From: an uncultured cyanobacterium | GTDB taxonomy: Bacteria; Cyanobacteriota; Cyanobacteriia; Pseudanabaenales; Pseudanabaenaceae | NCBI GenBank assembly: GCA_963703315.1 | Contig: OY969811.1 | Location: 1,312,001 to 1,376,000 of the forward strand | Length of the DNA: 64,000 nt | Direction of reading: 5' to 3' | Shown: positions 1-64,000 of the stretch, piece by piece | Numbering within the stretch: position 1 is the stretch's first letter | Layout: the number at the start of each line of letters is the position of its first letter | The notes under the pieces: generated by a model | Seen by the model: only the letters and a program-made list of their open reading frames with translations | What the model was told of the DNA's origin: nothing | Databases searched by the model: none | Made by a program: the position numbers and the translations under genes

Positions 1-180
1 AATAATCCGAGTTTCTGTAGGCATTCTCCATAAATGCGTTGTCTCTTCTCGATTTAGGATTAAGTCAATATCAACACCAAGTTTGACAAAGCTATGGGCA
101 AGACGGGCGGTAATACGTTCAATTCCACCACCACCAAAAGAACCAATAAAAAAAGCTACGCGAGGATTGGTATTTGTCAT
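1..180 (-). CDS. Glycosyltransferase (GT4-like), N-terminal part; runs off the window edge
   Basis: ATG at 180; translates MTNTNPRVAFFIGSFGGGGIERITARLAHSF..., a GT-B N-terminal GGGxER motif. Confidence 0.75.
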   Translation of the reverse strand, partial: MTNTNPRVAFFIGSFGGGGIERITARLAHSFVKLGVDIDLILNREETTHLWRMPTETRII

Positions 181-292
181 TGTATCTCAAGGGGAATTTA
201 AAGATAGTTTGTTTGTTTAGAATTTACACTCAAATAGAGCAAAGTCCTTTTTTGAAAAGCGGTGCGCGGCTTTGCCGCGCACCGCTTTTCAA

Positions 293-3200
293 TCACTGGG
301 AAGGGAGTAGCTGTTGGGTTTGCAAAATTTCTTTTAATGGAACTTCTTTAGGTAGAACTTCTGATTTTAGAGATGTTCCGTTAGGAAATACTGAGCTTAA
401 TTTGACTTTTAGAGGTTCACCTTTGATTTGGACATTCATTTGCTTGCCATCCCAAGCCCAGTCAATAAGGTTGCCTTCAATCAATTGACCTTTGACACTG
501 ATTGATTTGCTCAACCAATCCTTAGGAATTCCTGCACCAATAATTAAAGTGGATGGAGTGGTGGAACGATCAACGCAAGTCAACATATCTAGCTGAAGCA
601 GGAGCATCTCCGCAGATGTCCAATAATGGGGAGTGAGTTGGGTGGCGCTAACTCGTCCTCGCAGCCTTTGCCATTGGGAAAAGCTATTGGGTAATGCGTT
701 ATCACTTAGCTCATTGCGATCGCCTGACCAAGTATATAGACCAGAAGATGCTTGATTTTGCCAAGTCCATTTGAGTGCTTGCCATACCCACTCTGGCTGA
801 TCGAGCAGCACCCATTGATGAGCCTCAGCAATATTTGCTTGGATGGATGGAGATGCTGGGGTAAAGGCTCCAGACTTATCTTTTAAACCTGCCCAACGTT
901 TTTGGAAAACTTGAGTGAGGGCAACGCGATCGCCTTCAGCAATACCACTGGGCCAGAGTCCATCGGTAAAGGCAGAAAATTCAGGTAGTTTGATTTTTGA
1001 CTTTGGCTGTTGATTGGCTTGCGTAGATATAGGATTATCTTTTTGCCAAACTGCTTTTAAATTTTCGGCTTGCGATCGCCATAGCTTCGCAGACTCTGGT
1101 TGCTTGAGGCGATCGGCTAAAGTAGCCGCATCAAGCAAAGCGCGATAACTAATTACATTAGCCGAGGGATCAAGATTAATGGTATTTGGAGTATTTTCCA
1201 TTTTTCCTGAAGAAAGATCAACCCTTATTAATTCAGAGTTCTCACTGAAAGGTGACTTAGCAGCATTTAGGATCGGATACCCCGGACGATTGGTCGCTAA
1301 CATATCACCGATCAATTTGGCTTTGCGCTGAATATGTGACCATAACCAGCGATCGTAGTCGGGCTGATTGAGGGCGATCGCGACTTCTTTGAGCGCCCAG
1401 ATACCTAGGGCAGGAATATCGGCTTCAGGAAGGGTGCTGTTAATGAAATCATTTTCAGCAAAATAGGGGGATAGTTGCCTAGCTAAATCCAGTTGTCCTG
1501 CACGAGCTAAAGCTACCAGTTGGTAAGCGCCATCACGGAAGCGCGATAGAGGATAGCTAACGGGATCGCTAGGGTAGGTGCGATTGCCAGCGATTCCCAT
1601 CGTGAGGTGTGCGATTTGGGCTTTTAAGCTGTCTACAAATTGTGGATCTGGTAAATCTAGGACTAGATTTGATGTGAGTGTAGTCGATGGTGTCTCTATA
1701 TCAGCGATCGCCTGACTATCTTCGATGAGAAGATTTGCCTGATCACTAGGGTTAAGCTCAATGCGAGCATAGCTCCATCCATGCGGATCTTTCCATTGCG
1801 AACGGTCGGATTGCTCACGACTCCATCCTGATGTACTTTCACTGCCTAAATAGACCTTTGCCTGTTTGGGAAGATCTTTAATTGACCAGCGATCGCTAAT
1901 CAACAAACGATTTCCATTCCAATCGAGGGAGGGAATGGCTGCGCCTGCGGGACCAACACTGCGAATTGCGACAACTAGGCGATCGTCACCACTAGTTAAA
2001 GATTTGAGATTTAGTTGCCAATTTCCTGCTTTGGGCAATGACCAAGAGGCTTCGTAGTACTTAGTTTTCGTGAGTATTTTCGGCGCTTTCTGAGGAGAAA
2101 AATCGGTAAATTGTTGCTGAATTTCATTCAGAGGAATGCGATCGCTTGTCGTTTTGATATTGCCTTGGCGATCGACCACCCAAATCGAAACCCCAAAACT
2201 ACCTGCCTGTGGACTAAAACTACCACCGATATCATGAAAAGATTTATTGGTGGTAGAGCTTGTAGGATTGGCTAATACGACATGACCCGTATTACGCAAT
2301 CCAAAATCGGCAGGACGTAGCTTTATTTGGGCTTCCACTTGCTGTTGGGGTGTACCATAGTTCCAGAGATTAGCAGCGATCGCTGTGAACTGAGTCCGAT
2401 TATTGATCCCCGCACTGACAATCAGAATTACTGCAAGAATGAGACTAATTATCCGTAAACGGGTTAAAAAACTAAAAGCAACTACAGTCAGTAATAGAGG
2501 GATGAAATGCAGAGAATAGATAAATGTCTCATCAGCACCATAGATGCTATGCATTCCAATCTGAGCTAATAGAGTCAGTCCGAGTACAATCCGTAACTTG
2601 TTATGCTGCTTGATTGTCACAAATGCCCACAAGCCCAAGCCCAATAAGGCAGTCCAACTGACAATAGCAGCGATTCCCCACACACTACCTGATGCTGGAG
2701 CTAGGAGACTAGCTTCAATTTTTACCCAGTCAGGGCGAATTGGAAAATCCACAAACTGAGTGGCGGGCATGACCATTGTCTGATAGAAGAAAGCACTCAG
2801 GAAGGAGAGAGTGCCACCACTTGCCGCCGCAATAAACTTCTTTTCACCAATAAAAGTCCCTGGCTGAAAAGGAAACCCAGAATTGGTAAATACAATCCGT
2901 TGCAAAATCCATAATCCTGTCGCCAATAGTAAAGAACCGACAAAAATCTGGATTGCTTTTTTCCAGCGATTATTTACCAACGTAGCCAAAATGCCCACCA
3001 TCGAATTAGTGATGGTAATACTCACAGTGATGACATTAATGGCAATATACCAAGCACCCGTAAAGGGACGAAATTGAGCCAACGTCACAAAAGCCAAGCC
3101 TAAAATGAAGGTCAGAGAGGCGAGGGGAAATGACTCAGGAATAATCAGCCAAAAAATTGAAGCTGCACTCACAGCCCCCACTAGACTCAATAAAGCTGAA

Positions 3201-3625
3201 TCTAGTCGATAGCAACCCATGATTCTAAATAAGGCGTAAAGCGAACCAATCCAAAGTGTAGAGATACCAACTGCTACGAGTCTAGCTGCGGCAAGAGGAT
3301 CAAGGTGGAAAAGCTTACCAGTAAGAAAGACTAAGGGAAAAACGATGAGAGGAAATAGAGGGTGTTTATTATTGCGTCCAAAATCGCTATTGAGGCTGGT
3401 GATATTACCAAAAACAGTGGGGATATCCCCGCCAAACCAGACATCTTGAGCATACAAATCCGTGAAAATAGGTGCAGGAAGCTGATAAGTACCAATATAG
3501 GTAGCAATGGCGATCGCGATCGCTAAACCCACTGCTATCAAAATATCAACTCGATACTGGCGAATATACTTAGCCAATGGTGAAGCAAAGTTAAAATTAA
3601 TTGCTTTTAGTCTATTCATTTTCAC
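293..3625 (-). CDS. Large membrane protein: N-terminal multi-TM (GT-C-like) region fused to a C-terminal six-hairpin glycosidase-like domain
   Basis: About 10 hydrophobic segments in the first ~410 aa; YPLSRFRDGAYQLVALARAG resembles the (alpha/alpha)6 WxRD-type motif. Confidence 0.55.
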   Translation of the reverse strand: MKMNRLKAINFNFASPLAKYIRQYRVDILIAVGLAIAIAIATYIGTYQLPAPIFTDLYAQDVWFGGDIPTVFGNITSLNSDFGRNNKHPLFPLIVFPLVFLTGKLFHLDPLAAARLVAVGISTLWIGSLYALFRIMGCYRLDSALLSLVGAVSAASIFWLIIPESFPLASLTFILGLAFVTLAQFRPFTGAWYIAINVITVSITITNSMVGILATLVNNRWKKAIQIFVGSLLLATGLWILQRIVFTNSGFPFQPGTFIGEKKFIAAASGGTLSFLSAFFYQTMVMPATQFVDFPIRPDWVKIEASLLAPASGSVWGIAAIVSWTALLGLGLWAFVTIKQHNKLRIVLGLTLLAQIGMHSIYGADETFIYSLHFIPLLLTVVAFSFLTRLRIISLILAVILIVSAGINNRTQFTAIAANLWNYGTPQQQVEAQIKLRPADFGLRNTGHVVLANPTSSTTNKSFHDIGGSFSPQAGSFGVSIWVVDRQGNIKTTSDRIPLNEIQQQFTDFSPQKAPKILTKTKYYEASWSLPKAGNWQLNLKSLTSGDDRLVVAIRSVGPAGAAIPSLDWNGNRLLISDRWSIKDLPKQAKVYLGSESTSGWSREQSDRSQWKDPHGWSYARIELNPSDQANLLIEDSQAIADIETPSTTLTSNLVLDLPDPQFVDSLKAQIAHLTMGIAGNRTYPSDPVSYPLSRFRDGAYQLVALARAGQLDLARQLSPYFAENDFINSTLPEADIPALGIWALKEVAIALNQPDYDRWLWSHIQRKAKLIGDMLATNRPGYPILNAAKSPFSENSELIRVDLSSGKMENTPNTINLDPSANVISYRALLDAATLADRLKQPESAKLWRSQAENLKAVWQKDNPISTQANQQPKSKIKLPEFSAFTDGLWPSGIAEGDRVALTQVFQKRWAGLKDKSGAFTPASPSIQANIAEAHQWVLLDQPEWVWQALKWTWQNQASSGLYTWSGDRNELSDNALPNSFSQWQRLRGRVSATQLTPHYWTSAEMLLLQLDMLTCVDRSTTPSTLIIGAGIPKDWLSKSISVKGQLIEGNLIDWAWDGKQMNVQIKGEPLKVKLSSVFPNGTSLKSEVLPKEVPLKEILQTQQLLPSQ

Positions 3626-3630
3626 CTAAT

Positions 3631-4233
3631 CTACTCTCGCATCCTAATCTTTTTAGCAGGGATACCACCAACAATGGAATAAGGCTCTACGTTTTTAGTG
3701 ACAACTGCTCCAGCCCCAATTACTGAACCTGTACCAATCGTGCAGCCATCTAAAATTGTTGCTCCTGCCCCAATCCAGACATCATCTTCAATAACAATTC
3801 CTTTCAGGCTAGGAGTTTGTTGTCTAAAGGGAATATTGCGATCTTGTAATCCATAATTAACAGGCACAATCGTAACCTGTGGTCCAATTAAGCAACCATT
3901 ACCAATAATTAAATCACCATGTCCATAGAGAATTGTGAATGAATTCACAAAAGATGAATGACCTATTTGAATTGTCCCACCATAGGTACGGAGAAGTGCA
4001 AATGAACTAATTAAAGTATTATCACCAATAATAATCTTTGATTTGTCGTGATTAGCGGGATCAGCTTCTAACGCTGCATATTTACCAATATTGACATTTT
4101 TGCCAATAAAAATCCTCTTTTTATTACCCCTTATGTCAGCTAATATGCTGACATCTGAAGACTTGCCAAGTGAGCCGAATTTAGATTTCTGATATCGCCA
4201 AATCATCCATTTGAAAATCAATTTAGGTTTCAT
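3631..4233 (-). CDS. Hexapeptide-repeat (LbH) O-acyltransferase
   Basis: IVIEDDVWIGAGATILDGCTIGTGSVIGAGAVVTK...GIPAK. Confidence 0.9.
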   Translation of the reverse strand: MKPKLIFKWMIWRYQKSKFGSLGKSSDVSILADIRGNKKRIFIGKNVNIGKYAALEADPANHDKSKIIIGDNTLISSFALLRTYGGTIQIGHSSFVNSFTILYGHGDLIIGNGCLIGPQVTIVPVNYGLQDRNIPFRQQTPSLKGIVIEDDVWIGAGATILDGCTIGTGSVIGAGAVVTKNVEPYSIVGGIPAKKIRMRE

Positions 4234-4285
4234 AAAATCATTGAATATATATGAATATTATTTAAATAGATGATTAAGCTAAATT

Positions 4286-5461
4286 TCAGACAAATTGCTT
4301 TAACCATTTAATCCTTCTAAAAACCAAGGATAATCCAATTGAGCAACATAAGATTAGTAAAAAATTAATAATAATACCTAATAATGGCGCTTCAACAAAA
4401 AGATGGTCAAATCTAAAAGCTCCTTTAAATATAAAGAAAACGTGAAATCCATAGATCCCCAGAGAATATCTTGAGATAAACTTAATCAGTCTAGGTACTT
4501 GATACTTTGATAAAATACCAAGATACAAAAGCAACCAAGAAGCAAAAAGTAAAGAAAGTCTCATGTAATGATCTAGAGGTGCTTGATCTACTTGGATTAA
4601 AATGCGATTACTGGTTAAAATCCATTCTAAAAGAAAAAATGTTAATCCCAAAGTAAATAAAGCAACTAGTTTAGTTTTTAGCCATTGAGTAAGTTCATTT
4701 AACTTTCCATCTTGATATTCTTGTACAGTAATTGCAGATGCAAAAATATAAGGTAAGAAGTTGAGAGGATGATAGTCCCAATGAATAATATTGGTGATAA
4801 CTTTGAAATAAGGGCTTTGAAAATTTGTATAATTAGCGATCGCCTCAATAGCTGAAGCTAAAAATAGAAGAGCAGATGAAATAAATAGTAAAAGATAACT
4901 AATTTTCGATCTTGTCGAACTAGCTTCTTGTTTGCTAAGTAAGGAATTAAAAATTGCTGCAAGCGTAGTTAAGAAGATTAACGAGAAAAAGAAGAAATAC
5001 GGTGTGCTATTACCACTAACTATAAATTCTAGGAAAGACTTTACTGATGAGATAGATTGCTTTATCGATTCAAATTTCCCTATAAATAAAATATCAAAAG
5101 CAGTAATCGCTGTAACCCAAAACAGGTAAAGAGATAAAAGTTTTGGCAGGCGATTGCGAATAAAATAATTAATTCCTGAATTTGTGCTTTTGTAGTAGAA
5201 GAGAAAAAGAGAAATCTGGAAAAAGACTGGTACAGCAAGAGCGCCAAACATTCCGCTTAATATGTACTGGCTTAAAGCGTAAGTCCAACTATTTTCTACT
5301 AGTATTTCTGGAATATTAAAAATCTTGGTTTTATATGCAACTATAGCGATCGCAAAGATTGACCGTAAGAAATCAAATCCTTCAAATGTTTGTGCTTTTG
5401 AGGAAGTGGGATTATTATCAAGCGAAGTTAATGAGGCTTTCATGATAACTGAATCTTGCAT
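4286..5461 (-). CDS. Membrane acyltransferase family 3 (OafA-like)
   Basis: FDFLRSIFAIAIV, AVPVFFQIS, SRYSLGIYGFH motifs; multi-TM. Confidence 0.75.
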   Translation of the reverse strand: MQDSVIMKASLTSLDNNPTSSKAQTFEGFDFLRSIFAIAIVAYKTKIFNIPEILVENSWTYALSQYILSGMFGALAVPVFFQISLFLFYYKSTNSGINYFIRNRLPKLLSLYLFWVTAITAFDILFIGKFESIKQSISSVKSFLEFIVSGNSTPYFFFFSLIFLTTLAAIFNSLLSKQEASSTRSKISYLLLFISSALLFLASAIEAIANYTNFQSPYFKVITNIIHWDYHPLNFLPYIFASAITVQEYQDGKLNELTQWLKTKLVALFTLGLTFFLLEWILTSNRILIQVDQAPLDHYMRLSLLFASWLLLYLGILSKYQVPRLIKFISRYSLGIYGFHVFFIFKGAFRFDHLFVEAPLLGIIINFLLILCCSIGLSLVFRRIKWLKQFV

Positions 5462-5635
5462 TTTCTAAGAAATAAAAATATAGGTTGAGTATTACTATCC
5501 AGTCTATTGAGGCTTTAAGTAGTACAAATAGATTTTTGAAAGCGCCGCTTCACGGCGCTTTCAAAAATCTATTTGTATTTTAATTCATTACAACGCATTG
5601 TATATCTAGTTACTATATATGTATTGACTAGAATT

Positions 5636-7117
5636 TTAAACTGGTAAATTATTATACTTATGACTGGATTTTAAAATAAAATAATCTTGGATAAGATGTG
5701 GGGCAGTTAAATATACAAGAGTTAGCAACCCAAATAGCCGATGGAAGCTAAAGGGAAAAATTTCATAAGTAGGCATACAAATAATTAGAAATACTCCTAA
5801 ATATACTAACGAAGAATGCTCAGATTTACGTGTTACAAGCGACCATAAAGCAATTGGTATAGCAAGCACATAGTGATGCTCCCATACAGAAGGTGAAAGT
5901 AAAAGACTCAGAGCGATCGCGTCAATTGAATGTCCATAAAACCTAAAAATATTATCCAACCAAAGCTTTTCACTCTCATTAATGTTTTTGATGATCTTGG
6001 AATAAATCTTTTCGCGCTGAATAAATCTAAATATAAACCAGACAAAAATTAAGATGTTTAATAAGGCAACCACTATAGGTACAATACTAAAAAAAATATC
6101 TACTTGAAATAATTTATTTGGTATTTTAGCAAGATTAAAAATTAGACTCCATATTGAATTGTTTCTATAATTACTTGGCTTTTCAGGATTTCTAAAATAC
6201 AATAAAAACTGATCCCATAACGTCAAATCATGCAAAAAATTTGTTTGAATTATAAAAATAGTTATAAATCCGACAGATACGCCTAAAATAGCCTTCCATT
6301 TTTTTGTAGATAACCAAGGAAGTAATAGTATCAAAGTATATAGTTTGATATGACCACCTAAAGCCACTGCTAGCCCAGCAATAAAAGGGGTGCGATTAAT
6401 TAAAAGAATACCTAATAAAAATGAGTTAAGAATCCACAAATTCACTTGATCAAATGTCAAAGTTCTTGCAAGAGGGTAATTAAACACAAAAAGTGCTGAA
6501 ATAATTAATGATGCTGGAAGGGCTTTGATTTTTAGGTGTTGAGCGAGAAACAACGTTAGATAGTAAGCTAAGATGATTTGCAAAAACTGAGCGCACTGAT
6601 AAAAATATGATACAACTGTCCAAGATTTAATATCATCGGCAAAAGCAAATAAGGGATTATAAGCTGTGATTTGATGTGTCCAAAAAAGAGCTTGAGCTAA
6701 TAGTGGTGGATACAAATAACAATTGGGATCGCCAGCATAAGGATTTAATCCATTAAGAATTGCTCTAGCAGCATTTTCATAACACATGAAATCACTGCTT
6801 TTTACGTGAAAACTTTCAACTTGGATAAACAAGAGTTCTAAGAAAACTAATACTGGTAAGATGATAGGAACTAATGTTACTAAGTTTCTTTTCGGATTTT
6901 GGCAGATCTTTAAGTATGCTTTGGTTACAAGAAGGATAGTAGTAAAGAATCCAAATAGCTCAAAAGGCTGACTTTCAATTGTGTTAGGTGCAGTTCCGTC
7001 GTATGTAGACTCAACAATTGGTAATTTCAGTTGCCAAATTATAAGCGGTAATATAATTGCTACTAGTAATGATATGAAATAAGTAAAATAAACACCTATA
7101 GATTTTTTTCTATTCAC
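5636..7117 (-). CDS. GT-C glycosyltransferase (GT87/DUF2029-like)
   Basis: DFMCYENAARAILNGLNPY...YLYPP, QVN, HIKLY, SPSVWEHHY motifs; multi-TM. Confidence 0.75.
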   Translation of the reverse strand: MNRKKSIGVYFTYFISLLVAIILPLIIWQLKLPIVESTYDGTAPNTIESQPFELFGFFTTILLVTKAYLKICQNPKRNLVTLVPIILPVLVFLELLFIQVESFHVKSSDFMCYENAARAILNGLNPYAGDPNCYLYPPLLAQALFWTHQITAYNPLFAFADDIKSWTVVSYFYQCAQFLQIILAYYLTLFLAQHLKIKALPASLIISALFVFNYPLARTLTFDQVNLWILNSFLLGILLINRTPFIAGLAVALGGHIKLYTLILLLPWLSTKKWKAILGVSVGFITIFIIQTNFLHDLTLWDQFLLYFRNPEKPSNYRNNSIWSLIFNLAKIPNKLFQVDIFFSIVPIVVALLNILIFVWFIFRFIQREKIYSKIIKNINESEKLWLDNIFRFYGHSIDAIALSLLLSPSVWEHHYVLAIPIALWSLVTRKSEHSSLVYLGVFLIICMPTYEIFPFSFHRLFGLLTLVYLTAPHLIQDYFILKSSHKYNNLPV

Positions 7118-7162
7118 AATCTATTGCTGATCAATTTTTATATATAAACTGAATATCCATGT

Positions 7163-7268
7163 GGTACCAATTCACGAAAGTGCGACAACATTTTCGTGAA
7201 TTAAAAACTAAATTTAGCAAGGTTTTTTAAAAATAAAAATGGCGCAGCTATTTTTATTTTTGGTATTA
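7163..7268. mobile_element. MITE-like family 1 (~105 bp); other copies at 35161-35267 and 45609-45715 (inverted)
   Basis: Ends resemble TAATACCAA...TTGGTATTA; two internal hairpins (TTCACGAAA...TTTCGTGAA and AAAAATGGC-N3-GCCATTTTT consensus). Confidence 0.75.
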
Positions 7269-7355
7269 CGCATTTTATCGTAGGGGCAGTTCATGAATCG
7301 CTCCTACGATAAAATGCTGTTTTCAAAGTGTTTTGCGTAAGTCCTTGCTATTTAT

Positions 7356-8240
7356 TTAATTACGACGCGCAATACACATTAGCGACAGACCAGCTTCAGG
7401 GGAGTAGGGGTTTATGCCTGACAATAGCTGTCCTAGTCGATACCTCCAATGAGGTGGTTTGCCAAGTCTCCCATTTAGAACCTCAGCACCAACCGTATGA
7501 TTGTGTGGATAAAGTTTGACTTTAAAATCCATTGACTCCAAAATTTTGAGAAACAGCGCAGGCGTAACACCATCTCCCGGTTTATGGTGTGTTTCAGTAG
7601 CTAAAGCACTAAGGCGTTCTTCTTTAGGAGTATGGAGCTTGGTTATAAACAGTTGGTAAATCAACAGTCGAACTTTATAGAAAAGCATAGCTACGCCTCT
7701 ATAGTTCCAAGCTGTAAGCTGTGGATCATGATCAATGATCAGCAGTCCTCCAGGTCGGACAATACGGGCAGCTTCTTCTAGGGCTTTAGACATATCATCG
7801 CAGTGATGAAGCGTAGCATTGACCGCAACAATATCTGCAAAGCCAGAAACTAATGGCAAATTTTGTGCATCAGCTAGAAGAGGAGTATAGCCAATTTCCT
7901 TAGCCATTTCCAAAGCTCCTCGACTGACATCAACGCCAATTAAAACTTTGGGCTGACCACCTAGTACTGAATATAGATTGCCAGGACCACAGCCAATGTC
8001 AACGACTATTTTGTCGTCCCATCCGCCTTCTGTAGCAGCAATCCATCTGTCCTTAAATGCATCACTCCGATGACAGGCTTCAAAATATGTTTTTGCCCAT
8101 TCAGGATGTCCAAAGTAATAACTGTTTGCTAACAGATAAGGACTAGGATTAGGAATTTCACATTCTGGAATACTTGAGGAAAAGTTTACTGCATCATTGG
8201 ATGATACATATTCTCTCAAAGTGCTAGATATTATGTCCAA
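7356..8240 (-). CDS. Class I SAM-dependent methyltransferase
   Basis: VVDIGCGPG motif I; ADAQNLP; LHH; RIVRPGG. Confidence 0.85.
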   Translation of the reverse strand: MDIISSTLREYVSSNDAVNFSSSIPECEIPNPSPYLLANSYYFGHPEWAKTYFEACHRSDAFKDRWIAATEGGWDDKIVVDIGCGPGNLYSVLGGQPKVLIGVDVSRGALEMAKEIGYTPLLADAQNLPLVSGFADIVAVNATLHHCDDMSKALEEAARIVRPGGLLIIDHDPQLTAWNYRGVAMLFYKVRLLIYQLFITKLHTPKEERLSALATETHHKPGDGVTPALFLKILESMDFKVKLYPHNHTVGAEVLNGRLGKPPHWRYRLGQLLSGINPYSPEAGLSLMCIARRN

Positions 8241-8442
8241 AATTAAAATTACCTCCTATAAAACCAAGAAATTTAAATTAGAAATTCGGTATTCTGGTTT
8301 AAAATATTTTTACTTAATGAATTAAAATATTTATAAATACATTTTACATGAATATATATTATACCTGAATAATATATATTCATGTTGTGAAAAATCTTTG
8401 ATTTAAAAATTCTTTACTATTCTCAATAATGTTTAATATTAA

Positions 8443-8781
8443 TTAGGACATTTTCCCCAAGGCGATCGCTGAAATACCACTTAACATTAGTCCAATTCCA
8501 AACCACTGAACTGTTGCTACTTTTTCTCCTAATAAAAAAGCTCCTGTCATTGTCGTTGCTAAAACCGTTAACCCAATGATGACTGGATACGCTACCGAGA
8601 GATTAAATTTACCTAGAACTACAATGTAAAATACTGTACTTAAACCATAAGCAACTAACCCTCCCAATAAATAGAAATTCAATGGATTTTGACCAGAACC
8701 TAACTTAAGAAGTGCTTGGGCTATAGTATTCAGTCCTACGGTAATTAAGATCAGTATTGATGAAATCAGAAAACTTTGCAT
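8443..8781 (-). CDS. SMR/EamA-like 4-TM protein (ArnE/F-type flippase candidate)
   Basis: 112 aa, 4 TM, LSVAYP and LGEK motifs. Confidence 0.75.
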   Translation of the reverse strand: MQSFLISSILILITVGLNTIAQALLKLGSGQNPLNFYLLGGLVAYGLSTVFYIVVLGKFNLSVAYPVIIGLTVLATTMTGAFLLGEKVATVQWFGIGLMLSGISAIALGKMS

Positions 8782-8812
8782 AATTTACTAAAAAGGTACA
8801 GTCTATTACAGT

Positions 8813-9334
8813 CTATTTTTTATTGTGAATTGAATCTTTGAAATCCCAAAGTTCAAGTTTTTTAGGATAGGGTATCTGGACATATTTCCCTAATAACTTT
8901 TCCCACCATCGCGGCGGATGTGGTAAAGAGGCAACTTGAATACTCCGACAACCTGATATCCAAGCACCAAAAACATCCGTATGCCGACTATCACCAATTA
9001 CAACAACTTGTTTGGATGTTAGTTGCATTTGTTGCATTGCCTTACGAAATGAACTCGGAAATGGTTTTTTCGCTGGACTAATGGCAGGTATGTCTAAGTG
9101 GTGAGACCAATATTCCACACGATAACGCCTTTTACCATTCGACAAAAAGAAAAATTTAATTCCTAAATCCTTTGCTTGTGCAATCCAATCTTCGGCATGG
9201 GGAGATAGGTAGCGATCGTCTTCAGAAACAATGGTGTTATCGAGATCGAGGATTACTCCTTGAATTCCCGCAGATGTTAGACGATCAAGATCAATAGAAG
9301 CTAAAGTATCAGCTTTGCTAGGCAAAGAAGTCAT
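8813..9334 (-). CDS. YqeG-family HAD IIIA phosphatase
   Basis: DLDNT, SN, KKP, IGDSRHTDVFG motifs. Confidence 0.85.
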   Translation of the reverse strand: MTSLPSKADTLASIDLDRLTSAGIQGVILDLDNTIVSEDDRYLSPHAEDWIAQAKDLGIKFFFLSNGKRRYRVEYWSHHLDIPAISPAKKPFPSSFRKAMQQMQLTSKQVVVIGDSRHTDVFGAWISGCRSIQVASLPHPPRWWEKLLGKYVQIPYPKKLELWDFKDSIHNKK

Positions 9335-9395
9335 TTGTTAACCTTTTGATTATTTATATTTGGTTAATGTTTAATCAAAATTGTGCAAATAATGT

Positions 9396-9447
9396 CGCAA
9401 AACAAATGTAGTGGCAATTCATGAATTGCCACTACATTTGTTTTGCG
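9396..9447. repeat. 52-bp perfect palindrome, GTAG...CTAC REP-like; relatives at 7270-7317 and 39295-39323
   Basis: CGCAAAACAAATGTAGTGGCAATTCA|TGAATTGCCACTACATTTGTTTTGCG. Confidence 0.75.
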
Positions 9448-9458
9448 TAAATCTTAAT

Positions 9459-10472
9459 TTAAGTAATAAACCCATATTTTTTTAAAATTAAAATACCAAA
9501 CGTTGTGGCAACCCAAGTCAGTACGGTTAATAAGATTGGTTGATCGTTTAACAATACTTCTTCTGGACGCTCAGTTTGCCCGCCTACCTCAGTATCAGCA
9601 CTGCGACGGGCAATCTCTTGGGGATCACTCAACAATTGATAACGAAAAACTCCATACATGACAAAAGGTAATGTGACTAGCATCCAAGATGTGGAAGCAC
9701 CGCGCACAATTGGACCAGAACTCCAAAGCGCATAGGTAATGATCGTCCCGTTAGTTGCTACGTTTTCCATGCGATTTAACAAAGATAGCGAGTAGCGATG
9801 GAGGACGGCGCGGGATTTTTTGCCTCTTAGCTCTGATAGTCTCAGTTCCGCTTTACGCTTCTCAATGCCTAAAAATAGCGCAAGCATGGCGGTACAAAGT
9901 ATAAACCATGAAGATAGAACGATCCCCGTCGCCGCCGCACCAGCACAGGCTCTAAGAATGAAGCCGATCGCAATGGCAACGACATCTAAAATGACAGTAC
10001 GTTTGAGGCGGAGATTATATAAAACTTGGAGAATGGCATAACTGAGGATTGCTAATCCTAATCCTGAGTCGCGCCACCAACTAATCGTCAAGGTTGATCC
10101 CAAAAGGATGATTGCCATCGCGATCGCTGTAGGAACGGCAACTACTCCAGAAGCGATCGGACGTTTTGACTTGACTGGATGTTGGCGATCGGACTTCACA
10201 TCAAGAATGTCATTAATCAAATAAAAGCTACTGGAAGTAGCACAGAAAAGGGCAAAAGCTAGTAAGCCGCCAAATAAAGATCTGGTTGTGATTTCAAAGG
10301 CAAAAAGTGGAGCTGCAAATACAACTAGGTTCTTAGTCCACTGTTTCGGTCGCAGTGCTTTTAAATGAGCAGAAAATACTTTGAAACTCGATGGTTTAGT
10401 TGATTTTTGGGGTTGACTGATAATTGGGTTATCATCAACCTCCAGATTTTGCTCTTCTTTTTCGATCGCCAT
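9459..10472 (-). CDS. Polyprenyl-phosphate phosphoribosyltransferase (UbiA family, decaprenyl-phosphate phosphoribosyltransferase type)
   Basis: LRPKQWTKNLVVF, YLINDILDVKSDRQHPVKSKRPIASG, KRKAEL motifs. Confidence 0.85.
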   Translation of the reverse strand: MAIEKEEQNLEVDDNPIISQPQKSTKPSSFKVFSAHLKALRPKQWTKNLVVFAAPLFAFEITTRSLFGGLLAFALFCATSSSFYLINDILDVKSDRQHPVKSKRPIASGVVAVPTAIAMAIILLGSTLTISWWRDSGLGLAILSYAILQVLYNLRLKRTVILDVVAIAIGFILRACAGAAATGIVLSSWFILCTAMLALFLGIEKRKAELRLSELRGKKSRAVLHRYSLSLLNRMENVATNGTIITYALWSSGPIVRGASTSWMLVTLPFVMYGVFRYQLLSDPQEIARRSADTEVGGQTERPEEVLLNDQPILLTVLTWVATTFGILILKKYGFIT

Positions 10473-10506
10473 AGTTTTTGAAGAAATAATTCTATAAATT
10501 TAAAGA

Positions 10507-11748
10507 TTAACTATTTAAACCTGCGATGTCTTCGTATAAAGATAAGTATCGATTAGCCTGCACCTCATTGGCAAACTCTCGTAAACTTTTGGCTCTGGCA
10601 TGAGCCTGCAATTTTTGATGACGATCTTTGTCTTCGAGTACCCAAATAATCCCTTGAGCCAGATCGGTAATTTCAAAGGGAGTTACTAGATAGCCATTTT
10701 GCTGATGATCGACAATATCTCTCACTCCAGTATTACTAAATGCAACCACAGGCGTACCACAAGCCATAGACTCAGAAGCAGTTTGCCCAAAGGCTTCTTG
10801 AATGGATGGCACAATCGTCACATCGGCGGCTGAATAAACTAGTGATAGAGAAAGATCATCTTTGAAATATCCCAAATAATGGGTTTTAAATCCCAAATCG
10901 ATTTCTTTCTCTGGTTTAGATGCGCCAAAAACAACTAGCTCTACGCGATCGCCCCAACCATGTTGAGCAATTTGCTGAAGCGCAGGCTGCAATAGGTGAA
11001 ATCCTTTTCTGGGATCAGAAGTGGGATTAACTGCTCCAAACAGAATTAGCTGCTTATCCTGTGGCAGATTTAGCAACTGACGGGCTATGGATTTATCAAT
11101 TGGTTTATATGTCTCGGTGTCTAGCCCTAAAGGAATTGTTTCTACTCTGGTATTTTGGAAAATTGAGCTAGATTTAGCACAATCTGCCATCCATGAAGAA
11201 GTTGCCACAATAGTTAGGTTGAGATTTTGCCAAGCCTTTATTTTTCTTTGCAAAACCCAGTTAGAGAGATCATTAGGGCGATCGCTACCCAGTTGGGGAC
11301 AGCTACCACAAGATACTTTGTATTTTTCGCATTCTTGGGTATAGACGCAGCCACCCGTAAAGGGCCACATATCATGGAGAGTCCAAACTAGGGGCTTTCT
11401 AAATTTAGGCAATGTCTCAATTTGCAGATAGCCATTACAAACCCAATGTAAATTAATGATATCTGGCTTGATCTGAGCAACCCTTGAGGCAAGGACATCA
11501 GGAAACCATTGAGGAGAGAAAGTGTCGTATTTGTGTTTTGGATAAAGCCGCAGTAGTAGTCCCGACATTGGGGGACCTAATTTAGTCAAGAGTGATTTGT
11601 CAGCCGTGACAGTGCGATCGCTACTAAATTTAGCGCGTACTAGCATTTGCGAAGAGCATCCTATGGACTGCAATCCTTGACTCAATCGATAAGCAGCCCT
11701 TGCGCCTCCATTGTCAATATCAGAGGTACTCAGATGTAAAACTTTCAT
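10507..11748 (-). CDS. GT4 glycosyltransferase (WcaC-like)
   Basis: GGARAAYRL, WTLHDMWPFTGGC, EAFGQTASESMACGTP. Confidence 0.9.
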   Translation of the reverse strand: MKVLHLSTSDIDNGGARAAYRLSQGLQSIGCSSQMLVRAKFSSDRTVTADKSLLTKLGPPMSGLLLRLYPKHKYDTFSPQWFPDVLASRVAQIKPDIINLHWVCNGYLQIETLPKFRKPLVWTLHDMWPFTGGCVYTQECEKYKVSCGSCPQLGSDRPNDLSNWVLQRKIKAWQNLNLTIVATSSWMADCAKSSSIFQNTRVETIPLGLDTETYKPIDKSIARQLLNLPQDKQLILFGAVNPTSDPRKGFHLLQPALQQIAQHGWGDRVELVVFGASKPEKEIDLGFKTHYLGYFKDDLSLSLVYSAADVTIVPSIQEAFGQTASESMACGTPVVAFSNTGVRDIVDHQQNGYLVTPFEITDLAQGIIWVLEDKDRHQKLQAHARAKSLREFANEVQANRYLSLYEDIAGLNS

Positions 11749-11778
11749 ATTTATTAGGGTTTAGTAAAGCGTTATTGC

Positions 11779-12909
11779 TTAGCTAGTTTTTTTAGTCTGC
11801 AATAATCCCTTACGTTCCATCTCCTTCAAAGATTCCTGTAACACCTCTGGTTTAAGTGGCTCTTGATGCAGATACCAATCGAGATACTGCGAGAGTCCAT
11901 CCTTAAGGGAAGTTGGTTCCCATTTGCCTAACTGTGTTTCGTAGTGACTCATGTCGGCAACAGCATGACGAATATCACCGATGCGGAAACGTCCTGAGAT
12001 TTTATAGTCAGCTTTTTTATTGAGAAGCTGGGCGATCGTTTCGACAACATCAATCAGAGTTACAGCTAGTCCACTGCCAACATTGATTGTCGTATTCAAA
12101 GTCTGGTCAGCGGTCATAGATTTAACCACAGCATCAGCAATATCGCCGACAAACACAAAATCTCTCGTCACTAAGCCATCTTCAAAAAGCTCCAATGGCG
12201 TTCCTTGAGAAATGGCATTGGTGAAAATACCAATAATGCCAGTATAGGGATTGCCTAGCTCTTGTTTAGGTCCATACACATTCTGGAACCGTAATGTCAC
12301 CAAGTCGATCGCCTGACTCTCGCAGTAAACTTCTAATAGCTGCTCTTGCCAAAGCTTAGTTAAACCATACACAGAAGTAGGCTTAGTAAGATAGGTTTCG
12401 CGCATGGGCAAGGGATTTAAAATTTCACCCTCAGGGCTACATACTTCCCAAATACCGCTTTGGAGGTTCTCTAGATTTCTGCCCTTAGGATAGAGAACTG
12501 ACTTCCCATCGGTGTAAGCGCCATCACCATAGACAGCACGACTGGAAGATAGAACCACACGGCGAGGCTTATGCTGGAGAGAGGAAATTAGCTCTAATAA
12601 TTTTGCTGTACCGTTGGCATTGTCCTGTACATAGCGACTAATCTCGTACATTGACTGCCCCGTGCCAGTTTGGGCTACTAAATGCACAACAACATCCGTA
12701 CCTTCGATAATCTCTTTGTAATTAGCAATATCCTGAATATCGGCTCTAATACATTGAGCGCGAGCTTTTAACTCTGGCGCGAAATCCTGCGATTTGGTAT
12801 GTACCTGTGGATCGAGAGAGTCAAGCACAATTACTTCAAATTCAGTGGGGATTTTTTCAATCAACCACTTGCCAATAAACCCTGCACCACCAGTAATGAG
12901 AACTTTCAT
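11779..12909 (-). CDS. NAD-dependent epimerase/dehydratase
   Basis: GGAGFIG; YGLTK; RFQNVYGP. Confidence 0.9.
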   Translation of the reverse strand: MKVLITGGAGFIGKWLIEKIPTEFEVIVLDSLDPQVHTKSQDFAPELKARAQCIRADIQDIANYKEIIEGTDVVVHLVAQTGTGQSMYEISRYVQDNANGTAKLLELISSLQHKPRRVVLSSSRAVYGDGAYTDGKSVLYPKGRNLENLQSGIWEVCSPEGEILNPLPMRETYLTKPTSVYGLTKLWQEQLLEVYCESQAIDLVTLRFQNVYGPKQELGNPYTGIIGIFTNAISQGTPLELFEDGLVTRDFVFVGDIADAVVKSMTADQTLNTTINVGSGLAVTLIDVVETIAQLLNKKADYKISGRFRIGDIRHAVADMSHYETQLGKWEPTSLKDGLSQYLDWYLHQEPLKPEVLQESLKEMERKGLLQTKKTS

Positions 12910-12979
12910 AGATATAATTTTTGCTAGTTAATATTGGTTTTTACGAGAATAGGCGGTGTATTGTACCGCCTATCTAAAA

Positions 12980-13897
12980 TTAGTATTTTTTAAATTTAAA
13001 ACTACTCATCGCTAACTCATCTAGTTGTTTATGCTTGATTCGCAAAAACACCTTTCTGAGAAAATAGTAGGGAAAGAAAACGGAAATTTTTGCCTGTTCT
13101 AGCAGAAATGGAACAGTTTTTTCTTGATCCTTAGGCTCCTCAGCTTTAAGGGAATAATCATCCAAAATATTTCCTACTGGGATGCGAAAGCCCCGACGAT
13201 AGACATTCATATAGTTGGAGCCATGCACGACTTCAATCCACAGAGGCTTACAGAAAATCTTTTTCGCAGATTTACATACCTCATAGAGTTCTTTGTGAGG
13301 TCTGCATAGACAGGTATTAAAGGATTCAGGATTGTATTTTTCGATCAAGCTGATGAAATGATTGGCAAGCTCAAAATCAAAGTAGAGCTTCCCTTCAGCT
13401 AGCTGGTAGCCAAAGAAAAAGTTTAATGTCTCTCCATCTTTCGGCTCAAAGTGTTCTTGGATACACTGCACATAGTCTTTGTGAATCGCATCGTCATTAT
13501 CCAGCCAAGTTGTAATCAGGTATTCACAATCACTGGGAATATATTCACGGACAACAGTTCTGACCTCATCAGGAAATGCGCCGTATGGCAGGGGACAATC
13601 TAAATAGACAGGAACAAAGTTTTCCCATGCCTTAGCATAGTCGGCAATTTTTTGCTTGAAAGGCTCTGGGGTATCGACATCAAAAAAAACTAGCCATTTG
13701 AAATTTTGATTAGACTGCTTCGAGACGGATGGAAAACAGTATTGATCAAATAGATTAAATCTCCTTTCAAGCCATGCGGGTTCACATCCTGGTCTGAGTT
13801 CTGGAAAACTTCTAACATTAAACTTGGTTAGAAAAAAATGATTAAACTGTCCCACTTTATTTTGTCCAGCGATTTTTTCAAGATTATGATCAATCAT
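12980..13897 (-). CDS. Putative glycosyltransferase (putative rhamnosyl-transferase family)
   Basis: WLERRFNLFDQYCFPSV..QSNQNFKW; TTWLDNDDAI. Confidence 0.7.
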   Translation of the reverse strand: MIDHNLEKIAGQNKVGQFNHFFLTKFNVRSFPELRPGCEPAWLERRFNLFDQYCFPSVSKQSNQNFKWLVFFDVDTPEPFKQKIADYAKAWENFVPVYLDCPLPYGAFPDEVRTVVREYIPSDCEYLITTWLDNDDAIHKDYVQCIQEHFEPKDGETLNFFFGYQLAEGKLYFDFELANHFISLIEKYNPESFNTCLCRPHKELYEVCKSAKKIFCKPLWIEVVHGSNYMNVYRRGFRIPVGNILDDYSLKAEEPKDQEKTVPFLLEQAKISVFFPYYFLRKVFLRIKHKQLDELAMSSFKFKKY

Positions 13898-14979
13898 CGG
13901 CTAATTCCTGTAATTTCTACTACTTGCCCTGTTTTCGCACTTGAGTAGGCTGCATCTACAATCTGCATATTGATTGCTCCTTCAATACCGCTAGAGATAG
14001 GTGTGTGTTTAGTTTTAATACAGTCAAAAAAATGCGCCATCTGGCGATCGTACATAGATTGGGGGAAATGAGCCTTGCGCGGAAATTTAAAATTTGATTT
14101 TACCTCCACGATTTCTTCTTGTTTCTTGAATTTAGATAGTACACGATTAAAGAGGGAGTGATCTGAACTTTTTGCTTTTTTGCTATTTGGTAGTAGCAAT
14201 CGCGTAGGAAATATCTGTCCAAAACCCTTTTTACCATAAAGCTGTGTCCCTGCAAGGGGGCTATCAACATAGGGTTGACACCAGCCTGATTCAATGTAGG
14301 AGGTTGTGCCATTATCCCAGTTAATGATAATTACACCTGTATCATCGACATCGAAATTTTGATCACAATCTTTATAATATGTGCCGATTTTGGCAAATAC
14401 GCTTACAGGCTGCGGATCGCCAATCAAGAATCTAGTTGTATCGATCGCATGAATACCAACATCAGCGATCGCCCCACCTCCCGCCAATTGCTGATCAGTA
14501 AACCAGCCTTCAGGTCCCCAATGAGTATGCACGCCATAGCCCTTAGTGCGAACAATTTGACCAAGCTGTTCAGCCTGCGATCGCAACCATAAAACCTCTT
14601 CATCAAACCGCCAACAATGGGCGACGACTAAAACAGTTTGCGATCGCAGGCTTGCCTCGATTACTTCAGCACTTTCAATGGCATTAAGCGCCATTGGTTT
14701 CTCTACCATTACGGGAATTTTGGCATTGAGGGCAGCGATCGCCTGTGGGGCGTGTAAGAAATTAGGAGTACCGATCACTAAAGCATCAAATTTGGCTTCA
14801 GCAAGGGCTTCTTCGATGGTTACATATTGATAGGGGATCGAAAATTTTTGAGTGAAGTCAGTGGCTTTATCTAAAAATTTTTCAATTACTGCAACTACTT
14901 CCCCACCTTGATTTTTGACAGCTTGAGCATGAACATGAGCGATATGTCCCGCCCCTGCAATTGCTACTTTGAGAGTCAT
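13894..14979 (-). CDS. Gfo/Idh/MocA oxidoreductase
   Basis: GAGHIA; VEKPMA; GGGAIADVGIHAID. Confidence 0.9.
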   Translation of the reverse strand: MTLKVAIAGAGHIAHVHAQAVKNQGGEVVAVIEKFLDKATDFTQKFSIPYQYVTIEEALAEAKFDALVIGTPNFLHAPQAIAALNAKIPVMVEKPMALNAIESAEVIEASLRSQTVLVVAHCWRFDEEVLWLRSQAEQLGQIVRTKGYGVHTHWGPEGWFTDQQLAGGGAIADVGIHAIDTTRFLIGDPQPVSVFAKIGTYYKDCDQNFDVDDTGVIIINWDNGTTSYIESGWCQPYVDSPLAGTQLYGKKGFGQIFPTRLLLPNSKKAKSSDHSLFNRVLSKFKKQEEIVEVKSNFKFPRKAHFPQSMYDRQMAHFFDCIKTKHTPISSGIEGAINMQIVDAAYSSAKTGQVVEITGISR

Positions 14980-15105
14980 AATATTTCCTTTTTTACTTGA
15001 GAGGTTGTCCTATTGGACATTGGCAAATATTAAAAAATGAGGTTAATCTTAAAAAATAGAAAAAAGTAGAGATTTTTAATTTCCCTCTGGATTAATTTAA
15101 ACTCT

Positions 15106-16212
15106 CTACTTTTTCAGTAACGGCTCAAACTGTTTTAATTGCGATAACCACTCTATGGAAAGACGACAGCCTTCATCAAAGGTAACAACTGGGGCATAGC
15201 CTAAGATTTTCTCGGCTTTGGTAAAAGGAAGCTTATATTGAGATTGCTGCAATTCTGCCATCATTTCATTAACAACGGCTTGTGGTTTTGGCGCGATTTT
15301 CTGGACTGCTTCGACTTCTACTACAGGTTGTGTTTTCTTTCGTTTGGGAATTACATTTTTGAGGTTATCTTTGAGGTCTTCAGGCACTGAGGCGAGAAGT
15401 TTCTGGACAAATTGAGAGTTAGTAATTGCACTGATTAACTCCTGTTTGCGGCTACGCGGAAACTCAGGAATTGGCAGGGTGGGAATCTGGGTGGGATCAA
15501 CGCCAAAGGCTTCCGCAAAAGGACGATAAAAATCAAACCATGTGATCTCTTCGCGATCGCCTACAAAAAATGCTTCCCCATCTGCCTCTGGCGTGGTCAG
15601 CCCTAGTTGGATGCCATGAATGAGATTGTCAATATAGACACTATTACAAACGCCTTTACCCTCATTGATAAAGTAGGCTGTGCCTTGAGAAAGCTGACTT
15701 GCCAAATCTGACACCCAACGCGATCGCGGACCAAAGACCACCCCAGGGCGAAAAATCACTACCTCAACAGAGCCACTTTTCCGTAGTTTCAGGAGCTTGC
15801 GTTCAGCATCAATTTTTGCGGAATGGGCGGCGAATTGCTGTTTTTCGACTAGAGGACTAGCTTCGGTAGTACCGATCGCAGGCGCAGAACGGTGGACAAT
15901 CATCGAACTTAAGTAGACAATACGCTTCACGCCTGCTTTCTGAGCCGCTTTATAGGCAGGTTCTACACTACCGCGTATTAATCCGGGGCTACCCAAGACG
16001 GAGTGAATTACAACATCGCAACCTCTAAAGGCATCTGCTAATTGGGATTGATCAAAGGCACTGGCAATCTGATAGTTTGAGTTTTTTAAGGTTAGGCGAT
16101 CGGCACTAGTTGCAGATCTTACAATTGGGCATATTTCATGACCTTGAGCATGAAATATCTCGGCGGCTCGATTACCAACAAAGCCACTAGCTCCCACAAT
16201 CCCAATTTTCAT
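15106..16212 (-). CDS. NAD-dependent epimerase/dehydratase (atypical SDR)
   Basis: Likely start MKIGIVGASGFVG at 16212; RPGVVFGP; HSAK replaces YxxxK. Confidence 0.8.
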   Translation of the reverse strand: MKIGIVGASGFVGNRAAEIFHAQGHEICPIVRSATSADRLTLKNSNYQIASAFDQSQLADAFRGCDVVIHSVLGSPGLIRGSVEPAYKAAQKAGVKRIVYLSSMIVHRSAPAIGTTEASPLVEKQQFAAHSAKIDAERKLLKLRKSGSVEVVIFRPGVVFGPRSRWVSDLASQLSQGTAYFINEGKGVCNSVYIDNLIHGIQLGLTTPEADGEAFFVGDREEITWFDFYRPFAEAFGVDPTQIPTLPIPEFPRSRKQELISAITNSQFVQKLLASVPEDLKDNLKNVIPKRKKTQPVVEVEAVQKIAPKPQAVVNEMMAELQQSQYKLPFTKAEKILGYAPVVTFDEGCRLSIEWLSQLKQFEPLLKK

Positions 16213-16341
16213 ATTTTGCCTGAAAGTAAGTTTACAAAAGCATATAAGGAAGCACCACAAAAAATCCTTATTTTCCTGCACTTCCCTTATGCTTCAAATT
16301 AGCATCTCTATACATGGCTATAGTCAAGTACCTGATGATGC

Positions 16342-17976
16342 CTAGATCAAAGTTTTAACATGGTCTGCCAGTCTCAGAGATAGAGCAAGAATCGTGAGTG
16401 TGGGGTTAGAATATCCTGCGGTTGGGAAGACAGAACTGCCTGCTACAAATAAATTAGAGATGCCATGTACTTTGCAGTTAGCATCTACGACTCCTTGCTT
16501 GGGATCGTTATTGATGCGCGTAGAACCAATATGGTGATGCATGGCTAAGTTTTCAAATTTCCAATCTTCTCGCTTCTTGGCAAACTGCAATTTACCTAGT
16601 CCCGCCTTGTCAAACTCCTCAGCCCAAATTTCTTGTACTCGCACTGCATTTTGAATGTCAATTGGATTCAATTTCCAATGCACCTCCACCTTGTTTTGTC
16701 CTAACAAATCTCGCTCTGTCCCCAAGGTGACTCGGTTATTAGGATCAGGCGCTTGTTCAATTTGATAGAAAATCTCAAACTTTGAGAACCTCAGTTTTTC
16801 GTAGGGCAAATAAGACCAATCCCCACGACGGAAACTGGGAATTTTGCGGATCGCTGCCCAGAATCCTGCTGCCACAAGATAATCAGTACCACTTAAAGCT
16901 GTGACCAAATTTTTGGTGATGTCTGACAATGATTGGCGATCGCGTATTGCCGATAGAACCGATCGCAACGCTAAGGTTGCCTCTCTCTGACGCTCTTGGG
17001 GTCTGGGAAATAGCTGAGCGCCATTATTGAGGATATGCTCACGCCGCATCAAATCTTCGGATAGACGTACTCTTGCCATCACAGGAACGCCTTTGGTGCG
17101 GTAGATGTCGTAAAGGGCTGTTTGCTCTAACAGTTTATGGTTATAGGGGATCAGTGAACAGCTTAGGATGGGACGATCCATAAAATATCGACCGACAACA
17201 TCATTTTGGTTTCCTAAGCCCGATGTTTGCTGCTTATTTGATGCCAACAATAAGCGGGCATTTTCAAATCCACCCGTTGCCAAAATAAATATCTTGGCAC
17301 TTAACCAAACTTGTTTATCTTTTGATGCAGCAATCCGTAAACGGGTGACGGTTTGATTACTGTCATCGGTCACAATTTCAACGACGGTGGCATAAATGAT
17401 CGTTGTGATGTTAGGAGTCTGCTTAATTTGCTGTGGATATTCCTCTGTAAATGGATAGCGCAACCCATATTGACTCATCGATGTGCCAATGCGATCGCTT
17501 TTAAAAGGTAACTGCACCGCCCGACGATCTTCCCAATCCTCTGGCTTATAAGAATATGGTCCAATTTGACAAACCTGATGCGCTCGTTCGTAAAAAGGAT
17601 CAAGGTGAGACCTATTAAAAGGCCAGCCACTATAAGGCAACCAATCTCTCTTTTCAAAATCAATCTCATCTAAGGGAAGACAGCGAAATCCATATTCCTT
17701 ATAACCATTCTGTCCTTCCCAAGTATGGGAAGTTCCCCCAACCTGACGCAGCCTTGTATTACTAATTACGGAATAAGGATCACCAATAGCAGTTCCTTCA
17801 CTGAGGGTTTGAATCTCTGGATCAAATTCAAACCCACCACTTTCTAGTAAAGCAACTTGAAAATTTTGATTAGCAAACTCACGAGCGATCGTAAGTCCTG
17901 CTGGTCCAGCACCAATAATACAAACATGGGTTTCTAGATTTTCATCAGGAGGCAGAGATCTTGCATCAATAATCAT
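16342..17976 (-). CDS. GMC-family FAD oxidoreductase
   Basis: IIGAGPAG; HHIGSTR; GSSVFPTAGYSNPTLT. Confidence 0.9.
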   Translation of the reverse strand: MIIDARSLPPDENLETHVCIIGAGPAGLTIAREFANQNFQVALLESGGFEFDPEIQTLSEGTAIGDPYSVISNTRLRQVGGTSHTWEGQNGYKEYGFRCLPLDEIDFEKRDWLPYSGWPFNRSHLDPFYERAHQVCQIGPYSYKPEDWEDRRAVQLPFKSDRIGTSMSQYGLRYPFTEEYPQQIKQTPNITTIIYATVVEIVTDDSNQTVTRLRIAASKDKQVWLSAKIFILATGGFENARLLLASNKQQTSGLGNQNDVVGRYFMDRPILSCSLIPYNHKLLEQTALYDIYRTKGVPVMARVRLSEDLMRREHILNNGAQLFPRPQERQREATLALRSVLSAIRDRQSLSDITKNLVTALSGTDYLVAAGFWAAIRKIPSFRRGDWSYLPYEKLRFSKFEIFYQIEQAPDPNNRVTLGTERDLLGQNKVEVHWKLNPIDIQNAVRVQEIWAEEFDKAGLGKLQFAKKREDWKFENLAMHHHIGSTRINNDPKQGVVDANCKVHGISNLFVAGSSVFPTAGYSNPTLTILALSLRLADHVKTLI

Positions 17977-18065
17977 TAGTGGTGTTTAGTAGTACAAGTT
18001 TTACAATTTCAGGTCAGCAAAGATATTTTTGCATTAACAATTGCTAATGTAAAAATAACCTTAAT

Positions 18066-18120
18066 TAAAGACTAAGTAAGAGTGGCGGTACTTCGCGCCG
18101 CCACTCTTACTTAGTCTTTA
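18066..18120. repeat. Intergenic triloop palindrome with a GAGTGGCGG core; same core at 45568-45600 and 49435-49483
   Basis: TAAAGACTAAGTAAGAGTGGCG...CGCCACTCTTACTTAGTCTTTA. Confidence 0.75.
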
Positions 18121-18122
18121 TA

Positions 18123-19928
18123 TTAATCATCTTGATAATCGTGCTTTTGTCCTTCTATCACAATTTCCTGATAACTACCAGATCTGACAATTTGACCATT
18201 ACTCATTTCATAAATGCGATCGCAATGCTCAACTGTTGTTAAGCGGTGGGCAATGACGATCATCGTTTTGGTGCGTCCCAATTCTCTTAATGCTTCACCA
18301 ATTAAACTTTCAGTTTCATTGTCTAAGGCAGAGGTCGCCTCATCTAATACTAGGATTTCGCGCTCATAGTAAAGCGCACGAGCAATCCCAATTCTCTGAC
18401 GTTGACCTCCCGATAGTCTTACCCCATTTTCACCGACAAAGGTATGTACACCTTCAGGTAACTGTTCGATTAACTCTGAAAGCTGGGCAGTTTTAATTGC
18501 TTTATCTAGCTTTTGCTTATCAATTTGATCATCGGGCAAGCCAAAGGCAATATTTCTTTCGATAGTGTCATCCATCAAGAAAATTGACTGGGGAATATAG
18601 CCAATCAAATTTTGCCAAGCGCGGAGATCGCTGTACACAGATAAACCATCAACTTGAATATCTCCAGACTGAGGTATCAATAAGCCCAAAAACACATCAC
18701 TAAGAGTGGTCTTACCTGCGCCCGACTTGCCAATTAAAGCGATCGATTCTCCCTTACGAATTGTCAAAGAAACATCTGCTAAAGCTTGTCTAGCTGCCCC
18801 TGGGTAAGAATAATTAAGCTTATCAATCACCAGTTTGTCTGTAAAAGGATGAACTTGATTATTGTTTGCGGCATCTGCTTTATTACCAGACATACCTAAA
18901 TATTTTAGGGACTCTGGAGTTTCTAATTCCTTCAAATCTAAGTAAAGGCGATCAAGAGTTGGTTTATTGTTTCGCAGTACTCCCATGCAAGTTAACAATT
19001 GACTAGCCGATGGAATAATTCGTACTGAGGCGATCGCGAAAATACCTAAAACAGAAACCAGACTATCAGAGCGTTCGACAATAATTAATGATAGCGATAC
19101 AAAACCAACTACAAATGTGATTAACAATGTTTCGATCACAATGCGCGGTAGTTGCTGAAAAGAATGAAATAGACTAGCTGCTCTTGCATATTTATTAGAC
19201 TGAGCAAGTAGCTGATTTTCAAAAAAACTTTCGCAGCCAATTAATTTTGTAGTTTTCAATCCCCCGATCGCATGATTAACCACTCGAATTGTTTCTGTAT
19301 TTGCCTCTACACCTGCTTTTCCCCAACTCGCAACTTTATGTCTAAAATAATGAAATGGAACAACTACAATTAGCAATAACCCGAATATACTTACTGTTGC
19401 CAATAAATCTGTTTTTGCCATTAATAACAAAAGCACAACTAGAACAAATAAGTTAGCGATCGAGTTGAGAAGTGGAATCGCGATCGAGTAGGTAAAATTC
19501 GCTGATTCACCACTAATATTTTGGATGACATGAGCAGAATTCGTCTTTAAGTAAAATGTATAGGGAAGTGATAAATAGGTACATAACATTCTTAAACGTA
19601 GTAATACCTGTTGAGAATAGCAGAACTTTAAGACATAGTTTTGTATTTGATAATAGAGGAATGACTTAAAATAAAAAAGTATAACAACAGCCAAACCTAA
19701 TAAAGCAATAAATTGGTTGATACTACTTAACTTTAGATATCCATAAAGATTAGATAGCCAGACATTACCTTGGATTGTTTCTGGCTTTACCGCTAAACCA
19801 ATAAATGGACCAATTAGTCCAATTCCTACAGCATCTAACAGAGAGATAGTTATAAAAAGAGTTACAATCAGTAAAAGTTTGGTTTTTTTAGCAGATATAA
19901 CAAACAGAAATTTTGATAAGTAATCCAT
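18123..19928 (-). CDS. ABC transporter permease/ATPase (HepA/PglK-like polysaccharide exporter)
   Basis: N-terminal TMD; GKSGAGKT; LSGGQRQR; LVLDEATSALD. Confidence 0.85.
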   Translation of the reverse strand: MDYLSKFLFVISAKKTKLLLIVTLFITISLLDAVGIGLIGPFIGLAVKPETIQGNVWLSNLYGYLKLSSINQFIALLGLAVVILFYFKSFLYYQIQNYVLKFCYSQQVLLRLRMLCTYLSLPYTFYLKTNSAHVIQNISGESANFTYSIAIPLLNSIANLFVLVVLLLLMAKTDLLATVSIFGLLLIVVVPFHYFRHKVASWGKAGVEANTETIRVVNHAIGGLKTTKLIGCESFFENQLLAQSNKYARAASLFHSFQQLPRIVIETLLITFVVGFVSLSLIIVERSDSLVSVLGIFAIASVRIIPSASQLLTCMGVLRNNKPTLDRLYLDLKELETPESLKYLGMSGNKADAANNNQVHPFTDKLVIDKLNYSYPGAARQALADVSLTIRKGESIALIGKSGAGKTTLSDVFLGLLIPQSGDIQVDGLSVYSDLRAWQNLIGYIPQSIFLMDDTIERNIAFGLPDDQIDKQKLDKAIKTAQLSELIEQLPEGVHTFVGENGVRLSGGQRQRIGIARALYYEREILVLDEATSALDNETESLIGEALRELGRTKTMIVIAHRLTTVEHCDRIYEMSNGQIVRSGSYQEIVIEGQKHDYQDD

Positions 19929-20167
19929 TAAACAACATATCCCTAATGATAGATTTCTTTAGCAAAGACTGGGTTTTTGAAGACAAATAAAGACTATTGT
20001 ACAAGAAAAATCTAGTGTTTACCCTTAATCAAAGGACTAAATGAAAGTATTAGGTAAGAAATTTGAGATAAACCTCAAATTCGTCTTTGCACTTACCACA
20101 GCTAATTAAAACCTAGTAATTTCATGTGATTAGGATTTGTAGTAATTATTACTCACCGAATAGCTAT

Positions 20168-20262
20168 TATAGTGCTTTTCAAGCAAGCGAGGTACATAGG
20201 ATTGTTTCCCCGCCGAAGGCGGGGAAACAATCTTGTACTTCACTAGACTGAAAAGCACTATA
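20168..20262. mobile_element. MITE-like family 2 (~95 bp); other copies at ~25555-25648 (inverted) and 34088-34182
   Basis: TATAGTGCTTTTCA...TGAAAAGCACTATA ends; central GATTGTTTCCCCGCC-GAA-GGCGGGGAAACAATC. Confidence 0.75.
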
Positions 20263-20275
20263 TTGTTCCTGAAGA

Positions 20276-20932
20276 TTAAAATAGAACTGCTTTTCGCAAG
20301 TAAAAAGCTTCTGCGTAGCTATTTGGTGCGTTTGATTGAACACCACGCAACCTCAAGAGTGATATAAAAGTTTCTTCGGTAAACCATTGTTTATTGGCTT
20401 GAGTTGCAAAATATTGCATCAAATGAGTGATTTTTTGCTGACACATCACTTTGTCTAAATGCACAAAAAAGTTAGGATTACCTAGATCTCCGTCATATTT
20501 TGGAATTTCATATTCTAGGATCAGGTGATTCCGAAAAGCATTCCAAGTTAAATCAGAAATCAATCGGTGATCTTGGTGTAAGTCTTTGTGATAATGAGTT
20601 AGAACTAAGTCTGGGGATACATCCTTACTTAACTGATCAAAAAATTCTTTGATCTCCATACCAATATAAGGAAAAAAGCGATCGCGAAACCCCTTAATTA
20701 CGATGGTTTTGTGTTCCACGTCTTTTAAAAAAGCATGGGCACTGGTCAAAGCCTCTTCCTGACGCTTATCGGTTGCACCAAAAACGACCCAGTAAATACT
20801 GATATCTGGATAAGTTTCAATCAGTTTGAGAATTGTCCCACCACAACCAATTTCAATATCATCACTGTGGGCACCTAGACAAAGGACTTTGTGAATTGGA
20901 TTTTGATGATTATTATTTAACAGATTAATCAT
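20276..20932 (-). CDS. PIG-L/LmbE family deacetylase
   Basis: AHSDDIEIGCGGT; HQDH. Confidence 0.85.
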   Translation of the reverse strand: MINLLNNNHQNPIHKVLCLGAHSDDIEIGCGGTILKLIETYPDISIYWVVFGATDKRQEEALTSAHAFLKDVEHKTIVIKGFRDRFFPYIGMEIKEFFDQLSKDVSPDLVLTHYHKDLHQDHRLISDLTWNAFRNHLILEYEIPKYDGDLGNPNFFVHLDKVMCQQKITHLMQYFATQANKQWFTEETFISLLRLRGVQSNAPNSYAEAFYLRKAVLF

Positions 20933-21100
20933 AGAGATTCCGCAAACAGGTGGCAGCTAGTTAAGGGGAGCAACTCAGATTCTCATAGCTAAAAAGTGAA
21001 GTTTTTGAAAGAAATCGAATTTTACCAGATTTTCCATAGTAGCGTTCCTACTTTCTAACACTTTGGGCTGTTAGTTGTCTCAGTCGCACATCGAGTCTCT

Positions 21101-21877
21101 TTACGGTATTTTCGATATCAATTTATGCCCCAAAATATATTTGCCTTTTGGGATAATTTTACTGAGCAGTCTCCACCACATGGCTTTCCGTCGTGCGTGG
21201 GCAAATTCCTTGCGCACCTTAATTTCACTAAATTCAAAATACTCATAAGCAATTCCTTTCTTTCGATTATCATCACTTGTACGATCGCACCGCAGCTTAA
21301 TTCTTTCGAGGGTTAAGCTTGGCGAAAGATACTTGTAATGAAACAATGCATAAGCTGATGGACTCCACTGAACATTCCCAGTCGGATTGCAGTGATGCGC
21401 TCCTGGAGTGTAATTAATATTTTCAATTTTGGTTCGCTTAAAGCATATAGACTTGCTAAACCAGTCATTTGGATACTTGTCTGTAATCTTATCAGGATTG
21501 CCATTGCTGCCAACCATATCAAAACCTTGAGTCCGTAAAATCGTTACTCCAGAATCATTTAGACTTTCTAGTTCCGCTTGGTCAATCTGCAAGAATTCAT
21601 CTACATCGCAGACAATTACCCAGTCGGCTTGACTACTTTTCCACTTCTCATTCTTCATATCTGAAAGGAGTTGATCAACATAACCATTTGAAAAAATGGG
21701 AATGACTTCACAACCAAGATTTTTAGAAATGGATGCCGTGTCATCCGTGGACTCATTATCGAAAATTGTGATATTACAACTGGGGAAGCAGTTCCGATAG
21801 TGACGAATAAAATAGGGAACTAAATGAGATTCGTTATGAGCCATTGAAAAGACATGGATTTTCATTGTATATGTCAC
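21101..21877 (-). CDS. GT2-like glycosyltransferase
   Basis: FIRHY, FDNESTDDT, WVIVCDVDEF; start may be the ATG at 21865. Confidence 0.75.
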   Translation of the reverse strand: MTYTMKIHVFSMAHNESHLVPYFIRHYRNCFPSCNITIFDNESTDDTASISKNLGCEVIPIFSNGYVDQLLSDMKNEKWKSSQADWVIVCDVDEFLQIDQAELESLNDSGVTILRTQGFDMVGSNGNPDKITDKYPNDWFSKSICFKRTKIENINYTPGAHHCNPTGNVQWSPSAYALFHYKYLSPSLTLERIKLRCDRTSDDNRKKGIAYEYFEFSEIKVRKEFAHARRKAMWWRLLSKIIPKGKYILGHKLISKIP

Positions 21878-21983
21878 CAGATTGTGGAGTATTGCGACAA
21901 TTTTGTTTAATTTTGCGGTTTTTTAAAGATAAAGAATCAAATCTTTTAGATAGAATGTTGCATAAAACTCTTACTTTTAAATT

Positions 21984-22958
21984 CTACTTTAAAGTAGAAA
22001 CCTCTTGATTTTTAGAGAAGATCTTAGAGAGTAAGGCAAGTTTTTTCATGAAAACCCTATAAAGGTTCTCAATCAGCCGATAATTTACATGGGGATTGAT
22101 CGCCCTCAACAAACCATAAATTCTTATACTTGTGTTAATAGGAACTTGTCCTGACAACATAAGTCTTGTCCAATACTCTATGATTGGGATATATACTGTC
22201 TCCCAGAAATTTTTAGGTGGTTCAATATTAGATAGCAAATAGTGAATGACTACCAGTCTTCCTTCAAGGACTAATGCATTCTTTACTACTTTGCCGAGTG
22301 AATTTGCATGTGTTCTACCAAAAGTTAAAGGCTCAGCAACATAAGCGAGATCTGAAGTGAGAAAGATTTTTGACCAGAGCAACCAATCTGCTTCATAAGG
22401 CAATTGTGTGTCAAACTTGCCAGCGTTGACAAAAACAGATCGCCTTGCCATCCCTGAGAATCTAATTATGTTGAGAAAAAGCATATGCTTACACATTTCT
22501 CGACCACTTGCAACAAAATCATTATCCCAAAGACCTGGGTGGAGATGATCCATCAGATCTTTGGATAGATACAGGCGCTTACCCTGCTCATCAATTTCCC
22601 AAGATTGAGAATAGGCAAAGCCTACAGAAGGGTGATTATCCAGTTTTTCAACAAGCCTCTCCAAGAGTCGAGGATCACAACTGTCATCAGAAGCAGCGAC
22701 CATCACATATTCACCCTGTGTACAGTCTAAGCCTTCGTTCCAACGTTTCAAGGGGGAATCGTTTTCAGCACAATATTTCACAGAAACTCTAGGATCTTTT
22801 GTGTATCGCTGAATTACATCAACACTGTTATCCGTCGAGCCATTCTCAATAATGAGCAATTCAAAGTCTTGATAGGTTTGGTCTAGGAAACTTTGAATGC
22901 GTTCATCTAGATACTGAGAGTAGTTATAGTTAACAACAACAACACTAACCTTTGGCAT
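21984..22958 (-). CDS. GT2 glycosyltransferase
   Basis: PKVSVVVVNYN..YL..RIQS.LDQTYQDFELLII.NGSTD; SDD. Confidence 0.9.
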   Translation of the reverse strand: MPKVSVVVVNYNYSQYLDERIQSFLDQTYQDFELLIIENGSTDNSVDVIQRYTKDPRVSVKYCAENDSPLKRWNEGLDCTQGEYVMVAASDDSCDPRLLERLVEKLDNHPSVGFAYSQSWEIDEQGKRLYLSKDLMDHLHPGLWDNDFVASGREMCKHMLFLNIIRFSGMARRSVFVNAGKFDTQLPYEADWLLWSKIFLTSDLAYVAEPLTFGRTHANSLGKVVKNALVLEGRLVVIHYLLSNIEPPKNFWETVYIPIIEYWTRLMLSGQVPINTSIRIYGLLRAINPHVNYRLIENLYRVFMKKLALLSKIFSKNQEVSTLK

Positions 22959-23008
22959 TGCCGACCTCTTAAAAAAATCAAGCTTTGGAAGTAATAATAT
23001 TGGTAGTA

Positions 23009-23827
23009 TTAGGCAGCATGAGGTTTGGAGTTCCCATTGTTTTTTGTATAGCGCTTATCCCAAACAGCCCAAGAGGTATTACCAGTAGCATACATTTGAT
23101 CGAACATGGTCTTTTCTTTAAAAGTATCCATACAAGCCCAAAATCCTTGATTTTTGTATGCGACTAGTTCATTCTTTTGGATCAGTCGTTGGAATGGCTC
23201 AATTACTAGTTCCTCTCCGTCGTGAATGTAATCAAAAATAGACTGCTTGAAAGCAAAAAAACCACCGTTAATCCACATCCCAGAATTGCCAACAGGTTTA
23301 ATGCTCTCTACGAGTTCATCTTTATTCCATGAAACAACATGAAAAGATTGAGATGGCTCTACAGCTAAAAAGCTAGCAACTTTATCATGCTTGCGAAAGT
23401 TGTCAAGATACAAATCAAGATTGAGGTCAGTAAGACCATCTGAATAGTTTGCCAAGAATGTATCTTCTCCTGTCAAGAAATCCTTAACAGCTACTAAACG
23501 TTGTCCAAGATTGGAATTTAGTCCAGTATCAACAAACGTAATTTCCCAATCTTCAATATCACTAGTATGTAGCTCAACATTCTTGCCACCTTTAGATATG
23601 GTGAAGTTGTTTGACATACACTCGTTATAGTTCAGGAAATATTTTTTAATATAATCTCCTCGGTAACCAAGGCATAGAATAAATTCTTTATGTCCAAAAT
23701 GAGCATAGTAGCGCATTAAATGCCAAATAATAGGACGATAGCCAATCTCGACCATTGGCTTTGGAATGGTTTCAGAATATTCTTTTAACCTAGTACCAAG
23801 ACCACCACAGAATAATACAACTTTCAT
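23009..23827 (-). CDS. rfbF: Glucose-1-phosphate cytidylyltransferase
   Basis: GGLGTRLKEYSETIPKPMVEIG; WINGGFF; GFWACMDTFKE. Confidence 0.85.
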   Translation of the reverse strand: MKVVLFCGGLGTRLKEYSETIPKPMVEIGYRPIIWHLMRYYAHFGHKEFILCLGYRGDYIKKYFLNYNECMSNNFTISKGGKNVELHTSDIEDWEITFVDTGLNSNLGQRLVAVKDFLTGEDTFLANYSDGLTDLNLDLYLDNFRKHDKVASFLAVEPSQSFHVVSWNKDELVESIKPVGNSGMWINGGFFAFKQSIFDYIHDGEELVIEPFQRLIQKNELVAYKNQGFWACMDTFKEKTMFDQMYATGNTSWAVWDKRYTKNNGNSKPHAA

Positions 23828-23863
23828 GATTACACTTGTTTAGTTGGTTAGTTAATCTTCTAT

Positions 23864-24123
23864 CAGTAATTCGGACATTTTTTTAACGAGGCTATAAGGC
23901 TTGTAGGGCAGTATTTTGATTTAATTAGCTGTTGGCTCAAAAGCTAACGGTAATTTAAATAAAGACCAAAATACTAGCCCTATATGGGAGCATTGATACA
24001 AGGTTTTGAAACTTTCCGAAGTATTGCACTAAAAAATGAGGAAATTATGAAGCTTAAAAAAACAAAGGTTTACAGAAATTATGACTACCTACCTATTAAT
24101 CGCAGAAAATGTCCGAAATATTG
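23864..24123. mobile_element. 260-bp MITE with 18-bp imperfect terminal inverted repeats and a 6-bp target duplication
   Basis: Left end CAGTAATTCGGACATTTT, right end AAAATGTCCGAAATATTG; TTCTAT directly flanks both ends. Confidence 0.7.
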
Positions 24124-24181
24124 TTCTATAATTTTGCATTAATTTGCATTAAAATTTAAATTAATTTTCAACTATTAATAA

Positions 24182-25537
24182 CTATTTACCATTAGCAATC
24201 TTTTTGTTACATTCTTGCAATAATCCAGTTTGCAATAAAGCGATCGCAGCTTTCGCTATCAATTGAAATTTGATTTTAGATCTTATAGATATGTCTAATA
24301 AGGTATGATTGCCATCAGAAAAATTAAGTACCCATAGTAGTGCCATTTCATGAACTTTTTTATCTTGTACACCACCTAAGCTTCCATAAAGTCCGCGTTT
24401 ACCTAACTGAGGTTCACATTTCGGATTTATGTTTAGGTATGTTTTATTGTTTTCTAAAATTTCCACAATATTGAGATAAGCCGTCCAAGATTCTTCTAGG
24501 CAAGTAGGTTTAACAAACTCTAAGTTATCAGCTGACGTATGGTATTCAGGATAACGACCAAAAGGGGTTCTCCCTAGTCTGCCGATTGGAAGGTTAAAGC
24601 CAGGTGAACAGTACTGCCTTTCATCATATCCATAGGGAGAAAACTCTTCAATAGTGTAGTGTGTGTTTAAATGATGTAAGACATGGGTAACAACTTGATC
24701 AATTTCTGCATTACCTTGGCGACTTTGTTTATAGGTCATACTGCCACTGTCCCCAACTCCTGATATCACTAATCCATGCTTTATTTGATGAGTTTTACTC
24801 TCATTTAAACTAAGCCAAGTAATTGAGCCAATTGTTCCAGGTATAAAGAGAAAGCGATAAGAATATCGCCTTGTCAAAGAGCTAATATATTGAGCTAGAA
24901 ATGTTGCTAAAGCCATACCTGAAAGATTGTCATTACATAAAGATGGGTGGCAAACATGACATGAAAATATAACCTCTTCATCAGTTTCTCCAGACAGGTA
25001 ATATTCTCCATAGGTTAGATAGCCATCTTGAAGCGAAGAATCAATATAGACTTCGTATTCTCCCTCTTCAAGATTTTGAAGATCGTTATGACTGAGGCAA
25101 AAGCCCCAAGTCTCATGATAGTAAGAAGTTCGGTAGGGAATCCAATGAGGATGTTCTGGAAGTGTAAACAAATGTTTACTTAAATCTGCCAAAGACATCG
25201 TTTGATGAGTTGGGATACTGTAGTTCACTACATGAAGGTTTGATTTCTGAAAATCAATAACTTTCTGTCCATATTTATCTTTTACATAAGCATCTTTAAC
25301 ATTCCACTCCTTGGGAACTTCCCAATCAAATACTTTCGTTCCTGTAGGCACTTCATGGATTTCCAACGGAATGTGCTTTTGTAGTATATGTAGTGATTGA
25401 CGAACTCCGTCACCAGTTATACTGCGACAAATTGGATATAGCTCTTCAATGAGATCATACATTTTTAAGCCAATTTGTTGTGTATTTATTTGGATTTCCG
25501 AGTTGTTAAGCATATTTACTACTTTAGATAATTTCAA
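24182..25537 (-). CDS. DUF4910 (aminopeptidase-like fold) polysaccharide-biosynthesis protein
   Basis: LYPICRSITGDGVR; IPYRTSYY; HVCHPSLCNDNLSG; YDERQYCSPG; start may be the ATG at 25513. Confidence 0.85.
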   Translation of the reverse strand: MKLSKVVNMLNNSEIQINTQQIGLKMYDLIEELYPICRSITGDGVRQSLHILQKHIPLEIHEVPTGTKVFDWEVPKEWNVKDAYVKDKYGQKVIDFQKSNLHVVNYSIPTHQTMSLADLSKHLFTLPEHPHWIPYRTSYYHETWGFCLSHNDLQNLEEGEYEVYIDSSLQDGYLTYGEYYLSGETDEEVIFSCHVCHPSLCNDNLSGMALATFLAQYISSLTRRYSYRFLFIPGTIGSITWLSLNESKTHQIKHGLVISGVGDSGSMTYKQSRQGNAEIDQVVTHVLHHLNTHYTIEEFSPYGYDERQYCSPGFNLPIGRLGRTPFGRYPEYHTSADNLEFVKPTCLEESWTAYLNIVEILENNKTYLNINPKCEPQLGKRGLYGSLGGVQDKKVHEMALLWVLNFSDGNHTLLDISIRSKIKFQLIAKAAIALLQTGLLQECNKKIANGK

Positions 25538-25743
25538 TTTCTACTATTTCTGATCTAGCATTTCACAGCTTAGTAAAGTACGGGATTGTTTCCCCGCCAA
25601 AGGCGGGGAAACAATCCTCTATACCTCATTTGCTTGAAAGATGTTACTACTTTCTCAAATTTAAGACTTACACAAAAACACCTTAAAAAACTTGTTTTAT
25701 CGCAGGAAAAATTTTTCAACTTTTCCTGCAATTCTTTTTTCTG

Positions 25744-26289
25744 TTACTGAGTAATCATTGCTGGAATATAGTCTTTGTATTGCTGATCACGCTCAGATAT
25801 AACACTAATTTCTTCTAACCATTGAATCTTAAATATTGGATCATTCCAGCGAAATCCAATAGCACAATTCGGGCTGTAGAAATCGGACATCTGATAAAAG
25901 ATTTCGGTGTTATCTTCCAATGTTTGAAAGCCATGAGCAAAACCTTTTGGAATGTATAGAGCTTTACTATTTTCAGCAGTAAGGGTAATAGCTATCCACT
26001 GTAAATAGGTTGTAGAATCTAAACGGAGATCTATAATAACGTCATAGATTGACCCTCTCGTGCAACGTACAAGTTTTGTCTCTGATGATGGAGGGAGTTG
26101 TAAATGCATTCCTCGTAGTGTTCCTTTTTTTTTATTAAAAGAAATACTACATTGCACTAAGTTGGAATCAAGGTTTCGAGCTTGAAACTCTTTCTGACAC
26201 CAAGTACGTGCAAAATATCCGCGATCATCCTTCAGTTTTTCTGGCTCAACAATGTAAGCACCTTCTAGATCAGTTTGTGTGAATAGCAT
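25744..26289 (-). CDS. rfbC: NDP-4-keto-6-deoxyhexose 3,5-epimerase
   Basis: DDRGYFAR; GTLRGMH; YIPKGFAHGFQTL. Confidence 0.9.
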   Translation of the reverse strand: MLFTQTDLEGAYIVEPEKLKDDRGYFARTWCQKEFQARNLDSNLVQCSISFNKKKGTLRGMHLQLPPSSETKLVRCTRGSIYDVIIDLRLDSTTYLQWIAITLTAENSKALYIPKGFAHGFQTLEDNTEIFYQMSDFYSPNCAIGFRWNDPIFKIQWLEEISVISERDQQYKDYIPAMITQ

Positions 26290-26296
26290 CTATATT

Positions 26297-27577
26297 TTAG
26301 GAGTAAATTTGGATTTCAGGGATTGGTACAACAAATTGACCACCCCAGTCACGAATCATACTCATTTGTTCGATGATTTCGTCTTTAAAGTTCCAAGGCA
26401 AAATTAGTACATAGTCTGGCTTGGTTTCTTGAATCTTGCTAGGTGCATAAATGGGAATATGCGTTCCTGGTAAAAACTTGCCATGCTTGTAGGGATTGCG
26501 ATCTACTGTATAGTCCAGAAAATCTGTACGAATGCCGCAGTAATTGAGTAATGTGTTACCTTTACCGGGTGCGCCATAACCGACGACAGTTTTTCCTTCA
26601 CGCTTAGCTTTGATTAAAAAGTCGAGTAATTTTCTCTTGGTTTCTCGGACTTGTTCATCAAAGTTGGTATAGCGTTCAATGGAAGCAAAGCCAGCTAATT
26701 TTTCACGCTCTCTCAATTCCACTGCGCGATCGCTAATTGGTTTTGATAGGTCATCGACATGACGAGCATAAACTCGCAAAGAGCCACCATGAGTTGGTAA
26801 CTCCTCCACATCAAACATTGTTAAACCATGCGCTGCAAAAATCTTTTCAAGGGTTGTGAAGGTGTGATAGCAGAAATGCTCATGATAAATTGTGTCAAAT
26901 TGATTGGATGCCATCAACTTTACTAGATGTTGAATTTCGCCAGTAGCAACACCTTGGGGCTTAAGCAAAATCTTGATCCCTGCTACAAAATCGTTCAAAT
27001 CTGGTACATGAGCAAGCACATTATTCGCGGCAATCAAATCGGCTTGCTTGCCCTGCTCAACTAGTTTACGCGCACATTCTTGTCCAAAGAATTCATTTAA
27101 AGTGGGAACACCTTTAGCGATCGCGACCTTGGCGATGTTAGCCGCAGGTTCAACCCCAAGCACAGGAATATTTTTTTCAACAAAGTATTGCAGCAGATAG
27201 CCATCATTGCTAGCAAGCTCAATCACCTGACTATTTTCATTGAGATGGAATCGCTCAACTACCTGATCAGTATATGCTTTGCATTGTTTCAGCCAAGTAT
27301 CTGCATAGGAAGAGAAATAGGCATATTCCGTAAATATATGCTCTGGACTAACATAAGCCTCCAATTGAGCTAAAAAACAATTTTCGCAAACTCGAACGTG
27401 TAATGGATAAAAAGCTTCCATCTGATTAAGTTGTTCTGAGCTTAAAAAACTCTCACACAATGGAGACATTCCCAGATCAACTAAGGTATGCTTCAATCCA
27501 GATCCACAAAACTGACATTTAGGTGTTTTAGTGATTTCTCGATCAACTACGATCGCAGTCTCAGCTTGTTGACTCAT
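26297..27577 (-). CDS. NDP-hexose C-methyltransferase (Zn-binding, SAM-dependent)
   Basis: CQFC...CENC; ELASNDGYLL; FDTIYHEH; GYGAPGKGNTLLN. Confidence 0.85.
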   Translation of the reverse strand: MSQQAETAIVVDREITKTPKCQFCGSGLKHTLVDLGMSPLCESFLSSEQLNQMEAFYPLHVRVCENCFLAQLEAYVSPEHIFTEYAYFSSYADTWLKQCKAYTDQVVERFHLNENSQVIELASNDGYLLQYFVEKNIPVLGVEPAANIAKVAIAKGVPTLNEFFGQECARKLVEQGKQADLIAANNVLAHVPDLNDFVAGIKILLKPQGVATGEIQHLVKLMASNQFDTIYHEHFCYHTFTTLEKIFAAHGLTMFDVEELPTHGGSLRVYARHVDDLSKPISDRAVELREREKLAGFASIERYTNFDEQVRETKRKLLDFLIKAKREGKTVVGYGAPGKGNTLLNYCGIRTDFLDYTVDRNPYKHGKFLPGTHIPIYAPSKIQETKPDYVLILPWNFKDEIIEQMSMIRDWGGQFVVPIPEIQIYS

Positions 27578-27697
27578 TAGTTACCTCACAAAAAAATTAC
27601 TAAAAAATTACTATATAGCTGTCGCTAGTCTTGTTAGGACGCAAAACCAGAAGACGAGTTGCGGCGCAAAGCGCCGCAACTCGTCTTCATTGAAAAA

Positions 27698-28768
27698 TCA
27701 ACTAAGCGACATGAAGTTATCAATATCAGCTTTAGTAACCGCTTGCATATCCTCACCTGCTTGATAGGACTTATTCCATAGGATAATTTGCTTTAAGGAA
27801 TCTTCTAGAGACAAGCTTGGTTCCCATCCTAGTTTCAGCCGAGCTTTTGAACAATCTAAACTCAGAGAGTTCGCTTCATGGGGCTGATGTGCTTTATCCT
27901 GTTCCCACGAAGCACCTTCTCCCCATAGAGAAATTAGCTGTTCGACTAACCAACCTACTGGTTTGATCGATGATTCATAAGGTCCAAAATTCCAAGCATC
28001 AGCAAAGGCGGAACCATTTTCGTAAAGACGCTCTGCGAGGGTTAGATAACCATTGAGCGCATCTAGTACGTGTTGCCAAGGGCGAGTCGCGTAGGGATTG
28101 CGAATCAAGACAGGCTGTTTATTGAGGATTGACTTAGTAATATCGGCAACTAAGCCATCAGGTGTCCAATCACCACCACCGATGACGTTGCCTGCCCGTG
28201 CAGTAGCGATCGCCACACTATGATCAGCATATTCACTAGGATGGAAAAAGGAGTTGCGATAGGAAGCTGTTACTAATTCAGAACAAGCTTTACTGCTACT
28301 GTAGGGATCATAACCACCTAAAGGGTCATTTTCGCGATAGCCCCAGACCCATTCTCGATTCTCATAACATTTGTCCGTAGTCACATTCACGACTACGCGC
28401 ACACCGCCAACCTGACGAATTGCTTCCAATAGATTGACAGTACCCATGACGTTAGTACTGTAATTAGATACAGGATCAATATAGGAAGAACGTACCACCG
28501 ATTGAGCCGCCATGTGAATGACTATTTCTGGCTTAAAATCAGCAATGACTTTTTGGAGATATTCGCGATCGCAAATATCTCCAATTACAGATTCCATTCT
28601 TTCTGCTACACGCGCAACTTCAAATAAACTAGGATCTGTTGGAGGCTGTAAAGCATAACCTAATAAATTAACTCCAATAGATTGCAGCCACAAGGACAGC
28701 CAACTACCTTTAAAACCAGTATGTCCTGTCAGTAATACTCGTTTGCCATGCCAAAAAGCGGTATTCAT
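27698..28768 (-). CDS. rfbG: CDP-glucose 4,6-dehydratase
   Basis: TGHTGFKGSWL; TTDKCYEN; DPYSSSK; RPWQHVL. Confidence 0.92.
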   Translation of the reverse strand: MNTAFWHGKRVLLTGHTGFKGSWLSLWLQSIGVNLLGYALQPPTDPSLFEVARVAERMESVIGDICDREYLQKVIADFKPEIVIHMAAQSVVRSSYIDPVSNYSTNVMGTVNLLEAIRQVGGVRVVVNVTTDKCYENREWVWGYRENDPLGGYDPYSSSKACSELVTASYRNSFFHPSEYADHSVAIATARAGNVIGGGDWTPDGLVADITKSILNKQPVLIRNPYATRPWQHVLDALNGYLTLAERLYENGSAFADAWNFGPYESSIKPVGWLVEQLISLWGEGASWEQDKAHQPHEANSLSLDCSKARLKLGWEPSLSLEDSLKQIILWNKSYQAGEDMQAVTKADIDNFMSLS

Positions 28769-28870
28769 GGATTTTTCACCTTCTATTTAGGCTTTAAGGG
28801 ATGCGTAAGTTTTAAAATTTAAATTTTTAAAATTTGATCTGTGTTTTGTTTTAGCGCAAAGCGCTGTAAC

Positions 28871-29299
28871 TCATACTACAAAGTGAAAATCTCTAATGCC
28901 ACTATAGTCAATTGTGCGTGCATTTTTGCGAGTAAACTCACTAACTGAAGGATTTCCATCAGGGTTGATTGCTCCAGTTGTATATTGCCAAAGGTCACGA
29001 GGAGCATTCAAAACTCGAAAAGTCCGATCCTCATTTTTATGGATATGATACCAATTACTCTTCTGACATTGATCACACCAAAAGGCTTCTACCCATTCTC
29101 CCTCTAAGGGAACGGCTGCTCGATTTGCCACTAATCTTAAAGCATTCTGCCGAGGTATCCCTCTTTGCTGCAATTGTTCGGGGCGATCGGCAAACAATGG
29201 ATATTTCTGACTGACACTATCAAGATAACATCCATGTATTGGGCAATAGATAGCCCTTCGTTTTGATCTTTTTCGATTTCGGTCACACCTCTTCTGCAA
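28871..29299 (-). CDS. Small basic Cys/His protein (putative zinc ribbon); first gene of the polysaccharide run
   Basis: TTG start with AGGAGG just upstream; CPIH...CDQC. Confidence 0.7.
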   Translation of the reverse strand: MQKRCDRNRKRSKRRAIYCPIHGCYLDSVSQKYPLFADRPEQLQQRGIPRQNALRLVANRAAVPLEGEWVEAFWCDQCQKSNWYHIHKNEDRTFRVLNAPRDLWQYTTGAINPDGNPSVSEFTRKNARTIDYSGIRDFHFVV

Positions 29300-30192
29300 T
29301 TTAACCTCCTACTACCACTAAAGTAAAAAACAAAAATGGGAAGATTATGTTGACAGGACTGAGATCTGTAAAGACCATCAAAGCCCTTGCCTAAACGAAT
29401 AAGATATTTAGTTGTAATTTTAGCAACCTATAATTTTATAAGCTACATCAATAGCTGTATACATCATATATAAGTTAGCAAACAAGGGTAAAAGTTATAA
29501 CAAAGTTATCTAAACTTTTAGGATTATCATTATTCTTGCATAATGGTGGTACAAATCAAACAACCTAGCTCTGTGTAATTTAAAATTAAAGATGCCCCAC
29601 CTATATCAAAAAGCTGTGTTTCGGAAAAAACTTTTCTTGTGTCCTAAATATCAAATTAACTAAGTCAAGACTTTGCTCTATCACTATTTCTACAATCTCC
29701 AGATTTTAATTTTGGGAATTTTTAGGCTAGTGGCTAGTAAGTTAGTAAAATTAAGCATATTATTAAAAATATTTTTTCATGCTTAGCCATTTGAGAAATC
29801 ATTCATAATGATTATGATTTCTCAATCTATTGACATTGCAAAACCATAAGAATTATAATCGTCTGGAAATATAAACATTTAAAAACTCGATTAGTTTTAG
29901 ATGCTTTGCACTCACCACAATAGTTGTGTCTTATAAATCGTTTGAAGTTTTATGTAATGATAATCAGTAACTATTTCTTAGATTGCAAGCTATCTTTCTT
30001 AGCAACACTTTAGGTTTATATATTTATCTATTTAAGTGATTTCCATAGGTTTAAGTAGTTTCCAAAGTAAAAAATATACCTAAGAAGTATAGGATTCTAT
30101 CTATTGGTCATTGTCTTTCTAGATGCAAACACTCTCTTTCTACACTCCTCAGCTAGAAGAGCAACTTGTTATTTAATTTTTAGAATTTTCAT

Positions 30193-30984
30193 TTGAGCGA
30201 TAGAAGTTATATGGATAATTTTGAAATGCCTACTCAAAACTTGATTGGCACTCCAGTCTGCACTTTATCCTTCGATGAGCAAATAGATTTAATGATATCT
30301 TGGGCAAAAAACTACCAAAGTAAGGTGGTGTGTGTATCTAATGTCCATATGTTGATTGAAGCGTGGCAAAATTCTCACTTTGCTGATGTGTTGCACAGGG
30401 CTGATCTAGTTACACCAGATGGTATGCCATTAGTTTGGATGCTGAAATTGCTAGGAGCAAAGCGATCGCAGAGGGTGGCAGGCATGGATATTTTTCGGGC
30501 TGTTTGTGCACAAGCAGTAACTACCAAAATAAGCATATTTCTCTTGGGATCAAAGCCTGAAGTACTTGATCAGATTTGTCAGAGATTGCAGGAAGAATAT
30601 CCTATGTTGAAGGTGGCTGGAGTCGAATCTCCTCCTTTTGCTCCACTTGGTACTGCCGCAGATATGAATATTGTGCAGAAGATTAACGACAGTGGGGCAG
30701 GGATAGTATTTGTTGCTTTGGGTTGCCCAAAACAAGAACTATGGATGTCATTGTATAAAGACAAAGTGCAGGCGGTCATGGTGGGAGTAGGAGCTGTGTT
30801 TGCTGTTTATGGTGGTGTACTAAAGCCAACGCCTAAGTTTATCCAAAACATTGGTTTTGAGTGGCTATTTCGACTTGTACAAGAGCCTAAACGTCTTTGG
30901 AAACGTTACTTTACGACTATTCCAGTTTTTATATATCTAGCACTGAAGCAGCTTTACTCTAAGGACAAACAGCTATTGAAATAG
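30193..30984 (+). CDS. WecB/TagA/CpsF glycosyltransferase
   Basis: DLVTPDGMP; VALGCPKQE; GFEWLFRLVQEPKRLWKRY; start uncertain. Confidence 0.9.
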   Translation: MSDRSYMDNFEMPTQNLIGTPVCTLSFDEQIDLMISWAKNYQSKVVCVSNVHMLIEAWQNSHFADVLHRADLVTPDGMPLVWMLKLLGAKRSQRVAGMDIFRAVCAQAVTTKISIFLLGSKPEVLDQICQRLQEEYPMLKVAGVESPPFAPLGTAADMNIVQKINDSGAGIVFVALGCPKQELWMSLYKDKVQAVMVGVGAVFAVYGGVLKPTPKFIQNIGFEWLFRLVQEPKRLWKRYFTTIPVFIYLALKQLYSKDKQLLK

Positions 30985-31231
30985 CTCTTAAGGTATGTAT
31001 ATCTTGACTTACTAATCTGGTTACCATAAATTAAGGTTATCTCAATACATAAAAATCTAATAAATTAGAGGTTTTCTCATTACATTGTCTAACTCAAAGC
31101 CTGTTTAGCTATGAATTAGACTAGCTTAATAGGCTTTAAGCATTTGCAATACAGAGTAGGGATTAGCCTATAATCGTTAAAAAATTAGGCTTAGCAAGAT
31201 CACTCAATCAGTATATGCACGGAAATAAAAG

Positions 31232-33493
31232 ATGCAAAGCGAACAGTATCCTCAAATATTGCCCCAAAAGAGTTCAATTAAGCGTGTCTTAGGAAATAAC
31301 TTAGCAAATCCATCTCCTGTCGATGAAGAAGGAGGACTAAAGTTTGGGTCGATATTACAATCACTAAAGCGGCGCTTACCTGTAATTATTGGAGTGACTA
31401 CCATAGTCACTGCCCTAGCTGTATACAAAGCTGCAACTAGTAAACCGACTTACCAAGCTGGTTTTGAGATTTTGGCCAAGCCAATCACTGAAGAAACAAG
31501 GGTGATTTCTGCTGTCACTGCCAATAGAACTGAAGAAGTAAAAGAAAAAGGTAAAGTTGAACCTACGACACTAAAACTTTTAAAAAGTCCTAGAATACTT
31601 ACGCCAATTGTTAATCAATTAAAAGTCAAGTATCCAGATGTTAGTTATGACAGCCTCGCAGGTACTTTAGTGGTCACAGCTCTCCCAGATGCTCAGATTC
31701 TAAGTGTTGGCTATGAAGATAAAGACTCCGCAAAAGTCAAAGCAATTCTAGACTTAGTTTCTAAGGCATATCTGGACTACAGTTTAGAAGAGCGTCTTGC
31801 GGATGTACAGCAAGGGATTGATTTTGTTGAGGCTCAGCTACCAGAGGTACAGAAAAGGGCAGGAAAGCTTCAGGATCAATTACAAAGTTTTCGTCAGGAG
31901 TATAACCTCATTGATCCAGAGTCAAGTAGCAGACAACTAGCAGCCCAAACTAGTACTATTAGCCAACAGAGATTAGAGAATCAGGTCAAGCTAGATGAAG
32001 CTCGTGCGCTTTTTCTTGATTTAAATCAGCAGTTAGATAAGTCTAATAGTGATATTAATGCTTCGGCTCCATTACAAGCCAATGCTCGATATCAAGCCCT
32101 GCTAGCTCAGGTTCAAACTATAGAAAGTCAGATTGCGAAGGAATTGAGTATATTTCAAGAGAATACGGATCGCATTCAATCTTTGCGAGATCAAAGGGCA
32201 AACTTAATACCTTTGTTAGTTCAAGAAGAAGAAAGAACCAAAGAACTAATTTCCAGTCAGATTCGAGAGTTAGAAGCTCGGCGTGATATCTTAGCACAGG
32301 CGGAGGAAAACTTAAACCAGCAAGTGAAACAGCTATCTGTGATATCTCGTCAGTATACGGATATTCAGCAAGAGATTAAAATCACTAATGATAACCTCAA
32401 TCAGTTTTTAGCAAAACGAGAAGCCTTACGCATTGATGCGGGACAGCGTAAAACTCCTTGGCAAATCCTGACTCCTGTCAATAATCCTGTTCCGTCCTCT
32501 GCTGATGTTAAGCGTAATGGTTTATTGGGAGGAGTATTGGGATTGTTAACAGGGGTTGGTGTGGCTTTGTTGTTGGATAAGTTAAGTAATCTTTTGCGTA
32601 CCCCAGAAGAAGCTGAAGAGGTATCAAAGTTACCTCTTCTTGGTGTAATTCCATTTAGTTCATCTTTAACCTTTGATGATAATTCTAATCCTTATAGCAT
32701 TATGGAAACAGTTCCATTTAATGCAACTTTGTTGGCGGAAGAAGAGCCAAATACTGCTGGAAAGTTTTCCCCAATAATAAACTTAAAGTCTCTAATAGAG
32801 CGATCGCAAAAAAAGATAGAAAAAGAGATGTCTTCTCCAAAATCATACTATACAACAGGGTCTCTGTTTTTAGAGTCTTTTAGATCTCTCTATACCAATA
32901 TTCGTTTGCTTAGTCCTGATGACGAGATTCGTTCTATAGTGATTAGCTCTTCTATGCCTAGCGAAGGCAAATCTACTGTTTCTGTGAATCTAGCCCAAGC
33001 TGCTGCTGCATTAGGGAAACGGGTACTTTTAGTTGATGGGGATCTACGTCGTCCAAAGATCCATACTCAATTACAAATTAGTAATGCATTGGGGATGAGC
33101 AATCTAATTACTTCTGATCTAAGTGTGGATAAAGTGATCCAGCGATCGCAAATTGAGCCAACTTTATCAATCCTCACTGCTGGTCAAGTGCCTCCTGATC
33201 CAACTCGTCTGCTGTCTTCACAAAAAATGCAAAGTTTAATGCAACTGTTCCAAGAAACTTACGATTTGGTAATTTATGATACTCCTCCTTTGATAGGTAT
33301 AGTCGATGCCAAAATAATTGCTTCTGAAACAGATGGCATGATTATGGTGGTTGGACTGGATAAAACTAAGTCTTCAACTTTGACTCAGGCTTTAGAATTA
33401 TTGAGCAATTCTCCAATTGTAATATTTGGGATTATTGCTAATGGTTCAAAGGATTATGCTGCCAGTCTGAGTAATACCTATAAACTTTATTAA
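31232..33493 (+). CDS. wzc: Wzc/GumC polysaccharide co-polymerase tyrosine autokinase
   Basis: Two TMs around a coiled coil; SSMPSEGKST; DGDLRRP; YDTPP; Tyr residues at the C terminus. Confidence 0.85.
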   Translation: MQSEQYPQILPQKSSIKRVLGNNLANPSPVDEEGGLKFGSILQSLKRRLPVIIGVTTIVTALAVYKAATSKPTYQAGFEILAKPITEETRVISAVTANRTEEVKEKGKVEPTTLKLLKSPRILTPIVNQLKVKYPDVSYDSLAGTLVVTALPDAQILSVGYEDKDSAKVKAILDLVSKAYLDYSLEERLADVQQGIDFVEAQLPEVQKRAGKLQDQLQSFRQEYNLIDPESSSRQLAAQTSTISQQRLENQVKLDEARALFLDLNQQLDKSNSDINASAPLQANARYQALLAQVQTIESQIAKELSIFQENTDRIQSLRDQRANLIPLLVQEEERTKELISSQIRELEARRDILAQAEENLNQQVKQLSVISRQYTDIQQEIKITNDNLNQFLAKREALRIDAGQRKTPWQILTPVNNPVPSSADVKRNGLLGGVLGLLTGVGVALLLDKLSNLLRTPEEAEEVSKLPLLGVIPFSSSLTFDDNSNPYSIMETVPFNATLLAEEEPNTAGKFSPIINLKSLIERSQKKIEKEMSSPKSYYTTGSLFLESFRSLYTNIRLLSPDDEIRSIVISSSMPSEGKSTVSVNLAQAAAALGKRVLLVDGDLRRPKIHTQLQISNALGMSNLITSDLSVDKVIQRSQIEPTLSILTAGQVPPDPTRLLSSQKMQSLMQLFQETYDLVIYDTPPLIGIVDAKIIASETDGMIMVVGLDKTKSSTLTQALELLSNSPIVIFGIIANGSKDYAASLSNTYKLY

Positions 33494-33497
33494 AATT

Positions 33498-33586
33498 AGT
33501 AGCTGGAGAAAACCAGCCCAAAAACCTGTGGCGCACGCGCAGCGTGCGCCACAGGTTTTTGGGTTTTATATTTGCGCCCAGCTACT
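33498..33586. mobile_element. MITE-like family 3 (AGTAGCT...AGCTACT ends); related copies at 35093-35133, 36957-37052 and 41561-41663
   Basis: Shared AAACCTGTGGCGCACGC-GCA-GCGTGCGCCACAGGTTT hairpin and/or termini. Confidence 0.7.
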
Positions 33587-33596
33587 TCTATAATTT

Positions 33597-34043
33597 CTAG
33601 GCGGAAGTATTGAGGGTTGAGCTTTTTTGATAGAGATCTGTTAGCTCAAGCAAAAAATTAAGACTCTGTTTGCCAGTCATGGAGATCGGCGAAAATGTTT
33701 GTGAGCTTGAATATTTCAATATAATATCGCGCACTTCAGCTTGGTTCCCAATCTGGACTACTTTCATCGACCAAGCCCCAAAATTGCGCTGTTCAATTTC
33801 TGAGAAATCAATTAGTTCAGCATTGACATGACGTTTATCTAATAGAATTCGATTGTAAGTTTGGCTAACTACTCGCCGACTGCCTTCTAGCACCTGCAAA
33901 AACATCGAATCGCCAAAACTCAATATGCCCGTTATGCCAACTTGTTTATTGTTACGTTCCGACTTGGTCATGATATCCACGAAGTCGGGGTATTCTAGCC
34001 CTGCAACAGCCTGACTGACATAGATTAAACGATATATAGCCAT
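33597..34043 (-). CDS. Stand-alone BLUF blue-light photoreceptor
   Basis: LIYVS, SERNN..GITGIL, FLQVLEG, DKRH, FGAWSM (conserved Tyr/Gln/Trp/Met). Confidence 0.92.
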   Translation of the reverse strand: MAIYRLIYVSQAVAGLEYPDFVDIMTKSERNNKQVGITGILSFGDSMFLQVLEGSRRVVSQTYNRILLDKRHVNAELIDFSEIEQRNFGAWSMKVVQIGNQAEVRDIILKYSSSQTFSPISMTGKQSLNFLLELTDLYQKSSTLNTSA

Positions 34044-34210
34044 AGGTTAGTTATTTGTAAAAATGTATGTACTACCTTCCCCGTAAATATAGCGGTTTTC
34101 AAGTAAGCGAGTTACAGAGGATTGTTTACCCGCCTTTGGCGGGTAAACAATCCCGTATTTCACTAGGCTGTGAAACACAATAAGTGGTGTATGGCTTTGC
34201 CATGCACCAC

Positions 34211-34990
34211 TTATTGTGAAGTTAGTGATGAGCCAATGCCTTGGAAGAAAGCCCATGAAAGAAAGAAATTACTGATAAAAATAGCTAGTAAAGCAGTGAC
34301 AACGGCGGTAGTTGTTGATTCTCCTACGCCTTTTGCGCCACCCGTGGTGGTTAAGCCCCATGTCGTACCGATCGCTGCAATTAAAACGCCAAAGATGCTG
34401 GATTTGATTAAGGCAGCAATTAAATCCCAAGGTTTGAGTAAGTCTTGGACAGAGGTAAGAAACATATTGGGGGAGATGCTATACATGGCATCTGATAGAA
34501 ATAAGCCACCAGCCATACCTGTTAAAAATCCTAAGATTGTCAAGATTGGCAACATTAATAAACAGGCGATCGCGCGAGGAGTAGCGAGATAATCTACAGG
34601 ATTTGTCCGCAGCATATAGAGGGCATCGATTTGCTCAGTTACTTGCATTGTGCCAATTTCCGCAGCAAAGGCGGAACCAACTCGTCCCGCAATGATCACG
34701 GCTGTTAGGACAGGAATTAACTCACGAGCTAAGGCGATCGCTAAAATCCCCCCAATCGCCTGTTGTGCGCCAAAGTTAATAAATTCCCTTGCAACTTGAA
34801 TGGTAAATACTGCACCGACAAAGGATGCGGTAATCAAGGTTATGAGCAATGACTCAGTACCAACCATTGACATTTGCTCAACTGTATTGCGCCAGTGAAA
34901 GCGTCGGTAGATCAAAATATGGGTGATGATTTGTCCAATGAGGAGACAACTTTGCCCAAGCTTAGCTAGCCAAATGCCAAAATTTCCCAT
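34211..34990 (-). CDS. mlaE: MlaE/TGD1 lipid ABC transporter permease
   Basis: AGRVGSAFAAEIGTMQVTEQIDAL; GGAKGVGESTT. Confidence 0.9.
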   Translation of the reverse strand: MGNFGIWLAKLGQSCLLIGQIITHILIYRRFHWRNTVEQMSMVGTESLLITLITASFVGAVFTIQVAREFINFGAQQAIGGILAIALARELIPVLTAVIIAGRVGSAFAAEIGTMQVTEQIDALYMLRTNPVDYLATPRAIACLLMLPILTILGFLTGMAGGLFLSDAMYSISPNMFLTSVQDLLKPWDLIAALIKSSIFGVLIAAIGTTWGLTTTGGAKGVGESTTTAVVTALLAIFISNFFLSWAFFQGIGSSLTSQ

Positions 34991-35327
34991 GCTCCAACTT
35001 TCCTATGTCCTGCCAGACAAATAATAAATTGCCTTAATTATTTCATCGTAACGCCCATCGCAATTATAGCTGCTTAGTTAAACATAAAACTCTAAAACCT
35101 GTAGCGCACGCGCAGCGTGCGCTACAGGTTTTAAATCTGTTTTTTAATGATGACGATTTGTAATACCAATTCACAAAAGTGTGACAATATTTCTGTGGAT
35201 TTAAACGCCCAACTCAGTAAGAGTTTTTCAAACTAAAAATGGCGTAGCCATTTTTAGTTTTGGTATGATTTGGCGATCGCTCATTCATCTTAGGTTTTAA
35301 TAGGATGAGTAGAGAATTATTTGATTT

Positions 35328-36005
35328 ATGCCTAATAAAATTGGATTTTGGTTGATTTGGATTTTATTTGCGGTCTATGCCTTCATTTTCGCCCCGCCCG
35401 ATCGTCCTGAAACAATGGCACTCATCCAAAAACTAATTGCTGGTGATTGGCAAAGCACCAATGCTTATATTGTGGCACTCTTTAACTTGATGGGCGTGTT
35501 TCCATTAGTTTATGCTTGCATATTAGCCAGTGATGGGCGCGGACAGAAAGTACCTGCTTGGCCATTTGCGACACTTTCATTTTTTGTTGGAGCCTTTGCA
35601 TTACTTCCTTACTTTGCCTTGCGTGAGCCAAATCCTCTATTTACAGGCAAAAAGAATTGGCTGATTAAAGTATTAGATTCACGATGGATAGGGATTGGAA
35701 TTGCGGCGATCGCAATTTACTTTTTGGTCTATGGGTTTGCCAATGGTAACTGGGCAGACTTCCTTCAGCAATGGCAAACTAGCCGATTTATCCATGTAAT
35801 GAGTTTAGACTTTTGTATGTTATCGCTGATGTTTCCGTGGTTGCTCAGTGACGATATGGAAAGACGTGGCATGACCGATGATCGCTTTTTTACATTTATT
35901 GCGCTGATTCCTTTAATTGGTGCATTGATTTACCTATGTTTGCGATCGCCTGTAATTGAGAGTGAAGATCTATCTACACAAACAGCGACTCAATCATCCG
36001 ATTAG
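35328..36005 (+). CDS. DUF2834-like membrane protein
   Basis: Multi-TM; GAFALLPYFALR; SRFIHVMSLDF. Confidence 0.65.
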   Translation: MPNKIGFWLIWILFAVYAFIFAPPDRPETMALIQKLIAGDWQSTNAYIVALFNLMGVFPLVYACILASDGRGQKVPAWPFATLSFFVGAFALLPYFALREPNPLFTGKKNWLIKVLDSRWIGIGIAAIAIYFLVYGFANGNWADFLQQWQTSRFIHVMSLDFCMLSLMFPWLLSDDMERRGMTDDRFFTFIALIPLIGALIYLCLRSPVIESEDLSTQTATQSSD

Positions 36006-36831
36006 CTTGGGAACCGTAACCACCACCAAAGAGATTGAAGTGATTGAGAATGTGATAGAGATTGTAGAGAGTTTTGCGCTGTTGATAGCCTGCATCAATT
36101 GGATAAGCGGCATTGTAAGCACGATAGAACTGGGATGGGAAACCACCAAATAATTCGGTCATGGCGAGATCAACTTCGCGATCGCCAAAGTATAAGGCAG
36201 GATCAAAAATCACAGGTTCACCATTGATAAAAGCAGCATTACCACCCCAGAGATCCCCATGTACCATTGCGGATTGTGGTTGGTAATCGCGAAAGAACTT
36301 GGGTAAGGCTTCATAGATTCTCTCTTCAGGGATAGCGCAACGCCAACCTTTGCTTTTAGCTAAACGGATTTGAAAAGCGAGCCGATATTCTCGCCAGAAA
36401 TCAATCCAATTATTTGTCCAATTATTAATCTGTGGAGTTGCGCCGATCGTATTGTCACGCTGCCAACCAAAGCCGCGATCGCTAGTTACTTGATGTAACA
36501 ATGCCAGATGGCGACCCATCGCTTCCCAGTCTTGACGACCCCCTAAATCAAGATTTTCCATGACTAAATACGCGGCATCACCAGCGATCCCCCAACAAAT
36601 TGGCTGCGGCACACGAATGGTTTGGGTTGCATACATTTGATTGAGGGCGATCGCCTCTGCCACAAACATATCTAACTGAGGCGCGGTATTCGTTTTCACA
36701 AAAAAGTCACGCTTGCCATCGGATATTTTACAGGTCTGATTAATGCAACCACCCGACTGATCTTGGCGGCGATCGCTCGTAAATTTTGCACCCGTTGCCT
36801 GAGAAATGGCGATCTCTATTTCATCCCACAT
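35974..36831 (-). CDS. Fructosamine kinase family protein
   Basis: GGCIN; HGDLWGGN; FDPALYFGDREVDLAMTELFGGF; likely start MWDEI. Confidence 0.9.
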   Translation of the reverse strand: MWDEIEIAISQATGAKFTSDRRQDQSGGCINQTCKISDGKRDFFVKTNTAPQLDMFVAEAIALNQMYATQTIRVPQPICWGIAGDAAYLVMENLDLGGRQDWEAMGRHLALLHQVTSDRGFGWQRDNTIGATPQINNWTNNWIDFWREYRLAFQIRLAKSKGWRCAIPEERIYEALPKFFRDYQPQSAMVHGDLWGGNAAFINGEPVIFDPALYFGDREVDLAMTELFGGFPSQFYRAYNAAYPIDAGYQQRKTLYNLYHILNHFNLFGGGYGSQANRMIESLFV

Positions 36832-37087
36832 ATTCCATCCCACATAAATTTTGCTCCGAAACATCATTTGATTTAACATCAGTTCTCAATAAAACGTAAC
36901 CCCAAATTTTAAAGACGATTCGTATACTGTGAACTAACACATTGAATTATCTATCTAAGTAGCTCATAGTTAAAACCCAAAACCAGAGCTTGTGCCGCCC
37001 GCGTAGCTGGCGGCACAAGCTTCTAGGTTTTAAGTTTACTTATTAGCTACTTAATAGATCTATAAAAACTATCCTAATTGGTGAAAT

Positions 37088-37399
37088 ATGATGAACGACA
37101 TTGGTAAGTACCGCTTTGTTTGCACCCTCACCCTTAGCGATATTTTGGGTCAGGTGATTGTTTGGCTAGGCGTGATTTTTGTAGCCCTTGCCTCAGCACT
37201 CTCACTAATGAGTAAGCCCGTTTATTCCTTTGGTGCAGTTGGGTTAATTGTGGTCACATCTTTACCATTTTTGCTATTTACCTTCGTCACCACATTATTT
37301 AATCACATTGATATTGTGCCTCTGACAGAAGAAGAAATTAAGCGAAATAATTCTAAAATATCAGGTGTACGCAAAACCTCTGCTAAAGCTTCTGCATAA
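37088..37399 (+). CDS. Small 2-TM hypothetical protein
   Basis: Clean ORF with two hydrophobic segments. Confidence 0.7.
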   Translation: MMNDIGKYRFVCTLTLSDILGQVIVWLGVIFVALASALSLMSKPVYSFGAVGLIVVTSLPFLLFTFVTTLFNHIDIVPLTEEEIKRNNSKISGVRKTSAKASA

Positions 37400-37509
37400 G
37401 GATTGGGGGGCGGATTGCGTCCCCTTCTCTATGGACGTTTCTATGGACATTATGGGCATTGTTTGATAAACCATAGCTAAGAATTGTATAGAAACAAGGT
37501 TTAATCACC

Positions 37510-37857
37510 GTGCGCCAGCTTAATTTTGTTGTTATTTTTAGCGTTGTTCTTGCTTTAGTACTGTTTGCCCTAGAGAATACTGCCTCAGCACCGATCCAGA
37601 TAATTCCACAATTAAAGGTCTCAGCCCCGATTTCAGTTGAACTAATTTTAGCAATGGGCTTAGGTGCAGTTTTAGCTTGGATCTTTAGTGTCTGGTCGGG
37701 CTTGCAAAAAACGATTGAATTGCGTAACCAGAATGTCCAGATCCAGAATTTGAAAGAAACTGTCCAAAATTTAAGTGTAGAGATTGAAGAGCGCAAACGC
37801 TTAGTTTCTGCATCAGCGATCGATGTCGAGATTGATGAAGATAAAACCAGAAACTAG
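37510..37857 (+). CDS. LapA/DUF1049 family membrane protein
   Basis: LVLFALEN, 2 TM and a C-terminal coiled coil. Confidence 0.75.
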   Translation: MRQLNFVVIFSVVLALVLFALENTASAPIQIIPQLKVSAPISVELILAMGLGAVLAWIFSVWSGLQKTIELRNQNVQIQNLKETVQNLSVEIEERKRLVSASAIDVEIDEDKTRN

Positions 37858-37949
37858 AATAAAGGGCGCTAAGCGCCCTTTATTCTAGTTTCTGGTTATA
37901 AATCTCTCCAATTAGTGATATTTTTAAACATTCGCTTCTTGCAAGCTCC

Positions 37950-38771
37950 ATGACCCTATCGATCGCCGAATCAGTTACTAAAGATGCTATTGCCCTATTG
38001 ATCGACCTTACAGAACGAGGTGAGATTGATCCTTGGGATGTGCAGGTGATCGATGTTGTGGATCGTTTCTTGTCGAGGTTGATTGTGAGCGATCGCCGTG
38101 ATTTGTACGATTCGGGTCAGGCGATGCTCTATGCGGCGATGTTGGTCTTACTCAAGGCAAATTCCTTATCTGATAGTCAAAGCGCCTATGATCAGACTGA
38201 AGAAACGGTTGATGATCTGGAATTAGAGTCAGATGCGATCGCGGCATCTTTGCGCTTGCCGACAGATTTTGATCAACGCTTACGTCGTTTGCCTGTGGCA
38301 TTACCCCCCAAAGCCCGACGCATCACCCTCGAAGAGTTAATTGCTCAGATCGAAGCGATCGCTGAAATCGTAGATCGTAAAACTAGTAAGCCTGCTAAAC
38401 GTCCAAGTCAAAGTAAAGTGGCACGTAAGGCAGCGATGAAGGCGATCGCCCAACTTGCCCACAAAGAAAATCTCTCGGAGATGGTCGAAGAAATTGAGCG
38501 TTATTTTCTGCTCCATCCTGATGAAGAGATTGAGATCAGTGATTTAGCAGAAGTATTTAATGATCGGGTGGGGGTATTTTGGGGCTTATTACTGATGTCA
38601 TCCCAGTCTAAGGTGGAATTATTTCAAGAAGAATTTTATGGCAAAATCCAAATCGTGCCTACCCTGAAAGTGCCATCGATCAAAGAATTACCATTTCCTA
38701 GCACCACTAATTCCACAGTAGAATCTACTCAGCTACAATTGACTTTCTCCGAATTAAAAGAAGTTTCGTGA
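37950..38771 (+). CDS. scpA: Segregation/condensation protein A
   Basis: GEIDPWDVQVIDV; LYAAMLVLLKA; ITLEELI; VELFQEEFY. Confidence 0.88.
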   Translation: MTLSIAESVTKDAIALLIDLTERGEIDPWDVQVIDVVDRFLSRLIVSDRRDLYDSGQAMLYAAMLVLLKANSLSDSQSAYDQTEETVDDLELESDAIAASLRLPTDFDQRLRRLPVALPPKARRITLEELIAQIEAIAEIVDRKTSKPAKRPSQSKVARKAAMKAIAQLAHKENLSEMVEEIERYFLLHPDEEIEISDLAEVFNDRVGVFWGLLLMSSQSKVELFQEEFYGKIQIVPTLKVPSIKELPFPSTTNSTVESTQLQLTFSELKEVS

Positions 38772-39250
38772 AATATCTACATTTTCCCCCTGATCAAATC
38801 TATCTATGTTTGCCTGTGAGAATTATCTCTGGATTGGGTGTAATCGCTATTTGTCTCGGTTTTGCACCTGATGCGATCGCCCAAGCTCGTAGTTCCGTAT
38901 ATAAGCCCGCAGCGATATCTAGTGGTGTTGATGTTAACGATATGCTCACTGATAAAGATATTCCCACAGGTCAGAAAGGATTTGCCCGTGACTACATCCT
39001 TGAAGCTCAAAAAGATGAACGTTTAGAAATTACTGTGACCTCTGGAAATTTTGACACCGTTTTGAGTTTGTTAGATAGCAAGGGTGATGTGATTGCCGAA
39101 AATGATGATGCAGTGAGTGATAGTACGAATTCTTTAATCTTTTTTAAAGTGCGCCAATCAGGAAGTTATACGGTACGAGTTTCATCTTTTGGTGGTAGTA
39201 GTGGCGGTAAATTTACATTGAAGGTTAATAAACTGCGAATTGTCAATTAA
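38768..39250 (+). CDS. Secreted PPC-domain protein
   Basis: Signal-like N terminus; FDTVLSLLD..G.VIAENDD; SGSYTVRVSS. Confidence 0.75.
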   Translation: MKYLHFPPDQIYLCLPVRIISGLGVIAICLGFAPDAIAQARSSVYKPAAISSGVDVNDMLTDKDIPTGQKGFARDYILEAQKDERLEITVTSGNFDTVLSLLDSKGDVIAENDDAVSDSTNSLIFFKVRQSGSYTVRVSSFGGSSGGKFTLKVNKLRIVN

Positions 39251-39323
39251 AACTTGTAACAAAGCACAAAATGGCGCAGCCATTTTGTGAGAACGGGATG
39301 TAGGGACATTGCCCCTACATCCC

Positions 39324-41525
39324 TCACGAACCTATAATACGGAGCATTCGCGATTCTATCTGTTCCCAAGTTTTGCGAGAAACGGCGATCGCCCGATTTT
39401 TACATTGCACCATTAATAAATTGGCATAGAGATAGTTCTCTAACGCTTCTACTTCCTGATGTGAAATTTGATTTAATTCCATCGGTAGATATAGTGTTTG
39501 TAGCCATGTACGGCTGATTTGATTGCGAAAAGTTTCTCGTACTTCAAAGGATTGATCATAGCTTGGTGACTGAGAAGCTAGGGACTCTAACCTCGTGCTT
39601 AAAGCCATGAAATTAATATTTTTTTTGTCAAAATCAATTTTGGCAAGAGATTGTTCCAATTCGCTACAAAGTTGGATTGCTAAGTTCAGTTCTGTCGCAC
39701 TATCAAAATCAAGAGCATGGGCAAGGCTCAGGGAAAGATCGGCGGCAAAAATCTTATCAAAATTTAAAGATAAATCAAAAGTCTTATACAAATCCTGTGC
39801 AAGTCCTAGAATCCTTGTCAAAATTAGAGCAGGAGCAAGTTCTGGCAAGAAACGAGGACGTGCTAGAAAGATCGCCGCAATGCGTTTAGCCACAGATTTT
39901 AATTCACCTTTAGAATTTAGATTTATTAGTTCTATCCAATCTAAAATATCGCGTAACTTATTAGTATTGATGTAGTTAGAAGTCTGTAACTCAATTGCTA
40001 ATAGAAGCTCTTCAGAATCACCAACTGCCATACCTGCTAGTAATAGAAAAATGTTCTGCCAACGGCGATCGCTCAAATACTGAGGAACGATTAATTTAAT
40101 CTTATGGTGATTATAAATATAACGAGCCGCAAAATATTCTTGAAAAGTAATGTGACTAAATAGAAAACTTGTAGAATTTCTAGAAGTGTTAATCTTACAA
40201 ATACCAATCTGCCGTAAAACTTTTAAGATAAAATCAACTTCGACCCCGTCGATAACACCCATGTAATTAGAGATTATTTGTTGTAAATACTCAGTTAAGT
40301 CTTGAAATGGTAAAAGTGACTGTCGTATTTCAAAACTTTTATAAGCAATTTCCGATAGTAAGATATCTAATATATCGGTACTAATAATATTGTTAGCTTG
40401 ATCATTTAGTAATTGACATTTTAACACTTGTTCTTCTAATACTAAATTGATTGCTTTTTGGTATAGACTACTCACATTACTCGGTAAACTATAGCGGCGA
40501 TCGCATAGTAAGCACAAAAATGATAGGCATAAAGGTGAATTAGCTAAATCTCTTGCCACACTATTTAATTGTAATATTTTCCAGCATCGTTGCGCTTCTT
40601 CCGATGCCACATCTTGTTCCGACCGAGCAGACTCGGCATTACTAGTATTTGCTTCTTGAGTAGTCCTTGACTCAGATGCGATCGTGAACCACTTATGGAT
40701 GTATTCCTGAACATGAAGATCATCCCAAGTCTGAAGTTCTAATTCCAAAAACTGCCCCAAACTACTTTGGTAAGAAGCTAAACGGCTAGAGACAATATAA
40801 CGATTTTTAGGATAGGCTTTGACAAAATCTCTTAAATGATTGGATAGATATTTTTGCGATAATGGTGATTCATTCAATCCATCAATCAAAATCAGCAGTT
40901 TCCCTTTCTCTAACATCCATATAGCTAGCTCTTGCGACTCAGGAAAACCACATTTTTCTAACTCTTCAGCGATCGCCTGCAACAAAGTATCGTCATTGTG
41001 ACAAAACTTCCATAAATGCAAAAAAACAGGCAAAACATCATGTTTATATCGAGATTCTGGATAATACAAAGCTTCCATTCCAATGTATTTCAGAAAAGTC
41101 GTCTTCCCTACAGCAGGTTCTCCTAAAATTGTCAGATAAGCTTCTTCGTTCGCAATGTTTAATCCTAAAAGATTATTCCCCTTACTATAACTACTTCTCT
41201 GAAGATCACGAGAAAAAGCTTCTTCTAGTTCATCAACAGACTCAAAACTACGAACAGAAGTATGTGCCTGTTTCAGTCTCTGAGAAATATAGATCGACAA
41301 TAGTGTGGTCAGACTTTGACTGCCAAATATCTGTATGAAAGCGTAAGACTTTACATAATTGCGAGCATATTGAGTTGCAGCCTTAGAAACAGCATGGCTA
41401 AAATAAACTTCATCTACCTCACATTCCCTCCCTTTTGCACTCTCCGTAAACCCAGACAATGCCGTCTTAAATCTTTTGACAACCTCACGAATAGTTTGTT
41501 CTTGCTTGATGTTCATTGTCAACAT
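39324..41525 (-). CDS. NACHT-family STAND NTPase
   Basis: Walker A GEPAVGKTT; Walker B LLILIDGLNE; SSR; SPL; FSHITFQEYFAA. Confidence 0.85.
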   Translation of the reverse strand: MLTMNIKQEQTIREVVKRFKTALSGFTESAKGRECEVDEVYFSHAVSKAATQYARNYVKSYAFIQIFGSQSLTTLLSIYISQRLKQAHTSVRSFESVDELEEAFSRDLQRSSYSKGNNLLGLNIANEEAYLTILGEPAVGKTTFLKYIGMEALYYPESRYKHDVLPVFLHLWKFCHNDDTLLQAIAEELEKCGFPESQELAIWMLEKGKLLILIDGLNESPLSQKYLSNHLRDFVKAYPKNRYIVSSRLASYQSSLGQFLELELQTWDDLHVQEYIHKWFTIASESRTTQEANTSNAESARSEQDVASEEAQRCWKILQLNSVARDLANSPLCLSFLCLLCDRRYSLPSNVSSLYQKAINLVLEEQVLKCQLLNDQANNIISTDILDILLSEIAYKSFEIRQSLLPFQDLTEYLQQIISNYMGVIDGVEVDFILKVLRQIGICKINTSRNSTSFLFSHITFQEYFAARYIYNHHKIKLIVPQYLSDRRWQNIFLLLAGMAVGDSEELLLAIELQTSNYINTNKLRDILDWIELINLNSKGELKSVAKRIAAIFLARPRFLPELAPALILTRILGLAQDLYKTFDLSLNFDKIFAADLSLSLAHALDFDSATELNLAIQLCSELEQSLAKIDFDKKNINFMALSTRLESLASQSPSYDQSFEVRETFRNQISRTWLQTLYLPMELNQISHQEVEALENYLYANLLMVQCKNRAIAVSRKTWEQIESRMLRIIGS

Positions 41526-41662
41526 AAATCCACCGAAATAGTCTCATTTCTATCTCCTATAAGTAGCTAGGCATAATTAAAAACCAGAGTAGAAACCTGT
41601 GACGCACGCGCAGCGTGCGCCACAGGTTTCTGGGTTTTATCTTTAAATTGCGCCCAGATACT

Positions 41663-41774
41663 TAGTTGTCGCTAGTCTAGTTAGGACACAAATCCAGAAG
41701 ATCAGTTGCGGCGTTTTGTGCCGTAACTCGCTTCTTGGGTTTTGATTCGTCCTAATGCAAATGGCAACAGCTAT
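41663..41774. mobile_element. MITE-like family 4; truncated copy at 27614-27688
   Basis: (TA)TAG(C/T)TGTCGCTAGTCT.GTTAGGAC.CAAA.CCAGAAGA..AGTTGCGGCG hairpin; right end GCAACAGCTATA. Confidence 0.65.
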
Positions 41775-42241
41775 ATATTAAATTGCAATCAAATAAAATC
41801 CAAATTTTTCTATCAAAGAGACACTTTTTATCGCTTCCAACACAAAACTTAGATCTCCTTGAGTAAAAGCAGGACATAAATACTCTATGCTGCACATTTG
41901 GATCTAGATCCAGCAAAAAAATCACAAAAAATATTTAACTAAATTTGATAACAAATGTTACAAAGTTTAATAGATATTATTACATTTTTAGGCTTATGAG
42001 AATTGGTTACATTGTGCAAGTTTCTGTAGATAAATTGTAAAGCTCAACAAACATATTGTTAATATATTTATTTTAATTGATCTATAGCAATTACGACACT
42101 TGTGAAACTCTATATATCTATAGGGTTACTCAAACAAGCAGACTTGTTTTGAGTAAAAATACTTGCAAATTGCTGATATATTGATTGTTGTAGAGTCTTA
42201 TATTTTCTTTAAGAACTTATTATTTTGTACTTGATATTCCC

Positions 42242-42269
42242 CAACACATCTATAATTAGAGATGTGTTG
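42242..42269. promoter_or_regulatory. Candidate operator: inverted repeat upstream of the globin operon
   Basis: CAACACATCT-N8-AGATGTGTTG with perfect 10-bp arms, ~180 bp upstream of the ATG at 42448. Confidence 0.35.
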
Positions 42270-42447
42270 AAATAAATAAATTTGCGCTATTTAAAAACAC
42301 AACTTAATTAGGTAATTGTTCAACTCACAAATCTACAGCCGTTAATTTAAAAAATACATTTTTAGATTAAGAGAAACTATCTTGGGGTGATAGAAAATCT
42401 GTAAAGAGTTATTTTGTTTTCCAGAAAAATCCACTTAAGGAGTATTT

Positions 42448-43005
42448 ATGGCTCTCGATCCTCAGGTCTTCATGACCACCATGGAAACACGGATATCTTT
42501 CACCGCCGCAGATAAAGCTTTGCTAAAAGCCAATGCAGCGTGGGGGAATTCGATCGCTAGGCAAATGGCAGAAGTGTTTTACGCCTACCTTGCGCGTGAT
42601 CCAGAAATGAACGCTATTTTAACTGCCAAAGAAGGAAGAATGCACCGTTTAAATGAAACTTTCGTCGAATGGTTTGGCGAAATGTTTACGGGTATGGATG
42701 ACTGGGGGAGCGCTTATGCCGCACGTCGTTGGCGTATTGGCTTAGTCCATGTCCAGATTGGTATTGGACCACAGCACGTCGTTCCAGCAATGGCAACTGT
42801 CGTCAATGAAGTGGGGAAACAACTCAAGTCAGCAGGACTGGCTGAAGATCTAAGAGATGCTTTAGGACGCATTTGTATGATTGATCTTGCATTTATTGAG
42901 CAAGCCTATGTCGAGGTCTCTTCTCAAGCGGTTTTACGCGAGACGGGATGGACTGAGGCACTATTCAAACGCATGATTTCTACAGGTGCGGCAAGCATGA
43001 AATAG
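42448..43005 (+). CDS. Stand-alone sensor globin (protoglobin/HemAT-type)
   Basis: FY (B10-like Tyr) in AEVFYAYL; RIGLVHVQIGI with the proximal His; AGGAG RBS. Confidence 0.85.
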   Translation: MALDPQVFMTTMETRISFTAADKALLKANAAWGNSIARQMAEVFYAYLARDPEMNAILTAKEGRMHRLNETFVEWFGEMFTGMDDWGSAYAARRWRIGLVHVQIGIGPQHVVPAMATVVNEVGKQLKSAGLAEDLRDALGRICMIDLAFIEQAYVEVSSQAVLRETGWTEALFKRMISTGAASMK

Positions 43006-43041
43006 AAAAAGATTAATTCTTGAAAATTTTGGAGGCTATAT

Positions 43042-43500
43042 ATGCGTGCAGAACTTGGCGAATTTAGCAGTATTGTTTGTTTCAAAGCCATAGTTACTGG
43101 GGCTGAAGAGGCACTGGGTGAAAAGGCGGCAATGATCACGCTGATCGCCGCAGGTCGCGCTCGTGGTAAACAACTTGCAGAACAGCTTGGATTAAAAGGT
43201 GTGGGTACTGACCATGAACACCTAGTTCCCCTGCTCCAAAAGGCATTGGGTAAAGATGGAACGAGACTTTGCATTGTAGACAAAATTGAACAAGACGGTG
43301 CATTAGTGAGAGTTTACTGTCGAGAAACAATTTGTTCGGCTGGTGAACCTGAAGGTTCTCCTCGCAAACTGACCTTCACCCTAGGCGCAATCCAAGGAGT
43401 GATCGAACAAGTTACAGGGGAACGTTTACGGGGTAAGCAAACGGAGTCCGTTTTGCGTGGTGGTTCCCATGATGTCATTGAGTTTGAAGTTATTGGATAA
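43042..43500 (+). CDS. V4R (4-vinyl reductase-like) small-ligand-binding protein
   Basis: G...G+RG motif; ETICSAGE; FTLGAIQGVIE...G...ESVLRG pattern; GGAGG RBS. Confidence 0.7.
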   Translation: MRAELGEFSSIVCFKAIVTGAEEALGEKAAMITLIAAGRARGKQLAEQLGLKGVGTDHEHLVPLLQKALGKDGTRLCIVDKIEQDGALVRVYCRETICSAGEPEGSPRKLTFTLGAIQGVIEQVTGERLRGKQTESVLRGGSHDVIEFEVIG

Positions 43501-43571
43501 TTAATTTCCTCTTCCTCAAACTCCACCGTATTTACAGACAATTTACAATAATTCAAAACAAGGAAAAAGAA

Positions 43572-43943
43572 ATGAGCATTAACGTTGCGAAGTTGGAAAG
43601 TATTTTACAAAATTTGGTCACTAGTACTAGTGATGTACAGGGCGCAGCACTTGTGTCTCCCGATGGGCTACCTCTAGCCTCAACTTTGCCAAGTGGCATG
43701 GATGAAGAACGTGTATCAGCAATGTCGGCAGCAATGCTCTCATTAGGTGAACGCATTGGTAATGAGCTAGCTAGAGGTGGCATCGATCGCCTGTATGTAG
43801 AAGGTGATAAGGGCTATGGCATCCTGACTAGTTGCGGGGAAGAGGCTGTTTTACTAGTTTTGGCAAGCAAGGCAGCAAAACAAGGTTTATTGATGTTAGA
43901 AATTAAGCGTGTCACAAGCGAACTTAAAGCAGCACTTGCCTAA
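43572..43943 (+). CDS. Roadblock/LC7 protein (MglB-like)
   Basis: VQGAALVSPDGLPLAS; VSAMSAAMLSLGERI. Confidence 0.9.
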   Translation: MSINVAKLESILQNLVTSTSDVQGAALVSPDGLPLASTLPSGMDEERVSAMSAAMLSLGERIGNELARGGIDRLYVEGDKGYGILTSCGEEAVLLVLASKAAKQGLLMLEIKRVTSELKAALA

Positions 43944-44055
43944 GTTGTTTGAGTATTCATCCCCAGTCACGGTTTTAAGTTTGCTTACGGCAAAATCAAA
44001 ACCGTGACAACAGTTCAGATTTTAGGGTGACAAAGGGAAGGGACAAAAGAGATTT

Positions 44056-44598
44056 ATGGAAATCATGAGGTTGGTTGTGGCTGGTACTGTTGGTGCGGGG
44101 AAATCAACTTTCATTCGGACTGTGAGCGAAATTGATGTTGTCGATACCGATCGCCGTGCTACAGACGAAACAGCAGAAATAAAACACAAAACTACGGTAG
44201 CAATGGACTTTGGTAGATTAACCTTTGGTCCAGATATGGCTTTACACATTTATGGAACCCCCGGACAGCAGCGTTTTGACTTTATGTGGGATATTTTGAT
44301 CCGTAAAGCCCATGCATTTATTTTATTAGTAGCGGCACATCGTCCCCATGAGTTTCGTTATGCCCGTCGCATTCTCAGTTATATGAATCGGCGCGTCCAA
44401 ATTCCTTACATCATTGGGATTACGCACATGGATTGCGAAGGTGCTTGGTCAAGTGAGAATATTAAACTAGCACTAGGATTTGTCGAACAAAAGGATCAAC
44501 CACCCGTAGTGGTTTTAAATGCAGAAGAACGAGATACTGTCATTCAGGCGATTGTGGCTCTAGTGCAGTACTATATTGCAAATCAATCCGTTGCGTGA
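44056..44598 (+). CDS. Small Ras-like GTPase, MglA/conservon CvnD type
   Basis: G1 GTVGAGKST; TTVAMDFG; G3 GTPGQQRF; variant G4 THMD. Confidence 0.88.
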   Translation: MEIMRLVVAGTVGAGKSTFIRTVSEIDVVDTDRRATDETAEIKHKTTVAMDFGRLTFGPDMALHIYGTPGQQRFDFMWDILIRKAHAFILLVAAHRPHEFRYARRILSYMNRRVQIPYIIGITHMDCEGAWSSENIKLALGFVEQKDQPPVVVLNAEERDTVIQAIVALVQYYIANQSVA

Positions 44599-44695
44599 TT
44601 GTGAGCATCGATCATTATTGTTTTTAATTGATCTTGTTAGGAATTACAGCTATTCTCAGCTATAGATTTGGGCATTAACTCTCTGGTTTACAGTT

Positions 44696-45565
44696 ATGGC
44701 AATTACAGGCTCTTTATCCGAGTTCTCTCTCCCAGAGATATTCCAGTTTTTAGATCAGGGACAAAAAACTGGAATATTAACGATTAGAGATCCTCAAGAC
44801 TTGCGGACAGGCAAGCCATTTTTACGTCATATCTGGTTGCATAGTGGACGGGTAGTAGCTGCGGGCGATCGCCTCGACAATCGGGGTTTAACGAGATTGA
44901 TCGAACAAAGGGGCTGGATTACAGAAGCAAATCGTTCTCAAGTAGAGCAGTTAATTCAAGAAAATATCCCTTTGGGGCTAAATCTCAAAGCATTGGGAAT
45001 ATTACAACCCGATCAACTGAAATTATTATTTAGCGTACAGGTGCTAAGACAGGTCTGTTCTCTGTTTCAAGTTGAGACAGGACAATTTCGCTTTGATGCC
45101 AAAAGTGATTTACCCAAAGCGGAAATGACAGGGTTGAGTTTGCCTGCAACAGAAACAACGTTAATGGGGTTACGCAGTCTCAAGGATTGGACAGTTTTAC
45201 AAAGTAAGTTGCCTGACACCAGTTCGACATTATTTAGGCTTGGTAGTGATGAGCCACATTTACGTTTAGATGCCAGTGAGACGCAAGTACGTGGACTTGC
45301 TGATGGTTCCCTAAACCTTAAAAAAATAGCGGAGAAATTACAAGTTCCTTTACCTAAACTTCAGCAAATTGCATTTCGCTTGATTGTCGTTGGGCTAGTA
45401 GAAGAAGTACCTGATATTGATGTGGGTATGGCAATAAATAATGATAATAACTCCCAAGAAATTGAGGGGGATACTAGTGGGGCAGTGATGAGTTCTTCGG
45501 CGAGAACTGAGATTAGTAATTCATTTTTACAAAGCCTCGTAGGTTTTTTACAACACAAAGTGTAG
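44696..45565 (+). CDS. DUF4388/PATAN-domain protein with no receiver domain
   Basis: GSLSEFSLPEIFQFL...KTGIL; GQFRF; C-terminal wHTH-like ADGSLNLKKIA. Confidence 0.8.
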   Translation: MAITGSLSEFSLPEIFQFLDQGQKTGILTIRDPQDLRTGKPFLRHIWLHSGRVVAAGDRLDNRGLTRLIEQRGWITEANRSQVEQLIQENIPLGLNLKALGILQPDQLKLLFSVQVLRQVCSLFQVETGQFRFDAKSDLPKAEMTGLSLPATETTLMGLRSLKDWTVLQSKLPDTSSTLFRLGSDEPHLRLDASETQVRGLADGSLNLKKIAEKLQVPLPKLQQIAFRLIVVGLVEEVPDIDVGMAINNDNNSQEIEGDTSGAVMSSSARTEISNSFLQSLVGFLQHKV

Positions 45566-45769
45566 TTATAGAGTGGCGGCGCGAAGCGCTGCCACTCTAT
45601 TTTCAGCATAATACCAAAACTAAAAATGGCATAGCCATTTTTAGTTTTGAAAACCCTTACGGAGTTTGGGTTTTAATTCACGAAAGTGTGACAACACTTT
45701 CGTGAATTGGGATAACGGGAATGACGACAGGTATATTTTTGTAGTAGGTTTACATTTGTAAAACAGTTT

Positions 45770-46477
45770 TTGGGTACGACATTGTCACTTCAAGGCAAAA
45801 GTATTGCGATAACAGGTGCTTCAGGCACGATGGGTAGAGCGTTAGTAGCTGAGCTTAGCAACCGAGGGGCGCAGATCATTGCTCTAACGACCTCGCCTAA
45901 TGCAACCTTTGATATTAACAACCAAAAAGTGGAAGTCCTAACATGGCAAATCGGTCATGAAGCAGACCTACGCGATCGCTTACACAAAGTTGATATTCTC
46001 ATTCTCAATCATGGCATTAATGTATTAGGCGCAAGGGATTCGGCATCTATTTATCAATCCTATGAAGTGAATACTTTTTCGGTTTTCCGTTGGATTGATT
46101 TATTTCTGGAAATAGTCGCGCAATCTCAAGATAAAGCCAAGAAAGAAATTTGGGTAAATACTTCCGAAGCCGAAGTTAATGCGGCGCTGAGTCCATTGTA
46201 TGAGCTATCCAAACGGGCGATCGGGGATTTGGTGACATTGCGCCGCCTTGATGGTGCTTGCACAATTCGCAAATTGATTTTGGGACCTTTTAAAAGCGAT
46301 CTCAATCCCTATGGTGTGATGTCTGGAAAGTTTGTGGCTTGGGCGATCGCTACTTTAGCCCAATTGGGTTTTCGCGATATTATTGTTACCATTAATCCAA
46401 TTACCTTCATTGCCTATCCTGTTAAAGAATTTTGGCGATCGCTTTATTTTCGCGTATTTTCTCGCCCTCAACCATAG
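45770..46477 (+). CDS. Short-chain dehydrogenase (C-terminal half of the cyanobacterial desaturase/SDR type; possibly 5'-truncated)
   Basis: TGASGTMG; ILNHGIN; WVNTSEAEV; YELSK; only a TTG start. Confidence 0.7.
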   Translation: MGTTLSLQGKSIAITGASGTMGRALVAELSNRGAQIIALTTSPNATFDINNQKVEVLTWQIGHEADLRDRLHKVDILILNHGINVLGARDSASIYQSYEVNTFSVFRWIDLFLEIVAQSQDKAKKEIWVNTSEAEVNAALSPLYELSKRAIGDLVTLRRLDGACTIRKLILGPFKSDLNPYGVMSGKFVAWAIATLAQLGFRDIIVTINPITFIAYPVKEFWRSLYFRVFSRPQP

Positions 46478-46484
46478 AACCGAT

Positions 46485-47360
46485 ATGAATCCCGCATTAC
46501 AAACAGAAATTTATCAGTTTATTCGTGAGATTGGTCAAAAGGCGATTCATCTGAGAAAGGCAGGTTTTCAAGTTGATGAAAAAGGCTTTGATGATTATGT
46601 AACCAATGTTGATCGCGAACTTGATCTTTTACTGAGTCAACAGTTTCAAGCGTGGTTTCCCAATGATGTGGTGATTAGTGAGGAAAATCCGCGATCGCAG
46701 GAATTATGGAAGCAATATTCAGAACTTAAGCAAAAGTACTGGTTTATCGATCCGATTGATGGTACTGATGACTTCATTCATGGTCGTGAGTTCTATTCCG
46801 TGATGGTGGGCATCTTAGAAGCATTTCAACCTGTATGTGGTTGGATCTATGCACCAAAGAGCGATCGCCTTTATTTTGGCGGTACTGCCATTAATGGTCT
46901 ATTCACGGTTACTAATGGCAATGTCCCTGAAGTTCTACATCCTGTACCACCAATTGGGACTAGCCGCGATCGCGTGATTGTCAGTAAAAAAGATGACATC
47001 GCTTATGGGGATGCTATTCGCGCCGCCGTTCCCAATGTCGAGTTTTATAGTCTTGGTAGTTTTGGCTTAAAGGTAATGGAAGTAGTTCAAGGTCGAGCTA
47101 GTGCCTATATCTATCTCAATCGCCGCGTTAAGCTCTGGGATACCGTTGGTCCTTTAGCGATCGCTAAAGCGGCAGGGTTAGTATGTTGTGATCTCACAGG
47201 TCGAGAAATTGGCTTTGGTTTTGATGATATTGATCCTGAGAAGTTAACTCATAATCAAGTAGTCGTGATTGGTTGGTCAGAGTTTATTGATGGATATCTG
47301 GAGGCGATCGCCCAAGAACTTACCGCAGTTTCCGATCAAAAGAACCAAGAAAAATTTTAA
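46485..47360 (+). CDS. Inositol monophosphatase/CysQ family phosphatase
   Basis: VT.VD; SEE; WFIDPIDGT; WD; likely start ATG 46485. Confidence 0.88.
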   Translation: MNPALQTEIYQFIREIGQKAIHLRKAGFQVDEKGFDDYVTNVDRELDLLLSQQFQAWFPNDVVISEENPRSQELWKQYSELKQKYWFIDPIDGTDDFIHGREFYSVMVGILEAFQPVCGWIYAPKSDRLYFGGTAINGLFTVTNGNVPEVLHPVPPIGTSRDRVIVSKKDDIAYGDAIRAAVPNVEFYSLGSFGLKVMEVVQGRASAYIYLNRRVKLWDTVGPLAIAKAAGLVCCDLTGREIGFGFDDIDPEKLTHNQVVVIGWSEFIDGYLEAIAQELTAVSDQKNQEKF

Positions 47361-47740
47361 AAGCGTTGCGAAGCAACGCTTTTAAAATTTTTCTTGGTTT
47401 GGGTTTGAGCGCAAAGCGCTGTAGCAATTTCGAGATATAGCCATAAATAGCCATAAAGAGAATAACGGCGCTTTGCGCCGTTATTCTCTTTATAAAGATG
47501 AGATCGGCTATTTAGCTGATGCAAAAATCATGCTTCTTTGAGAAGCTACAAATAGCAACATAGATGTTTCGTTAAGCCCATTTGTAGCGAGATTTGAACT
47601 TACAAGTTTAAGTCTCGCTATTTTTGTTGATATTTCTATCAATGTATCTATTCAATGCAATAGATGTTTATTTGTGGTTATTTATTGCAAGTAAGTATAA
47701 TAGCATAAACTAAAAGACCTAGTCAGAAATTTTTGCTTTT

Positions 47741-48331
47741 ATGGATGTAACCCTTATTCGTCAACTTGTATGGCTAGACTATCGATTAGCTCTGCTATTT
47801 CTAGTATTTATCCCTTTTGTACTTTTAGTTTGGGCTTTTCGGACTAAGAGTGAAGCAATTAAGCGATCGCTGATTCTCTATTGGCGCGTAGCCAGTCTGA
47901 TGTTGATTACTATTTATTTGGCGATCGGTAGCTTAGGCATATCTTTTATATCGGGCATTATTGCCGAGATTTTAATTGTGTTAGCACTTTGGTTCTGGCA
48001 AGACTTAAACGAAGATATTGAGGCTTCTCGTACCAGCCTACAGCCTATTTACTTGGGATGGCGTTGGGCGGTGAGTGTGTATTCTGTTTTGAGTATTGGC
48101 TTCCGATTGTTATTTGCTAATGGCGCATTTATTAAGACTGAACAGCTTAGCGATATTTATAAAATTTGGTTTGAGCCACCTTTAAGTTTTAGTCATATAT
48201 TTCATAATGGTGTACCTGTTGAGAACTTAGCCTTTGCAGGTGCGGTCGGGGGAATTGTTTATACTTTGTACCTTTTTTCCTTTCTTGCCTTTAGTTTACC
48301 TAAAACTGGCAGAATCGCCTTTCGCGACTAA
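47741..48331 (+). CDS. DUF3177-like cyanobacterial membrane protein
   Basis: LVWLDYRLA; YWRVASL; LWFWQDLNEDI. Confidence 0.7.
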   Translation: MDVTLIRQLVWLDYRLALLFLVFIPFVLLVWAFRTKSEAIKRSLILYWRVASLMLITIYLAIGSLGISFISGIIAEILIVLALWFWQDLNEDIEASRTSLQPIYLGWRWAVSVYSVLSIGFRLLFANGAFIKTEQLSDIYKIWFEPPLSFSHIFHNGVPVENLAFAGAVGGIVYTLYLFSFLAFSLPKTGRIAFRD

Positions 48332-48385
48332 TTTTATAGCCTTGCAAAACCCAAAAAGCCTCGCAAAGCGAGGCTTTTTGGGTTT

Positions 48386-49327
48386 TTAATCAGAAGTGCG
48401 ATAGTGATTGGAATAACGCACTCTAGCTCCTGTCCATAACAGCTTTTGTCGCAATGCTTGATAGTAAGAATATTCTTCTCGTAAAACTATGAATTGTGCT
48501 TGATGCTCTGACATACGGATATCCACTCTCTGCCCCGGAAAAATTGAGGTGGCAATCACACCATCTGTCCATAACTTTAAACTGAAGTCATCAGTAGCAA
48601 GCGGCCAAATGCTCACCGTTAACTTGGGTGGAATCACGATCGCCCGACTCGATAAGCTCAAAGGACAAATTGGGGTAATGGCGATCGCGTGCATTCCCGA
48701 ATGCACAATTGGTCCATTCGCTGCCACCGTATAGGATGTAGAGCCAGTGGGTGTCGCGACAATCAACCCATCACCATGATATTGATCGACCACTTCGCCA
48801 TCAATTTCTAACTCTAAGGATGCGGTCACCATGCGATCGGGGGATGCAGGTTTGACACACATTTCATTGAGACATAAAAAGGGACCCGATGGTTGTCCTA
48901 AGCGACTACCTAGCCCCTCATCAACATTGATCACTTTTGACTCCAACATCATCCGTCGCTCGATCGCAAAGCGATCGGATAACAAGCGCTCCCAAATTTC
49001 GACAGTATTGCCACATTCCTCGATCGAATGAGTCAAGAATCCTAAATGTCCACCCACATTAATCGCTAAAATCGGGACTCCCAGCTTTGCTAAATATCTA
49101 GCTGCCCCCAAGGTTGCCCCATCACCACCTAGTACTACCGCTAAATCAATTTCTTGATGCATAGATTCTAGAAAAACAGGATATGGGTTATCATTTGCGC
49201 CCGTTGGTCCAATTAATACCTTGACTCCCATTGCTTCTAGTTCACAGCTACATCGCTCTGCCCAGACCTTACCAATTTGACTACCCGACTTATAGGCAAT
49301 TATTGCTTTACTAATCTTCACGGACAC
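48386..49327 (-). CDS. nadK: NAD(+) kinase
   Basis: LGGDG; GHLGFLT; LNE; DGLIVATPTGSTSY. Confidence 0.92.
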   Translation of the reverse strand: MSVKISKAIIAYKSGSQIGKVWAERCSCELEAMGVKVLIGPTGANDNPYPVFLESMHQEIDLAVVLGGDGATLGAARYLAKLGVPILAINVGGHLGFLTHSIEECGNTVEIWERLLSDRFAIERRMMLESKVINVDEGLGSRLGQPSGPFLCLNEMCVKPASPDRMVTASLELEIDGEVVDQYHGDGLIVATPTGSTSYTVAANGPIVHSGMHAIAITPICPLSLSSRAIVIPPKLTVSIWPLATDDFSLKLWTDGVIATSIFPGQRVDIRMSEHQAQFIVLREEYSYYQALRQKLLWTGARVRYSNHYRTSD

Positions 49328-49621
49328 CTCTCAAACTGGAGTTGTTAGTTAGCGAGATAGGTAGTTTAAAGCTCTACCTATGGGGATATGTTATGAGAGA
49401 ACGTCGCAAAGCAGCGCAATGCGCTCTTAAGATTAAACCGAAAGCGAGTGGCGGCACTTTGCGCCGCCACTCGCTTTCGGTTTTGAAGATGTCGGAATTT
49501 GTCTGCCTAGAGTCAGAATTGTCATGAAGTTTTCTCAATTAATGAAAATTAATGATACAAAAAACAAATTTTTGAGATAAGATTTGACACTAGGTAAAAT
49601 TCTCGGTGTGAAGGGTAAGTC

Positions 49622-50707
49622 ATGAGTCAGGCAGGATTTGGCGATTCATCATCACAAAAGAGCACTAATCCATCGATCCCAGAACCGCAATCTCAGTTTC
49701 AGAGTGTATCTGCAAACGTAGTTGGAGAGATGACGACTCCACTTAATGCTTTGCCCAGACAAGTCTTAGAGCAAGAGCTACAGTTTTGCAATGAGCGTAG
49801 TCAGCAAGCTCAGGTTTTATTGCAGCAAGCTCAGGAGCAATTGCAACTATCGCAGCTAGTCATCCAACGTCAGGAAACTTTGACTCAAACCCTGCAATCG
49901 CGGATTGATCAACTAGAGCGTGAGTTGCAAGATGTCCATGCTAATAGTGATGAGTTGCGCGATCGCCTCAAGCGTCAACAGCATCACACCTCACAGCTAA
50001 AGGCTGCCCTCGAACGTTGTCTTGATACCTCCACCCCTGCCCCACAGGATATGGCGCTGTCAGCATTAGAGTCTTGGTCGATCGCCAAACTTGCCGATGA
50101 AAAGATTACACCAGTCGAGGCAAATACAGACTCAATATTACAGAATGTTGTCAAAATCGTTCCTGCACCTCAGCCTATTGATTCTATAGATAATTCTGAA
50201 CCAGAGCCTTTGGTGATTGAGTCACATCAGCCTAAACCCATTGTGGAGATTGAGGAACCACCACATCTGTCGATGCCTACTAAAAATCAACCAATCTCAC
50301 CTCTGATTGTTAGACCTCACAAAGCATTTCAAGGTTCACCGATCGCCCCTAATTTACCGACCTTACAAAGTGTGAACTCCTTTGCCGAAGATAAAGTTAA
50401 TTGGCGAGCTGAAGTCCAGACTAAGCCTATAGCGATCGCCGAGAGTGCAGAAAATCTTGCAGCTTCTAGCAATGTCAAAGATCCGTTACTGTCTTCAGCT
50501 TCAGCCGTGACTAACTCAACCATGGTTGCTACTGTTGCTACGCCTAAGTTTATGCAAGCTTTGTATGGTAGTAACAATGGCAATAATAGCGATACAGACA
50601 AAGAAACAGACCAAGCTAATCAGTTAGCGATCGCTAGTTCTCGCAAAGCGGTTACCTCTCTGGCTGCTGTCCAACTTCCGCAGTTTCCACCGTTACCGCG
50701 CCGATGA
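49622..50707 (+). CDS. Hypothetical coiled-coil / low-complexity protein
   Basis: Gln/Leu heptads, QLKAALERCL, LPQFP C terminus; ATGA overlap with ruvA. Confidence 0.7.
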   Translation: MSQAGFGDSSSQKSTNPSIPEPQSQFQSVSANVVGEMTTPLNALPRQVLEQELQFCNERSQQAQVLLQQAQEQLQLSQLVIQRQETLTQTLQSRIDQLERELQDVHANSDELRDRLKRQQHHTSQLKAALERCLDTSTPAPQDMALSALESWSIAKLADEKITPVEANTDSILQNVVKIVPAPQPIDSIDNSEPEPLVIESHQPKPIVEIEEPPHLSMPTKNQPISPLIVRPHKAFQGSPIAPNLPTLQSVNSFAEDKVNWRAEVQTKPIAIAESAENLAASSNVKDPLLSSASAVTNSTMVATVATPKFMQALYGSNNGNNSDTDKETDQANQLAIASSRKAVTSLAAVQLPQFPPLPRR

Positions 50708-51345
50708 TTGGTTATCTCCGTGGTGCGATCGCCGATTGCAAAGCCGCCGACAGTTCTCGAAAAAATACACCTACCTACTGGCTCACCCTTGATGTACAGG
50801 GTGTTGGCTATGATATTCAAGTTACAGCTAGCACTGCTAGTAAATTACCGCCCATCGGTGAAGAAACGCAAATATTTACGCATTTGATCACTCGTGAAGA
50901 GCAGATGGTTTTGTTTGGATTTGCCACGCTTGCCGAGCGCGAATTGTTTCGCCAATTAATCAGCGTTTCAGGGATTGGTACACAGGTGGGCTTGGCACTG
51001 CTCAATAGCTTAGGTATTCAAGATTTAGTCAAAGCGATCGTGGCAGGAAACACGCGAGTATTAAGCCTTACTCCAGGGGTCGGTACGAAAACGGCGGAAA
51101 GGCTAGCTTTAGAATTAAAAACTAAATTAGCCGATTGGCGCTTAGCTCAGGTTGGCTCAAGCTCGTCTGGTAGCGTGGTGAGTGCGGGAGTACAAGAAGA
51201 GTTAGAAATGACTTTGTTAGCCCTAGGCTATACGCCTGCTGAAATTAGCAATGCCCTCAATGCGATCGCCAGTTTACCGATTCTGGCTAAGACTCAAGAT
51301 GTGGAACTGTGGATTAAAGAGGCGATCGCATGGCTTTCTCGGTAA
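50704..51345 (+). CDS. ruvA: Holliday junction branch migration protein RuvA
   Basis: MIGYLRG; GVGY; LISVSGIG; PGVGTKTAERLALELK. Confidence 0.95.
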   Translation: MIGYLRGAIADCKAADSSRKNTPTYWLTLDVQGVGYDIQVTASTASKLPPIGEETQIFTHLITREEQMVLFGFATLAERELFRQLISVSGIGTQVGLALLNSLGIQDLVKAIVAGNTRVLSLTPGVGTKTAERLALELKTKLADWRLAQVGSSSSGSVVSAGVQEELEMTLLALGYTPAEISNALNAIASLPILAKTQDVELWIKEAIAWLSR

Positions 51346-51417
51346 TCGATGAAAACAAAATTTATTTTTTTACTTGCCAAGATTGCACACTATGTTATTA
51401 TTAGATTCGCGAGTTAA

Positions 51418-51491
51418 GGGCTTGTAGCTCAGTGGACTAGAGCACGTGGCTACGGACCACGGTGTCGGGGGTTCGAATCCCTCCTGGCCCG
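51418..51491 (+). tRNA. tRNA-Arg(ACG)
   Basis: GGGCTTGTAGCTCAGTGGACTAGAGC; anticodon arm CGTGG-CTACGGA-CCACG; GGTTCGAATCC T-loop; CCA not encoded. Confidence 0.95.
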
Positions 51492-51496
51492 TCTAA

Positions 51497-51528
51497 TAAA
51501 AAAGCAGCACTTAGTGCTGCTTTTTTAT
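51497..51528 (+). terminator. Probable intrinsic terminator after the tRNA
   Basis: AAAAAAGCAGCAC-TTA-GTGCTGCTTTTTT. Confidence 0.6.
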
Positions 51529-51601
51529 GAAAATTTTTTAGGTAATCTAAAGAAGCAATTTTTTGTAACGTGGCGAAGCCACGTTACAAAAAATTGCTTC
51601 T

Positions 51602-52672
51602 TTATTTGGTTTTAAATTTGCCGATGATCGCCTGATCGACATCATTGGGACTAGCAATCCAATAACTAAAGCGAAACTCATTTGGATCGCTTGGTCTTCC
51701 TTTGAGGCTAGAGGATTGAATTTGTTCGGGTTTTAAAGTCATGGCAAAAGTAGCGATCGACATCATTTCGTCAAAACTGAGGTTAGAGTCCACGTGTTTT
51801 TGCATGACATTAATCAAATCAGGAAGATGCAGTACCACCATAGGATTAGCAATTTTGGCTTTGACTGCTTTTAAAATGATCTGCTGACGTTGAATGCGCC
51901 CAATATCCCCCTCTTCATCATGGCGAAATCTGGCAAAACCTTCAGCTTGCTGACCATTGAGGGTTTGTAACCCTGCATAGAGATCAATATTTAGCTTTTG
52001 AGTTTTGTCAACATACTTCATCCGCTTAGGGACATTGACCTCAACGCCGCCAAGGGCATCAACTAAAGCCGCTAAACCAGAAGTATCGACTCGTACATAG
52101 CGATCGATCTCAACACCATTCAATTTCTCAGCAACAACTTCTTGGGCAAGGGCAGCACCACCATAGACATTAGCAGAATTGATTTTCGTGACCCCGTAGT
52201 TAGGGATGGGAACTTGCGTATCGCGAGGAATTGATAGCATCTTTATTGAGCGATCGCTTGGATCTAGACGCACTAGCAACATCCCATCACTACGACCATT
52301 GAAAGATTCGGGAGAGCCAAGAGGTGCATCAAGTACACGATCCACACCCATGACTAAAATTTGATAGGGACGCTCTAATTTGCGACCTAAACCTTCAATC
52401 AAGACTTCTTCAGGCTTACGACCCGTCATTAAGCCGCCCCAATCGAGGGCATTAATCGGCATAATACGTCCTAAAAAAGCACCTGCACCAATGGAGACTA
52501 ATAGGGATAATGTAAAACCAATTTTTGCAAAGGGGATCTGCGGAGCTTTCTTGGGCAGAACTGGCTTTGCTACATCGACTTGCATAGTTTCTAGTGTAGT
52601 GGTAGGCAAATCAGCGCGATGGGAGTAGTCGGCTGACCGAATTTTCGATGCTGTAATCGGTCTATTAGGCAC
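51602..52672 (-). CDS. LytR-CpsA-Psr (LCP) family protein
   Basis: ILVMGVD; RSD; LSIPRDT; RFRHDEEGDIGRIQRQQ. Confidence 0.9.
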   Translation of the reverse strand: MPNRPITASKIRSADYSHRADLPTTTLETMQVDVAKPVLPKKAPQIPFAKIGFTLSLLVSIGAGAFLGRIMPINALDWGGLMTGRKPEEVLIEGLGRKLERPYQILVMGVDRVLDAPLGSPESFNGRSDGMLLVRLDPSDRSIKMLSIPRDTQVPIPNYGVTKINSANVYGGAALAQEVVAEKLNGVEIDRYVRVDTSGLAALVDALGGVEVNVPKRMKYVDKTQKLNIDLYAGLQTLNGQQAEGFARFRHDEEGDIGRIQRQQIILKAVKAKIANPMVVLHLPDLINVMQKHVDSNLSFDEMMSIATFAMTLKPEQIQSSSLKGRPSDPNEFRFSYWIASPNDVDQAIIGKFKTK

Positions 52673-52732
52673 ACACTACTCCATGCTTCTATAATGCTCA
52701 ACAAATAACATATACCGCAAGTCATCAACTCT

Positions 52733-53686
52733 ATGCAAGCTGTAATTATTGCTGGTGGGAAAGGAACACGCCTCAGACCCTTGACCTATGGATGTCCTAA
52801 GCCGATGCTACCTTTGGTTGATCGCCCATTTTTAGAATGGATGATTAATCGCTGTCGTGAAGCTAGTGTGAACGACATTTTGTTAAATGTGCAGTATCAC
52901 TCGCAACAAGTGATTGATTATTTTGGTGACGGCGATCGCTTTGGCGTAAAAATTCGCTATGTCGAGGAATCAACGCCTCTAGACACCGCAGGAGCAATTA
53001 AGCTTGCAGAGCCATATTTTACAGGCGAATCATTGATTGTGTTCAATGCTGACATTCTCACTAATTTAGACTTGACGGCACTGATAAAGTTTCATAAGGA
53101 CAATCAAGCCGATGCAACTTTGACTTTAACGAGAGTTGAAGACATTACGCCATTTGGCTTGGTGGAGATTAATGCTCAAAGCCAAGTTCAAGCATTTCGC
53201 GAGAAACCTAATGCTGAACAGGCAGTAGAATTTTTAGCTCAAGGTATTAATACAATTAATGCAGGAACCTATATTTTAGAGCCAAAGATTTTTGACATCT
53301 ATCCTACGGGTGAACCTTTGAGCTTTGAACGAAAAGTCTTTCCGAATGTGCTGGAGCGTGGCTTAAAAATGATGGGCTTTGTTTGGGATGGCTATTGGAT
53401 GGACATGGGAACTCCTGAGAAGTATTTCCAAGCACAGGTAGATGTGTTGGAAGGAAAGGTTCCCTTTGATTTTGGCGATCGCTCTGAGCAGAAAAGTACA
53501 GGGGTGTGGGTTGCTAAAACTGCCAATGTTGCGGAAGGTGCAGTTTTAGAAGCGCCTTGCTTTATCGGTGATAATGCTTCTATTGGTAAAGATGCACGTA
53601 TTCCTTCGCAAACTTTAATTGGTGCAAACTCTCTGATTAAAAAGGAAGTTCCTTCAGGGATGTATGCCGCAGGAACTTTTTTATAG
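52733..53686 (+). CDS. NDP-sugar pyrophosphorylase (mannose-1-phosphate guanylyltransferase-like)
   Basis: AGGKGTRLRPLT..PKPMLP; NADIL; short LbH tail. Confidence 0.85.
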   Translation: MQAVIIAGGKGTRLRPLTYGCPKPMLPLVDRPFLEWMINRCREASVNDILLNVQYHSQQVIDYFGDGDRFGVKIRYVEESTPLDTAGAIKLAEPYFTGESLIVFNADILTNLDLTALIKFHKDNQADATLTLTRVEDITPFGLVEINAQSQVQAFREKPNAEQAVEFLAQGINTINAGTYILEPKIFDIYPTGEPLSFERKVFPNVLERGLKMMGFVWDGYWMDMGTPEKYFQAQVDVLEGKVPFDFGDRSEQKSTGVWVAKTANVAEGAVLEAPCFIGDNASIGKDARIPSQTLIGANSLIKKEVPSGMYAAGTFL

Positions 53687-53748
53687 AATGCAAATTTTCT
53701 ATGGCGTGGCTTTGCCACGCCATAGAAAATTTGGTTGCTGACTGTCAA

Positions 53749-56700
53749 TTAACTCGATGATCGCAGTTCTAAGCCTAATACTTGCGTATGTTCTCCACGG
53801 GCTTGAGTTACGCCGATAGTGCGCTCGGAGGCTTCGATCATCGGGCGGCGAAGGCTGACCACGATGAATTGGGCGAGATTGGCTTGCTTGCGTACCATCT
53901 TCGATAGACGCTCGACATTGGAGCCATCAAGGAACATATCGACTTCATCGAAGGCGTAGAAGGGCGAAGGACGATAGCGCTGCAAAGCAAAGATAAAGCT
54001 GAGAGCGGTCAAGGATTTTTCGCCGCCAGACATGGAGGAGAGGTTCTGAACTTGTTTACCCTTGGGGTGTGCGACTAGGGTTAAGCCACCACTTAGGGGC
54101 GCATTCGGATTTTCTAATTGCAGGTAGCCATCACCATCGGAAAGCTCAGAAAATATTTCTTTGAAATGTCCATTAACCGCATCAAAGGCTTGCATAAAGG
54201 CACGTTGACGTAAGGTCGTGAAATTCTCAATCCTGATTAAGAGTTCAGTACGCTCTTGGTTGAGGGTTTCTAAGCGGCTACTCAGTTCATCGAGACGTTC
54301 CGATGTTGCTTCGTATTCCGCGATCGCCATCATATTCACAGGTTCCATCGACTGGATGCGCTTGAGAAGGCGACGTTGCTCTAGTTGCAACTGTTCGAGG
54401 GTCATCGTCTCAGGCACTTCAGGAACGATATCGGGAAGTTCGATTTGATTAAGTTGTTCTGTAAATTGAGCAATTTGTTGTTCGAGTTCAACTTGGCGTT
54501 CACGATTTTTTTGTAACTGCCATTCCTGTTGTTGATATTGCTGCTGTTGAGCGCGGAGCGATCGCTCTGCCGCATCGCGTTCTTGTTTAGCAGCACCGAT
54601 AGTTTGCTCTAGGGCATCAAGACGACTTTGGTAAGAGGTGATCGCCTGTTCTGTTTGCTTGATTTGATGCTGAATTTGCGAAGTACTATTGATTAGTTCG
54701 GCTTGGGTACTGCGAAGTTCTTGCAGACGAGTTTGACGCTGCGCCATCTTTTCGAGGGCAAGTTTATGCTGATTCTCTAATTCACCTAATTGTTGCTTAG
54801 CAGTTCGCAGTTCGATTTCAGCAGTATTTAAGAGAGCGTCTTGACCTTGCAAAGCTTCTTGCGCCTGTAACCAACGGGTATGGGTTCCCGATTTCTCCAG
54901 TTCCGTGAGTTCGGCACGCTTGACTAAAAGTTTAGCTTCGAGTTCGGCAATATTGCCATCAAGGGTATTGAGTTGAGCTTGTCCGATCTCAATGGCGGCG
55001 CGAGTTTTTTGAATTTGGTCTTGCAGACGTGTGCGATCGCGGCTATTGCGTTCGATTTGTTCGTAAATGCGATCGCGTTTGAGTTGGGCTTCACGGTGAG
55101 TGGTTCGCGCCGATTGCAACTGCTCTTCGTACTTGGCGATACCCGTCAATGCGCCGCGCAGACGTTGATTCAGCCGCGCTAACATTTGGTCAATTTCCAA
55201 CAGGCGATCGCGCAATTGCTTCGTTTCCGAAGACTCCGCAGGCTTGGCATTACCAAAATGGAGACTGGAGTGCAATGGCGCACTACCACCCGTCATTGCC
55301 CCTGAAGTTTCCAGAATCTCACCTTCCAGCGTCACCATCCGATATTTGCCGATGTGGAATCGTGCTTGATTGAGATTCTCAAATACCAGCGTATTTCCAA
55401 ATACAAAGGAGAAGACATCTTGATAGCGGTCTTCGTAGGTGACGAGATTAAAAGCGTAGTCAATCGCTCCTAGTTTTTGTGCTTCCACACGGGAAGGGAA
55501 TTTGGCAGGCTGCAATTTATTTAATGGCAAAAAAGTGGCGCGTCCTGCCCGTTCCTTTTTGAGTAAGGCGATCGCCTCCGCAGCCACTTCATCGCTCTCA
55601 ACGACCAGATTTCCTAATCTGCCACCCGCACAAATTTCTAGCGCCAATTGATAGCGTGGTTCCACTAATCCCAATTGGGCAACCAGTCCATAAACCCCCA
55701 ACATATCCGCTTCGATGATTACCTGTGAAGCCCTAGTACCTTGAACTTCGCGGCTTGCCTGTACCTGAGCTTCCAGTTTATCTAATTGACGAGATTTTAC
55801 CCGTTGCTCTTGATTAAGGCGATCGATTGTTTCATTTTGCAGTTGCACTTCTAATTGTGCTTCCGCCAGATTTTTGGCAAGGGTTTGTACTAAGGATTCT
55901 GCACCATTGACCTCAGCTTCCTGTAAGCGCAGAGCATCCTCTAAGGACTGATTAGAGAGCATATCTACCGCATAACGTCCTTCGCCCGCCACAATCTCTT
56001 TAAGTTCCTTCTCTTGGGATTCTAATTGTAGCGATCGCTGATTGAGGACTTCCTTAATCCGAGTTTGTTCTTGTTTTTGTGGATCGAGTTCTGCTTGAGC
56101 CGTATCAACATCTTGTCTAAGTTGAGTTTGCTGGCGCACCCATTCCGAAGATGCCGAGGCGATCGCTTGGACTTCCTTGCGATATTGCGAAACAATTGAC
56201 GACTGTTGATCGCGAGCTTTTTCCGCCGTGACCACCGCTTCTTCTTTAAATTGCTTTTGCGATTCTAACTGTTCCGATTCCCGTAGGAGGCGATCAATTT
56301 CTTCTTGCGTGCTGACAATGTGATTTTGATTATTTTGATAGGAACTAGTTAGCGATTGCTGCTGCCGTTGCAAACCGCGCAATTCTGCCTGTTGCGCTGA
56401 TAGATTGCTCGATACCGAGAGATACTCTTCTTCACCGAGAGTATGCACGCGATCGCTAAGTTCATTAAGCTGAACTGTCCCTGTTTCAATTACTTGGGAG
56501 AGTTCCACTAAGGATTTCTCAATACCTTCACATTGTTCGCGATTGTTAATTAATTCAACATTACGCAATGATTGCTGATAAGTAATTTCACGCTGTTGCA
56601 GCACCGCCTCCGATGCCTCCATGCGTTCATATTCTAACCGCAGCGCCTTATATTTTTCCGCCTTAACGCGATCGCCCTTTAGCTTCTCTTTATTCGCAAT

Positions 56701-57348
56701 CAATTCCTGCTCAACAATCCTAAAACGTTCTTCCTGCGCCTTCACATCATCAAGCTTGTCCTTGGCTGTGGAAATTTTGCGATCAAACTCACCGACACCC
56801 GCCAGTTCATCAATAATCTCGCGCCGCTCCCGCGAATTCATGGAGATAATGCCCGTGACATCCCCTTGCAGCACAACATTATAGCCTTCAGGATAAATAC
56901 GGAACTTGGCTAACTGTTCATGCAGTTCGCTTAAATTGCAAGGAGTTCCATTGATATAGTAAGTAGAAGTATAAGTCCCCTGACTCGTCACCCGCAACTT
57001 CCGCATTACTGTCCATTCGCCCTCGGTCTGCCCCTCAGATCTGGGAATGTCCACACCTTCACTTTGCAGCGCCGCCATCTCTTCCGCTTCTAGCGCAAAG
57101 GTGACGATCACACTCGCCTCGACCATCCGCCCTTTTTTGCTATGGGCTTGGTTAACCAAATCTGGCAAGCGATCCGCCCGCATCCCCTTCGAGCCTGCCA
57201 ACCCCAGCGCAAATAGCAACGCATCCAAAATATTCGATTTGCCCGATCCATTAGGTCCTGAAACTACCGTAAACCCCTGCAAAAGCGGGATCGATACGGT
57301 CGAGCCGAAGGACTTAAATCTGGTGAGTTCTACGTTTTTAATGTACAT
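53749..57348 (-). CDS. smc: Chromosome segregation protein SMC
   Basis: GPNGSGKSN; hinge GRATFLPLN; MSGGEKSL; FDEVD. Confidence 0.96.
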   Translation of the reverse strand: MYIKNVELTRFKSFGSTVSIPLLQGFTVVSGPNGSGKSNILDALLFALGLAGSKGMRADRLPDLVNQAHSKKGRMVEASVIVTFALEAEEMAALQSEGVDIPRSEGQTEGEWTVMRKLRVTSQGTYTSTYYINGTPCNLSELHEQLAKFRIYPEGYNVVLQGDVTGIISMNSRERREIIDELAGVGEFDRKISTAKDKLDDVKAQEERFRIVEQELIANKEKLKGDRVKAEKYKALRLEYERMEASEAVLQQREITYQQSLRNVELINNREQCEGIEKSLVELSQVIETGTVQLNELSDRVHTLGEEEYLSVSSNLSAQQAELRGLQRQQQSLTSSYQNNQNHIVSTQEEIDRLLRESEQLESQKQFKEEAVVTAEKARDQQSSIVSQYRKEVQAIASASSEWVRQQTQLRQDVDTAQAELDPQKQEQTRIKEVLNQRSLQLESQEKELKEIVAGEGRYAVDMLSNQSLEDALRLQEAEVNGAESLVQTLAKNLAEAQLEVQLQNETIDRLNQEQRVKSRQLDKLEAQVQASREVQGTRASQVIIEADMLGVYGLVAQLGLVEPRYQLALEICAGGRLGNLVVESDEVAAEAIALLKKERAGRATFLPLNKLQPAKFPSRVEAQKLGAIDYAFNLVTYEDRYQDVFSFVFGNTLVFENLNQARFHIGKYRMVTLEGEILETSGAMTGGSAPLHSSLHFGNAKPAESSETKQLRDRLLEIDQMLARLNQRLRGALTGIAKYEEQLQSARTTHREAQLKRDRIYEQIERNSRDRTRLQDQIQKTRAAIEIGQAQLNTLDGNIAELEAKLLVKRAELTELEKSGTHTRWLQAQEALQGQDALLNTAEIELRTAKQQLGELENQHKLALEKMAQRQTRLQELRSTQAELINSTSQIQHQIKQTEQAITSYQSRLDALEQTIGAAKQERDAAERSLRAQQQQYQQQEWQLQKNRERQVELEQQIAQFTEQLNQIELPDIVPEVPETMTLEQLQLEQRRLLKRIQSMEPVNMMAIAEYEATSERLDELSSRLETLNQERTELLIRIENFTTLRQRAFMQAFDAVNGHFKEIFSELSDGDGYLQLENPNAPLSGGLTLVAHPKGKQVQNLSSMSGGEKSLTALSFIFALQRYRPSPFYAFDEVDMFLDGSNVERLSKMVRKQANLAQFIVVSLRRPMIEASERTIGVTQARGEHTQVLGLELRSSS

Positions 57349-57525
57349 AGTGGTGATCTGGGGGTGCGATCTGGGGGCTGATCGGTGAGGGATGGTCAGG
57401 GAATGGAGATCGGGCTATGCTAGTTTTTGACAGCACGAAAGTGCCAATAGGCTATCACATCTTGTCAAAAATGGTGTAAGTATCGCCAAGATTTCAGTAA
57501 TTCTCATTAACCATGAATCACCCCT

Positions 57526-57987
57526 ATGAAAATACATTATTGCCTTGTCTCTAGCGCGATCGCCTTACCTCTATATTTCTCACTCGTGCAAACTGCGATC
57601 GCTAATCCAGTTAGTCAATTATTAGAAACTAGAGCCTGTTATGAATGCGAGTTAAGTAATGCCAATCTAGTTGAAGCAAAACTCAATGGTGCAAATCTGA
57701 GCTTGGCAAAAATGCGGGCAGCAGACTTGCGGAAGGCAAATTTAATCGGGGCAAATTTAATCGGGGCTTACTTAAGAGATGCCAATTTTCAAGATGCTAA
57801 TCTACGCTGGGCAAACTTTACTAATGCGGACTTAGAGAATGTGGATTTTCGAGGTGCAGATTTGAGAGGAGCAAAGTTTAATGCAGCTTTATTGAAGGAT
57901 GTTAACTCTCAAAAGAGCATCTTTTGCCGCACGATTATGTCTGACGGCAAGCTCAATAATCGTGATTGTCGATTATCGGGCGATTGA
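57526..57987 (+). CDS. Secreted pentapeptide-repeat protein
   Basis: Signal peptide; A(N/D)Lxx repeats; flanking Cys pairs. Confidence 0.88.
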   Translation: MKIHYCLVSSAIALPLYFSLVQTAIANPVSQLLETRACYECELSNANLVEAKLNGANLSLAKMRAADLRKANLIGANLIGAYLRDANFQDANLRWANFTNADLENVDFRGADLRGAKFNAALLKDVNSQKSIFCRTIMSDGKLNNRDCRLSGD

Positions 57988-58062
57988 ACTGCCAGACACT
58001 GACCGCTTAGGCGTTACAGCGCCCACTTTCTGATTCAATGGGAATATCCGTCTAACAAAATC

Positions 58063-58195
58063 ATGGACAGCTTCCCCACAATCTTTCTATCTCATGGTGC
58101 GCCAGATTTGGGGATTAGAGTCTAAGGGAGTCCAAATCCACAGCAGCTATACCTATGGTGTTTTCAGTATGGCAGCTTACGCATTTAGATCGTAG
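58063..58195 (+). pseudogene. Internally deleted LigB/DODA-type extradiol dioxygenase
   Basis: Frame 1 gives MDSFPTIFLSHGAPDLG (N terminus); a shifted frame gives GVQIHSSYTYGVFSMAAYAFRS* (C terminus). Confidence 0.7.
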
Positions 58196-58204
58196 AGTCG
58201 CAGG

Positions 58205-58308
58205 GCGATCGCCCCTAATCTCAATAATAAAGCGATCGCCTAAAATATCCACACTTTCACGAACAAGCGATCGCCCCCAACCAACCAACAACATCAAACA
58301 GCGATCGC
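58205..58308. repeat. HIP1-anchored repeat block (units A-B-C)
   Basis: GCGATCGC at 58205, 58232, 58267, 58301 with the same spacer types as the 59740 array. Confidence 0.9.
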
Positions 58309-58380
58309 TTATAACCTAAATCACAAAGTGATGTATTTAATGTATTGACATCATGTATTTCACTTGGTTACATTAGAGAC

Positions 58381-58692
58381 ATGGACTTTGAATGGGACAA
58401 CAAAAAGAACAACGCCAATATCGCAAAGCATGGAATTGATTTTGAGTTTGCTAAGGAAATTTTTTCAGGTATTTGGATTTCAAAACCTGACAATCGCAAA
58501 GATTATGGCGAATCTCATTTTATTGCTCTTGGAGGTTTGGAAGGTTTTGTTCTCCTTGCTGTCTACACTCTGCGAGGACAAAGAATACGTCTCATTTCTG
58601 TAAGGCTTGCAAATAAAGAGGAAAGGAGAATTTATTATGGCTATATCGAGAGAAGAACAATTGAAAATCCTTGGTCGGATGAAGGATTCTGA
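58381..58692 (+). CDS. BrnT-family toxin
   Basis: MDFEWDNKKNNANIAKHGIDF; RIRLISVRLANKEERR. Confidence 0.85.
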   Translation: MDFEWDNKKNNANIAKHGIDFEFAKEIFSGIWISKPDNRKDYGESHFIALGGLEGFVLLAVYTLRGQRIRLISVRLANKEERRIYYGYIERRTIENPWSDEGF

Positions 58693-58891
58693 TATTGACT
58701 ATACGGACGCTCCTGCGACAAATGCTGACTTTTGGGAAGATGCAACGGTTAACATTCCACCTGTCAAGGTTCCTGTTACGTTGAGACTTGATCCGAATGT
58801 TTTAGCTTGGTATAAACAACAAGTTCCACGAGGTTATCAAACTCTAATCAATAATGTTCTACAAAAATACATGACAGATCATCAAGCCTAA
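58637..58891 (+). CDS. BrnA-family antitoxin
   Basis: DIDYTDAP; VTLRLDPNVLAWYK...GYQTLINNVL; overlaps the toxin 3' end. Confidence 0.85.
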   Translation: MAISREEQLKILGRMKDSDIDYTDAPATNADFWEDATVNIPPVKVPVTLRLDPNVLAWYKQQVPRGYQTLINNVLQKYMTDHQA

Positions 58892-58902
58892 ACTTGAGTT
58901 AT

Positions 58903-58981
58903 GCGATCGCCTAAAATATCCACACTTGCACCACACAAGCAATCGCCTCTCAACAAACCAACAACATCAAACAGCAATCGC
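58903..58981. repeat. HIP1-anchored repeat block (units B-C, with degenerate GCAATCGC)
   Basis: GCGATCGCCTAAAATATCCACAC... then GCAATCGCCTCTCAACAAACCAACAACATCAAACA. Confidence 0.85.
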
Positions 58982-59002
58982 CTTATTAATTTGTGGCAAA
59001 AA

Positions 59003-59455
59003 CTAGAAAGATTTCCTTGAATCAGTTGATGGAGGATGCCAACCAACTTTCACCCATGCTTGTCTGGCTCTCACAATTTCTGTTTCACTGCGAACTTCAT
59101 CATTCAAATCTAGCCGATTTACAGTTGCTCTTCCCACTTCCGTAATACCAATAATTCTACAGCCATCTTCACTCCAAATAAAATGCTCATTCCATACTTG
59201 CTGGCGAGGATGAAATAGATTTACTGCGTTTAATGTTGCTGGATCTTTTCCTTGTGTGAAGTTGTAATGATGTGAGTTGCAGCGCTGACAAGCTAGGGCT
59301 AAGTTATCTATATTGTCTGAACCTCCAATAGATCTTGGTTGAATGTGATCTATCTCAAACCTTGCAGGGCTAATTTCTTCTGAAGAATGACAATATTCAC
59401 ATAAAAAACTAGCTCTTTGTCTTATTTGGAGTCTTACTGCTGTAGGAATTGCCAT
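59003..59455 (-). CDS. HNH endonuclease
   Basis: CEYC; EIDHIQPRSIGGSD..DNLALACQRCN; LFHPRQQVW. Confidence 0.9.
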   Translation of the reverse strand: MAIPTAVRLQIRQRASFLCEYCHSSEEISPARFEIDHIQPRSIGGSDNIDNLALACQRCNSHHYNFTQGKDPATLNAVNLFHPRQQVWNEHFIWSEDGCRIIGITEVGRATVNRLDLNDEVRSETEIVRARQAWVKVGWHPPSTDSRKSF

Positions 59456-59462
59456 ATAAAAT

Positions 59463-59702
59463 CTAGGCTTCGCTAATAATTTTGGCATTAAGCAAGGTAA
59501 AAATTTGATCTAATTCCAAAATCCCTGCTAATTCTGCTTTTTCTTGGTCATTTAGTCCGATTCCTTTAAGACGCTCATTCAAATTATCTAGGCGCTCTTG
59601 TAATGGCTCAGAGAATTTAAATAAATAGCGATCGCGCACTTTTGCGGTAATAATTCCTGTGGATATCCACGAAGAGGGCTTTACCATTGTTTGAGTCATC
59701 AT
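59463..59702 (-). CDS. Small helical protein directly upstream of the HNH gene (putative antitoxin partner)
   Basis: 79 aa; LQERLDNL...L..QEKAEL; ends 7 bp before the HNH start. Confidence 0.65.
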   Translation of the reverse strand: MMTQTMVKPSSWISTGIITAKVRDRYLFKFSEPLQERLDNLNERLKGIGLNDQEKAELAGILELDQIFTLLNAKIISEA

Positions 59703-59739
59703 TTGTTTAACTCCATTCTCTTGCTAGTGACAATTATAA

Positions 59740-60257
59740 GCGATCGCCTAAAACATCCATGCCTTCGCTAAATAAGCGATCGCCCCTAATCTCAATCAAA
59801 AAGCGATCGCCTAAAATATCCTCACTTTCACCAACAAGCGATCGCCCCTCAACAAACCAACAACATCAAGCAGCGATCGCCCCTCAATATACCAACAACA
59901 TCAAACAGCGATCGCCCCAAATCACAATCAAATAGCGATCGCCCAAAATATCCACATTTTTACCCACAAGCGATCGCCCCCAACCAACCAACAACATCAA
60001 ACAGAGATCGCCCCTAATCTCAACCAAAAAGCGATCGCCTCAAATATCAACACTTCCACCACTCAAGCGATCGCCCCCTCAACAAACCAACAACACCAAA
60101 AAGCGATCGCCCCTAATCTCAATCACAAAGCGATCGCCTAAAATATTCATACTCTCACCACACAAGCGATCGCCCCTCAACAAACCAACAACACCAAACA
60201 GCGATCGCCCCAATCTCAATCAAATAGCGATCGCCTAAATTATCAACACTTTCACCA
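59740..60257. repeat. HIP1-anchored higher-order tandem array, 16 units (B A B C C A B C A B C A B C A B)
   Basis: 15 GCGATCGC plus one GAGATCGC at 26-36 bp spacing; A ~27 bp, B and C ~35 bp; ABC period ~97 bp. Confidence 0.92.
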
Positions 60258-60421
60258 TAGAGATATTTCGCCCAGCCTGAGTAGGTACAATATTTTTTCA
60301 TAGTAATTTAGATCAGTTTGGTTAAAGTCTCATATATTTTATATTTAACAAATACTCACTATTGCCGCTATTTGTCCACTATCATTTATATCAGAAGCTT
60401 TCTTTTAAGGTTGTATAAGCG

Positions 60422-61606
60422 ATGAGTTTACATAGACTTCCACTCGATTCTAAAAAACTTGAAGTATTGATCAAGAAAGCTAGGCACTACAACATTTTTC
60501 CCATGTATTTTTCACAGTATATGCCTAATGCTCGACAGCACCCAATCAGTGAGTGTTTAGCTGATTTAGTGAATGATGCCTATGAGTATTTATCTGCATG
60601 TAGTGAAAGTGAAATTGAAGGGCTTATTGATCATATGCCCACGGGTTACAGAATAACGTTTGATCTATTTGGTGGTAAATTGCAAGTAGTAACAGAGGAA
60701 CATCGACGAAGGTTAGCTTTTTGCATTGTTGCATTTGAAGTTGAGCTTAGTTACTTTAGTTTTAAGGGAGTAATTGAGCAAGATTTATCTCAGAGTGAAA
60801 TAATAAAAATTTATCCAGAGCTAAAAAATAAGTTTGATAAAGATGGATTACTTCATATAGATTCTAATTTTATTCTCTTTGATGGTGGAGTTGAATATAA
60901 AGGACACATTCTTCACTACCATCAACTTCTTAGGCGAGGATACACATCCAATCCTAACTTTGATTTTCTCGATAGATTTATAAGTTATTATCACCGCACA
61001 AAACATGAAAATCAGTTCAGAATAGCCATTGATCACCGAAGAATTATGACGAAAGAGTTTTATACTCAGATTGGAGAAATGGATGGATGGCGTGGATTAC
61101 CGTTTGACAAAAATAAATTAGATGATCCAAACTATATCGGATTGACTGTTGTAGAGCGAAATAAGAAATCATTATTTGGAATGACTTGTGACCTTGATCG
61201 TACTGAATTCTTTTGGAGTTATCGTGATGGTATTAAAACTTTTGAGATTGAGGAAATATCAGGAGATAGCTATATATTTGATCATTACTACTTTAATCGA
61301 TATGTGCATAGTGAGCGTGACATTAAAACAAAATTATTTCGGCATTTAGATGGAGCAGTGAAAGTATATCTCAAAGATAGTTATCAAGACAGAAAAAATT
61401 CATTTATGCCAAAGGAATTAAAGAGTCATACCAAAGTTAAACTCTGGCGCATTGATGGTGATATAAAATTAGAGGTTTGGAGTAATCTAATCTCATATTT
61501 TTTCAAAAACAATGAGATGATTACTCAATATTTTGATCCCGAAGGATTTGAGAAGATATTTGATTTGCGAGTTCGTGATTTTGAGGCATGGAAACTTTCT
61601 CAATAA
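60422..61606 (+). CDS. Hypothetical protein, no family recognised
   Basis: 394-aa ATG ORF, AT-rich, no HIP1 site seen. Confidence 0.75.
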   Translation: MSLHRLPLDSKKLEVLIKKARHYNIFPMYFSQYMPNARQHPISECLADLVNDAYEYLSACSESEIEGLIDHMPTGYRITFDLFGGKLQVVTEEHRRRLAFCIVAFEVELSYFSFKGVIEQDLSQSEIIKIYPELKNKFDKDGLLHIDSNFILFDGGVEYKGHILHYHQLLRRGYTSNPNFDFLDRFISYYHRTKHENQFRIAIDHRRIMTKEFYTQIGEMDGWRGLPFDKNKLDDPNYIGLTVVERNKKSLFGMTCDLDRTEFFWSYRDGIKTFEIEEISGDSYIFDHYYFNRYVHSERDIKTKLFRHLDGAVKVYLKDSYQDRKNSFMPKELKSHTKVKLWRIDGDIKLEVWSNLISYFFKNNEMITQYFDPEGFEKIFDLRVRDFEAWKLSQ

Positions 61607-61610
61607 AGCT

Positions 61611-62000
61611 CTAATGTAATATTGCTATTGGAATTATTTGAAGCAATATATCACCTAAACTTCTTTTTGCTTCCATTAACTCATAGGCATAATGCAACCG
61701 CAAAAAATAACCATCCGACAAGCCAAAATAGCGACATAACCGCAAATCAACATCCGCAGTCGTCGGAGCCTTACCTTGAATAATTTGCTGCATACTCAAA
61801 TATGGCAACCGCAAACTCTCAGCCAAGCTATTTACACTAATATCTAACTCTTCTAAAAACTCATATTGCAAGATTTCGCCAACATGAGGATTACGCAGTA
61901 AAGTATCTTCCATATCAGGATGCTTGAGAGTCGTAAGATCGAATAAATCTAAAACATCTTCATCTTCATCAAACTTTTTATCTAACTCTTCAGCTTTCAT
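61611..62000 (-). CDS. HigA-family antitoxin carrying a fused N-terminal fragment of a CopG/BrnA-type antitoxin
   Basis: NPHVGEILQYEFLE...TADVDLRLCRYFGLSDGYFLRL; preceded by MKAEELDKKFDEDEDV. Confidence 0.75.
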   Translation of the reverse strand: MKAEELDKKFDEDEDVLDLFDLTTLKHPDMEDTLLRNPHVGEILQYEFLEELDISVNSLAESLRLPYLSMQQIIQGKAPTTADVDLRLCRYFGLSDGYFLRLHYAYELMEAKRSLGDILLQIIPIAILH

Positions 62001-62009
62001 ATAAATTGG

Positions 62010-62243
62010 CTAAGCTAGCTGCAATACTTGAGGTGAGGGTAAAGGTTTATCCGTTGCTTCGTAGTCTTCGATTAAAAGTTCTAATACCTCCTCTGCATTA
62101 GCGATCGCCTCTGCATAAGTATCTCCATGCGTAAAGTATCGCTGCAAGGCATTAGAAAACTCAGGTAACTCTACTAGATAACATTTATCTTCATCTGACC
62201 AAACAATATTAACGCGATACTTATGTTGCATAGTTTTAGCCAA
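62010..62243 (-). CDS. HicB-family antitoxin (no adjacent hicA)
   Basis: Y.V.I.WSDEDKCYLVELPEF...THGDTYAEAIANAEEVL...PLPSP. Confidence 0.85.
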   Translation of the reverse strand: MAKTMQHKYRVNIVWSDEDKCYLVELPEFSNALQRYFTHGDTYAEAIANAEEVLELLIEDYEATDKPLPSPQVLQLA

Positions 62244-62469
62244 CTGATGATTGAGGCATAGACTCGATTAAGGCTCTTAGCACTTTGTTAACGGCTTCAG
62301 GCGTAGTGAAAACTCTTGCCACATCTTCATCTAAAACCACAATATTTAGGCTTTTAGCTTCACTACGATTAGCAAAACGATTGGGTTTAGCCTTCTGATA
62401 ATCAAAGTTATATTCAGGTAAAAGATCATCATCAGTATTTAATTGATTTCCAAAACTATTGCTGTTCAT
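62236..62469 (-). CDS. Antitoxin paired with the upstream BrnT
   Basis: DDLLPEYNFDYQKAKPNRFA; VVLDEDVARVF....AVNKVLR. Confidence 0.75.
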   Translation of the reverse strand: MNSNSFGNQLNTDDDLLPEYNFDYQKAKPNRFANRSEAKSLNIVVLDEDVARVFTTPEAVNKVLRALIESMPQSSVG

Positions 62470-62728
62470 ACTTTTCACGCTCTGTTCTAGTGGCTATACG
62501 GGCGCTAATAATCCGAATATTAGTGGAGCGTTCCGTAAAAGAAATAATCAATAATCTATTGCGTTGCGAGTGACCAATAATGATCTCTCTTAACTCATCA
62601 AAAGAATGTGCCTCATCATCAAAGATTACTGCTAGAGGATTATCAAATACTGTTTGAGCTTCCTCAAAGCTAACACCATGCTTTCTCAGATTAGCGATCG
62701 CTTTTGCATTATCCCACTCACACTTCAT
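62456..62728 (-). CDS. BrnT-family toxin
   Basis: EWDNAKAIANLRKHGVSFEEAQTVF; IRIISARIATRTEREKYE. Confidence 0.88.
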   Translation of the reverse strand: MKCEWDNAKAIANLRKHGVSFEEAQTVFDNPLAVIFDDEAHSFDELREIIIGHSQRNRLLIISFTERSTNIRIISARIATRTEREKYEQQ

Positions 62729-62808
62729 AAACGTATTATAACCAACTATCAAATTATTCTGGAATACAGATAAATAACAAGGGGCTTAAGCCCCTTGCCT
62801 CTTGTTAT

Positions 62809-64000
62809 CTAGCTGCCACCGATACGGGCAACATCGCGGGAATTGGCTTCAAAAGCAGCATTGAGCGCATCATCACCACTCAAACCATCTTCCAATGCTT
62901 CCTTAATCGCTTGCAATACCCGCTTGTAATCCTTGGGCATTACCTTCACGAATTTAGGAGCGATCGCATTCCAATCAGCGAGAACTCGTTCACCGATCGC
63001 ACTTTCCGTATAGTCAACATGCTGTTGAATCAACTGCTTCAGATCCTTGATTTCTTCGGGATCTTCGAGCTTTTCTAAGCCGACCATTGAAGTATTGCAA
63101 CGGGTTGCGAAATCGCCTGAATCATCGAGAATGTAGGCAATACCGCCACTCATGCCAGCCGCGAAGTTCCGTCCTGTTAAGCCCAAGACCACGACCTTAC
63201 CGCCAGTCATATATTCGCAACCATGATCGCCGATGCCTTCGACTACGGCATTTACGCCAGAGTTGCGGACTGCAAAGCGTTCGCCAGCGATACCGCGAAT
63301 GTAGACTTCACCACTGGTTGCGCCGTAGAGTGCGACGTTACCTGCGATCACGTTCTCTTCCGCAACAAAGGTAGAAGCTTTATCTGGATAGAGAATGATT
63401 TTGCCGCCGCTTAGTCCTTTGCCGAGGTAGTCGTTGGTATCGCCTTCGAGTTCCATCGTTACACCAGAGGGAACGAATGCGCCAAAGCTTTGACCAGCAG
63501 TACCTTGGAAATGCAGATGCACGGTATCGTCGGGCAATCCTTCCCAATGGCGCTTGGTGATTTCGTTGCCGAGGATCGTGCCGACGGCGCGATTGATATT
63601 ACGGATGGGAACGATCTCATGGATTGGTTCGCCATCAACGATCGCAGCTTGGCACAAATCCAACAACACAGTCATATCAAGGGACTTATCTAAACCGTGA
63701 TCCTGTGGAATTTGGCAATAGCGACCGACATCTTCGCCAACTTCGGGTTGATAGAGAATCTTCGAGAAGTCTAAACCCTTGAGTTTCCAATGCTCGACGG
63801 CTTGCTTCGCTTCTAGGACTTCAGTACGACCGACCATTTCATCAAGGGTGCGGAAACCGAGTTTTGCCATCAATTCGCGGACTTCCATCGCGATGAAGGT
63901 CATGAAGTTGACGGTGTGGGCGGGATCGCCTGTGAACTTCTCGCGCAGTTGCGGATCTTGGGTGGCGACACCGACGGGGCAGGTGTTGAGATGGCAGACG
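62809..64000 (-). CDS. gltB: Glutamate synthase large subunit, 3' part (start lies outside the window)
   Basis: [43 protein letters not shown]. Confidence 0.95.

Follow-up and report, generated by a model that had tools for sequence, protein, structure and literature searches.

A sensor-family globin and a V4R/Bet3-fold protein beside an MglA Group 5 GTPase module in a cyanobacterium

Bacterial Ras-like GTPases are described in the literature examined without any direct small-molecule or gas input, and no signal, mechanism or output is assigned there to Group 5 MglA. A cluster of five genes within a 64,000-nucleotide stretch of cyanobacterial DNA (the window) raises the question of whether a gas or redox state could be converted into a G-protein signal by soluble proteins, and suggests a testable route by which this may occur. 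The features of the cluster are as follows.

42448-43005, + strand: stand-alone sensor-family globin, 185 aa (Pfam Protoglobin; stop codon 43003-43005)
42916-43002, + strand: C-terminal tail of the globin past the Pfam domain, helix-Gly-helix (invariance of G167, L172 and R175)
43042-43500, + strand: stand-alone protein of V4R/Bet3 fold, 152 aa (predicted structure)
43572-43943, + strand: Roadblock/LC7 (MglB-type) protein, 123 aa (Pfam Robl_LC7)
43966-44008, + strand: stem-loop between the Roadblock and GTPase genes (fold -28.5 kcal/mol)
44056-44598, + strand: Ras-like GTPase, MglA Group 5, 180 aa (Pfam, motifs and tree)
44696-45565, + strand: PATAN/DUF4388 protein without a receiver domain, 289 aa (Pfam DUF4388, model)
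45570-45597, + strand: hairpin directly 3' of the PATAN stop codon, a possible terminator (terminator scan)

The five genes and their linkage

As the initial annotation had it, the five genes are co-oriented and closely spaced, with gaps of 36, 71, 112 and 97 nt in gene order; all are intact, and each is present in one copy in the genome (tblastn, E 1e-3). The absence of a kinase or chemoreceptor, also noted there, is borne out in that neither flanks the cluster, which lies between a divergent NACHT gene upstream and an SDR gene downstream. The NACHT gene adjoins the cluster in 7 of 21 loci and is left outside the system because this adjacency is confined to close relatives. A defence role was rejected, as PADLOC finds no match among the five genes or the NACHT gene. 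An NCBIfam scan returns nothing above the cut-off.

The promoter scan (11 found, 10.2 expected) is at chance level, and the terminator scan finds 4 against 3.1 by chance; the hairpin at 45570-45597 is a member of a genomic repeat family with 69 plus-strand matches in the genome. The stem-loop between the Roadblock and GTPase genes is single-copy in the genome and has a z of -2.2 against mononucleotide shuffles, with z at or below -2.7 in 8 of 9 relatives of the Pseudanabaena type and in 0 of 3 more distant ones. This element may set stoichiometry.

In the phylum sample (301 cyanobacterial genomes searched), the GTPase is present in 36 genomes and accompanies the globin in 27 of the 29 globin-bearing ones, and in the family sample (71 searched) it does so in 30 of 30. 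The 39 globin regions contain the Roadblock in 27 cases and the GTPase in 26, and the genes stay linked although their complete order takes 19 different forms; all of the Thermus plasmid regions read (3 of 3) show the linkage too. These co-occurrence and linkage counts include kin and are hence non-independent. A synteny survey had been proposed as a check, and the genes are co-conserved in many gene orders and in two phyla (cyanobacteria and Thermus/Deinococcus). The five genes almost certainly constitute a real functional module.

A Group 5 core with two accessory sensors

The initial annotation had read the first three products as a sensor globin with FY and proximal-His motifs, a V4R-like protein and a roadblock/LC7 protein, and these identities stand. 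The globin matches Protoglobin (E 6.7e-19) and, in a phmmer search, Tlr1989 (8H17; E 1.5e-81, full length with the tail included), AfGcHK (3e-9) and GsGCS (5.5e-7). F44-Y45 and H101 do not vary among the aligned globins (47 of 47); Tyr45 (codon 42580-42582) and His101 (codon 42748-42750), which we take to be B10 and F8, align with the conserved Tyr and His of AfGcHK and 8H17, and the 8H17 structure presumably contains haem. With its proximal His(F8) and distal Tyr(B10), the protein is by sequence a sensor-family (GCS/protoglobin) globin, and these residues, together with Tlr1989, lead us to predict haem binding with confidence and suggest gas binding as well. The globin is not fused to an output domain and thus is not a globin-coupled sensor, as its 185 residues include only a tail of ~30 residues.

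This tail, absent from the initial annotation, contains G167, L172 and R175, all invariant in the 47 globins, and is a candidate docking element. Three globins of Thermus operons have a similar tail, as do a globin-like protein without the His in a T. brockianus operon and other stand-alone globins of ~180 aa. Tail-bearing globins also come from Pseudomonas, Kluyvera and Anaerolineales. The 29 distant globins (of 150) scanned with Pfam carry kinase, PAS or no extra domains, and no Roadblock.

The second gene product itself has no Pfam match, 7 of 46 homologues match V4R weakly, and the comparison with V4R clusters gives an Atlas value of 0.96. Its model (pLDDT 88) matches PoxR, DmpR, Bet3 and Thor-TRAPPC3 at Z 13-16, including PoxR 5fru (Z 15.7, rmsd 3.0 Å, 141 aligned) and Bet3 2cfh (Z 13.5, rmsd 3.1 Å, 143 aligned), and the predicted structure is a V4R/Bet3 fold, in which a four-stranded sheet bears four helices, as in PoxR and TRAPPC3. 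C13, C77, E95 and C98 are conserved. The zinc site of PoxR/MopR has four ligands; against this pattern, C77 is kept in 42 of 43 sequences, E95 in 43 of 43 and C98 in 40 of 43, and the fourth position is Cys in 17 of 43 and Leu here.

The third product matches Robl_LC7 (E 1.5e-19), is the sole Roadblock in the genome and has a PDG motif, which is present in 60 of 61 homologues. Its nearest solved chain is 7F8M (E 1.7e-31), with Myxococcus MglB at just E 0.02.

The GTPase, adjacent to the Robl_LC7 gene, matches ATP_bind_1 (3e-15) and Ras (1.4e-6), and its motifs are G1 GTVGAGKST (P-loop GxxxxGK[ST]), G2 TTVAMD, G3 GTPGQ (YGTPGQ) and G4 THMD. MglA Groups 2-5 are described as having GTPGQ in G3 and, in G2, a Thr where the arginine finger would be, and Group 5 covers catalogued MglB-MglA-PATAN modules such as those of T. 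elongatus (tlr1990) and Synechococcus (CYB_1482) and that of Deipr_2135 (Wuichet and Søgaard-Andersen 2015, PMC4316618, Table S2). Among the homologues, the Thr motif is found in 58 of 62 and GTPGQ in 59 of 62. In a midpoint-rooted tree of 32 rows, which holds no Group 1, 3 or 4 rows, the cluster GTPase falls together with those of locus L073 and D. proteolyticus (L228), and four CvnD proteins stand apart (100/100). G4 departs from the described [NT]KxD in that His replaces Lys, as in 61 of 62 cyanobacterial homologues; this Lys is not diagnostic, because His is also found in the 188-aa and 181-aa proteins that match listed Group 5 rows by gene order and length. Judged by sequence, the Roadblock, GTPase and PATAN genes are an MglA Group 5 module, already catalogued. 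Of the "MglA/CvnD-type" label, the small Ras-like GTPase is retained, whereas the motifs and tree place it in Group 5, on a branch separate from CvnD.

The catalogued Group 5 modules share with the cluster the three core genes and the G2/G3 motifs. The catalogue characterises no member and names no globin or V4R neighbour (0 occurrences in the main text and none in the searched supplement of PMC4316618). At L073, a gene for a protein identical to Tlr1989 of T. elongatus BP-1, the full-length match of the cluster globin, directly precedes Roadblock, GTPase, PATAN and hemerythrin genes; this operon has no V4R gene, and its 188-aa GTPase is 62% identical to that of the cluster. The title of Mathur et al. 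2023 (PDB 8H17) presents Tlr1989 as a single sensor haemoglobin domain, and this orphan globin now gains a candidate partner. The core is catalogued, and the cluster adds to it a predicted haem globin and a ligand-pocket protein of the V4R type; no paper tying either to a Group 5 module was found in a literature search outside which most subscription papers lay.

The two additions behave as optional, swappable accessories of the Group 5 module. The initial annotation had cast them as joint inputs, a claim that fails in that they are independent options and many operons have just one of them. A hemerythrin gene follows PATAN in 3 loci, and Roadblock and globin occur without the GTPase at L081, L176, L204 and L206. 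At least two Roadblocks are found in 9 of 18 distinct strings with at least two sensors, versus 2 of 21 with one or none.

Three other systems resemble the cluster in part. Myxococcus/Thermus MglA-MglB (Group 1) likewise pairs a Ras-like GTPase with a Roadblock partner, but has an intrinsic arginine finger and TVPGQ, either of which occurs in 0 of 62 cluster homologues; with the Roadblock also far from MglB, a Group 1 polarity switch was rejected, and the Myxococcus analogy first drawn is weaker than implied. Conservons (CvnA-D, MfpB-E) combine a Roadblock, a GTPGQ-type GTPase and a small winged-helix-like protein and may have soluble accessory sensors (CvnF, P450), CvnF acting on the kinase; they differ in their membrane histidine kinase base, in DUF742 instead of PATAN and in GTPases on a separate branch. 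A conservon/AGPS (Group 2) identity was rejected, as no kinase is present at the locus and the DUF742-PATAN profile comparison gives a probability of 1.9 (E 0.025, four sequences). In HGbRL of Methylacidiphilum infernorum, a haem globin is joined to a Roadblock domain, with signal relay proposed, and the genome has an MglB-MglA-like pair (Teh et al. 2015, PMC4476040). Unlike the cluster, HGbRL is a fusion in one genus only, with no PATAN or V4R described, and its globin is of another lineage (HMP/FHP/VsHb kin) that does not match the cluster-globin profile.

The PATAN protein and the output

The best explanation overall, in which our confidence is about even, is a Group 5 module with two plug-in soluble sensors and the Roadblock dimer as input hub. 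The PATAN protein would be the third core subunit, and its output would most likely proceed by protein contacts at the cell periphery.

This protein matches DUF4388 (E 6.6e-28) and not Response_reg, which is likewise missing from a list of 25 Pfam families drawn up over 49 PATAN homologues; it thus lacks a receiver, as annotated, and is not a PatA-type response regulator. The model (pLDDT 84.5) consists of PATAN (residues 4-165) with an alpha-clip insert at ~60-115, a winged helix (167-240), a disordered linker (243-273) and a conserved helix (275-287). DUF4388 with the alpha-clip insert is shared with PatA and PixE, whereas the missing receiver and the terminal linker and amphipathic helix are not. 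The winged helix and the C-terminal helix were overlooked in the initial annotation. Foldseek returns no match to the full-length protein at E 0.001, and the wide structural search covers mainly residues 182-243. Five other DUF4388 proteins of the genome match the PATAN profile weakly (E 2e-9 to 0.2).

The pathway had been called fully soluble. No transmembrane helix is present in the five proteins (no 19-residue stretch exceeds Kyte-Doolittle 1.55), but the claim is uncertain in that the PATAN protein ends in a conserved basic amphipathic helix; membrane anchoring by this helix was rejected, with only 7 of 61 tails exceeding their own shuffles (p < 0.05). The five proteins are small, have no membrane spans and include one whose near-orthologue is solved, and are amenable to in-tube tests. 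The c-di-GMP receptor motif of MshEN is RLGxx(L)(L)xxG. Its strict form is found in 0 of 61 PATAN inserts, and c-di-GMP binding was rejected; a relaxed pattern is present in 31 of 61, and position 92 is Pro instead of Arg in 50 of 56.

The best candidate target in cyanobacteria would be the type IV pilus motor. The isolated PATAN of PixE (1-258) binds PilB1 and PilC and reverses phototaxis, a precedent for the output-adaptor role first suggested, and by this analogy control of the pilus through PATAN is plausible. Motility is no general output, because only 36 of the 301 cyanobacterial genomes have the GTPase and an MglA/MglB-like pair is present in a non-motile bacterium. That the output is pilus or gliding control is possible, with the balance tilted somewhat against it.

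The alternative that survives best, although unlikely, is that the PATAN-winged-helix protein regulates the GTPase (as exchange factor or scaffold, a counterpart of CvnC/MfpC) and that the true effector lies elsewhere and varies between lineages, for example c-di-GMP enzymes or transcription factors. The GEF of MfpB is reported to be MfpC, a DUF742 protein (PMC11343762), GTPGQ is common to Groups 2-5, and Group 3 likewise has a winged-helix partner (PMC4316618). Additionally, PATAN distances correlate closely with those of the GTPase and Roadblock (0.65-0.78), 4 of 7 Deinococcota regions have EAL, HD-GYP or LuxR genes 3' of the module, and the winged helix best matches GATOR1/SEA subunits (Z 10.1 and 9.8), a lead only. 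However, the DUF742 profile comparison is weak, a search made to enlarge its alignment returned just 2 proteins, and the list of 25 families for the 49 PATAN proteins does not include DUF742, which leaves the winged helix unsupported as a DUF742 homologue; some operons have two PATAN genes. This alternative is partly compatible with the best explanation.

Coupling of the sensors to the GTPase

The simplest reading of the cluster, and the one originally proposed, is a soluble sensor feeding a Roadblock/GTPase switch; the genes are co-conserved, the haem residues are kept and a near-orthologue is solved. The globin would dock on the Roadblock dimer, probably by means of a C-terminal tail dedicated to this, and the V4R protein would bind the dimer too; the ligation or oxidation state of the haem (most likely with O2, possibly NO, CO or redox) or the V4R ligand would then alter the degree to which the Roadblock acts on the GTPase and hence the GTP/GDP state. 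Action of the globin through the Roadblock is modestly favoured, and for an effect of ligand state on the GTPase cycle the chances appear evenly divided. In favour of the hub stand the co-occurrence and linkage of globin and core, the surplus Roadblocks in operons with several sensors, the loci with Roadblock and globin but no GTPase, the hemerythrin genes after PATAN, the input domains fused to kin of this Roadblock and the HGbRL fusion; against it stand the poor correlation of globin distances with those of the core and the tail-bearing second-copy globins that have no module beside them.

Prediction of the complex had been proposed as a check, and its outcome lends the docking weak support. 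The Roadblock dimer with haem and globin scores 0.55 against 0.00 for the best control, the runs agree in 100% of contacts, and partner pLDDT is at least 88. In calibration, 116 of 157 solved pairs and 2 of 215 mismatched ones score at least 0.55; among those, 18 of the 157 solved pairs and both mismatches lie at 0.60 or less, a range in which a guess with little in its favour at the outset proves wrong more frequently than right. Globin-Roadblock adjacency is not significant (12 of 19, 9.1 expected, p 0.13). Receiver domains are fused to relatives of the cluster Roadblock in 5 of 18 long matches, among which no globin-Roadblock or V4R-Roadblock fusion is present, and GAF input domains are also fused within its clade; the description "phosphorylation-free" thus applies at the cluster locus and not to these relatives.

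Quite unlikely is direct contact of the globin or V4R protein with the GTPase or PATAN protein rather than the Roadblock, in which R175 of the tail might supply the missing catalytic arginine. Groups 2-5 have no arginine finger of their own, nor was a Roadblock arginine identified (PMC4316618); the cluster may reveal how such GTPases are switched. The invariance of R175, the position of the globin after PATAN in one cyanobacterial family and partial distance correlations of the globin that favour PATAN (0.16) over the Roadblock (0.10) by a small margin are consistent with such contact. However, globin-free operons keep the same GTPase motifs, and the globin is therefore not needed for catalysis; moreover, many distant tail-bearing globins do not have the arginine.

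A shade less likely again is a transcriptional output, with DNA binding by the winged helix and control of low-oxygen/redox acclimation genes by the module. The predicted fold would permit this, conservon systems are reported to control gene expression (PMC13343842), and a HisKA_3 kinase and a LuxR regulator lie upstream of the module in one family, but this kinase pair is restricted to one lineage, the winged helix has no net positive charge in 51 of 56 homologues (zero or negative), and 13 aligned upstream regions have no conserved motif, operator or NtcA/CRP-type box.

Least likely is a globin that is no signal input but an O2 buffer, NO detoxifier or haem store merely co-regulated with the module: intact lone globins (10 of 39 regions; extra copies in GTPase-bearing genomes, with the tail and no module beside them), loss of the globin from 11 of the 41 family-sample genomes that have the GTPase and weak co-variation with the core (Spearman 0.21-0.31, against 0.73-0.78 for core pairs) favour it, but the linkage survives many rearrangements in two phyla, the tail is conserved even in the His-less globin of the Thermus operon, and the complex model lends weak support to Roadblock docking.

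The Group 5 module with plug-in sensors can be extended, tentatively and with the whole rather improbable, to a kinase-free plug-and-play G-protein sensory system across phyla, in which a Roadblock dimer would pass interchangeable inputs (a tail-docking haem globin, a V4R/Bet3-fold protein, or fused receiver or GAF domains) to the GTPase and PATAN. In the cyanobacterium here, O2 or redox state would steer pilus-driven gliding; an oxygen-linked switch in mat-gliding oxygen producers would, if true, be a new aerotaxis route. The linked V4R, Roadblock and GTPase genes would be a parallel in bacteria to the Bet3-longin-Rab and Ragulator-Rag arrangements. The V4R/Bet3 fold is shared with the TRAPP core and Asgard TRAPPC3 (Z 13.4-13.7), and the Roadblock is nearest to 7F8M; PoxR/DmpR sensors match the fold equally well or better (Z 14.4-15.7). 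Podar 2008 mentions neither GTPases, roadblock nor operons. The GTPase genes of MK-D1 mostly lie outside operons of TRAPPC3 or Roadblock partners (Tran et al. 2024, PMC10933270), whereas in the cluster the V4R, Roadblock and GTPase genes are linked, a pairing mostly missing in Asgard genomes.

Operon layout and the catalogued core

The genes encoding the globin, V4R, Roadblock, GTPase and PATAN proteins occupy 42448..45565 on the plus strand, and their initially annotated positions, common orientation and close spacing are borne out, with gaps of 36 to 112 nt and a purine-rich stretch 5' of the start codon in most of the five. Judging from this spacing, the genes are probably co-transcribed. 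Each is single-copy in the genome by tblastn, with one Protoglobin and one Roadblock match, and no transmembrane stretch is found in any of the five proteins. The closest named relatives of the window are Pseudanabaena. An SDR gene lies downstream, and a 922-nt AT-rich gap separates the operon from a divergent NACHT gene, which has four paralogues in the genome, has no PADLOC match and adjoins the operon exclusively in close relatives (7 of the 21 related loci). Three palindromic repeats around the operon represent REP-like families.

39324-41525, minus strand: NACHT NTPase with an NCH2 domain, divergent from the operon
41591-41631: palindromic intergenic repeat, ~104 plus-strand matches in the genome
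45570-45597: palindromic intergenic repeat, ~69 plus-strand matches
45660-45712: palindromic intergenic repeat, ~24 plus-strand matches

The GTPase carries the G2 motif TTVAMD (kept in 58/62 homologues), the G3 motif GTPGQ (59/62) and a G4 motif T/S-H-x-D (61/62), in which His replaces the usual Lys; neither the arginine finger nor the TVPGQ of Myxococcus MglA occurs in any of the 62. According to the available part of Wuichet and Søgaard-Andersen (PMC4316618), such G2 and G3 motifs without the arginine finger mark Groups 2-5 of the MglA family, and Group 5 includes MglB-MglA-PATAN modules of Thermosynechococcus, Synechococcus JA, Cyanothece 7425, Aquificae, Chloroflexi and Deinococcus-Thermus; globin or V4R neighbours are not named in that part of its Group 5 account. 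In a 32-row tree, which holds no Group 1, 3 or 4 rows, the window GTPase groups with proteins from cyanobacteria and Deinococcota, and the four CvnD fall separately. The core (Roadblock, GTPase and PATAN) is an already catalogued module, known in silico. In the literature within reach, chiefly open-access papers and part of the supplements, no paper joins this core with a globin or adds V4R. The locus adds both sensor types in one operon, a tail common to the globins, a pattern of pairing between sensors and Roadblock, and a docking score, albeit a weak one.

The two sensor proteins

The globin aligns with Tlr1989 (8H17) from end to end (E 1.5e-81), and more distantly with two sensor globins, AfGcHK and GsGCS; Tyr45 and His101 are invariant in 47/47 globins. 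Tlr1989 is already known in vitro. In neighbourhood L073, the encoded globin has exactly the sequence of the 8H17 chain, and the genes after it encode Roadblock, a GTPase of 188 aa, PATAN and a hemerythrin. A stand-alone hemerythrin, possibly a second O2 sensor, lies directly 3' of PATAN in three globin-bearing loci:

L073:8517-8927, L068:8485-8910 and L086:8496-8963: hemerythrin after PATAN

Beyond the Pfam domain, the globin ends in a tail of 30 residues, in which G167, L172 and R175 are invariant. Similar tails end three Thermus operon globins; they are also present in further stand-alone globins of ~180 aa whose records name Pseudomonas, Kluyvera, Anaerolineales and Myxococcota. A Thermus brockianus operon, followed by EAL and HD-GYP genes, encodes a globin-like protein that has Tyr for the proximal His, yet retains the tail.

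L227:4539-6644: three globin-fold genes in one operon, Thermus brockianus plasmid

A large family of hybrid kinases of 950-1170 aa (P0134, P0139, P0142 and others, one named from Aeoliella) combines two tandem sensor globins with PAS domains.

Pfam gives no match for the second protein, and its V4R-like designation is supported by the predicted structure (pLDDT 88), which best matches PoxR (Z 15.7), followed by DmpR (14.4), MJ1460 (13.9), TRAPP subunits (13.5-13.7) and Thor-TRAPPC3 (13.4). Conservation extends to three of the four zinc-type positions, and the window copy has Leu at the remaining one.

Linkage of sensors and core

The proposed co-conservation holds in a synteny survey, in which core and sensors are linked in cyanobacteria and Deinococcota, although every count includes kin, which are not independent. 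Among 301 cyanobacterial genomes, the globin occurs in 29, the GTPase in 36 and both in 27; the values for 71 family genomes are 30, 41 and 30. Of 39 globin regions, Roadblock is present in 27, the GTPase in 26 and V4R in 10; among the 12 with none of these, 10 are intact additional copies from genomes that have the GTPase and 2 are fragments. Among the best 80 of 148 metagenome matches, which include several near-copies, 43 loci with 3.5 kb on each side contain Roadblock in 40, GTPase in 37 and V4R in 23. The gene order of the window is found in 11/21 V4R loci, and five V4R loci with >5 kb upstream have no globin. All three Thermus plasmid regions examined carry DUF4388-GTPase-Roadblock plus globins, with an EAL gene next after the module in two; V4R follows Roadblock in 3/4 Deinococcus regions examined, and 8/8 Deinococcus plasmid V4R matches lie ~1 kb from a GTPase match.

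A second operon type in Pseudanabaena (L009, L012, L013, L015) has V4R-Roadblock-GTPase-PATAN without globin, a GTPase ~70% identical, and neighbouring MerR-pentapeptide and isochorismatase-like genes; some genomes contain both types. The entire module is pseudogenised in genome G297 (L085, L135), and only a globin remnant remains in G151 (L089). In ~11 loci of one family (L054:739-2618 and relatives), a HisKA_3 kinase and a LuxR-type regulator lie co-oriented upstream.

Possible sensor contacts and output

Gene strings (53 distinct, 19 complete orders containing globin) were compiled after 8 broken loci were dropped, and many end at contig ends. V4R adjoins Roadblock more often than in shuffled orders (15/21 vs 9.6, p 0.008), and the globin shows a mere tendency (12/19 vs 9.1, p 0.13). 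At least two Roadblocks occur in 9/18 strings with at least two sensors vs 2/21 otherwise, a pairing that comes partly from block duplication. Because of this adjacency and copy-number pattern, a Roadblock dimer with haem and globin was modelled. The score is 0.55 (best of three controls, 0.00), with 100% contact agreement and partner pLDDT of at least 88; in a ligand-free calibration, the mark is met by 116/157 solved and 2/215 mismatched pairs, and those at or below 0.60 comprise 18 solved pairs and both mismatches. A globin-Roadblock contact thus receives weak support, and the globin may dock on the Roadblock dimer. Among 18 long Roadblock relatives, five carry a receiver and one a GAF domain, and none is fused to a globin or V4R.

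P0318-P0323: Roadblock fusions to CheY-like receivers or GAF

The GAF domain bears a Cys-His motif similar to that of cyanobacteriochromes. HGbRL of Methylacidiphilum infernorum is an independent globin-Roadblock fusion that binds haem and O2, according to the accessible part of PMC4476040. Globin protein distances follow those of the core weakly (Spearman 0.21-0.31, vs 0.65-0.82 for core pairs over both sets), which counts against a tight globin-core partnership; this fits accessory swapping and also a loose tie.

In isolation, the PATAN region of PixE binds both PilB1 and PilC, and it causes phototaxis to reverse (bioRxiv 2021.06.11.447907, available part), so by analogy control of the pilus is a reasonable guess at the cyanobacterial output. 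However, the GTPase is present in just 12% of sampled genomes, and a profile search does not find Roadblock in the Synechococcus elongatus control. Deinococcus is not known to be motile. Nostoc and Trichodesmium are unlisted under Group 5 in the accessible part of the PMC4316618 table, and M. infernorum is described as non-motile in that of PMC4476040. Alternatively, PATAN could be an exchange factor of the GTPase, for which MfpC is a precedent (PMC11343762, available part), but its likeness to DUF742 is weak.

In the PATAN model, a DUF4388 domain that contains a helical insert is followed by a winged helix, then by a disordered linker and a last helix. The MshEN arginine is absent from the insert in 61/61, and the Thermus protein compared has no such insert. 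In 51/56 homologues, the winged helix has a neutral or acidic character, which argues against DNA binding.

45194-45415, residues 167-240: PATAN winged helix, best structural matches GATOR1/SEA subunits

Its likeness to these subunits (Z 10.1 with 8fw5_B, 9.8 with 8adl_S) may merely reflect a common fold; GATOR1/SEA subunits are regulators of Rag GTPases. The last 20 residues of PATAN are net basic in 55/61 and look amphipathic, although only 7/61 beat their own shuffles, and the last helix may either anchor the protein in the membrane or bind a partner.
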